This document shows, piece after piece, positions 1-64,000 of a stretch of DNA of 64,000 bases. Origin of the DNA: the human T2T-CHM13v2.0 reference genome, Homo sapiens. The DNA lies in NCBI RefSeq assembly GCF_009914755.1, contig NC_060934.1. One strand, 5' to 3'. The notes beneath the pieces were generated by a model that saw only the letters and a program-made list of their open reading frames with translations, made no database searches and was not told where the DNA came from. The position numbers were made by a program, and so were the translations under genes. The first letter of the stretch is position 1. Every line of letters starts with the position of its first letter.

Positions 1-178
1 GCCTCCCAGGTTCACGCCATTCTCCTGCCTCAGCCTCCCGAGTAGCTGAGACTACAGGTGCCCGCCACCACGGCCAGCTAATTTTTTGTATTTTTAGTAG
101 AAATGGGGTTTCACCATGTTAGCCAGGATGGTCTCGATCTCCTGACCCGTGATCCACCTGCCTTGGCCTCCCAAAGTG
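1..178 (-). mobile_element. Alu (AluY-like), cut by window edge
   Basis: Antisense Alu with TTCACGCCATTC and TTAGCCAGGATGGTCTCGATCTCC (Y-type diagnostics). Confidence 0.9.
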
Positions 179-266
179 GAGAAATAATTTTTAATATGCA
201 TATTTGAAAAAGGCCTTGTATTCAGGTTATATAAAAAACTTGAAAATTACAAACAACTAGGCATTG

Positions 267-538
267 TGAGGCCCAGGCGGGAGGATTGCCTGAGGCTAGG
301 AGTTTGAGACCAGTCTGGGCAACATAGCAAGATCCTATCTCTATAAAAAATTATTAAAAATTAGCTCGTATGGTGGTGCCTGCCTGTAGTCCTTTTATGG
401 TGGTGCATACCTGTAGTCCTTGGTACTTGGCGGCTGAGGCAGGAGGGTCTTGAGCCCAGGAGTTCCAGGTTACAGTGAGCTATGATTGTGCCATTGCATT
501 AGCAACAGAGCAAGACCCTCTCTCAACAAAAAAAAAAG
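267..538 (+). mobile_element. AluJ-like, inserted in an old L1 fragment
   Basis: GGGAGGATTGCCTGAGGC..., GCTATGATTGTGCCA, A tail; short tandem duplication at ~370-422. Confidence 0.85.
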
Positions 539-1255
539 TTACCAACAACCCAATAAAAATGAGCAAAGGGCTTTGACAAAGCTCTTCACAAAAAGAACAT
601 AAATGAATGATCAAAAAGCACATTAAAAAGTCATCGGGGAAATAATTAAGAACACAGTGAGTTACCAGCCCACCTTCAGTAGATGGCTAAAATGAAAAAG
701 ACTGGCAATACCAAATAGGAACAATGATGTGGGACAACTCTGGGGGTCTGGGCGGGCTTGGTGGTCCATTCTCAGATGGGCCCCACCCTTTACTTAATGC
801 TCTGCTGTTGCTGACTTGAAATTCTGAATATTTTTATCTTTGAACTTATGTATTCAAAGTGAAGTCTAATGAGTGAATGAAGCATAAGACATGTATCCAA
901 CGGCAGTGTGTGCGTGTGCTGCTCAGTTCCATGGGCATGGCTGGTATGAAACAGTGTGTGTACTAAACTGTAGACTTGGGTGCCTGGTGCACACATGCAT
1001 GCCAAGGGGAGTCAGGGGTGCCACAGGGTCCCAAGGGAGCAGCTAGGACCAGGATCTGGGCCAGATTCGTGGTGGCAGCAGGAACAGCAGTAGAAGTAGT
1101 AGCAACTGTGGAGGAAGCTGACTTGCTGGTGTGTCCCCGGAGCTTATTCCTGTGACAGCTGCATATATTTACTTGCAAATCTGTGTGGAGGCAGAAACTG
1201 CTGGTGCTCAGGCGGTAACCTTTGTCAGTAAATTATTACCAAATAAAAGCATTCA

Positions 1256-2290
<1,035 letters not shown>

Positions 2291-2489
2291 AAGATATCAT
2301 ATTAGTAAATTATATGCTAAAAGATAATGATAAAAGATGTTAATAATTTAAGAAGTATGATAATGAAAGTATTTAAAAATTTATAATGCAAAATTCATAT
2401 AGCAAAAAGTTATAACTATTTTGAACTTTTATGTAACTAACCAAATAGACTAAAAATATGTAATGCAAAAGTGGACAGAATTAAGAAGA

Positions 2490-2730
2490 GAAATTGCAAA
2501 AGAAACAAAAGGCATCCAGATTGGAACAGAAAAAGTAAAAGCATCTCTATTTGCAGATGACATGATCTTATATGTAGAAAATCCTAAGAATTTTGCACAC
2601 ACATACACACACACACACAATTAGAACCAATAAATGAATTCAACAGTGTTGCAGGATTCAAGATCAATATTAAAAAAAATCAATTGTGTTTCTATACTTT
2701 GTCAATCAACAATCAAAAAATGAAGAGAAA
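2490..2730 (+). mobile_element. Old L1 ORF2 reverse-transcriptase fragment
   Basis: Translates [27 protein letters not shown] (L1 RT FADD motif); interrupted by (CA)n. Confidence 0.85.
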
Positions 2731-3479
2731 TAGAAAAATATCTAGTGAATAAATACTAACCAAGAGAAAGTTGAAGTATGTAGATTATTCTCAGGAAAAA
2801 TATATATAAAATGCAATAAAAAGTAATTATTAGAGATAGAGAGATGACTACATAATGACAAATAGTTCAACTTACAGGAAAATTCTAATATCTGCCAGAA
2901 AATACTTGCTGGTGTAAAAGAATGTAGTTAACAAACTTGACTTATTAGGTATTTCTAGTACTCTTCACCAACAATTCGAGAATGCACATAATGTTGGACA
3001 ATAGTTAACTTATAGGTATGGATTTTCCTAATGTTAAACTATTGTTTATGTTAAATTGTTCACATAACAATTATTATACATTAATTATAACATAACAATT
3101 AATAGCATTAATTATAACAACAATTTAACATAGGTAAACAATAGTTTACATAATATTTCATATAAAGATAAATTCCTAATCAGTTAAAGACTTAAATTAA
3201 AAAGCCAAAACTTTGGGGAAATTTATAGAAATCTGGAAATATAAAACCTAACAAAACAAATGCAAATAGAAATGAGAAACTTTGATAGTTCTATAACTCT
3301 AAAGGAAATTAACCCAGTATTTAAACACAGACATACATACATCTTTAGGTTTTCATTTGCCTTGTTTATTTTTGACCACATTTTCTTTAATCTTTTTTTG
3401 TCTGTTTATTCCTGATGTGCTTTTTGTATACATCATACAGGAGTAGGATAAATATTACTAGTGCGTACTAGCATTTCTA

Positions 3480-3822
3480 CTTGTCTTTTCCCTTTTAAAC
3501 ACAAGGAAAATATTATTTCCCAGTCTCTAGTGTCATGTGACTAGCTCTGACTAATGAGTTATAATGAAAAGCTTTGTGTATTACTTTCAGTCCAACACAC
3601 TTCAGAGCCACTGTTCTAATTCTCTGTGTCCTAATCTAATGCTTTATGTTGAGGTGGAGGTGCTATAAGATAGAGGCAGCCTGGAATTCTTAGCCATTGC
3701 ACAGAATAGAAGTCAGCCTAAACATTATATGGAACAAGAATTGAACTTTTGTTAGGTTGCTGAAATGTTGTTTTTTTGTTCTTCCTGTAGCATTACTATT
3801 ACCTAGCCTATCCCGACTAATA
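3480..3822 (+). mobile_element. MaLR LTR (MLT1-type), degenerate
   Basis: TTCCCAG...TCATGTGACTAGCTCTG... ending CCTAGCCTATCCCGACTAATA. Confidence 0.55.
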
Positions 3823-5163
3823 GAAGATGATTCGCTTTTTACTCAATCTAAGAATGATTATCTTTTAATAATTTATTCTGTTTATATTTACTGACATTTC
3901 AGTTATGTTTGGTTTTAAGTCTCTAATTGTGGTTTATATTTTATATCTTCAGTACCTAGAAAAAAGCCTGGACATATCAGGTACCCAATAAATATTGTTG
4001 AAAAATTAATAAATTTTAAATGATATTCTTAAACATGTACTTCATGATTTTTTGACTTTGGACTTTCTAACCTGAAAGTAGAGAAGTTTCTTCTTTTCTG
4101 TCCTTTTCCCCACCAACCACTGAGTTTGGTGAAAAATACCATTGTGTTTTACATTGTTATAATTTATTCAGCTTACATTCTATTCTGTAGCCAAAATTCT
4201 TGCAGCTGCTTACATCTGTAGCTCTATTTTTAATGGATTCAATATTTTCTGTAAGCTCCTTTACCATGACTTCTCTATTTCTGAGGTCTTAATTTTGATT
4301 TATTTATTAGCTGAACTGATTTAATTGCCAAGAAGTTTTAGTTTTTTAAAAATAAGGACTTACATCTCTTTGCATCTTGTATCTTTGAAGATATGTGTGT
4401 AGTCTTCTTTTACTTTCTAAGAGAATTTTGTAGACATTGCTTCACTGTCTCCTGGCCTTCAGTGTTTTTGTATGACATCATTCCCCTATCTCTCCCTTTG
4501 TAGGTGCCTCCCCACTACCCTTTTTCTGGCTGGTTGTCCACAGTAGTCTTTATTTATGTTTGAAAATCAGTACCTTCATTAGCATATGTTGCATTTGTCA
4601 ATTTCTCCTTTTCAATGTGAATATTCAAGTCTTCATTTATTTAATAAACTTTTCTTTTCCAATTTTGTTTTTGAATTCTTTCCTGAGGGTTTTCTGAGGG
4701 CTTGGATAAAGAAATGTTTATTAGATTCTTTTCTTTAGCAACCCCAGTTATAGAAATGCTGAATTACATACATTATCTTCTGTATCTATTATCATCTTTT
4801 TAATTACTTTTATATATTTGCTTTTCTCCAGTTTATATTTAATATTTCCTTAAGGCTGACTTTTAAGTTTCTCTAAGTTCACTAGGAATGTTGACATTTT
4901 TGGCATGGGTTCGTTTTGGCATGGGCTCACTCAGCAAAAGTGAGGTTAGGAATGATAAACATAAGCCCAGGGAATTATTGGCTGCAGGTATTCTCTAGCT
5001 GCAGAGAAGGCTGTTAGATATGTACATGCCTCTGTGAGCTCCCTTCGGGAACTATGTAAGTGTAAACCCATAAGAATAAGGAATTGAGAGAGAAGACAAC
5101 AGAAAATGAGAGCTATCAGCTGTAGCAGCTGACCTAGAAGAGCAGATAAAGATAAGAAATATT

Positions 5164-5400
5164 GCCTATAATCCGAGCGCTTTGGGAGGCAAAGGCAGGA
5201 GGATAGCTTGAGGCCAGGAGTTCCAGACGAAACTGGACAACATAGTGAGACTTGTCTCTACAAAAAAAAAAATTTTTTTTAATTAGCCAAACATGGTGGC
5301 ATGTGTCTGTAGTCCTAGCTACTTGGGAGGCTGAGGACAGAGGATCACTTGAACCCAGGAATTCAAAGCTGCAGTGAGCTATGATTGTGCCAGAAGGCTG
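5164..5400 (+). mobile_element. AluJ, truncated
   Basis: GCCTATAATCC...GGAGGATAGCTTGAGGCCAGGAGTT...GCTATGATTGTGCCA. Confidence 0.85.
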
Positions 5401-5789
5401 CAGTGAACGATGATCCTGCCAGAAACTGGTAAGGCTCAGGAATGAAAGCACCAGGTACCTCTGAAAAACAGTGCCAGGTAGAAAGCTAAATGTAGAATGG
5501 GTTGAAAGTCTGTGTAAAGATTAGACCATCAGGTTACTCATCCACAGCCTCTGTAGTCAGATGACTGCTCCTCCTCTATCCCGGTAGGAAACAATATCTT
5601 CCCTTGAAGCAGTCAAGCTAAGGATGCCTGGGTTCAGGAGCACCAGACCCAGGTGAAGGCAAGGGGATGGGATTGCCAGTTTTCTTTGTTCAATTTTTTC
5701 TTTTAATGGATTGTAAATTATAATTCTACTTTTGTTAGTCTACTTATAACTCTTTCTATTACTTTGTTATTATTATTATTATTTTAATT

Positions 5790-5906
5790 TTTAGTCAGGA
5801 TGTGGAGGTTGACCAGGCTGGTCTCTAACTCCTGGGCTTAAGCCATCCTCCTGCCTTGGCCTCCCAAAGTGTTGGGATTACAGGTGTGAACCATTGCACC
5901 CAGCCT
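5790..5906 (-). mobile_element. Alu left monomer / FLAM
   Basis: CAGGCTGGTCTCTAACTCCTGGGCTTAAG...GTTGGGATTACAGGTGTGA. Confidence 0.8.
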
Positions 5907-6159
5907 GTTTATGACTCTTAGATTTTACAAAGATTCTTAAGGTTATCTTTTTGAAGCAATATCAGGAATATATATATGTGCTCTAGTTGATATAAGAAAT
6001 CTAATACATTCAAAAAACCTCTTTACTCCTCCTCTGCATTTCCCCAGCATCCTTTTCCTTCACAGCTACCGCCCATATTGATCATATCTGGGATTTGTGT
6101 TCCTGGTTTTGCTATTAAAAAAACAACAACAACAACAAAAAACAAAAACAAAAAAGACC

Positions 6160-6762
6160 TAGTAGATTGGTAGTTACCAGAAGCCGGGAAGGGTAGCAGG
6201 AGAGGGGATGAAGAGAAGTTGTTTGATGAGTACAAATATATGGTTTGATAGAAGAAATAAAACCTAGGTCAGGCGTGGTGGCTGTAATCCCAGCACTTTG
6301 GGAGGCCGAGGTGGGTGGATCACTTGAGGTCAGAAGTTCGAGACCAGCCTGGCCAACATGGTGAAACCCTGTCTCTGCTAGAAATACAAAAATTAGCTAC
6401 TAGAACTACAAATCGCTTGAACCTGGGAGGCCAAGGTTGCAATGAGCCGAGATTGCGCCACTGCACTCCAGCCTGCGTGACAGAGTGAGACTCCATCTGA
6501 AAAAAAGAAAAAAGAAAAGAAGAAATAAAACCTAGTGTTAGATAGATCAGTAGGGTTACTATAGTTTACAGTAATCTATTGGATATTTCAACATAGCTAG
6601 AAGAGATGAGTTTGAATAGTTTCAGCATAAAGAAATGACAGATATTTTAGGTGATAAATATCCCAAGTACATTGATTTGATCTTTACAAATTATATGAAT
6701 GTATTAAATTTTCACATGTACCCCAAAACTATGGACTTCTATTATGCATCAATTAAAAAAAA
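6160..6762 (+). mobile_element. L1MA 3' end, interrupted by Alu
   Basis: L1MA 3'UTR motifs (AGTAGATTGGTAGTTACCAGA...CACATGTACCCC...ATCAATTAAAAAA). Confidence 0.8.
6267..6517 (+). mobile_element. AluS with internal deletions
   Basis: 17-bp TSD AGAAGAAATAAAACCTA at 6250-6266 and 6518-6534. Confidence 0.9.
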
Positions 6763-7050
6763 CACGGGAAAAAGAGAAAATTGGGATTATTCCTTAAAAT
6801 TATAAATTATGTTTTTTCCGTGAAAAAAAAAAACCCAAACCTATTTAGTTTTAAGCAATAAAATATATCCTAATCACTTAGCTCACTGTAGCATTTTGTA
6901 GCTCATTTGAATGATTATTTGTCTGTTATCACATTTGGGGGTCAATATTTTTGTCTATCAAAACTTTAGAGATATTACTCTATCATCTTCCTGCATTGTT
7001 TTCTTCCAGCATTGCTGATAGGAAGCCTGATATGAATCTCATTCTAATTC

Positions 7051-8404
7051 CATATATATATATACACACACATATACACACACATATATATACACACACA
7101 TATATATACACACATATATACACATATATACACACATATATGTACATATGGAATATATATACATGTATATGTATATGGAATATATATACATGTATATGTA
7201 TATGGAATATATATACATGTATATGGAATATATATACATGTATATGTAATATATACATGTATATGTATACGTAATATATATACATGTATATGTATATGGA
7301 ATATATATACATGTATATGTATATGGAATATATATACATGTATATGTATACGTAATATATATACATGTATATGTATATGGAATATACATATATATACATG
7401 TATATGTATATGGAATATACATATATATACATGTATATGTATATGGAATATACATATATATATACATGTATATGTATATGGAATATACATATATATATAC
7501 ATGTATATGTATATGGAATATACATATATATACATGTATATGTATATGGAATATACATATATATACATGTATATGTATATGGAATATACATATATATACA
7601 TGTATATGTATATGGAATATACATATATGTATATATACACATATGTGTATATCTGGAATATATATATGGAATATATACATACGGAATATATACATACGGA
7701 ATATATACATACGGAATATATACATACGGAATATATGCATACGGAATATACATACATACGGAATATACATACATACGGAATATACACATACGGAATATAC
7801 ATACATACGGAATATATACATACGGAATATACATACATACGGAATATATACATATGGAATATACATACATACGGAATATATACATATGGAATATACATAC
7901 ATACGGAATATATACATATGGAATATACATACATACGGAATATATACATATGGAATATACATACATACGGAATATATACATATGGAATATACATACATAC
8001 GGAATATATACATATGGAATATACATACATACGGAATATATACATATGGAATATACATACATACGGAATATATACATATGGAATATACATACATACGGAA
8101 TATATACATATGGAATATACATACATACGGAATATATACATATGGAATATACATACATACGGAATATATACATATGGAATATACATACATACGGAATATA
8201 TACATATGGAATATACATACATACGGAATATATACATATGGAATATACATACATACGGAATATACACATGGAATATATACATACGGAATATACATACATA
8301 TGGAATATATACATATGGAATATACATACATATGGAATACACATATGGAATATACATACATATGGAATATATATGGAATATATACATATGGAATATATAT
8401 ATAT
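7051..8404. repeat. Compound AT-rich VNTR (TA/CA microsatellite, ~33-bp module, 32-bp 17+15 module)
   Basis: Units GGAATATACATATATATACATGTATATGTATAT and GGAATATACATACATAC+GGAATATATACATAT read directly. Confidence 0.97.
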
Positions 8405-8422
8405 TTTCCCTCCCTCTTTCTG

Positions 8423-8557
8423 TTTTTTTGTTGTTATTTTTTTATTTTTTGAGACGGGGTTTGGCCATGTTGGCCAGGCTGGTCCTGACCTCAAATGATC
8501 CATCCACCTCAGTTCCCAAAGTGCTGAAATTACAGGAATGAGCCACCGCATCCAGCC
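8423..8557 (-). mobile_element. Monomeric Alu (FLAM-like or internally deleted Alu)
   Basis: 16-bp TSD TCCCTCCCTCTTTCTG at 8407-8422 and 8560-8575. Confidence 0.85.
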
Positions 8558-8588
8558 TCTCCCTCCCTCTTTCTGAAAGTTCCTATTA

Positions 8589-8910
<322 letters not shown>

Positions 8911-9136
8911 TAAAAAAAGAACTATGAGGGGAAAGGAATCCTATTGTTAAGTAGTTAACCAACTGGCTGGAGGTGCAGTGCTTTTAGTCATCAATGGAGA
9001 TTGTACTGCATGTGTTATCTTTAGATTTGAAGGTGATCCCAGTACAAGAACTGAAGATGTTAAACTAATTTTGCTGAGATAATAACTGATCTGAGGCAAG
9101 AAGAGTAAGTCTAGTTTACTGGATCAAGGGATAGGT

Positions 9137-9760
9137 TATTCTATTAGGGTTCTCCAGAGGGAGAGAAACAATAGGATATATGTATATGTAAAAGGGGGTT
9201 TGGGCCAGTTGCGGTGGATCATCCCTGTAATCCCAGCACTTTGGGAGGCTGAGGCAGGTGGATCGCTTGAGGTCAGGAGTTCGAGATCAGCCTGGTCAAC
9301 ATGGTGAAACCCCATCTCTACTAAAAATAGAAAAATTAGCCAGGTGCGGTGGTGCCGGCCTGTAGTCTCAGCTACTTGGGAGGCTGATGTAGAAGAATTG
9401 CTTGAACCCAGGAGGCAGAGGTTGCAGTGAGCCACTGCACTCCAGCCTGGGTGACAGATTGAGACTCTGTCTCAAAAAAATTAAAATTAACAACAAAAAA
9501 AAAAAGTAAATAAAAAGGAGGTTTATTAGGGAGAATTGGCTCATGGAATTACAAGGTGAAGTACCATGATAGGCCGTCTGCAAGCTGGGGAGAGAGAAAA
9601 GCTGGTAGTGGCTCAGTCCACGTCTGAAAGCCTCAAAACCAGGAAAGTCAACAGTGCAGTCTGCAGTCTGGCCGAAGGCCCGAGGAACATCCTCCCACAC
9701 TGCCCTAGGAGCCACTGGGGCAAGTCCCAGAGTCCAAGAGCTGAAGAACCTGGGGTCTGT
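9137..9760 (-). mobile_element. ERVL LTR (MLT2), partial, split by an AluS at ~9203-9505
   Basis: TATTAGGGTTCTCCAGAGGG...GATAGGCCGTCTGCAAGCTG...GCTGAAGAACCTGG, similar to the copy at 46024. Confidence 0.8.
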
Positions 9761-10956
9761 TTGATTTAGTCAAATTGTATTTGGAAAATCTTATACCCAA
9801 GTCATTCTCTATCCTCATCCACAACTTCCACATGCAAGCCATGCATACGTCTACAGGTGTCACAAGGATACATTTTGTTATTTTCTTTCTCATTTCAGAG
9901 GAATATATTGGTTAACAGTATTTCCTTTTTCATTTAATGTATTTTGTATTCACATATGTAAGTTACCATTCTTATGCTGGTAATTTTGGCTAAGAGAGCA
10001 TACTTTCAAGGACTGATATATACATTCTTTTAATGATATTAGGAATCTGTGAATAAAACAAATGCATCTATCTAGTCATGTTTAGAGGACTTGCCTGCAC
10101 CATTTATCCCAGCAATTAATTATGAGTAGTTGAGTAGTCCATGGGATCATTTTTTAAATCTGATTTCCTCTGAATTCTATCTGAAAGAAACTCTCCAAAA
10201 TTTGTAAGATATGAATGGTACCACCTCCCGTCTCCAGCATTTTTGTAAGCTTGTCCCTTTTTGTTCAATTTCTTTGGTGTATTCTGCAGTTCCTATGTCA
10301 CCATTTTAATGAAAATCCTACCTTTTAACATGCACTGAACTCAGTTATTGAAAGGCAGGTCATGTGTACTTTCTAGAATTATGAAAATTGCTTGGTGCTT
10401 TTTCCGTGGTTAGCAATCACTTAATTAGCATTAATAGTTTAATACTAATTGTGTTTTCATGTGGGTAGATGCAGCATTTTAACGAAATCTCCAGATTGTA
10501 AGAGAAATGTGTCTAAAAGTCCAGGGGAAATATCTTTAACAATATTTTAAAGGAGAAAGGAAGAGGATCTTTTGTTTGTTGGCTTTCCAGAATTTTAGTT
10601 GCGTGACCTTATTAAACTAACCACAAGATGGCATCGGTTTTCTATTTTAAAATAAATATGGTACATTAGACTGAGAATCCCTTTCGTCTTTCATCTTTGC
10701 ATGTTCCAAGTCCTAGTTATAGCTGCCTCTTGAGTTTATCATTCATGAGCTATAAACCTAGTAGCAGCTGGATCACATTTAAAGTTGGTAGATAGAGTAA
10801 TCAGTTTGTGAATTCCATTTCTTGGACCATATCCATGTTAAGGAGAGAATGGCTCAGCTGCTCTCCTAAGCATTTCAGATGAAATGTCAGAGTGCAGGAA
10901 TTCACCAGTAATATGCAATGGAGCAAGTCTAAACCCAGGCTCACCGGGTATTTATG

Positions 10957-11288
10957 GTCCTTCCTTCCTTCCTTCCTTTCTTCCTTCCTTCCTTCCTCCC
11001 TTCTTCTTTCCTTCCTCCTCCTGCTCCTCCTCCTCCTCCTCCCCCCTTCCCTTCCCTTCCCCTTCCTTCCTTCCCTTCCCCTTCCTTCCTTCCTTCCTTC
11101 TCTCTCTTTCTTTCTCTCTCTTTCCTTTCTTTCTTTATCTCTTTCTCTCTTTCTTTCTTTCCTCTCCTTCCTTCCTTCCCTCCTTCTCTTTCTTTTCTCT
11201 CTTTCTCTCTCTTTTTCTCTCTCTCTTTCTTTCTCTCTTTCCTCTCCTTCCTTCCTTCCCTCCTTCTCTCTTTCTCTTTCTTTTCTTT

Positions 11289-11348
<60 letters not shown>

Positions 11349-11433
11349 TCCTTCTCTCTCTTTCCTTCCTTCCTTCCTTTCCTCTCTCTCTCTTTCTTTC
11401 TTTTCCTCCTTTCTCTCTCTCTCTCTCTCTTTC
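10957..11433. repeat. Polypyrimidine tract (CCTT/CCT/CTTT/CT repeats), expanded Alu tail
   Basis: About 480 bp of almost pure C/T next to the 3' end of an antisense AluJ. Confidence 0.95.
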
Positions 11434-11728
11434 TTTTTTGAAATAGGGTCTTTCTGTCACACAGGCTGGAGCATAGTGGCATGATCATGGCTCATTACAG
11501 CCTCCAACTCCTGGGTTCAAGTGATCCTCCTTCCTCAGCCTTCAGAGTAGATGGAACTACAGGCGCATGCTACCACACCCGGCTATCTAAAAAAAAAAAA
11601 AAAACTTTTTTAGAGATGTTGTCATGCCATGTAGCTCAGGCTGGTCTCAAACGTCTGGACTCAAACAATCCTGCTGCCTTGGCCTCCCAAGGTGCTGCTA
11701 TTACAGGCCCCAGCCACCGTGCCAGGTC
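11434..11728 (-). mobile_element. AluJ
   Basis: CATGATCATGGCTCATTACAGCCTC...GTGATCCTCC. Confidence 0.88.
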
Positions 11729-12826
11729 TTATGGTATTTCTTTATTACACATCAGCAGATTTTTCTACCCCTTCAAAACACAGCAACTAAATGTCTACAA
11801 TTACTCAACAAATCAGTCACTACAAAGTACTAAATTTTATAGTAAAACATGTATGTTTCAGGATCTGGTTCAATCTACTCTCCTGACTTTAGATGATCTA
11901 TTCTGATTATTTTATTTTAGTAATCCAGATATCCAGATTACTTATGCTTGTGTGGGTTTAGTAAGTCAGTTGAAAAAGACCACCATTTGTTACTTTCTTA
12001 CTGGTTTTTTTGTATCATTCTATAGAAGGAATTTGGCTTTCTTAAAATGTGTAGAAAATAAAATCAGGCCAAATGTTCTATGAGCCCCTCTGCTGTGTTT
12101 GAGTTGTGCAACCCTTTCCTGTTGGTTTCAGAGCTCTAGACTCTGCTGCGGGTGCAGCCGTAACATGGCCTAGAAGCTACATGGCTTCTGGTGAACATGT
12201 CTGTTCGGGTTCTTCCTCTCAATTTCAGCCAACCCTTCTGGCCTCTAATCTGGGAATGATGTCCACTTTTCAGGATGGGCTTCTCTATAGGCCAGAAAAT
12301 ATTTTCTGCATGAGAAGGGTGAGGGTATTTGGTAATTCAAGAACATAGCTTAGAAATGAAAAACTTGTTTATTCTCTTAGTTACCCATATTCAGTTCAGT
12401 TAAAGTTAATCAAGTAAAGCATCACTTGGTGCTAAGTTATCTCTCCTTCCTTTATCTCCTGCCATATGCAGATTCCATTTTCCTCCATTTCTTCCCAAGC
12501 AGCCCTCGTGTTCCGTAATTTTCTGTTCCCTGCTTTCTCTATCTAAGTCCCATTCCCTTAGGTCAGCTAAACCAAACTTGACATAAATAAAGTAAAATTG
12601 CCCACTAGTAACTACGTCTCTTTTAAAATTATACTTTAGTTATGGATTAGCTGTCTCTTACACTACGCTTGATTATGAGCAACTCAGAGACAAGGGCTGT
12701 GTCTTACTCATCCCAGCATTCAGTACTTAGAGAACACTCCACTGTTAGCCAAGATGGGGTGAGGGTAAAGGCATCAGTTGCAAAGATAAGAATGTTTTCT
12801 TATGTCAGTATCCCCTATTCTCACTA

Positions 12827-13035
<209 letters not shown>

Positions 13036-14149
13036 TATGGCACGTATAATGGCTGAAATGGATTCTGTGATAAATAGGTCTTCTAGGATCTGTTCAGATG
13101 CCTCTGTTCTAACGGAAATACAAGTTGTCTTTGCATCTTCTCGTCTGCCCCATCTTCAGCTTTTTCTCCCTTCCTTTCTTGTTGGGAATTTAAATGATAT
13201 AAAATCTCCTATAAAAATTTTTCTTCACTTTTATAATAGTCTGCCACAGAACATTATAAAATCACTCAATTTTCTTTTTATAGGTTAAAAAATCTAAAGA
13301 TTCAGTAAGTTGTATCAGATATTGAGGAGAGGATCTAAAACTGATATGTGAACAATTACGAAAGAAACTGAAGGAGGAACTAAAGTCCACAGCAGCAGGA
13401 AATGACCATGAATATAGTCTATGAATACAGGGGAAGCATATTGTTAAAATGCATATAATGTTATGGGCAGGTGGTAGACTCATTGATGGCCTCCACTGAA
13501 TCATGGATCCCAACATATATGACCTTTTGTGGTTCCCTCCCACATTGGCTCTGGCTTGGCCATGTGACGCTTGGTCTAGTAGGGCATTAGCAAGTATGAC
13601 ACATGCATTTGGGATTTGCTTGCTTGGAAGCAAGAGAATGCAGGCTCCTATTGACTTGGTGGTGAGGTTCACAATGCTGATTGTAAAACTCTTAGAAGCA
13701 TTTACATTGTTTTTGACTTTCATTAAATTCCTTTTTATACAATGAAATGAATCTTTAATTTCCTGTAGTATAGTGATACCAAAAAAAAAAAAAAGATGCC
13801 CCAGGAATCAGCAGAAGACAAACTGGGGACTGCTTAAGGTAACGAAAAATAGAGATTTCTTTAATAGAAGTGTTACAGTTTTGAAGCTCAAACTAGGCAG
13901 AAAAGGACAAATGAGATCTTGAAAGCCACACTCAACATACAAAAAGGAAAATAAGATAAATTAGACTCGACTGCTCTTTGAGATTGAACTATATAAAAGG
14001 TAAATCACGGAGAGTGACTAGAATCTGAAGAAATCTCAGAGAGGAAACCAGAGTGATGTTCCCAGAGGGAGCCCAAATCCAGGAGATACCTGAGTTCATT
14101 CCCATGGGCAATGGGAATTCAGAGGTTTGGGATGTGCTCCAAGGTTTTA

Positions 14150-14390
14150 TGACATCCTGGTTAAAAACATGGACTCGGGCCAAGGTGTTCAAATCTCAGA
14201 TGTACCTCTTCCTATTTCTATGACTTGAGGCAAGTTACGGAATCTCACTCTCTTGCAATTTCTCCAACTATCAAATGGAGAAGAGGATATGTAGCTCATG
14301 AGGTTGTTACCAAGACCAAGTTATTTAAAATGTGAAATTATTTCAAACATGTGAAATTCAATAAGGGCTATGTGTTTGTTAGCTGTTATT
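14150..14390 (+). mobile_element. MIR
   Basis: GTTCAAATCTCAG...TGACTTGAGGCAAGTTAC...AAATGG core. Confidence 0.7.
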
Positions 14391-14399
14391 ATTTGAAAT

Positions 14400-16470
<2,071 letters not shown>

Positions 16471-16482
16471 TTTAATATTTTA

Positions 16483-16774
<292 letters not shown>

Positions 16775-16779
16775 TAATA

Positions 16780-19068
<2,289 letters not shown>

Positions 19069-20058
19069 AGGGAGAAGGAGGCAGAGATTGCAGTAAGCCA
19101 AGATCGTGCCATTGCGCTCCAGCCTGGGTGACAGAGCGAGACTGTCTCAAAAAAATAATAATAATTAATAAATATGAAAGAGAAATAAACGGAGCTCTGA
19201 ATGGGCTCTAATTTGATGTTTCTATCTATGCCTTGATTCATTTCTACTGTTTTTTTAGCCCCCTCCTGCCTTGCTTTTGTTTTACAGTCTAAGCACAGAG
19301 GGTACACTTGGAGAAGCATTTGGATGAAATCTGGTAAGAAACCAGTTGAAGTATATCGAGCAGCCCAACCCCAGGACACCCATATAAATCTAGAATGTAA
19401 CCTTTGGAAAACGCTGACCTTGTAAATTAACCAGAAACATCAAAGAAGGAGATTATACTGTGTACATTCAGAATGCAAAAGAAAGAGCCATCTTTACTTG
19501 TGAAACAATGACCTTTGTTCTGCATCTGTGTTATGATGAATTCTCGAGTCTGATGAGGTGAGACTCCGTAGTTCTCAGTAGTTGGGTCCTAATGAGCTGG
19601 ATTTTCCATATTGTCTAATCCACTTTGTCTATAGCTAGGTGCTTAGGGAGGCCACTCGAAGTCTATTAGATTGGAATGCTAAAAAACAGGTCCCCTGTGA
19701 CCTAAGAGAGATAATATATCTCACTCATTAGGGGTACAACTAGGTTCCTGGCTTACTGGAAAAAAAAAGATTCTTATTATTTATATATTTTTATTTAATT
19801 TTTAAACTGAACTTTAGGTGTCTTTATTAACACTGAAAAGAATATCCTTATAAATAAAATGACAGCTCTGTAAAAAAAAAATCAGTTGGCATTGAAACTG
19901 GTGGATTATACTCATTCTTTACCTACAGACATATTACTAATGTTTTTATCTCATTGTAGATGACTTACAGGCATGTTACTAATGTTTTTAATCTCATTAT
20001 AAACCACTTGTTGGCAAGAGTTAGACATACATTTTTATAGATGCTAAAAATGTAGCAT

Positions 20059-20337
20059 TGGGCACAGTGGCTTACGCCTGTAATCCAAGTATTTTGGGAA
20101 GTCGAGGCTGGAGGATCACTTGAGGCCAGCAGTTACAGACCAGCCTGGGCAACATAGCAAGACCCTGTCTCTACTTAAAAAAATTAAAAGGTTTAGCTGG
20201 GTATGGTGGTATGTGTGTGTAGTCCTAGGTACTTGGGAGACTGGGGCTGGAGGATTGAGCCCACGAGTTAGAGGCTACAGTGAGCTATGATTGTGCCACT
20301 GTACTCCAGCCTAGGTGAGATCCTTTCTCTTAAAAAA

Positions 20338-20377
<40 letters not shown>

Positions 20378-20378
20378 G
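20059..20378 (+). mobile_element. AluJ followed by (CA)n
   Basis: GGAGGATCACTTGAGGCCAG, GCTATGATTGTGCCAC; CA repeat at 20341-20378. Confidence 0.88.
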
Positions 20379-20685
20379 CAATTCATTATATGATCTAGTG
20401 GTAAAAAGGCTTAAAAATTGGAAACATAAACACATGTAATTCATTATATGATCTAGTGGTAAAAAAGGTTTAAAAACTGGAACTATAAAGAGCAGAAAAT
20501 GAGTCTCCTCTTTGCCCTAGATCACTTCTTGTTTCAATTTTCAGTGTTCCTGAGCTTTCCTTTCCAGTTTTCCCTCTGTTCCTGAATAGTAACCATTGTT
20601 AGCTGTTTCATGTGAATCTTTCCCAAACTCTATCTACACACACACACACACTGCATCTGGATCATGATGCATATATATATATGAT

Positions 20686-21098
20686 TGTGATTGTCAGTTT
20701 TATGTGTCAACTTGGCTAAGGTACAGTTTCCACTAATTCAATCAACACTAACCTGGGTGTGTTGCTGTAAAGGCATTTTTGTAGATGTGATTAAAATCCA
20801 TATTCTGTTGATTTTGAGTAAGGGAGATGATCCTAGATAATCTGGATGGGCCTGATTCAGTCATTTGAAAGTTCTTAAGAGCAGACTTGAGTCTTCCCTG
20901 AAGAAAAAGGAATTCTGCCTATGGATAGCGGCATCAGTTCGTGCCTGACAGTTCCAGACTTCTCTCCCTGATGGCCTGCTCTGTGGTTCTCAGACTGCCT
21001 AGCCAGTCTGACAGTTGGATACACATATTCCTTGCAATAAATCTCTTAACATGTATTTCCTACTGATTTTGTTTCTTTAGTTGAACCATGACTGATAT
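20686..21098 (+). mobile_element. ERVL LTR (MLT2D/E-like), solo
   Basis: TGTGATTGTCAGTTTTATGTGTCAACTTGGCTA...AATAAATCTC...GAACCATGACTGATA. Confidence 0.8.
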
Positions 21099-22419
21099 AT
21101 ATAAATATTTCTACGGCTTGTTTTTTCACTAACAATGTGTCTTAGAGATGGCTTGAACCATGTCTGGCATATTATATTTCTGTAGCTTGCTTTTTCACTA
21201 ACAATGTATTTCAGAGATGGCATATTTAACTGCTGCATAGTGTCACAAAAAATGTCCCACAATAAGGATATAGCATAGCTTATCTAATCATTCTGTTACG
21301 GTGGATATGTGAGTTGTTCACATTCAAATTTAAATTAGATTTAAATTTATTTTCACTTGCTACTTTGAAAATTGGCTCAAATGTCTTTTTGCATCCAGCA
21401 TTGTAATGATAAAATCTAATATCAATCTGATTCTTCCTCTTTTGCAGGTAATTATTTTCCTTCTTTGAAGGCTTTGAAGATATTGTTCTTACCCTTTAAT
21501 ATTTCACAAGAACTTATCTATGGTTGTTTTCATCTGGATCAATTTTCAGTAGTCTTTACAGAAGGAGCAGGGTTGAAAAAAATAAAAACATTTCAGTAGT
21601 CCCTTTCAATCTGAAGACTCATGTCTTTTGATATTCTTGGAAATATTCTTCTATCATTACTTTTATTATTATTTTTTCAATACTTTCTGTTCTGTCCTGG
21701 AACTCTAGTTAGATGGTTGCAAGACCTTCTGGAATTCTCCCTCAAGCCTTAGTTTTTATTTTGTGTTTACCACCCATTCATTCCATTGCACTGCATTTAG
21801 GGCAAGGTAATCAGTTTGATCTTTCAGCTTTGTGAACATGCTCTTCAGTCATGTCCATTCTATCACTCAGCCCTGGTACTGAGTTTCATTTTAATAGTGA
21901 GTGGTATTTTTCTATTTCTAAGATCTCAAATTGTTTTCATAGTTGTATTTTTATAGTTACGATATCCTCCTGAGGATATTAATTTTACTTTTATTAAAGG
22001 CTCATTTTGTTTGCTCTAGTAACCTTTTTCCCTAGGGAGTTACTTCTGTTGATTAAGTTGAGTATGTATCTTTTATGAGATTGGTTTTCCTCATCTGTGT
22101 GGTAATTGTTGGCTTAGGTCTTGTATTTGTGTGAGGTCTGTCTCCAAGGATGTGGAGGAGGAACCAGATGTGTTACTGGATGAGGAATGCCAGGTCCGCA
22201 TCCTTAGGGGGTGCTCCTTGGACTGCTTCGACAATGCCATTCACAAAGGCCCTGCCCTGCCTCTCCACCTTAAAAACCCACACTTTTCTCCAACCTGAAG
22301 CAGATGCCTCAGCTACCTGCTACTGACAAAATGGGGAGGTCTGTGGGGCAGGGGGAAGGGAATCAATCCATCTAGCTAGTCATTATAGATAACAATTTTG
22401 TCCCAGGGCTCCTCTTTTC

Positions 22420-22920
22420 AATTTTAATTTTTTTCCCAATTAAAAAATGGTAAAATACACATAACATAAAATTTACAATCTTAATCATTTCTAAATGTAC
22501 TGTCCAGTGGCATAAGGTTGCGCAACCATCACCCCCATCCATCTCCAGACCACTCATCTTGCAAAACGGAAACTCTGTATCTCTTAAGCCACTCCTTATT
22601 CCTTCCTGTCCCCAGCCCCCATCTAACCATCATTCTTCTGTCTATCTCTATGATTTTGACTACTCTAAATAAATACCTCAGACAAGTGGAATCATACAGT
22701 ATTTGTCTTTCTGTGATTGGCTTATTTCAGTTAGCATGATATCCTCAAGTTTCATCCGTGTGTTAGCCTATGTGAGAATTTTCTTCCTATAATGGCTGAA
22801 TGATATTCTATTGTGTGTATATACCACATTTTGCATATCCCTCAAACACTGACAGACACTTGAGTTGCTTCCATGTTTTAGCTGTTGTGACTAACGCTGT
22901 TATAAACATGGGCGTACAAA
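22420..22920 (-). mobile_element. L1MB 3' end
   Basis: GTAAAATACACATAACATAAAATTTAC...GTGGAATCATACAGTATTTGTC. Confidence 0.85.
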
Positions 22921-25079
22921 ACTCATGGCTCTCAAGCCCCTGTTTCCCATCCTTGACTTGAGGATTTGGTCAGGGGAGAGCGGCGCAGATTCTTTGGTGC
23001 CTATTTTGCTGGTACTGTAAAAGGGAGAGCTACATGACATAAACCCTATTTTTTCTTAAAATTTTCATTGTGTGGTATTTGCATGTACAATAAAAATTGG
23101 AGGGTGTGTAAACTTTAATAGAACTAAAAGAATCTCAGGACAAAATGGCTGCTTAGTTACATCCTGATAATTTAGCCTAGGACAAGAACACAGGAAGTTT
23201 GTTTGTGTCATTTGTACCAATAAATCAAGCCCTTTACATTCGGTCATTTCAGGAGTAGCATTGTGCACTGTCAGGGGGCACAGGCTCCATAGTCAGGCAC
23301 CTGTGTTCACATCCTGGGTCGACAGTGCCTTAGGTGTGTAACTTTGGACAAGTTAAATGGGGTAGTAGAGTACCTGCCTCTGAGGAGCTTAGGTAGTGCT
23401 GGTACTTTGTAAGAAGTCAATAAATTATAAGTGTTGTTTTCTAAACAGCAAAATAACTATGTTAGTATTTATAATGTTTAGAACAATTGTTTTAGTTATA
23501 GGAAGGCTTTCTGATCTTTACTTTTATGCCAGACCAGTGAAACTGACTCATCTAGAAATAGTTTCTGAGGTTTTTGTGCTTTGCCCTGGCTGAGCTCTCT
23601 CCTTCCAGCACAATCCCTGGGAAGGTTGGGATGGGGTAGGGACAGATAGCTTATGCTATGGCAGCCTCCTAGAATGTGGACAATCTGCAGTGCTTTCCGA
23701 GCTTGAAGATTCAAGTTGTGACACATTCTGCATTTTCTTTCAGCAGTGTGTAGTCTGAATTTGAGGTCTTTACATATATTTCTCCGTTTTGACTCTTTAG
23801 TACACAAGTCTACCAAAGGAACAAAATATCTTGCCACGGCACCACTACAGCTAATAAAAGAAAGAGACTTCAGAACTTTAAATTTAATTTCAAAAATTAG
23901 ATATCTAGAAATAGTCTATTAGGCAAGGCAGTAGTTTTATTTTTTTCCCCAATGACAGTACACTGCACACAAATACATTTAAATAATTACAATTTTTAAA
24001 ACTTTCCAGAGTGAAGCTCTGAAAGTGACAACATTCAGGCACTAACTTTGATAATGGGCAATTTAAACAACATATGGGAACATTTAGAAAAATCTGTAAG
24101 TCAATGATCAAAATTAATTCATTAGACATTTAGATTTCTGTCATGTACTTGCATAAGTGTTGCCTTATTCTGTGGGGCCAGTGGTTCTTTTGGTGACACA
24201 CCATGTCGCAGCTGGAAAACATTACTATTTTCTGTACTTGTCAAAAATGTTTTGTAATCATTACCCTAATTATATATATGTGTGTGTGCATGTGTGTGTG
24301 CGTGTGTGTGTGTATATATATATAGTACTGAATCACGGTAAATAAAACATTCATAATAAAGTGAATTATTGGTGTGAAATGAACTGCATTTTAAAACAAA
24401 AATAAATATGAGTTGGATCTTGAGCTGAGTAGCAATTTTAAATTAAAAGCCATACAGAAATAAATGACAGCAATTTGATTTTGCTTTCTTGAATCGTCAC
24501 ACAACAGTTTTATATATTTTTAGTATCTAAAAAGCATAAGCTATATCTTAGACTTCACAGTTCACTTCTAAGAGCTGGTAATAATTTGTCATCAACACAA
24601 ACTAATTAACCAATAAAAGTATTCTGAAGTGTTTAGTCTAATTATATTGTTGCAGCTAAGTCAGTTGTAAGACCTCCATTTTTGGCAGTTGTGTTTAGTA
24701 TGAAAATAATCTTTGTCATACTTTCAGGACTTTAAAAATTTTGTGAATAACTGTTGACATTTTTTAATATTAGAGCTAAAGAATTTTACAGATAGTAGGG
24801 AGCTAGGCAGTTATCTGGGCTACCTCTTTTATTTTACATAAAACTTTGGAGGTTACAGAGAAGAGCTTAAATGGTTTATTCCTGGTGATTGGGATCTGTT
24901 ATTCCTACTTCACTTCTCTATATTTTTCCCTCTTTATTTTTAGCAAAGAAAGTTCTGCAACACTGATGGCTTTATTTTTGTCTATTTTTATGCCATAGCT
25001 AATAGAGTATGCGTCTTGGTTTGCTAAATGTACTTTCTTTTGGCTATTCAGTAGAAATACTTGTCTCGAGTCTATAACT

Positions 25080-26120
25080 TGTTGATGGAAAGAAACTTCA
25101 AACTCTGTAAAGTATTTTAAAGAGGTTTATTCTAAGGCAATATGAGTGGCCATAGCCCAGGGAACGGTCTTGAGAACTTCTGAGAAAGAGTGCCCTAGGC
25201 AATTGGGTTACAATTTGGTTTTATACATTTTAGGGAGATGGGAATTGCAGGTAAAATACTAAATTAATACATGGAGGGTAAACATTTGCTCAGCCCAAAG
25301 AGGTGGGATATCTTGAAGCGGGCAGTGAGATGAGGGGTGGGGTGGGGAGGATTACAGGTCATAGGTGGATTCAGAGATTTTTCTGGTTGGCAATTGGTTG
25401 AGAAAGAGTTAAGCTTTGTCTAAAGACTTGAAGTCAGTAGGAAAAAAATGCTTGAGTTAAGATAAGGGGGCTTATGGAAACCAAAGTTCTTGTTAAGTAG
25501 ATAAAGTCTCACAGGTAGCAGGCTTCAGAGAGAATAGATAGTAAATGTCTCTTTTTGTATCTTTAAAGGTATCAGATGCTTGGTTAATCTCTCCTAGATC
25601 CAGGAAAGGCCTGCAAAGGGAAGGCCTGTCTGCATTAATGGAGATTCTCTACAGATGCAAATTTCCCCCACAAAGACAGCTTTGTGGGGCAATTTCATAA
25701 TATGTCAAATAAATATATTTTGGGTTAAAATATTTTGATTTCTCTCTGGGTCTGCTATGTGTCACGCAATCCTACACCAGAGTCAGGTTGGAATTTGGTA
25801 GCTTATTGCCACAAAGAGTCTGTTTTTTCAGTCTTGTGATCTCTATTTTAATTTTATTTAAATTTATTTTAAGTACTTTAATTTTATTATTTTTATTAAT
25901 AAAAGTTATTACTTTTATTTTATTAAATTAATTTATTTTAAAATTTATTGTAATGTTGGTCAGTTGTGTCTAAACTCCAAAAGGGAGGGGGTATAATGAG
26001 GTGTGTCCAACCTCCTTTAATGTCATTAATTCAGTTTTTCAGATTTCTCTGGGGTCCCCTTGGCCAAGAGGGAATCCATTTAGTCAGTTGGTGGGGGCTT
26101 AGGAATTTATTTTGTTTACA
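25080..26120 (-). mobile_element. ERV1 solo LTR (MER4D-like)
   Basis: Minus strand begins TGTAAAC...AAATTCCTAAGCCCCC...CTCTTGGCCAAGGGGACCCCAGAG; TG...CA ends; AT-rich insertion at ~25850-25950. Confidence 0.85.
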
Positions 26121-26289
26121 AACCTATTAAACTTTCAGTGGCCTTCAGAGAAATAGTCCTTATCCTGATGGCTGTCTTCTTATGTTTACGGTACCACCAG
26201 CTGATTAATTTACTTAAAATAATTAGAACTCTCTTGGGTATAGTGAAGGAAAATCTTTTTTTTAATAAAATCACTTTAAAAAGTAATTC

Positions 26290-26929
<640 letters not shown>

Positions 26930-27524
26930 GTAATTTATTAAATATATACTATGGACTCTTATAAAACAATGTAGCTTCTGGAAGATGTGGGGGATAGCTG
27001 GGCCTCAAGGACACCTGGAACCAAGCCTTGTTTGCCCACAAGATTCTTATGGTTTATCTGTTTGTTTGTTTGTTTGTTTTTCTGCCTGTCTTGGCTTCCT
27101 TCTTTTTGAAAACAGGTGAATTTTTCTCCAAAAGTCTGCTAGGAGACCGGAGTTTGAATCGTTAAGCGTTTCACAAGTCCAGTTGTAAAATTCTAGGAAA
27201 AGGACACTGATTGGCTTAGCATGGACCATGTGCCTGCTTAAAGACCAGTCAACTGATGCAAGGAAATGAATTACTACCGTAACAACATCTTGGCTCAGGG
27301 GACCACTCTTGGAGGTCAGTCAGTTGTATCCAGGAAGTGGGGTCATAGCAGTTTCTGTCATAACCATGTGTGAGATTAGCCAAATTACTTCAAAGTTTCT
27401 GTGCCTCCATTCCTTCATCTGTAAAATGGGATCTAATTGTTCCCCTCTCATAGAGTTCTTTCATCATTCTTTGTAATAGTGCAAACCTGAAACCTGAAAA
27501 CAATGTAATATAGACATTCATTAC

Positions 27525-27930
27525 TGTATTAGGCTGGTTTGTGCATTGCTATAAAGAAATACCTGAGACTGGATAATTTATAAAGAAAAGAGGTTTAATT
27601 GGCCTATGGTTCCACAGGCTGTACAGGAAGCATAACACAGCGTGTGCTTCTGGGGAGTCCTCATGAAGCTTACAATTGTGGTAGAAGGTGAAGGGGAAGC
27701 AGGCATCTCACATGGTGGGAACAGGTGTGAGACAGAGAGAGAGAGATGCCATCCTTTTAAACAGTCAGATCTTGCGGGAAGTCACTCACTGTGGCAAGGA
27801 CAGCACCAAGGGGATGATGCTAAGCCATTCATGAGAAATCCAGCCCGACGATCCCATCATCTCCCACCAGCCTGCACCTCCAATACTGGGGATTACAGTT
27901 TAAACATGGGGTTGAATTACAAAGGGACAA
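27525..27930 (-). mobile_element. MaLR LTR (MST-type)
   Basis: TGTATTAGGCTGG...GCTATAAAGAAATACCTGAGACTGG...CATTCATGAGAAATCC. Confidence 0.85.
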
Positions 27931-28269
27931 GTTAAAGAAGTTGGTGGACTCAAGCAGTTGACTGCTATGCAGCCAAAATATATGTTCCCAACAGAAGGTG
28001 AGCTGCTTCCTACAATACACGTGACCATTTTCCCCGGTCCCTCTAGTTTGCAAAGGTGAGGGCAGAGCTCAACCTGGAGTGTAGAGCCTGAGACAGAGGG
28101 ACCATGCTACATGTGTCCTAATGGGAAAGGGCTCTTCTTGAGTAAAAAGGTGGTTACTGAGTTTTGCTTTCTCCTATAGAGGAAAGATGAGCAAAAACAG
28201 GGAGATGGGGACCTGGAGAAGAGAGGGTGCAGAAGTGGCCAGGTGGGGACACCTGTGATGGTAGTGGGG

Positions 28270-28594
28270 GGATTTGTTGGCAAACTACAGCTTGTAGGCC
28301 AAATCCAGCCCACTGCCTGATTTTGCACGGCCTAGGAGTGAAGAATGGTTTTTACATAAAATAGTTGAGAAATGTTTGAAAAAGAATATTTCATGACTTG
28401 GGAACATTATATGAAATTCAAATGTTAGTGTCCATAAGTAAAGCTTTATTGGAAAGTGCCAGACCCCTGCACTTACGTATTGTCTAGGGCTGTTTTCCCC
28501 TGTGCAGAGTTGAAGAGTTTGACAGAGACCATATGGCTTCCAAAGCCTAAAATATTAACTGTGTGACCCTTTACTGAAAATGTTTGCTGACCCC
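28270..28594 (+). mobile_element. MER58B (hAT-Charlie MITE)
   Basis: GTTGGCAAACTACAGC...GGCCAAATCCAGCCCACTGCC...GTTTGCTGACCCC with terminal inverted ends. Confidence 0.85.
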
Positions 28595-29699
28595 ATCCTT
28601 ATGGTATAATGCGTGGATTTTTGGAAGAGTAAAACAAATGTAACATTTGCCAAGCACTCATTCTTGCCCAGCAGGGCTATAAGCTCTTCTCATGTATGTA
28701 ATAGAATTCTGTGAACAACCCTATATGGCAGGTACCATTATTATCTTCATTTCACAAATGAGAAAATTGAGACACTTCAGTAGTTTTCTCAAAGTCAGGC
28801 CATTAGTGAGTAGAAAAGCTGGGATACGAACCTAGGCTGTCCAGTTCCAGAGCAATAATCTGGTTTCACTTTCTGTGATGTAATTCCTGCCAGTTATCCC
28901 TCAAAAATACCAGTATCACTATGCAAACCATCACTTACTTGATCAGTCTTGCTGTGGAGAAAGGGATTGGGCTGTGCCTACACTTGGGGTGCAATGGGAG
29001 AGGACGCAATGGGAGGGGACAGTAGACTTGAGGAGTGGCACCAGTTCACTCCTGGGCTTTACATTCAATGGCATCACAGAATGGAGGAAATCATTGTGTG
29101 TGTGTGTACATAGAAAATGTCTAGTAGGTTTCACCCCAAACTGCAAACAGTATTTGCCCTTTAGGAGTGAAATGGATAATATAGAATTAGGAGATGTCTA
29201 AATTTTAATCCTATGCTGTTTGAAATTTTAAGTGAGGTTGTAGTCTTTGTAATGCTATTTTCAGAAACCCACAAAATATGGTGAAAAGAACTCTCTGGTC
29301 TGGTTTTCCCTTTTGTGAGGTAAATTGACTTAACTCTCCTTCAAGTGTCTTAGGTATTGAGAAGCGGTAGATAGATTATTTAATAATCCATTTCCCCAGG
29401 ATGGCACCTAGAGAAAAAGAAGATTATCCAGCCACCAAGAAATGCCCAGTTCCTCTATTTCGGATGAACCTGACTTAATCAGGAGTAGAAGGCACCTTTC
29501 TTCTTTTCAGAGTTACACAGGGGCCCTGGGTTTCCTGTTGACATGAAGATATTCGCATCCTTCACAAACAGCTTGTCATCTGTTCCACTTTCTGCTCTTA
29601 GAGGTGAAATAGGAAGTTTCTTCTTTCTTCAAAAGATTAAGGAAACCACTGTTTCCCTTTTGAAATGGGGAAAGATGTGTGACATCTTCATGCCCTCAG

Positions 29700-30152
29700 T
29701 GTCAGTCCTCTGAGCCTAAGCTAAGCCATAGCATCTCCTGTGACCTGCACTTATACGCCCAGATGGCCTGAAGTAACTGAAGAATCACAAAAGAAGTGAA
29801 AATGGCCTGTTCCTGCCTTAACTGATAACATTCCACCACAAAAGAAGTGAAAATGGCCGGTCCTTGCCTTAACTGATGACATTACCTTGTAAAATTCCTT
29901 TTCCTGTCTCATCCTGGCTCAAAAAGCTCCCCCACTGAGCACCTTGTGACCCCTACCCCTGCCAGCCAGAGAACAACCCCCTTTGACTGTAATTTTCCTT
30001 TACCTACCCAAATCCTATAAAACAGCCCCACCCCTATCTCCCGTCATTGACTCTCTTTTCTGACTCAGCCCGCCTGCACCCAGGTGAAATAAACAGCCTT
30101 GTTGCTCACACAAAGCCTGTTTGGTGGTCTCTTCACACGGACGTGCATGAGA
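29700..30152 (+). promoter_or_regulatory. 5' LTR (LTR7 family)
   Basis: TGTCAG..CATGAGA; two tandem ~49-bp repeats containing CACAAAAGAAGTGAAA; TATAAAA 30016-30022; GC/GT box GCCCCACCCC 30025-30034; AATAAA 30088-30093. Confidence 0.96.
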
Positions 30153-30154
30153 TT

Positions 30155-30172
30155 TGGTGCTGTGACTCAGAT
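30155..30172 (+). other. Primer-binding site for tRNA-His
   Basis: TGGTGCTGTGACTCAGAT versus expected TGGTGCCGTGACTCGGAT; both mismatches are CpG-decay type. Confidence 0.93.
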
Positions 30173-30298
30173 CGGGGGACCTCCCCTTGGGAGATCAATC
30201 CGCTGTCCTCCTGTTCTTTGCTCCATGAGAAAGATCCACCTACGACCTCGGGTCCTTAGACTGATCAGCCCAAGGAACTCATCTCACCAATTTCAAAT

Positions 30299-30307
30299 CG
30301 GGTAAGT
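30299..30307 (+). promoter_or_regulatory. HERV-H major 5' splice donor
   Basis: CGG|GTAAGT about 150 nt downstream of the 5' LTR. Confidence 0.8.
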
Positions 30308-30732
30308 GGCCTCTTTTTACTCTCTTCTCCAACCTCCCTCACTATCCCTCAACCTCTTTCTCCTTTCAATCTTGGCTCCACACTTCAACCTCTCCCTTCT
30401 CTTAATTTCAATTCTTTTCATTTTCTGGTAGAGACAAAGGAGACACATTTTATCCGTGGACCCAAAACTCCAGTGCCGGTCATGAACTTGGGAAGCCAGC
30501 CTTCCCATGGTGTTTAATCATTGTGGGGACACCTCTCTGATTATTCACCCACATTCGATTGGTGTCTGATCTCCACGGGGACGCCTACCTTGATCATTCA
30601 CCCACATTCCCTTGGTGGCAAGTCAATCGCGGGGACGCCTGCTTTGGCTGCTCACCCACGTTGCAGCCCAGGGCTGCTCCCCACCCCCTTTTCCATGTCT
30701 CTACCCTTCTCTTTAAACTTGCCTCCTTCACT

Positions 30733-32322
30733 ATGGGCAAACCTTCCACCCTCCATTCCTCCTTCTTCTCCCTTTGCCTGTGTTCTTAAGAACTCAAAAC
30801 CTCTTCAACTCCTGCCTGACCTGAAATCTAAGTGTCTTATTTTCTTCTGCAACACCGCTTGGCCCCAATACAAACTTGACAATGGCTCTAAATGGCCGGA
30901 AAATGGCACTTTTGATTTCTCCATCCTACAAGACCTAAATAATTTTTGTCAAAAAATGGGCAAATGGTGCCTTACATCCAGGCATTTTTTCACACTTCAT
31001 TCCCTCCCTAGTCTCTGTTCCCAATGCGATTCCTCCCAAATCCTCCTCCTTTCCCTCCCGCCTGTCCCCTCAGTCCCAACCCCAAGCGTCGCTGAGTCTT
31101 TCCAGTCTTCCTTATCTACAGACCCATCTGACCTCTCCCCTCCTCCCCAGGCTGCTCGTCGCCAGGCCAAGCTAAGTCCCAATTCTTCCTCAGCCTCCGC
31201 TCCTCTGTCCTATAATCCTTCTACCACCCCCCCTCCTCACACCCGGTCCGGCTTACAGTTTAGTTCTGCGACTAGCTCCTCCCCACCTGCCCAACAATTT
31301 CCTCTTAGAGAGGTGGCTGGAGCTGAAGGCATAGTCAGGGTACATGTACCTTTTTCTCTATCAGACCTCTCTCGGATCAGTCAGCATTTAGGCTCTTTCT
31401 CATCAGACCCCACTAAATGTATACAATAATTCCAATATCTAACTCTGTCCTGCAATTTAACCTGGAGTGACTTAAATGTCATCCTGACTTCTACCCTCTC
31501 CCCAGATGAACGGGAAAGAGTTTTTTCTCTAGCCCAATCTCACGCTGATAACAACCGGCTTCACGAGCCAGACCTCCAGGAAGGCGTTAGAGCAGTTCCC
31601 CGAGAGGATCCCCAGTGGAACTATCAGGCAGATTCCCCAGGTACAGCTAGGCGAGATTACATGATTTCCTGCCTAGTTGAAGGGCTTAAAAAGGCAGCTT
31701 ACAAAGCTGTTAATTATGACAAGCTTAAAGAAACTACCCAAGGTAAAGACGAAAACCCAGCCCAGTTCATGGCCTGCTTAGCAGCAACCTTTAGACGCTA
31801 TACTGCCCTAGACCCAGAAAGGCCAGAAGGCCGCCTTATTTTTAATATGCATTTTATCACCCAAACCACTCCTGACATTAGGAAAAAACTTCAAAAATTA
31901 GAATCTGGCCCTCAAACCCCACAACAGGAATTAATCAACCTCGCCTTCAAGGTGTACAATAATAGGAGGTAGCCAGACAGCAACACATTTCTGAGTTACA
32001 GCTACTTGCCTCCGCTGTAAGACAGCCCACAACCACGTCTCCAGCATACAAGAACTTCAGAACATCCAAGCCACAGCTCCCAGGGGCTCCTTCAAAACAT
32101 CCTCATGGGCCTTGCTTCAAATGCCAAAAGCCTGGCCACTGGGCCAAGAAATGCCCACAGCCCGGGATTCCTCCTAGGCCGTGCCGTGTCTGTGCGGGCC
32201 CCCACTGGAGGTCGGACTGTCCGACTCACATTGCCGCCGCTCCTAAAGCCCCTGGAGCCCAAATCCAATGTTCCTTGGCTGACTCCTTCCCAGATCTCCT
32301 CGGCTTAGCGGCTGAAGACTGA
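30733..32322 (+). pseudogene. gag: HERV-H gag, disrupted
   Basis: ATGGGC start at 30733; FFCNTAWPQYKLDNGSKWPENGT (MA-like); TQGKDENPAQF (MHR); zinc knuckle CFKCQKPGHWAKKC at 32113-32154 and CRVCAGPHWRSDC at 32182-32220; ends LLGLAAED-TGA; internal stops and frameshifts. Confidence 0.93.
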
Positions 32323-32670
32323 CGCTGCCTGATCGCCTCAGAAGCCCCCTGGACCATCACGCACACCGAGCTTCGGGTAACTCTTACGGTGGAGGATTCT
32401 CAGCCGTATGAAGACACCCTAGCTGGACGATCAGTTCTTGTTAAGAATCTGACCCCTCAAACTCTACAACCTCGATGGACCGGACCCTACTTAGTCATCT
32501 ATAGTACCCCGACTGCGGTCCGCCTGCAGGATCCTCCCCACTGGGTTCACAGTTCCAGAATAAAGCTATGTCCATTGGACAGCCAGCCTAATCCGTCCTC
32601 TTCCTCCTGGAAGTCACAAGTACTCTCCCCTACTTCCCTTAAACTCACTCATATTTCTGAAGAACAGTAA
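32323..32670 (+). pseudogene. pol: In-frame fusion of protease N-terminus with integrase C-terminus (pro-pol remnant)
   Basis: After the gag TGA the same frame reads RCLIASEAPWTITHTELRVTLTVE-DSQPYEDTLAGRSVLVKNLTPQTLQPRWTGPYLVIYSTPTAVRL (GPY/F motif); no protease catalytic, RT, RNase H or IN core sequence. Confidence 0.9.
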
Positions 32671-32963
32671 TAACCCTTATAAGCCTAATACATCCCTTCA
32701 TTCTATTAGGTCTGTTCATCCTTACCCTACTTTTGCAACAGGGCTTTATGCAGTCACCCCCACTACTTACACCGGGCCCCAAAAACTAGTCATCCCTACT
32801 CTCTTCTGTCTAGTCATACTCCTATTCTCCATTCTCAACTACTTATAAATGCCCTACTCTTGTTTACACTGCTGGTTTACACTGTTTCTTCAAGCCATCA
32901 CAGCTGATATCTCTTGGTGCTATCCCCAAACCGCCACTCTTAATTCCCTCTTAGAGTGGATAG

Positions 32964-34715
32964 ATGATCTTTGTTGGCAGGAGACCCTCCAATACTTTCA
33001 CCCTGATGAAGTTCTATTCTTTACTTTTATTCTTTACTTTTATACTCACTCTTATTCTCATTCCCATTCTTATGCCACCCTCTTCCTCTCTCCAGCTATC
33101 TCCACCATACTATCAACCTTACCCTTTCTCTCCTAGCCATTTCTAATCCCTCCTTAGCGAACAACTGCTGGCTTTGCATTTCCCTTTCTTCCAGCGCCTA
33201 CACAGCTGTCCCCGCCTTACATGCAGACTAGGCAACATCTCCTGTCTCCTTACACCTCCGAACTTCCTTTAACAGCCCTCACCTTTACCCTCCTGAAGAA
33301 CTCATTTGCTTTGTAGACAGGTCCAGCAAGACCTCCCCAGACATTTCACATCAGCAAGCTGCCACCCTCCTCCGCACTTACTTAAAAAATCTTTCTCCTT
33401 GTATCAACTCTACTCCCCCCATATTTGGACCTCTCACAACACAAACTGCTATTCCTGTGGCTGCTCCATTATGTATCTCTCGGCAAAGACCCACTGGAAT
33501 TCCCCTAAGTAACCTTTCACCTTCTCAATGTTCTTTACTCTTCCTCTCCAAAGCCCAACTACACACATCATTGAAACAATTGGAGGCTCCCAGCTCCATA
33601 TTACAGACAAGCCCTCTATCAATATGGGCAAACTTAAAAACATTAGCAGTAATTATTGCTTAGGAAGACACTTACCCTGTATTTCACTCCATCCTTGGCT
33701 ACCTTCCCCTTGCTTGTCAGAATCTCCTCCCAGGCCCTCTTGTTGTTTATTTATACCCAGTCCCGAAAATAGCAGTGAAATGTTGCTCGTAGACACTCAA
33801 CTTTTCTCATACACCATGAAAATCGAACCTCCCCCTCTACACAGTTACCCCATCAGTCCCCATTACAACCTCTGACAGCTGCCACCCTAGCTGGATCCCT
33901 AGGAGTCTGGGTACAAGACACCCCTTTCAGCACTCCTTCTCACCTTTTCACTTTGCATCTCCAGTTTTGCCTTGCACAAGGTCTCTTCTTCCTCTGTGGA
34001 TCCTCTACCTACATGTGTCTACCTGCTAATTGGACAGGCACATGCACACTAGTTTTCCTTACTCCCAAAATTCAATTTGCAAATAGGACCGAAGAGCTCC
34101 CCGTTCCCCTCCTGACACCGACACGACAAAAAAGAGTTATTCCACTAATTCCCTTGCTTGTCAGTTTAAGACTTTCTGCCTCCACTGTTGGTCTCGGTAC
34201 TGGAATAGCAGGCATTTCAACCTCTGTCACCACCTTCCGTAGCCTCGCTAATGACTTCTCTGCTAGCATCACAGACATATCACAAACCAGTCCTCCAGGC
34301 TCTTTAGCTGCAGTTGTCCTCCAAAACCGCCGAGGCCTTGACTTACTCACTGCTGAAAAAGGAGGACTCTGTATATTCTTAAATGAAGAGTGTTGTTTTT
34401 ACCTAAATCAATCTGGCCTGGTGTATGACAACATAAAAAAAACTCAAGGATAGAGCCCAAAAACTTGCCAACCAAGCAAGTAATTACACTGAACCCCCTT
34501 GGGCACTCTCTAATTGGATGTCCTGGGTCCTCCCAATTCTTAGTCTTTTAATACCTATTTTTCTCCTTCTTTTATTCGGATGTTGTATCTTCCGTTTAGT
34601 TTTTCAATTCATCCAAAACCGTATCCAGGCCATCACCAATCATTCTATACAACAAATGTTTCTTCTAACAACCCCACAATATCACCCCTTACCACAAAAT
34701 CTTCCTTCAGCTTAA
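32964..34715 (+). pseudogene. env: HERV-H env, full span, disrupted
   Basis: MIFVGR..MKFYSLLL start, CWLC at ~33106-33117, furin-like RQKR, immunosuppressive domain LQNRRGLDLLTAEKGGL at 34319-34369, CX6CC (CIFLNEECC), TM anchor, ends PQNLPSA; several frameshifts and stops. Confidence 0.95.
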
Positions 34716-34863
34716 TCTCTCCCACTCTAGGTTCCCACACCGCCCCTAATCCCGCTCAAAGCAGCCCTGAGAAACATCGCCCATTATCTCTCCATACCAC
34801 CCCCAAAAATTTTCGCCGTCCCAACACTTTACCACTATTTCATTTTATTTTTCTTATTAATAT

Positions 34864-34876
34864 AAGAAGACAGGAA
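34864..34876 (+). other. Polypurine tract
   Basis: AAGAAGACAGGAA immediately before the 3' LTR. Confidence 0.85.
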
Positions 34877-35329
34877 TGTCAGGCCTCTGAGCCCAAGCTA
34901 AGCCATCTCATTCCCTGTGACCTGCACTTATACACCCAGATAGCCTGAAGTAACTGAAGAATCACAAAAGAAGTGAAAATGGCCTGTTCCTGCCTTAACT
35001 GATGACATTCCACCACAAAAGAAGTGAAATTGGCCGGTCCTTGCCTTAACTGATGACATTACCTTGTAAAATTCCTTTTCCTGGCTCATCCTGGCTCAAA
35101 AAGCTCCCCCACTGAGCAACTTGTGACCCCCACCCCTACCAGCCAGAGAACAACCCCCTTTGACTGTAATTTTCCTTTACCTACCCAAATCCTATAAAAC
35201 AGCCCCACCCCTATCTCCCTTCGCTGACTCTCTTTTCAGACTCAGCCCGCCTGCACCCAGGTGAAATAAACAGCCTTGTTGCTCACACAAAGCCTGTTTG
35301 GTGGTCTCTTCACACGGACGTGCATGAAA
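34877..35329 (+). promoter_or_regulatory. 3' LTR (LTR7 family)
   Basis: TGTCAGGCCTCTGAGCCC..CATGAAA; AATAAA at 35265-35270; about 19 substitutions versus the 5' LTR by hand count. Confidence 0.96.
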
Positions 35330-36012
35330 CTCAGAAGGATTATATCCATTTTCTCTTGTCTTCCCCACAAACGAGTGAGACGAAGAACAATCCCAGGGAT
35401 TTGGCTACTGAAGGCTGGAAAAGGATGGCAGGGCCCATTCATACTCAGCCATCACTCATGCACAAGGGCAGCTCCCAGCCCTCAGCTCTGGAGGGATGGG
35501 GAGGGCTCGTCCTCCTGGGCTGTGCTAGGAATCTGCTTGGTACCTTGGAGGACTCCCTCAAGCTGAGTAAAAGAGCAGTGAGTGTTCCTTCCATTTTTGG
35601 TAGAGAATTAAAAATGAAGTACTTGAACAAGCTGGACATTTGAGTTCCACTTGTCTTGCAATGTTGAAGACTCCTAATTTAGAAACATGGATCTAGGGGA
35701 CAAATGATCACACAACTTGCAATGGAATAGCATGCAATTTTTTTTCCAACAATCACAGTTAAAATAAAATCAGTATAAAGCTGCCAATTTTTCTTTCTTA
35801 GAAAAAACTGTTATTTTCTTTAGAGCATATTCTTTCTCTTTTGTGGGGAGGAATGTCCTTCGACTTATGAAATTAATCATAACTAATGTATGAAATTAAT
35901 TTCATAAGAGGAAGGACATAAGAAACATGAAATTTGCAAGAGCTGTTTTAGGTCCTAAGGAGTTGACAGTGAACAAAACACAGAACATCTCTAAGCATGC
36001 AGAGCAAATTCT

Positions 36013-36431
36013 TTTTTTTTTTCCCCTCCAGAATAAAATGTAGCTTTATTATGACATGGGAAAAACTACAAGCCATTAGGGGAGGAGGAGGAGGAGTCAA
36101 ATACCTCCTCAAAATGACAGGGAAAAGGCAGATATTAACACCTTGGTAATGAAGTCTTCAACCAGAGCACAGTCATTGGAATTTTTTTCTTACGATTTTT
36201 GTCTTCAAAGCTACAGTAAATGAAATAGTTAGTTGAATTGTAAAAAGAACAGAAATTTTACTCAATGAAAAGCATACGCACCAAGCCAAAATACAACAGT
36301 GCTTAGGCATATAGTCCAGGGACCCTTCTAGTGCTGGATGGGGGAACCCAGGCCCTCGGCGAGGGGTTGGTGGGGCTCAGGCTGGAGGGAGGCTGCCTAT
36401 GTTCCCAGCATATGACTTAGCTCAAAGCACA
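36013..36431 (-). pseudogene. 5'-truncated processed retrocopy (3'UTR-like) of an unidentified transcript
   Basis: Poly(T) 36012-36022; TTTATT (antisense AATAAA) 36045-36050; 12-bp TSD AGAGCAAATTCT at 36001-36012 and 36432-36443; body resembles no repeat I recognise. Confidence 0.8.
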
Positions 36432-36519
36432 AGAGCAAATTCTAGAATACAGAAAAAGGCAGATATATAATGCCATGCCAATAGTAGTAAGTGCTTGAAG
36501 AGACTTGAAGCAGAACCAG

Positions 36520-36705
36520 GAGCTCAAGCAGTGGGACTCAACCTGGAGCCAATGCTGTAAATACCTGAGAGCTTTAAAACATCCTGTCACCTTGGTTCTA
36601 CTTGGAGGGATTCTATTCCAGTTGGTTTGGAAAACAGCTTGGAAATATGGATTTTTAAGCACTTTGGGTGGTTCTAATGTACAGCCAGCATTGAGAACCA
36701 CTAGG
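36520..36705. mobile_element. MER5-type hAT MITE
   Basis: GCAGTGGGACTCAACCTGG...GGTGGTTCTAATGTACAGCCAGCATTGAGAACCACT. Confidence 0.7.
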
Positions 36706-36759
36706 TTGGAGAATGACAAAACACACTATTTTAGGTGGGAAGGTAGACTGGGTAACATG

Positions 36760-37450
36760 AGGAGAGGTATGAATGAAGAGAGAGAATGAGCTAAGAGCAT
36801 ATCTCAAGTGCATTCAGCTAGGTGGACCGCACAGACAAGTCCTGGAGTGAGTGGATGCTTGGCTTGCCCTGGGAAGAGGAGGGAGGTAAGTTTGGGTGGT
36901 GCAGAATGAGTGAGGGAAAGAATGGTGTAGCATTAGACTGGAGAGGTAGACAAGGGCCAGGTCATTTAGAATCCTGTAAGGCATGGAAATAACTCAGGTT
37001 TATTCTAATGTGATAAGAAGTCATAGGGGGATTTTGAGCTGGGTGGTGAAATAATATAATCTATATTTTGAAGAATTACTCTGACAGATGTATGGAATAT
37101 AGACTAAATATCAGGTGCAAGAGCAGAAGTAGGGGATCAGTTAGGAACCTACTGCTGTAAATCTGGCTAGAAAGATCAGTGGTTTAGACTACAAGTGTTA
37201 GCAGATGAAGGTGTGAAGTGGTTGGACTGGAGAGAATTGGAGGAGGCAGAGCCAAAGGAATTTGCTCTTAAATTGGATGTTGGATATGGGAGAAATAAAG
37301 GAGTAGGGCTGACTTCTAAGGCTTTGTCTTGAGCAAATAGTTTTTGGTAAATGGTGGGTGCCATTTATTAAGTTAGATGACATTAGTGAAAAGGTTTGTG
37401 TTGGCAGGAAGGGATCAAGGATTTAGTTTTACATGTTGATGTTTGAGGTG
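36760..37450 (-). mobile_element. L2 fragment
   Basis: Purine-rich antisense L2 pattern (GGGCCAGGTCAT...GGATTTTGAGC...GGATTTGCT...TTGGATGTTGG). Confidence 0.7.
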
Positions 37451-38897
37451 AAATAATGCCGGGTAGTAAATGGTAGATTTTTGTTGTTGTTTTAAATATC
37501 CTCAATTAACAAACAGTTGGTAAGGTTGGTCTCTTAGTTTTAAAAGTTTTAGTATTCTGTAAATATTTTAAGACAGTAACTTTGTGCTGTAGAGCATAAT
37601 TAGAAAATGTATTCGTGTTTATAGAAATCTCCTGGTAAAACTTGTCTAAAATACATTGGAGCATTTCCAGCTTTAAGAAATTAATGATCTTTCTTTGACT
37701 ACACGACTGAAGTCAAGTGTTCTTGGTTTTATTATTTCCCTGAAGTATCTACATTACGGCAGAATCAAAACATTAATATTAGATTTGGGGAATTTACATA
37801 GAAATAAATTCATTAGAGTGGCTGGACCAAATCCTTTTAGTTTCATGCCATTGTCTGTGTGTAAAATTAAGATAACTATGACATTATGAGACTTCTGTGT
37901 CCAATGTAAGGTCTCAGAAGATGAAAATCAAGAATTTATGTAAACTAGAAAAAAAAAACCTTCTCTTTCAGCACCATGGGTGATACCAGAATATAATGTG
38001 TTATAAATACTCAGAGATGTTATAAATACTCAGAGATGTTGTTAATATTTAGTAAAGTCATACTGAATGTCTGAAATTTCTCCTAATATTTGGCCAAAGG
38101 AACAATAAAATAATTGCCTATGATGTCAGTGGGCATATTGTGAATTTGAAAGCTTCTGAGCTGGGTTCCCCCGTGGCTCAGAATGTCTGCACAAGTATCA
38201 GAATCCAAAGTGTGCATTACATCATCTTCCAAATGGCAGTGAAATGAAGACTCTTTTCATGTTTCTCTAGAGATAGAAGCAAGAAACTAATTACATTCTT
38301 CTTACAGAAAAAAAGAAAGCAGAAAAGTGAAAATCAAAATTTCCAAGAATCTGGATATCCTTCACTGAAGCTAATTTCTTAATATCCAATTATCTTGTTT
38401 ACTGTTACTGGGTATACAGGTCTCTATCTTGAAAATGTACTTGGCAAAATTGTAAAAGCAACAAAAACCACCACTTGGGGACAGAAACCACATTTTGTAA
38501 TTTCATTTATTGCTAATTTGTTTGAAATGAAATTATAGCTCGTTGTCATATGGACACCAGTGAGATTAAAAGCATGCTCAAGTTGTGCCTATTTGAGTCA
38601 ACATTTTGGGTTATTTCAAGGGTCTCTTCATAAACATAAATACTGTGTAAGTAGCCATGCATTATTGAAGTCCCTACAATATTTTTTACATCCATAATAT
38701 GGTTTTTGATGGATTTCTTTTTACGGATTTATGACATGTGTTCCCAAAGCAAAGCTCTGTATGTTTGTTGAGGAACGTTAGAAAAACACACAAAGCCTGC
38801 TCCATAGAGGCCTCCCAAAGGTGCCTGAAAAAGATATTGGGAGTGACAATTCCTAGGGATTTCTGTTCTTCCTCTGCCTTAGTTATCAGTTTGCTGC

Positions 38898-39205
38898 CTT
38901 TTTTTTTTTTTTTTTTTTTTGAAACGAAGTCTTGCTCTGTCACCCAGGCTGGAGTGCAGTGATATGATCTTGGCTCACTGCAGCCTCCGCCTCCTGGGTT
39001 CAAGCAATTCTCCTGCCTCAGCCTCCTGAGTAGCTGGTACTACAGGTACCCACCACCATGCCTGGCTAATTTTTGTATTTTTAGTAGAGACAGGGTTTCA
39101 CCATGTTGCCCAGGCTGGTCTCCAACTCCTGACCTCAACTCCTGATCTGCCTGCCTCGGCCTCCCACAGTGCTGGGATTACAAACGTGAGCCACTGCACC
39201 TGGCC
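38898..39205 (-). mobile_element. AluS
   Basis: Antisense dimer flanked by AGTTTGCTGC TSD. Confidence 0.92.
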
Positions 39206-40858
39206 AGTTTGCTGCTTCTTTTTTGTGATCTTTTCACAATCTTGAGAGAAGTTTAAAAACACAATATTCCTGACTCAAGCTGACAATGAAATCCTGCTGG
39301 CAAAAGAAAAATAGGTCTTAATGGAGCTACATGAGTCATATACAGACACACAGACGTGTGCACACACGTCTGATAAAAATGGCTAACATATGTTTAGCAT
39401 TTCCTTTTCTTTGTTTTTAGCATTTAATCTTGAAAATGGCTGTATGATATAGGCATTACTATTAGCCCCATTTTACAGATGAGGAAATGGGCCTTAGAGA
39501 TTAAGTAACTTGTCCCAATCTATCCAGCCACTAAGTGGGGCAAGTGGAAACTCTGTCATAGTTCTCCAAACAGGCACATCTATAAAACCTCCCAAGAGCA
39601 GCCAACATACACTCCCAGGCTTCTGGGTTCATGAGTCAACCCAGAAAGGTGTACAACACCAACACCTCCTCTTCACCAACTTTAGGACACCCATACCACA
39701 TTGCTAGGCTCTTGGGTAGAGAATAATTAATACCTGTTCTTAATGAGCAGTATCCCAGAGGCTTGAGAGTTAAAGATAATTAAAGCTAGAAAGACTCAGC
39801 CAACTAACACCATTTACTTACCTGGCAAAATCTGGTCGATGGGAAAAAGGAAAGAACAATAATTGTCTAATAAAACTACTCTTCCTTTCACTGAAAATTA
39901 ATTTGAAAAAGGATTGAACTTTTAGTATATAAAAAACAGATTTGAAAGGGATCTCTAGAATCAACAACAGATCAATTCTGGTTTCTTTTTGTTTTAAGTA
40001 AATTCTTGAACCCGAGTCTATGTTTTAACATTTTACATATTGTCAAGTTTCATCATAGCAAAATTTGGCTTGCTTTCGGGTCTTAAGCTTCTCCAGTAGG
40101 AAAAGTGTTGTCTTGAAAGCATTTCTAGCTAAAAGGCTTCAGCAAGCTCTGGCAACAGTTTGGAATCATGAACAACCTTGTTCTTTCTCAAACTGTTCCA
40201 ATCAAAAGTCATTTCTTCTACTCCTTGCCAAATGGCCAGGCTACTCTAAAAGCTGCTGCCTCCGAGAATTCATCTCCAGTCAAATTTGCCTTGTCACCTC
40301 TCCCGATTAATCTTGGTTCTCTACACCTGAGAAGGGACAGATCCAGAGGCTGGTAATATACTTAGGCAGTATTTTCCCTTCGGGCTGCCAGCCTGAGGCA
40401 GGCCCAGGTGGGTGGTGATTCAAGTTGAAACTCACTTTGGCTTCATCCAAGCTTTTGGTTTTGACTTGTAGGAAAACTTCTTTGTAATGTGTGCCAGGGA
40501 AATGCAATTAAAAAAATAATAATAACAATATGCAGCGAATTGTCGTATAGAAGTAAGATTGCTTTGTAGTCCTTTGGCTGGGATGTTTCAAACGCTATTA
40601 CAAGGGAAATAATGTAAAATTTAGGAACATTACATCCAAGGTTTTGTTAACACATACCCTTCTTAAGAAGACTGAGATTTAAGCACTCCTTTTAAAGAAC
40701 TTTGAGGCCATCCTTGGGCTTCGCAAGAAGTCAGTCCACTTGCTGCTGCTACTGTTGTTTTCTCTCAAGTCATGAAAGGACTGGAAAATGATGAATCACA
40801 AACCAAGAAGAATCTTCTGATTGTTGTCTTCATCATCTGCCACAAGACTATGTGACTA

Positions 40859-41567
<709 letters not shown>

Positions 41568-43817
41568 TAAATTTTTACATGAAACAATATGGGCCCAAAT
41601 TGTTATCAGGATCACTTTATTTCTCTTTTTAACTCTTATGACCAGTTTTTATATATGGAATGAGGTGGACAGTTGTAAAAAATTATTAAACCAACCATCA
41701 CAAAAATTTTTTAAAACAGGAGTTATTAAAATGATTGCTTCAACTCTCTACTTGTTAATATAATGCAGACATACCATTTGTAGCCCAATGACATATACTG
41801 CAGTTCTTGTTTCTCTAGTTAATTATTTTATAATTAATATTTTAAAGTCTATCTAAGGCTTATAGGTCCTGAGAATGTGCATGATAAGAATCTGCTTGAA
41901 TTAAACTAAAATTTATTATAAAGCATGTATACAAGTTAAAATTTATTGTTAATAAGTTAATACTTTAGGTAGAATTATTTGGTGGGTATATGGATGTTCC
42001 CTGTAAAATTCTTCCCACTTCCCTGTCTATATGAAAATATTTAAATAATAAAAAGTTGTGAAGAAAACCAGGCTAGATGTGCCTGATGGGACCTCTCCAA
42101 CTTTCCCATTAGATTACCCAAGAAGATACACAAAAGGACAAAAACTGGAAACAAAACTGGAAACTAAGGGGGAGAAAAGTCTGCAAAATTGAAGACAGTT
42201 CCCACATTTTCCACTATGCTATCATTGGAAAGGGGGAAAGGGACATGTTCTGGGACTATATGTGCTGTGAACTGTAAATTAGAGCAGCAGGAATAACAGG
42301 GATAAAGAAAGAAAAAGGCTTTGACTCACCTCAGCTGGCTGCATAGAACAAGGAGCTCTCTTGACCTACAGCCTCAAAGAGGCATTCAACTATCTCCTTG
42401 CCATATATGGCTCCATTATAAGCTGGCCAGAGTCATGACCCCTCTCCACTGATCCAACCCTGGCCTCTCCATAACTGCTCTTCTCTGTGTCTATTCCACT
42501 TCTAAAACTCCTGATATGCCTAGGTGCAGTGGCTCACGCCTGTAATCCCAGCACTTTGGGAGGCTGAGGGGGGCAGATCACTTGAGGTCAGGAGTTCAAG
42601 ACCAGCCTGGCCATATGTTTAGGTTAATTTGGATAATTTCAATTGACTTGTCTACAAGCTCACCGACTTTTTTTTCTTCTGTTATGTCCAGTCTGCTAAG
42701 ACCACTGAATGATTCTCATGTCTGTTATTGTACTTATTATTTCTACATTTTAATTTTTTTATCATTTCCAGCTCTCTTTGGATATTACCTACCTGTTTTA
42801 TGCCTGTTGCCCATTTTTACCAACTAGATTCTTTAACATATTTATTATAGTTATTTTAAAGTCCCTGTCTGATAAACTCAGTAACTGAGCCATCTCTAGG
42901 TTTGCTTTTATAGACTGTTTCTTTGTTCAACCATAGGCCATGTTTCATTACTTTTTACACTGAAATTAAGAATTTCTAAATACATCATAAAATAAATGAA
43001 ACTATATACTAAGTATTGGAGAAGACATCTTCAACTGTATAACTGACAGAGGAGTGGTATTCAGAACATTTAGAGAACATCTATGATGGAAAAAACATAG
43101 AGAATGCTAAAAATGGACAAAAGACCCTGAACAGGCACTTCACAAAAGAGGAAATCTAAATGGAAACTAGGCATAAAAGGGGCTTATTAGTGATCTCATT
43201 AGTGATCAGAGAAATGCAAATTAAAATCACAATGAGATACTCCTACAACATCATCATATAGGTGACTTTTGAATTTCACTGTTTATTAGCTTGGCATCTT
43301 TTAAATATCTAGACATTTGGTATGTGGAGTTCCACTTGTTGAAAATGGTAGGAGAGATTGACCATCAAAGGGATTTTGGTAAATAATTTTGGATTGACAG
43401 AAAAGTTGCAAGAATCATACCTTTCTTTAAACCATTTGATTGCAAAAATTTAAGATCTCACCATACCAAGAGTTGGCCAGAATGTTGAACTGCAAGAACT
43501 CACATGTACAACGGATAAGAGTTTAAATTTGTACAACTACTTTGCGAGATGGTTTAATTCTATATGGTAATGTTCAAGATATGCCTACCCTGTGACTCAG
43601 AAGCTTCACTCCAAGGTATACCCTAGATACATGTACAAGCATGTTCACAATAGTGTTGATAAAATTGCCCCAAACTGGAAACAACCCAGATGGTTATTAT
43701 CAGCAGAAAGGACAAATTGTGGTATTTTTATAAAGTAGAATCTAATACAGCAACGAACTTGGATGCATTAAATTTGCACACAATATGTATGCATCTTATT
43801 AAAAATTTTAGAAAACA

Positions 43818-44110
<293 letters not shown>

Positions 44111-44490
44111 TTAGAAAACAAAGTACATATGGTAAAACTATATATTTTAAAACAAGCAGGAAATGATTAGTGTAAGTTGGGATAGCAGTGATCTTGAATG
44201 GGTAGATGGGTTGGGAGTAGGAAGGACTGCACTGATCAGTTGCTGCAGTGCTAGAAAATTTCCATTTTGTGACCTATATGATGGTTGCACCAGTGTATGT
44301 TTCTTCAACTAGTTGTTAAACTATACATATACATTTTATATGTGAATAATATTTCACAATAAAAAATGTATGTTTGTATGTGATCGAGAGAGACTGATTT
44401 TTGGTTTGGCATATGTGGTCCCAGTAAACTTGTTCACTGAAGCATGAATTGCTAACAACAATAAAGTTTTTACTGCTTAAAGAAAAGGAA

Positions 44491-44801
<311 letters not shown>

Positions 44802-46023
44802 TCAGTTACAAGAAGAGAAGTCATGATGGTATAGTTCAAAGGTAGACAAGGATTGACATAGCAAAGGGCTGGTGAGCTCAAGCACTGTCTGTTTCCTCCA
44901 GTGACATCCTCGCCCTTCTTTATCTGTGCTGAAGTTTCCTATGTTCATAGTGACTTCAAAGTAATTATAAAGTTTTCTCCTAGAGGTAGAAGATACCAGA
45001 ACAGAATATTTCTGTTTTCCCAGCTGAAGCCTCCCTCATTATGGAGAAGTTAATGAATCACATCTGCTCACTCAGAATTTTACTATGCCTTTGAAGTTAT
45101 GAATTTTCAAAGTACAGTAGCAAAAAGGAATAACAGTATAATTTTGGGTTATGTTTACAGAAGTTAGAAGGTATGTATTCTGAATTCAGGGCCCATACAC
45201 TGCTACAGGAGTACTACATTCTTGGTTTTGTCCTTCACAGTTCTAGAGACAAGCTACAATTTGTAGCTATATATAATAAATTTCTAAGTTTTAATAATAT
45301 TAAGAGCTGGTTGTCAAATTTTTGACCCCTCCAAGAATAAAAAAAAATAATAAAATTATCTCCCTACATACACACACCTAAAACCCTCATTAAAACTTCC
45401 TATAACTGGAACAAGGGTGGCTCTAACTTCTCAGAAAGGAAGAAAAGATCCTTATGTTCTGTATGAACAAAATTACAGTGAGTATTCAAATAAGAGGAAG
45501 TTAAGGGAACTGAAAGATCCTTTCAAGGAAGAATGAATAGCTAAGAGTTAACGAAGGGAATAAGTACATTCATTCAGGTCATGACATTGCTAATTTGGAA
45601 CAAGTCGTCTTCCAATGTTTAAAGTAATAATCCTGAAGAAAAGCACATTAAATCACAGTAATATGGCTTAAATTACAGTAATAGGTGAAATTAGGCAAGA
45701 AAAAATAATGGCTAATTTTGAAAAATCTGTCCAGGATGATTAATTACATTATGAAAATGAGTTTTTAGGAAATGAATGATTTCCCATAGGCATTTTTGCA
45801 GGGCAGATACTTTCTGATTTGGAGAATACCAGCAGGCTAAGTCAAGGATTTCTGCACCTTTTCTGGAGTCTGCAGGCTGGGTTACAACAGGTCAGTATCT
45901 CCAGTTTTCTTTTGCACTCCTGCAACAGAGAAAAGGGAAGTAAATGCAGAGAACTGGAAGAAAAGGAGCACAAACTATATTTTTGTGTACTCTAAGTGTA
46001 AAGAACTCTTAGGAGTTGGAAGG

Positions 46024-46584
46024 TGTATTAGTCAGGGTTCCCTAGAGGGACAGAACTAATAGGATATATGTATGTATGAAAGGGAGTTTATTCAGGAGAA
46101 TTGACTCATGTGATGACAAGGTAAAATCCCATGATAGGCCATCTGCAAGTTGAAGAGCAAGGAAGCCAGTGGTGGATCAGTCCATGTCCCAAAGCCTCAA
46201 AAATAGAGAAGCCAACAGTGCAGCCTTCAGTCTGTGGCCAAAACCCCGAGAGCCCTGGCAAACCACTGGTATAAGTCCAACAGTCCAAAAGCTGAAGAAC
46301 TTGGAATCTGCTGTTTGAGGGCAGGAAGCATCCAGCATAGGAGAAAGATGAAGGCCAGAAGACTCAGCAAGTCTGCTCTTCCATCTTCTCCTGCCTACTT
46401 TATTCTAGCTATGCTAGCAGCTGATTAGATGGTGCCCACCCAGATTGAGGGTAGTAGGTTTGCCTCTCCCAGTCCACTGACTCAAATGTTAATCTCCTTT
46501 GGCAACACCCTCACAGATACACTGAGGAACAATACTTTGTATCCTTCAATCCAAACAAGTTGACACTCAATATTAACCATCACA
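46024..46584 (-). mobile_element. Complete ERVL solo LTR (MLT2A/B)
   Basis: TGTATTAGTCAGGG...AATATTAACCATCACA; 5-bp TSD GAAGG on both sides. Confidence 0.95.
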
Positions 46585-46605
46585 GAAGGCTTGGATCGTA
46601 GATAC

Positions 46606-46903
46606 TTTTCTTTTTTTTTTAAGACAGAGTCTTGTTCTATTGCCCAAGCTGGAGACCAGTGGTGCAATCATATAGCTCATGGCAGCCTCGAACTCCAGGG
46701 CTCAAGCCATATTTCCATTTCAGCCTCTTGACCTCCTGAGTAGCTGGAACCAGCTAATTAATTTTTTTTTTTTTTTTTTTTTTTTTGTAAAGACGGGGTC
46801 TTGCTGTGTTGATCAGGCTGGTCTTGAACTTCTGGGCTCAAGTGATCCTCCCACCTCGGCCTCCCAGAAAGCTGGGATTACAGGTATGAGCCACTGTACC
46901 TGG
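46606..46903 (-). mobile_element. AluJ
   Basis: Antisense, J-type; flanked by TAGATACTT. Confidence 0.85.
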
Positions 46904-47054
46904 CTCTCTAGATACTTAATAGGTGCAGGATTTAAAGTAAGACATTTAACCTTTATAGGATTTTTTTTTTCTTTTAATCTGTAAAGTAGGCTTAAAGATA
47001 TTTATTTTATTTACATCATTGGGTTGTTGGAAGGATCAAATAAGTTATGTCTTG

Positions 47055-47365
<311 letters not shown>

Positions 47366-48189
47366 AAAGTAATGTGTTGTGAAAATACAAAGTAAATTAT
47401 AGAATAATTATTACTGCATTCTAGAACAACTCCACTGCATGTTGCACACAGCTTTCCCAGCATCCTTTGCCCCTAACCCAGCTCTGACTTTGTTGTAGGA
47501 CCTCTGGCTGCTCTCATGGAGCCAGGGATTAAGAAAGTAGCAGGGACGGTGGGAGATGAAGAAGCTGAACAGCACAATATCAACAGCTCTGTTGCCCCAG
47601 GTTACTAGCTCCACCCTCTGTTAGGTTCATAGCCGGGAAGAACGTTTACTTAGCAATAACAGAAATGTTTCTGAACAATCTTTTCATTAGCTGTAAATTG
47701 TCTCATTCTGATTTCTAAAATTAAGATTCCGGATTGCTATGAAGGCAGGTTCTTACTCTGAAGCAATCATCTTCACTACCGGAAAGAGCTCCATCCACAT
47801 TGTTGAATCATGAAATGAGCTGAGTACCATGGAATTTGATTTACTAAGTATTGCTTGAGACAGGCAGGACTGTACAGGTCATTTAAAGTGGTAACACTGT
47901 ACAAAATATAATGTACCTTTTAATGGGGTGTGGAGGAGAGTGTCTAGTGAGAGAGTTCTCTAGACTTTTCTGGGGCAGAACACAAGCTTTGCATTGATAT
48001 TACAGGCTCATGGTTTATATGCCTGAACATCTAAGAACAGGGTCACCTTAGAAGTGAATTTTCTCATTCCTTTTGAGAGTCCGCAGGATAAGGAGGGGAT
48101 ACTTTAAGGTTAAAATATGTTGATGTGTGCGTGGGCACTCAATAAAATTGATATGAAGACAAACCGGACTAACTTGCTTTGCCACCAAA

Positions 48190-48402
48190 ACTGTTTTTCA
48201 AGAGTGGAGCCATTCACATTTTGAGCTGGATAATTCTTTGTTGTGGGAGCCTGTCCTATGCATTGTATGATATTTAACAGCGTCTCTGGCCTGTCCTCAT
48301 TAGATGCCAGTAGCATTCCCCAAGCTGTGATGATCGAAAATGTCCCCAGACATTGCCAGATGACCCTCGGGAAGCCAAAATGCTCCCAGGTGAAAATCAC
48401 TG
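48190..48402. mobile_element. MER20 (hAT-Charlie)
   Basis: GGATAATTCTTTGTTGTGGG...TGTCCTATGCATTGTA...AATGTCCCCAGACATTGCCA. Confidence 0.88.
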
Positions 48403-48752
48403 CATGAAAATCATTCATTGAATTTATGGTATGAAAATACTCTTTCTACTTCTTGAAATTAATTGTTAGGAAGGAATATGCTTTGCAAATAATCAGTCAA
48501 CAAATTTTAGTTATCACTAATTTTTTTAACAATTATTTGTATGGCACTTTGTAATTTATAAAATATTTCTATATGCCATATTATGGATGAGCAAAAAGGA
48601 AAGGAGTTAATATTTATTATTTACTATATGCTATCTGGTAAGGGACTTGCTTCAAATACATCCTTTCATTTAGGTCTCACAGAATCTCTGCGTGAGAGTT
48701 ATTTTCCCCCATTTTATACAAAAGAAAACAAGCTTAGAAATGTTAAGTAGCT

Positions 48753-49195
48753 GGCTGAGCATGGTGGCTCACACCTGTCGTCCCAACACATTGGGAGGCC
48801 GAGGTGGGCTGATCACTTGAGGTCAGGAGTTCAAGACCAGCCTGGTCAAATGGTGAAACCCTGTCTCTACTAAAAATATTTTTAAAGTTAGCCAGATATG
48901 GTGGTGGGCACCTGTAATCCCAGCACTTTGGGAGGCTGAGGCAAGTGGATCACCTGAGGTCAGGAGTTCGAGACCAGCCTGAGCAACACAGTGAAACCCC
49001 GTCTCTACTAAAAATGGAAAAATTAGCCGGGCATGGTGATGCCTTCCTATAATCCCAGCTACTTGGTGGGGTCTGAGGCAGGAGTATCGCTTGAACCCAG
49101 GAGGCAGAGGCTGCAGTGAGCTGAGATCACACCACTGCACTCCAGCCTAGGAGACAGAGTGAGACCCTGTCTCTAAATAAGTAAATAAATAAATA
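48753..49195 (+). mobile_element. Trimeric (left-left-right) chimeric Alu
   Basis: Left arm, then a right-arm start switching to left-arm CACTTTGGGAGG at ~48924, then the rest of a complete Alu. Confidence 0.85.
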
Positions 49196-51499
49196 CAACA
49201 AAACAGGTGGGTAGCAGGGTAGCTAAGGTAGCAGATGTTACCAAGGGTCTGAATCAATGGATGGGGTTTTCACTGCAGTCACATAAACAAATTTGAAATT
49301 AAATAATTGATTTCTCTTTTCTTAAGAGTCTTGTAACCATTGCATCTTCAGAATGCATTCCCAGTCTGTATGGGCATCTTTTCCCAAGCTGCAATATGCC
49401 ATCACATAGCCTAAGCAATCCTCTCTCTCAGGTATCTCCTCTTATTCCCTGATTCCCCAGGTCCCTTCACCTTTAGCTTTCTCCTAAATTAGAATCTGTT
49501 TAATTACAGGACAGAGCAATGAGCTCTCTGCTTCTTCCTCATGTTGAGGTCTGTTCACCTTCTGCATGTTTGAAAACACATTCATCATTTTGCTAAACAA
49601 AAGACCACCTGTTCACCCCTGGGTAGCACTGAAGAACCAGCAAACACTTTGCAATTTCCATCTTTCTTCTGTAACCCTTTCCCTGTGTAACTCCTCCCAA
49701 GCTCTGTAAGTGGAAGAATTCAATGTGGACATTTATTTTCCCATTGATAAGAATTATCTAGCCATCCTCCATACACATGCTGAAAGGAAGCAGTGGTTAG
49801 TCAGTTTTTAATATTTGTCATATACTGTACTGAAGTATAAAATACATATTGAAAAGTACACAATTCATAAGTGTACATACCTATTTTTATAAACTGAACA
49901 TACCCGTGTCTCCAGCATCCAGAACAAGAAACAGAACAGTACAAGCATTCCAGAACCCTCTGTTCCTTCTACCCGTCAGTGTAATATTTTCTAATGACAA
50001 AGAGTTTGTATATGCCAGCCTTTGCTCTCTAACCAACAACTTTGCAATGAGTGGTTTTATTACTGTGTTGTATCTAGTCAGAAATGCCTACATGAGGCAC
50101 AATTGCTTATATTAGTTTGTATACAAGTCATTGAAAATGCAGTGATTGTGTTAATCTTGTGGTTTAAGGGTTCACAAGGGAAAGAGAGCAACTTCATAGC
50201 TCCTTGTCCTGGGATTCTTCAGAGTCCATCAGTCATTCATAGGTAGGGCTCTCTCCTTATCACCTGAGAACTCCTGATTTTCCTTGGGTTCCATGGATAT
50301 GATTTATTCTAGTAAGTGATGCCAGCTCTGCCAGCAGAGCTCACACTAACTGCATGTGATACTTATTGCTCCCAGAGTCACCAACACCACCATTTTATAC
50401 TGTAGTTGTTCCTGTATATATGGGACCCAAAGTCGTGGAATTCTCTACCTAATGGATCTCATCTCTGGCAGCATGTTAGAATTATCTGAATAATTTTTTT
50501 AAAGCTCATGCCCCACCCTGACCTAAGGCATGGGACTTTCTTGAGGGATGGCATCCAACATCAACAGCTTTAAGTTCCAGGTGTTTCTAAAGTGTGACTC
50601 AGGTTGAAAAGCAGTGCAACTTCTCACCCTCTCCGTGAAGCTCCCTTCCATCTCAGTGTTAGACATATCAGCAACTCTGAGAGAACTACATTATCAAGAT
50701 GATCAAATTTAGCTCAAGCTTGATTCTCTACCTCTTAAACATTGGATAGGGCATCATTTTTTTTTTCACATTAAGAGACTATCCTTAAGTTGTTAGAAAC
50801 TGGCAGAACCCTCCTATTATATCCCAATTTACTTCTGTTGAGCACTGGGCAGGAATGATCAGATCACCTTGGATGGAGATCTGATCATTAGAATCCACTC
50901 CCAGGATAAGCCCAGTCTTCTCTAGCACTAAATTGTGCCTTCTTTGGGTCATCTTTGCTAGAAGAAAAAATATACTTTCTGATAAACCTCTTACCTTTAA
51001 GCCCTGGCTTTGAACCCAGGTTCTCAAGTCAGCCCTTCATAGTACAACCCCTGGGGGAATCACTGTTATTGATGTAACTATTATCTATGGGACTGGCTAA
51101 ATTAATGATAATGATAATAACCATTATCTATTAAAAATGTGCTAGTTTCTAGACATTATGTATTTATTGTGTTAAATAATGCAGTCGACCCTTAAAGGTA
51201 GGTATAATTCATTCCATTTTACAAGTGAAGAAATCGAGGCTCAAAAACCAGAATGACTTGCCTCAAGATCGTACAGACAGCAAATGACTGAATGAAGCTT
51301 TGAAATTAAGTCTGTCTGATTAGATGCTGCTAATAAACAAAGCTGATATTTAATAAACAAAGCTGATATTTCATGTCTCCCATCTAAGGCAAAGTCATTA
51401 ACTCTTCTTAAATGTTTGGTGCTCTTATCCCAACCCTAGATTCCCCAAGTCTTCCCCAGTTACAACGCAGCTCAGGGCTGTCCTCCTCCTTCGAAAGTA

Positions 51500-51790
<291 letters not shown>

Positions 51791-52129
51791 TTATCTATTG
51801 TTCTCCACTCAGGGCCCTGTCTTCTTTTAGGAGATAGCTGCCTATCTCCTAAATAGCAACAGTTCTATGCTCTGTGTAAAATCTGATGAGTTCATCTTTG
51901 GTTCTTCCTGGATAGTACCTTCACTTTATGAGAGTTTTCCAAATACAATGCCTCAGCCAGGATTGACTCTAATGTTAGGGATTTTAGGCTCCTTGAAGGG
52001 AGAATAATACTGGGAGCTTTTAGAGATTTTCTGAATGTGCCAGTCAGCACTCTTTGGTTGGCAAGTAAGGGGAACCCAAATGTAATCTGGCTTAAAGGAA
52101 AAGAGAGTATACTGGCAAAACATTGGAAA

Positions 52130-52658
52130 TGTAGGGGAGGAAGAAAACCTTAATTTTCTTTATCTTCCTACGTTTTCTAACTGGGGACCTGTGAATTAGA
52201 CTGATAAAAGACAGATGACCAAGAGGAAAACATAGTTTATTACCATATGCAGCGTGCAAACACGCAAGAGAAACCCAGTGATAAGTAACCAAAGGGGTGT
52301 TTAGAATCTGGGGTTATATAACATCTTAACAAAGGACAATAAATTTATGGAGAAAACAAAGGAAGAGGCTTTAGGCTTTCAAGGTCTGAAAATTATGGGA
52401 AGGTAAATATATGGGAGAAGCAAATGGAACAGGATTTGTTTGTGAAGGTCTGTCTTGACACCCACTTTCGATCTTCTTCATGGCCGTAAAACTTCTCCAG
52501 GAAAGGGGACTTATGGCAATCTTCATTTCTGAAAAGCTTCTGCTTTTAGCTCTGGGAAGGATTCTTTCTGCATCTGTTGGATCTCAAATGCTTTTGGTTC
52601 AAAATAATCCATATGCCAAAGTGGCATATTTTGGGGTTGCATATTTTGATCCCCTACA
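52130..52658 (-). mobile_element. ERV1 solo LTR (MER34 family)
   Basis: Minus strand starts TGTAGGGGATCAAAATATGCAACCCCAAAATATGCCACTTTGGCATA; 4-bp TSD GAAA. Confidence 0.85.
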
Positions 52659-52723
52659 GAAACACCAGAGAGTGAAAGAACTGATGAACACACAGCTTTA
52701 TGGAATATAGAATACAGCACTTT

Positions 52724-53432
52724 ATTTTTATTATTTTTATTTTTTTATTTTTAAATTTTTTTATTTCCACAGGTTATTGGGGAACAAGTCGTGTTTGGTT
52801 ACATGAGCAAGTTCTTTAGTGGTGATTTGTGAGATTTTGGTGAACCCATCACCTGAGCAGTATACATTGCACCCTATTTGTAGTATTTTATTCCTCACCC
52901 CCTTCTCTTCTTTCCCCCTGAGTCCCCAAAGTCATTCTTATGGCTTTATATCCTCATAGCTTAGCTGTCACTTATGAGTGATAACATATGATGTTTGATT
53001 TTCCATTCCTGAGTTACTTCACTTGGAATAATAGTTTCCAATCTCATCCAGGTCGCTGTGAATGCCATTAATTCATTCGTTTTTATGGCTGAGTAGTATT
53101 CTATCATATATATATGCCACAGTTTCCTTATCCACTAGTTGATTGATGGGCACTTGGGTTGGTTCCACATTTTTGCAATTGCAAATTGTCCTGCTATAAA
53201 CGTGTGTGCAAGTATCTTTTTCGTATAATGATTTCTTTTTCTCTGGGTGGATACCCAGTAGTGGGATTGTGGGATCAAATGGCAGTTCTACTTTTAGTTC
53301 TTTAAGGAATCTCCACACTGATTTCCATAGTGGTTGTACTAGTTTACATTCCCATGAGCAGTGTAGAAGTGTCCCCTCTTTACCACATCCATGCCAACAT
53401 CTACTACTTTTTGATTTTTTTTTATTATGGCC
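52724..53432 (-). mobile_element. 5'-truncated L1PB (L1PB1-like)
   Basis: GTTCTTTAGTGGTGATTTGTGAGATTTTGGTG 3'UTR; TSD ATAGAATA(C/T)AGCACTTT at 52707-52723 and 53433-53449. Confidence 0.92.
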
Positions 53433-53661
53433 ATAGAATATAGCACTTTAAATGAACTACAGCTACATCTCTTAACATAGTTAAACCCCCAAAACATAGG
53501 TAAACCCCCTGGATGAAAAAGACAAGTTGCAGAAGTATTTGTATAATTTGATAAAATAATAATATATAAAATTCTGTAAGTTTGAGGATGCATAAATATG
53601 TAGGTAAAAATATAGCATAATGTATGGGCATGACAAACACTGAATTTATGACAGTAATTAT

Positions 53662-54003
53662 TGTATTAGTCCGTTTTCACACTGCTGATAAAGACATACC
53701 CAAGACTGAGAAGAAAAAGAGGTTTAATTGGACTTACAGTTCCACATAGCTGGGGAGACCTCAGAATCATGGTGAGAGGCTGCCATCTAGGCAGCAAGAG
53801 AAAATGAGGGAGAAGCAAAAGTGGAAACTCCTGGTAAACCCATCAGATCTTGTGAGACTTATTCACTGTCATGAAAATAACATGGGAAAGACTTGCCCCC
53901 ATGATTCAATTACCTCCCCCGGGGTCCCTCCCATAACACATTGGAATTCTGGGAGATACAATTCAAGTTGAGATTTGAAGGGGGACACAGCCAAACCATA
54001 TCA
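53662..54003 (-). mobile_element. MaLR solo LTR (THE1C-like)
   Basis: TGTATTAGTCCGTTTTCACACTGCTGATAAAGAC...GCCAAACCATATCA. Confidence 0.92.
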
Positions 54004-55679
54004 ATTTTCATATCATATCATGTTTTCCTCTGGGTGAGAGGAAAATAATAGATTGGATCAGGGAGGAGCACACAGGGGGGTCTTGAACTTGTCTTTAATG
54101 TTTAGTGCTTCACATTAATAACATAATGTTTGATGCTTAATACGTTTGATAAAACTGGTTATTCATATTCTCTATAGATGTATATGTTTAAAATATTTCA
54201 TAATTTTCTTTAAAAAGGGAATCCACTGGTCATGTCACAGAAAGATCTATGAGTATCTGGCTGTGAGTCTGACTCAATCCAGAGGATCCAGTTGTGGTGT
54301 CAGGAGCTGTCTCCAGCTTTTGGAGTTACTTTCTTTTCTCTAGGTGCTATTCTTATTTAGGTTCTTCATTTTCAGCAGCTAGAGGGCTCCTAATACCTCC
54401 AGGGCCCTATCTTAACCTGTTGGCATCTCTTGCAAAATGGACTTCTCTTTTCTCAAAGTTTTTGCAAGGGTCCCAGAATTTCACCCCATTGAGTAATGTA
54501 CCCATCCTTGAATTACTTCATTTTCACACGGGGAGTGAGCTGATAGGGCTGGACCTTTTTAATGGGCACCCTCTGGAATTGGTGAGATAGGAGATCAGCT
54601 TCTTTCAAAGGACATTAAGCGAGAGGTTTCCCAAGGAAAAAGGAGTGTGTTAACTGAACCAGGAGAAACAGATCTGGGATAATAAGAAACAACAGATATC
54701 TAGTCTTACATAAAGAATTGCGTATACACTATATCAATGATTATCTTAGAACAGTGCCTGCTGTGCTTTCCCATATCTAAGTGACAGTAAGTTAAAGGGA
54801 AATATGAATTGGTTTCACTTGGGAATATGTCTACATATGCAAACTCATTATTGAAATGTCAGAAAATATAATTGAACAGTATATAAAGGAATAACTTACC
54901 AAATGAATCTTAGGACAAAATAATATAACAAAATCTATTACAAAATCCAACATAATACATTGCGTTAATAAGCTATGAGAAATGACAAACCATAGGTGAA
55001 GCTCTACAGATATTCCCATTAAAATTAGGAATAGAAAAAAGTGATGCATGTTATTGTCACTATTATTTTATTTTTTCTAAAATGGTAGTCAATGCATTAA
55101 AATAAAAGGCAGATACAAAAAGTATAGTAAACAGAAAGTGGGAGAATTGTCCTATCAACAAAAGATCAAAACTAACAGACATGGACAGATTCAGTTCAGT
55201 TTATCATCAAGGAGAACCTAATCTAAAAGACAAGGACACAAGCATGCTTTGGAACAGGAGCAGTGGGAGTATTAGACACAGAGCCAGGTTGTTCTAAGAA
55301 TTATCCCAAAACTAGAGAAAAAGAACAGGACACAGCCCCCAGGCAATGGGACTGGCAGGAATGAGGCCGGAAGCAGAATCCAGCCAGCTGGCCTGATTCA
55401 TAGAGCAGATTCCAGCCAGCTGGCACTGTGAGTAGAGAAGCTCTGACTCTCCAAGTGCTGTAGGTAGGACAGTTAGGTAGGGGCCTAGACTTTCCATGGT
55501 GTGTATTTGCCAGCACCTACTTGTGCCCTGGAGCTATAGGCATACTAGCCATGAGTACCCTTACATGAGAAGAGCAGGGCAAGAGATTTTGATATGGTGC
55601 TGGACTGGCTTATTGTTGGTTTGGTGGAGGGAGAGGCAGCCTATTCCTAAATGGATACTTCTTTGACAATATAATTGGG

Positions 55680-56219
55680 TTGATGGCAGAGGGCAGATGG
55701 CCACAGTATTACAGCCTTCTTTTTACCTGTGTTTGTTGGGTCCCGAGTTCTTGTCCCACATCCAAGAAGAATGAGGCTACTTTGACAATCGAAGGGTGAG
55801 GAGGGTGGAGAAGAATTTTATTGAGCAACGAAACAGCTCTCAGCAGATGGGGGATGTGAGGGTGATCCTTCACCTGAAGTTTGGTGGTCTGTCTCTCAGT
55901 GTGGCTGGGTCTGGGGCTTTTATGGGCTCAGAATGGGGAGTGCGTGCTGATTGGTTTGTGAGTATGAAAAAAAAAAAAGGCTAAAACAAAGGCACCACTC
56001 AAAGGTGGGCACAACAGTTCAGAAAACCAATTAGGAAAGGGTAGGTATATGTAAAATAGGTGAAGGGCGGGAATCAATCAGAGGAAAGCACACCAAATGG
56101 GAAAAGAGGTTCTCAATCCAGTCCAAGGATTTACCCAGGACTGTCTTTGGCTTGAAGGTTGGGTTTCACTGGGACCCGCTCCTGTCTGCCATAGATTTGT
56201 CTGCCTCCTGCCTCTATCA
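55680..56219 (-). mobile_element. ERV1 LTR (MER52/LTR27/LTR29 group)
   Basis: Minus strand begins TGATAGAGGCAGGAGGCAGACAAAT...GGGTCCCAGTGAAACCCAACCTTCAAGCC; left boundary uncertain. Confidence 0.7.
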
Positions 56220-56619
56220 TGACCGTGGACATGGGCTCAGTTATGAACATTCATGGCATAGCAGGGGTAACTATCCTGGACTAATTACCAAGCTCACACA
56301 GTTGGGTCTGATCCTATCCAGCATACCAAAGATGACTGCTCTTATGCCAAATTGGCCATTGGGTAGTGCATACATTGGATATATCCAATAGCCCTGCAAA
56401 ATTGTTGAAAATTGAAGAAGGTAGTTTGAAATTTGTTTCCTCATTCCTTGCTTAAACAAAATGTAAACAGTCTACATAGGATTTAGATAAGATTCAAAGT
56501 CTCATAACATAATATGTAAACTGTTCAAAATCCAAAATTATTCAGTTTACAAAGAATCAGGGACAACTCAAAAAGACAATAAGCAGATTCCAGTGCTGAG
56601 ATGATGCAGATTTTGAAAT

Positions 56620-59368
56620 ATCAAAGAACAAAAGTAGGACAAATTTAAAGATTTCAGTTAGCTTCATTGCAATTACAGAATAGGGCAAAACTTCATTCCA
56701 CAAAACAGAATAAGTGTTCTGATGAGCTGAGCAGAAGAGTTTGGCTTTATAGACAGAGAAGAGCTGCAGAAAGCAGAAGCAAAGAACAAAGAGCATATTA
56801 GTCGTTTCAAAGCTATTTTTTTTCTTGTAAGGCTGGGTCAGGGAGAAAGAACAATAGAAAAAAACTGATTAGTTAATATCAGGTTGCTTCAGGCTACTTT
56901 GCGTGTGTTTTAAATTTTTTTATTGATATATAATATTCATATGTATTTATTGGGTATACGTAATATTTTGTTACATGCATAGAATGTGTAATAATTGAAT
57001 TAGGGTATTTCAGGTATCCATCATTTTGAGTAATTATCATTTCTGTATTTTGAGAACATTTCAAATTGTCTCTTCTAGCTATTTTGAAATATATGATACA
57101 CTGTTGTTAACTGTACTCACCTTACTCCACTATTGATCATTAGACCTTATTCCTTCTATCTAAATGTATGTTTGTTCCATTAACCAATCTGCATTCACTC
57201 CCTTACTCCCAGCACATAGCCTTCCATGCCTCTGGTATCTATCATTCTACACTGCCTCCTTGGGATCAACTTTTTTAGCTCCCGCATATGGGTGAGAACA
57301 TTCAATATTTGTCTTTCTGTGCCTGGTGTATTTCACTTAACATAATGATGTCCAGTTCCATCCACGTTGCTGAAAATGACAGGATTTCATTCTTTTTTAT
57401 GGCTTGTAATATTCTATTGTGTACATGTACCACGTTTCTTTATTCATTTATCTGTTGATGGACACAGGTTGATTCTGTATCTTTGCTATTGTGAATAGTG
57501 CTGCAATAAATACAAGAGTGAAGGCATCCCTTTGATATACTGATTTCTTTTCCTCTGAATAAATACCCAGTAGTGGGATTGCAGGAGCATAAAGAAGTTC
57601 AATTTTTAGTTTTTCCACTCAAAAACTCTGAGATCTGATTTTAAAAAATTCACTAAAGTTACAGGTCAAAAAATCAACATATACAAATCAGTAGCATTTC
57701 TACACACCAATTATGAACTAGCTAAGAAAGCAGTCAAGAAAACAAACTCATTTCTAATAGCTACAGAATAAAACAAAATAAAATAAAATACCCAGGAATA
57801 GATTTAACCAAGGAAGTGAAAGAGCTCTAAAGACAAACTGCAAAACACCAATGAAAGAAATTGAAGAGGACACAAACAAGACATCCCATGCTCATGGGAT
57901 CCATCTTGAGTTGATTTTTGTATATGGCGAGAGAAGGGTCCAGTTTCATTACTCTGCATATGGATATACAATTTTCCTAGCACCATTTATTGAAGAGGAT
58001 GTCTTTTCCATAATGTATGTTTATTTTATTTTATTCTGTAGCCATCTACAGATTCAATGCATTCCCTATCAAAATACCCATATCATTTTTCACAGAAATA
58101 AAAAAAATCTTAAAGTTCATGTGAAGATAAAAAAGAGCCTGAATAGCCAAAGCTTTCTTGAGCAAAAAGAACAAAGCTAGAAGCACACTACCTGATTTCA
58201 AAATATATTATAAGGTTATAGCAACCAAAACAGCATGGTATTGGTATAAAAACAGACACTTAGACCAATGGAACAAAATAGAGAACCCAGAAATAAATCC
58301 ATGTATTTACAGCCAAACTGAATTTTAACGTAAGTACCAAGAACATACATTATGGAAAAGACACCCTCTTCAATAAATAGTGCTAGGAAAATTGTATATC
58401 CACATGCAGAGGAATGAAACTGGACCCATCTCTCACCATACACATAAATCAACTCAAGATGAATTAAAGACTAATGCAAGACCCAAAACTATAAAACTAC
58501 TAGAAGAAAACATGGGAGAAATATTGCAGGACACTGGTGTAGGGAAAGATATTATGGCTAAGACCTCAAAAGCACAGGCAAAAAACCAAAAATAAACAAA
58601 TAGGATAATATTAAACTAAAAAGTTTCTGCATAGCAAAGGAAACAATCAACAGAGTGAAGAAACAACCTGTTGAGTGGAAGAAAATATTTACAAACTACT
58701 CATCCCATGAGGGACTAACATCCAGAATGTACAAGGAACTCAAACAACTCAATAGTAAAAAAACCAAATAATCACCTTAAGAAGTGGGAAAAAGACATGA
58801 ATATTTCTCTAAAGAAGGCATACAAATGACCAACAGGTACATGAAAAAATGCTCAACATCACAAATCATTAGGGAAATGTAAATCAAAACCACAATGAGA
58901 TATTATCTTACCCCAATTAAATGGCTATTATTAAGACACACACACACACACACACAAACCCAGCAACAACAAAACCCAGATACTGGCAAGGATGTGGAGA
59001 AAAGGGAAACTGGCAAGGATGTGGTGAAGAAAAGGGAACTCTTATTGTTGGTGGGAACATAAATTAGCACAGCCACTTTGTGGACACAGATATTGTCCAC
59101 AAAAACACCATCGAGATTTCTTAGGCTGCTTCTTTTGTGTAAGGATTTAAGTAGAGGAAACTTCATTATCATATGGATTGAAGGTTGGATTGAAGATTGC
59201 TGTTATGTCTCTTGCGATTTCTCTGAAGGTCAGATAACAACTTAGTCTGGGTTTGGTGACATGAAACTGTAGCATGGATGTCTCCATTTTGATTTTTAGT
59301 TTGGTCTTTTGGGGCCTAGAGCAAGAGCTTAGTTCAAAAAAGTGATCTCCTATAATTTTTATTTAACA
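56620..59368 (-). mobile_element. ERV1 LTR (MER31/MER67 group) split by the L1MA insertion
   Basis: Minus strand begins TGTTAAATAAAAATTATAGGAG...CTAAGCTCTTGCTCTAGGCCCC at 59368; halves ~56620-56900 and ~59122-59368. Confidence 0.65.
56905..59122. mobile_element. L1MA with 5' inversion (twin-primed)
   Basis: Antisense 3' end ~56905-57613 followed by sense ORF2 ~57615-59122; L1 sequence is continuous across GAGATTTCTT (end of sense piece) / AAAAACTAAAAAT (start of antisense piece). Confidence 0.85.
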
Positions 59369-59509
59369 GAAATTATTGCTATGTATGGTGGCAGATGCCT
59401 GTAGTCTCAGCTACCCTGGAGGCTGAGGCAGGAGGATTGCTTGCACCCAGGAGTTTGAGGCTGTAATGTGCGATAATCATGCCTGTGAATAGCTATTGTA
59501 CTCTAGCCA

Positions 59510-60295
59510 TAAAAACTGAATAGAAATTGAGAACTGAAAAACACAGTAATTGAAACTAAAAAAAAAACAAAAACAAAAACAACTCACTGTATGGGCTTAA
59601 TGGCAAAATAGATATGTCAGAGTAAAGACCCAGTGTATGTGAACAAAGTTCAATAGAAATGATCTAACCTGAGTAACAGAGAAAAAGATATAAAAACACC
59701 CACTTGGACTCAGGGACCTATGGGACAATAGCAAAAGACCTAACCTTTATGTCACCAGAGTCCCAAAAAGAGAGAAGAAAACGTGGTGCCAAAAAAACTA
59801 TTTAAAAAACTGGCTAAAAATCCTGAAATTTGGCAGACAACATAAACCTACAGATTTAAGAAAATCAGCAAAACTTGAACAGGATAAAACCAAGGAAACC
59901 CATTCCAAGACACATTATAACTAGTATATATATAACACATGAACTAAAGACAAATAAAAAATCTTGAAAGCCATCAGAGACAAATGGCTCATTACTTACA
60001 GGGAGAGAATGATGCAAATGACTATGGAGTTCTCCTCAGAAACCACAGGGGCCAGAAAAAAGTGAGACAGTTTTCAAGTGATGAAAGAAAATAACTGTTA
60101 ATTCATAATTGTATATCTGGTTAAAAAAATATGTTTCAGGAATAAAAGTGAAAGACATTCTTAGATTAAGTATACTTGGAAAACTATTAATTAAGGACAA
60201 CCAACAGAAATGATAGGTATATGGGCATATATAATGGGCTATTATTTTTTCTTTAGTCCTTTAAATATGTTTGAAAGCAAAAATTTTAACAATGT
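59510..60295 (+). mobile_element. Old L1 ORF1 fossil, preceded by an Alu right monomer at ~59385-59510
   Basis: CTCAGGGACCTATGGGACAA...CCAAGACACATTATA...TTCTCCTCAGAAACCA..GGCCAGAA ORF1-like motifs. Confidence 0.7.
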
Positions 60296-60992
60296 TGAAA
60301 TTGCCTTTGCAAAATTATGACTGAGACAGTGAAGGAGAGCTAATCTAACCTACTCTATCTTGGTTCTAACCTTTAAACTGTCCTTGTTCCTTTCTGGGCT
60401 TAGGCTGAACTAACTTTGGGAGGAACTTAGTTTACAGTTTATAGTTGAAAACAAAATCGATAACAGCCCTTTCCCAAAACAAACCTTCTTCTTGCCTGGG
60501 GACTAGACTGCCTTTGTAGGACAAACAAATTAACCACAAGATTAGAAATTATGGTTTAGGAGTCATGCAGCTGGAGGCTGCAAGACTCTGACCCTCCCTA
60601 AACTGCTCCTAAGATCAGTGCTTGAGATATTTTGCAGACCCTGCGCTTGTTGGATCAGCTGGCACCACCCAGATTGATACACTTGATGATCTTGTGGCCC
60701 CCACCCAGGAACGGACTCAGGGCAAGGAGACAGCTTTGACTCCCTGTGATTTCATCTCTGACCTGACCAATCTGCACTCCTAGCTGACCAGCTTCCCCTG
60801 ACCCACTAAGTTGTCCTTAAAAACTCTGATCCCTGAGTGCTGCTTGGGGAGATTGATTTGAGTAATAACGAAACTCTGCTCTCCTGCACAGCTGGCTCTG
60901 CGTGAATTACTCTTTCTCTCTTGCAATTCCCCTGTCTTGATAAACTGGCTCTGTCTAGGCAGCAGGCAAGGTGAACCCACTGGGTGGTTACA
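60296..60992 (+). mobile_element. ERV1 solo LTR (LTR8)
   Basis: TGAAATTGCCTTTGCAAAATTATGACTGAGACAG...GGGTGGTTACA; 4-bp TSD ATGT. Confidence 0.92.
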
Positions 60993-61074
60993 ATGTCTGG
61001 TGAGGATTTCAACGAATGTAGATGTAATGTACAAGACAGCCATAACAGAAGAGGGGGAAGTTACAGGAATCTAT

Positions 61075-63570
<2,496 letters not shown>

Positions 63571-63850
63571 GTGGGTGCCAGGCTTTTATCATATCGACTC
63601 TGCCATCTTTTCCTCCTGCTCATGCTATCATGGATTGATGCCTTTTGCCCACAAAGCCTCTTAAAGTTGTGTAATCAGAGTTGGGTATGGTGGCATGCAC
63701 CTACAGTCCCAGCTCCTGGGGAGGCTAAGGTGGGAGGATCCTTTGAGCCCAGGAATTAGAGGCTGCAGTGCTTTATGATCATACCTGTGAAGAGCCACTG
63801 CACTCCAGCCTGGGAATTAGCGAGAAACCGCCTCTTAAAAAAGTTTCACT

Positions 63851-64000
63851 GGCTGGGCCCGGTGGCTCACGCCTGTAATCCCAGCACTTTGGGAGGCCAA
63901 GACGGGCGGATCATGAGGTCAGGAGATTGAGACCATCCTGGCTAACATGGTGAAACCCCATCTCTACTAAAAATACAAAAAATTAGCTGGGCATGGTGGC
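63851..64000 (+). mobile_element. Alu (Y/Sc-like), cut by window edge; Alu right monomer just upstream at ~63680-63843
   Basis: GGATCATGAGGTCAGGAGATTGAGACCATCCTGGCTAAC. Confidence 0.9.

What the first reader, a model, noticed from the sequence alone, without database searches (positions are those of the whole stretch)
32341..32670. HERV-H provirus whose pro-pol looks spliced out: a re-integrated gag-env subgenomic RNA
Seen in sequence: the protease N-terminus (..ELRVTLTVE) joins in frame at 32395/32396 (GTGGAGG|ATTCTCAG) to the integrase C-terminal GPY/F region (DSQPYEDTL..WTGPY). Both LTRs, the PBS, the PPT and a 5-bp TSD are present, and there is no poly(A) tail. Recalled knowledge, to be verified: in full-length HERV-H the left side continues GTAAGT (VEGK), a consensus donor, and the right side is preceded by a pyrimidine tract ending CCAG, an acceptor. 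Inference: the missing ~3 kb is an intron removed at the RNA stage, and the spliced RNA was reverse-transcribed and integrated by retroviral RT/IN in trans, not by L1. As I recall, spliced HERV-H proviruses have been reported, mostly using the major 5' donor. Here the donor is internal to pro and keeps leader, gag and env, which could define a non-autonomous gag+env sub-lineage dependent on pol-retaining copies.
Basis: partly seen in the sequence, partly recalled or inferred. Interest (0 to 1): 0.85.

Follow-up and report, generated by a model that had tools for sequence, protein, structure and literature searches.

The report
Re-integrated spliced HERV-H provirus lacking pol
This is a broken human endogenous retrovirus (HERV-H) copy made from a viral RNA whose protease-polymerase part had been spliced out before it was copied back into the genome, a neat fossil of a known process.

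Summary
A 5,630-bp HERV-H provirus lies at window 29700-35329, with two 453-nt LTRs, a tRNA-His primer site, a polypurine tract and the 5-bp duplication CTCAG, and no poly(A) tail. It lacks about 2,988 nt between 32395 and 32396.

- **Donor side:** 22 of 28 pol-retaining copies continue GAGG|GTAAGT at the left boundary.
- **Acceptor side:** 28 of 28 copies have a CTAAT branch site, a pyrimidine tract and CAG immediately before the right boundary. The missing piece is therefore an exact GT...AG intron, with 1 nt of ambiguity.
- **What was lost and kept:** the intron held nearly all of protease, RT, RNase H and the integrase core. The join is in frame and keeps the integrase C-terminal domain.
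- **Second locus:** a provirus on chr4 carries the same junction with a different duplication (GGGCC) and different flanks.
- **Same donor elsewhere:** two chr1 loci join the same donor to an acceptor 7 nt before the 3' LTR. One of them is a poly(A)-tailed retrocopy of a doubly spliced RNA.

Best reading: an alternatively spliced RNA that kept the leader was reverse-transcribed and integrated in trans, like the MLV SD'/SDARE element. The "gag+env sub-lineage" idea is weak. Only two copies exist, and they do not group together in the 3' half. This is a new member of a known kind, of moderate interest.

The parts
29695..29699 (+). 5' target-site duplication CTCAG
   Evidence: Same 5 bases at 35330-35334
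29700..30152 (+). 5' LTR (453 nt, TGTCAG...CATGAGA)
   Evidence: Direct repeat found. Full alignment to the 3' LTR: 434 of 453 identical, no gaps
30155..30172 (+). Primer binding site, tRNA-His type (TGGTGCTGTGACTCAGAT)
   Evidence: 16 of 18 bases equal the PBS-tRNA-His primer printed in PMC3253121. Sequence
30299..30307 (+). Candidate major leader splice donor, CGG|GTAAGT, boundary 30301|30302
   Evidence: The only GTRAGT left in the internal region. GGTAAG is kept in 4 of 4 aligned copies. Its use as the major donor is recalled or inferred, not shown here
30733..32322 (+). gag, broken by at least two frame changes and one in-frame stop, ending at TGA 32320-32322
   Evidence: ORF pieces. Pfam Gag_p30 (E 9.7e-27) and zf-CCHC (E 2.4e-7). 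TGA at this place in 29 of 30 loci
32323..32395 (+). First 24 codons of protease, in the gag frame, ending at the used splice donor
   Evidence: In the pol-retaining copy L062 the same frame continues into Pfam RVP (E 1e-11). Relatives continue GAGG|GTAAGT
32395..32396 (+). Exon-exon junction, with 1 nt (G) of ambiguity
   Evidence: The missing segment is 2,988 nt in L062
32396..32670 (+). Integrase C-terminal domain and tail, 91 codons plus stop, in frame with the protease stub
   Evidence: Pfam MLVIN_C E 8e-11. PDB 2m9u, MLV integrase C-terminal domain, E 1.7e-10
32964..34715 (+). env, full length in extent but broken into at least five frame pieces
   Evidence: ORF pieces. Pfam TLV_coat on three pieces, best E 1.3e-39
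34864..34876 (+). Polypurine tract AAGAAGACAGGAA
   Evidence: Lies directly before the 3' LTR
34877..35329 (+). 3' LTR (453 nt)
35330..35334 (+). 3' target-site duplication CTCAG

Best explanation
A full-length, env-bearing HERV-H element was transcribed. An alternative splice joined a consensus donor at codon 24/25 of protease (GAGG|GTAAGT) to a strong acceptor just before the integrase C-terminal domain. This removed about 3 kb: nearly all of protease, RT, RNase H, and the integrase N-terminal and core domains. The donor lies far downstream of the leader, so the spliced RNA kept the R-U5, primer site, whole leader, gag, env, polypurine tract and U3-R. It could therefore be packaged, reverse-transcribed with both strand transfers, and integrated by proteins supplied by pol-retaining elements. 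The result is the LTR-flanked, 5-bp-duplicated provirus at 29700-35329.

Shown: the exact intron-shaped gap, the retroviral ends, the second locus, and use of the same donor in other genomic cDNA fossils. Inferred: packaging through the retained leader, trans-complementation, and that the acceptor is the normal env acceptor.
For: 1. Boundaries. 22 of 28 anchored relatives read GTAAGT at the left edge. 28 of 28 read a pyrimidine tract plus CAG at the right edge, and 27 of 28 have a branch motif. The chance estimate is about 3e-6.
2. Lost segment. In L062 it holds RVP, RVT_1, RT_RNaseH_2, RNase_H and rve. The retained part holds MLVIN_C.
3. Retroviral ends. Complete LTRs, primer site, polypurine tract, 5-bp duplication, no A-tail.
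4. Second locus. The same junction occurs at chr4 (C4:95354682) with duplication GGGCC and unrelated flanks. It is about 91% identical across the junction.
5. Same donor in other fossils. 300 copies keep the 20-mer before the donor: 273 followed by G and 27 by another base. Of the 27, 2 are this junction, 22 are point-mutated donors and 1 has an indel. The other 2 join the donor to ACAGGAA plus the 3' LTR, after a site that ends AAGAAG in ordinary copies.
6. One of those two (L070) is a 5'-truncated retrocopy. It reads leader exon, then a 102-nt exon (32294-32395 equivalent), then the 3' LTR up to the polyadenylation site, followed by an A-rich tail. That is a fossil mRNA in which this donor was spliced.
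7. Precedent. The MLV SD' RNA is spliced from an internal donor to the env acceptor, keeps Psi, is packaged, reverse-transcribed and integrated (PMC10496198, passages).
Against: - No RNA data were available, so use of this donor-acceptor pair in living cells is not shown.
- No primate genome was available, so the orthologous-site test was not done.
- Whether the acceptor is the normal env acceptor is inferred only. It is the nearest strong acceptor-like site upstream of the env ATG, 568 nt away.
- Only two such proviruses exist, so the form spread very little.
- 1 nt of ambiguity at the junction allows a formal non-splice reading.
Confidence: 0.88

Rival explanations
1. A full-length provirus first integrated here. 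A spliced HERV-H cDNA then converted it by homologous recombination, removing the intron after integration.
For: cDNA-mediated conversion by a spliced retroelement is documented for yeast Ty, as cited in PMC11998498 (passage). The chr4 copy is mosaic. Its gag groups with the chr12 copy L032, and its 3' half with the chr11 copy L005. The gag of L005 is only about 83.5% identical to the chr10 copy's gag, to which the chr4 gag is about 92% identical.
Against: Conversion is not needed to explain the data. Both loci have ordinary LTR pairs and duplications. Conversion would have had to happen twice. It still needs the same spliced cDNA.
Confidence: 0.05
2. The gap is a deletion unrelated to splicing: a reverse-transcriptase template jump or a genomic deletion. 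The deleted element later gave rise to the chr4 copy, or the reverse.
For: Large deletions are common in HERV-H. PMC3253121 section 7 names six commonly deleted regions. 1 nt (G) of shared sequence exists at the breakpoints.
Against: Both breakpoints fall exactly on a GTAAGT and on a branch site, pyrimidine tract and CAG, with chance about 3e-6. The same donor edge is used in two other cDNA fossils with a different downstream partner that also ends in AG. The two junction copies are not sisters in the 3' half.
Confidence: 0.04
3. It is an L1-made processed pseudogene of a spliced HERV-H mRNA.
For: Such retrocopies exist. L070 on chr1 is one. [quoted passage not shown]
Against: The chr10 and chr4 copies have a complete U3-R-U5 at both ends, a 5-bp duplication and no A-tail.
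Confidence: 0.01

Closest known systems
MLV SD' RNA / SDARE (splice donor-associated retroelement) and its P50 protein
   Same: Both are gammaretrovirus-type elements. In both, a donor inside the gag-pro-pol reading frame is joined to an acceptor in the 3' part of integrase. The spliced RNA keeps the leader and is found integrated with LTRs. The join is in frame and keeps the integrase C-terminal part: the last 116 residues in MLV (PMC10496198 passages) and 91 codons here.
   Different: The MLV donor lies in capsid, so P50 is made without readthrough. Here the donor lies 24 codons past the gag TGA, so a fusion would need stop-codon readthrough. Whole gag is kept. This copy is a germline fossil with all genes broken. 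No RNA, packaging or protein data exist for it.
Spliced HERV-H sequences in human genomic DNA (Goodchild, Freeman and Mager 1995, Virology 206:164)
   Same: Same family and same principle: a spliced HERV-H RNA copied back into the genome. This is as described in PMC11998498 (passage) and cited in PMC3758188 and PMC3590776.
   Different: According to PMC11998498, that form came from the common multiply deleted HERV-H and used a cryptic splice site. I could not read the paper itself, so I cannot say whether the pro donor or this acceptor was among its sites. The copy here derives from an env-bearing, pol-complete source.
HERV-K(HML-2) locus 10q24.2 (ERVK-17) and intron-deleted rem copies of mouse Mtv
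   Same: These are proviruses whose internal gap matches an intron. They are interpreted as spliced RNA reverse-transcribed and integrated the retroviral way (PMC3590776 passage; PMC11998498 passage).
   Different: They are betaretroviruses. The intron lies within env (the rec/rem intron), not across pro-pol.
L1-made retrocopies of HERV RNAs (HERV-W processed pseudogenes; HML-2 2q32.1)
   Same: They come from retroviral RNA, sometimes spliced (PMC3590776 passage). One HERV-H example was met here, L070 on chr1.
   Different: Those end in poly(A) after R and lack the 5' U3 and 3' U5. The chr10 element has complete LTRs and a 5-bp duplication.

Membership tests
HERV-H (gammaretrovirus-like ERV with tRNA-His primer site) | tRNA-His primer binding site directly after the 5' LTR | tested here: met
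   30155-30172 matches 16 of 18 bases of the published PBS-tRNA-His primer (PMC3253121; sequence)
HERV-H (gammaretrovirus-like ERV with tRNA-His primer site) | Gamma-type gag, integrase and env domains, and many close copies in the human genome | tested here: met
   Gag_p30, zf-CCHC, MLVIN_C and TLV_coat. First-look candidates numbered 1,159, 1,051 and 496, with 40 scored each
Re-integrated spliced retroviral RNA (SDARE-like provirus) | Gap boundaries coincide exactly with a 5' and a 3' splice site in intron-retaining relatives | tested here: met
   GTAAGT in 22 of 28 and CAG after a pyrimidine tract in 28 of 28. 1-nt ambiguity only
Re-integrated spliced retroviral RNA (SDARE-like provirus) | Complete LTRs at both ends, short retroviral duplication, no poly(A) | tested here: met
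   The chr4 copy likewise, with duplication GGGCC
Re-integrated spliced retroviral RNA (SDARE-like provirus) | Same junction at independent integration sites | tested here: met
   2 loci, chr10 and chr4, with different flanks and duplications
Re-integrated spliced retroviral RNA (SDARE-like provirus) | The splice is seen in RNA | tested here: inconclusive
   No RNA data. Indirect support for the donor only: L070 is an A-tailed retrocopy whose 102-nt internal exon ends at this donor
Re-integrated spliced retroviral RNA (SDARE-like provirus) | Spliced RNA keeps a working packaging signal and is packaged | not testable with these tools
   The leader 30173-30732 is retained. Its function was not assayed
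MLV P50-type Gag-integrase C-terminal fusion | In-frame join of the upstream frame to the integrase C-terminal domain | tested here: met
   One open frame 32323-32670 across the junction. The intron is 2,988 nt = 996 codons in L062
MLV P50-type Gag-integrase C-terminal fusion | Donor inside gag, so the fusion is read without stop-codon readthrough | tested here: not met
   The donor is 24 codons after the gag TGA
MLV P50-type Gag-integrase C-terminal fusion | Acceptor is the normal env acceptor | tested here: inconclusive
   It is the nearest strong acceptor-like site upstream of the env ATG in L062. No RNA or readable paper confirms it
L1-made processed pseudogene | Poly(A) tail after R, no 3' U5 or 5' U3, long duplication | tested here: not met

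The most novel reading that the evidence does not exclude
HERV-H regularly made a leader-retaining, SD'-like subgenomic RNA from a conserved donor in protease. On readthrough of the gag TGA, this RNA gave a Gag-protease stub-integrase C-terminal-domain fusion. The fusion would include a tail that aligns with the MLV integrase tail, which I recall as the BET-protein binding peptide. An internal-donor, in-frame integrase C-terminal accessory product would then be an old, shared trait of murine and primate gammaretroviruses rather than an MLV oddity. The two non-sister junction copies would record two separate splicing events.
Probability: 0.15. Interest if true: 0.7.

Novelty: new member of a known kind. 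Interest (0 to 1): 0.5.

Why it matters
The element fixes at base resolution an alternative HERV-H splice, from a protease donor to an acceptor before the integrase C-terminal domain. It shows that such an RNA went through the whole retroviral cycle in the primate germline at least twice, using enzymes from other copies. That gives a natural primate counterpart to the experimentally defined MLV SDARE. It gives exact coordinates for searching RNA data from pluripotent cells, where HERV-H is highly expressed. It also gives annotators a simple explanation for a pol-less, env-bearing HERV-H form. It does not change how HERV-H biology is understood.

Tried and rejected
- **Sub-lineage idea.** In the 3' segment 32396-34060 (24 rows) the chr4 copy is sister to the intron-retaining L005 (100/99). 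The chr10 copy lies outside an 18-row clade. The AU test rejects chr10+chr4 as a clade at p 1.6e-9.
- **gag tree.** In gag 30720-31641 (20 rows) chr10, chr4 and the intron-retaining L032 form a 100/100 clade, and the AU test does not reject chr10+chr4 (p 0.16). Sites where chr10 and chr4 alone share a non-majority base number 1 in gag and 0 in the 3' segment. Two splicing events, or one event followed by recombination, both remain open. The loci in these trees were those the searches ranked nearest to the chr10 copy. L025 and L036 were dropped as duplicates of L062.
- **Other partners of the acceptor.** The 21-mer after the acceptor is preceded by AG in 55 copies. It is preceded by a non-A base plus G only in the 2 junction copies.
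- **Leader donor survey.** The 22-mer before the leader donor is followed by a non-G base in 15 copies, and 0 of the 15 are joined to this acceptor. Eleven are mutated donors, 2 are joined inside the 3' part of gag, and 2 are followed by an inverted primer site and U5.
- **Env of L032.** I tried to get the env part of L032's provirus. The stretch 2.2-5.5 kb past its donor has no HERV-H match.
- **LTR subtype.** Not assigned, because no reference library was available.
- **Unavailable sources.** Papers not held: Jern 2005 and Wilkinson 1990 and 1993. Goodchild 1995 and Lindeskog and Blomberg 1997 were seen only through citing papers.
- **Literature searches.** No report of this junction turned up. 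One search failed on a malformed term.

Full report
**What is there.** The window holds a 5,630-bp HERV-H provirus at 29700-35329.
- Two LTRs of 453 nt each, at 29700-30152 and 34877-35329. They align without gaps and are identical at 434 of 453 positions (first seen as a repeat).
- A target duplication CTCAG on both sides, at 29695-29699 and 35330-35334.
- A primer binding site at 30155-30172. It equals 16 of 18 bases of the published PBS-tRNA-His primer (PMC3253121, passage).
- A polypurine tract at 34864-34876.
- No A-tail.

Translation pieces carry Gag_p30, a zinc knuckle, MLVIN_C and three TLV_coat matches. All genes are broken. gag has at least two frame changes and one stop. env is split into at least five frame pieces.

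**The junction.** At 32395|32396 the sequence reads GTGGAGG|ATTCTCAG. The frame 32323-32670 is open across it. It starts right after the gag stop TGA at 32320-32322, in the gag frame, and TGA stands there in 29 of 30 loci examined. Twenty-four codons of protease are followed by 91 codons that match the MLV integrase C-terminal domain (Pfam MLVIN_C E 8e-11; PDB 2m9u E 1.7e-10, residues 8-85 of 89).

**Is the gap an intron?** The window's own assembly could be searched.
- *Left edge.* The 196 bases left of the junction gave 40 scored matches out of 1,051 candidates. Twenty-nine non-window loci were examined on both strands and 28 could be anchored. After ...GGAGG they continue GTAAGT in 22, GTGAGT in 1, GCAAGT in 2, ATAAGT in 1, TTAAGT in 1 and GTTAAG in 1. 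They then run on into the protease active-site region.
- *Right edge.* Twenty-eight non-junction loci were taken from the 301-base query across the junction. All 28 have CAG directly before the boundary. All 28 have 14 or 15 pyrimidines of 17 at -20..-4. Twenty-seven have a yTnAy motif, CTAAT with its A at -21.
- *Shape of the gap.* The missing piece begins GT and ends AG, with consensus context at both ends and a single base (G) of ambiguity.
- *Content.* In the pol-retaining chr1 copy L062 it is 2,988 nt, or 996 codons. It carries RVP, RVT_1, RT_RNaseH_2, RNase_H and rve.
- *Chance.* The internal region of that copy has 2 GTRAGT sites and 19 acceptor-like sites in 7,283 nt. A random deletion landing on both has a probability of about 3e-6.

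**How many copies carry the junction?**
- Of the 40 matches scored for the 301-base query, 2 span the junction: the window itself and chr4, C4:95354552-95354837, at 90% identity. The other 38 start at the junction or within six bases after it.
- A 120-base query gave the same 2 of 40.
- A degenerate 35-mer with up to 3 mismatches found the same 2 places and no control hits.
- The exact 30-mer with up to 3 mismatches found only the window.

These are lower bounds, because only the best candidates are scored and diverged copies could be missed.

**The chr4 element.** It spans L061 2248-7638 and has its own LTR pair, 460 of 469 aligned positions identical. Its duplication is GGGCC and it shares no flank homology with chr10. 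It has an extra gap in the 3' part of gag (31641-32236 equivalent), about 276 extra bases in the leader, and a different central LTR region. It is an independent integration, not a segmental duplication.

**Independent evidence that the protease donor is a real splice donor.** The 20-mer before the donor is followed by G in 273 copies and by another base in 27. I looked at all 27.
- 22 are point changes of the donor's first base or bases: ATAAGT 12, TTAAGT 6, CTAAGT 2, ATGAGT 1, AGAAGT 1.
- 1 has a small insertion.
- 2 are the chr10 and chr4 junctions.
- 2, both on chr1, join the donor edge to ACAGGAA plus the 3' LTR.

In ordinary copies ACAGGAA is preceded by ...TTATTAATATAAGAAG. That gap therefore also runs GT...AG. 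A direct search for this second junction found exactly those 2 places. A third hit with 3 mismatches is an ordinary polypurine tract.

- L072 keeps gag upstream and has a complete 3' LTR.
- L070 is different. It reads about 41 bases of the end of the leader exon, then a 102-nt exon equal to window 32294-32395, preceded in ordinary copies by ...CTCCTTCCCAG. It then reads ACAGGAA and the 3' LTR only as far as AATAAACAGCCTTGTTGCTCA, followed by an A-rich tail. That is the form of an L1-made retrocopy of a doubly spliced mRNA, and its internal exon ends at this very donor.

**Mechanism.**
- *Shown:* an exact intron-shaped gap, complete retroviral ends, two independent integrations, and use of the donor in other cDNA fossils.
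- *Inferred:* the donor lies far downstream of the leader, with the candidate major donor at 30301|30302. The spliced RNA therefore kept the whole leader, where gammaretroviral packaging signals lie, and could be packaged. An ordinary env mRNA could not.
- *Consistent with this:* none of the 15 copies with a disturbed leader-donor edge is joined to this acceptor. Among 57 copies that keep the 21-mer after the acceptor, the only 2 with a foreign upstream partner use the protease donor. These numbers are small.
- *Trans-complementation:* the element has no RT, RNase H or integrase core, so enzymes must have come from other copies.
- *env acceptor:* that the acceptor is the normal env acceptor is inferred. 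It is the nearest strong site upstream of the env ATG at 32964, 568 nt away.
- *Loss of env expression:* in the re-integrated copy the branch site and pyrimidine tract are gone. Weaker acceptor-like sites remain at 32813 and 32954.

**One event or two?** In the 3' segment 32396-34060 (24 rows, careful tree) chr4 is sister to the intron-retaining chr11 copy L005 (100/99). It sits inside a 10-row and an 18-row clade, each 100/99, and chr10 lies outside both. Holding chr10 and chr4 together costs 73.9 log-likelihood units (p-AU 1.6e-9). In gag (20 rows) chr10, chr4 and the intron-retaining chr12 copy L032 form a 100/100 clade, and the AU test does not reject chr10+chr4 (p 0.16). Only 1 site in gag and 0 in the 3' segment are shared by chr10 and chr4 alone. 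So either the splice happened twice in related sources, or once followed by recombination with co-packaged full-length RNA. The abstract of PMC2925334 (search listing) says MLV SD' RNA is co-packaged with genomic RNA mainly as heterodimers. The trees used only the loci the searches ranked closest to chr10, and different proviruses on the two sides.

**Age.** LTR divergence (K2P) is 0.043 for chr10 and 0.0195 for chr4. With recalled neutral rates of 1.3-2.1e-9 per site per year, this gives roughly 10-17 and 5-7.5 million years. LTR conversion and rate uncertainty make these rough.

**Comparison with what is known.**
- *MLV SD'/SDARE* is the closest working model. An internal donor is joined to the env acceptor. 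The RNA keeps Psi and is packaged, reverse-transcribed and integrated. It encodes P50, the N-terminal part of Gag fused in frame to the last 116 residues of integrase (PMC10496198, abstract and passages). Here the donor is in protease, past the gag stop, so a comparable fusion would need readthrough.
- *HERV-H itself.* Re-integrated spliced copies were reported by Goodchild et al. 1995. I saw this only through PMC11998498, which says they derive from the common deleted form and a cryptic site, and through citations in PMC3758188 and PMC3590776.
- *HML-2 10q24.2* and the intron-deleted rem copies of Mtv are further cases.
- *HERV-H splicing.* Alternative splicing was reported by Lindeskog and Blomberg 1997. 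I saw this only through PMC9631305, without site positions.
- *Searches.* Seven full-text searches found no description of this junction. The older HERV-H papers that map splice sites and deletion forms were not readable, so prior description cannot be excluded.

**Verdict.** The sub-lineage idea is not. The element is a new, cleanly documented member of a known kind.

Noticed in passing
L070 = G000:C1:25746927-25749947 (minus strand), oriented positions about 1376-1980: An A-tailed, 5'-truncated retrocopy of a doubly spliced HERV-H RNA. It reads the end of the leader exon, then a 102-nt exon (equal to window 32294-32395), then ACAGGAA plus the 3' LTR up to the polyadenylation site. It defines an internal exon bounded by an acceptor at the end of gag and by the protease donor.
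   Followed up: partly
L072 = G000:C1:53315511-53318531, junction at locus 1520|1521: A HERV-H copy in which gag and the protease stub are joined at the same donor to the last 7 bases before a complete 3' LTR. The join recreates a purine-rich run (GGAGGACAGGAA) where the polypurine tract was. It lies in the region where PMC3253121 describes two neighbouring HERV-H elements at 1p32.3. Identity with those was not checked.
   Followed up: partly
L102 (G000:C1:83899145-83899215) and L105 (G000:C8:99715537-99715607), minus strand: The leader-donor edge is joined directly to sequence from the 3' part of gag, near window 32033 and near 32233. For the first, 2 of 21 ordinary copies have AG before that point and 18 have AA. 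These may be other spliced or deleted forms.
   Followed up: partly
L094 (G000:C1:233075190-233075260) and L107 (G000:C16:66369321-66369391): The leader sequence up to the leader donor is followed by the reverse complement of the primer binding site and U5. The same inverted arrangement occurs at two loci and is unexplained.
   Followed up: no
window 29559-30152: The RefSeq enhancer feature given by the hub ends exactly at the last base of the 5' LTR (30152) and starts 141 bases upstream of it. The annotated enhancer is therefore essentially this LTR plus flank.
   Followed up: no
L061 (G000:C4:95350000-95359900), provirus 2248-7638: The chr4 junction copy is mosaic. Its gag groups with the chr12 copy L032 and its 3' half with the chr11 copy L005. 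The gag of L005 is only about 83.5% identical to the chr10 copy's gag, to which the chr4 gag is about 92% identical. Its central LTR region differs from the chr10 LTR (75-82% identity there).
   Followed up: partly
L032/L066 (G000:C12:88350434-88357600): The chr12 copy closest to chr10 in gag keeps at least 1.5 kb of pol after the donor. No HERV-H sequence is found from 2.2 to 5.5 kb past the donor, so that provirus is truncated or interrupted.
   Followed up: no
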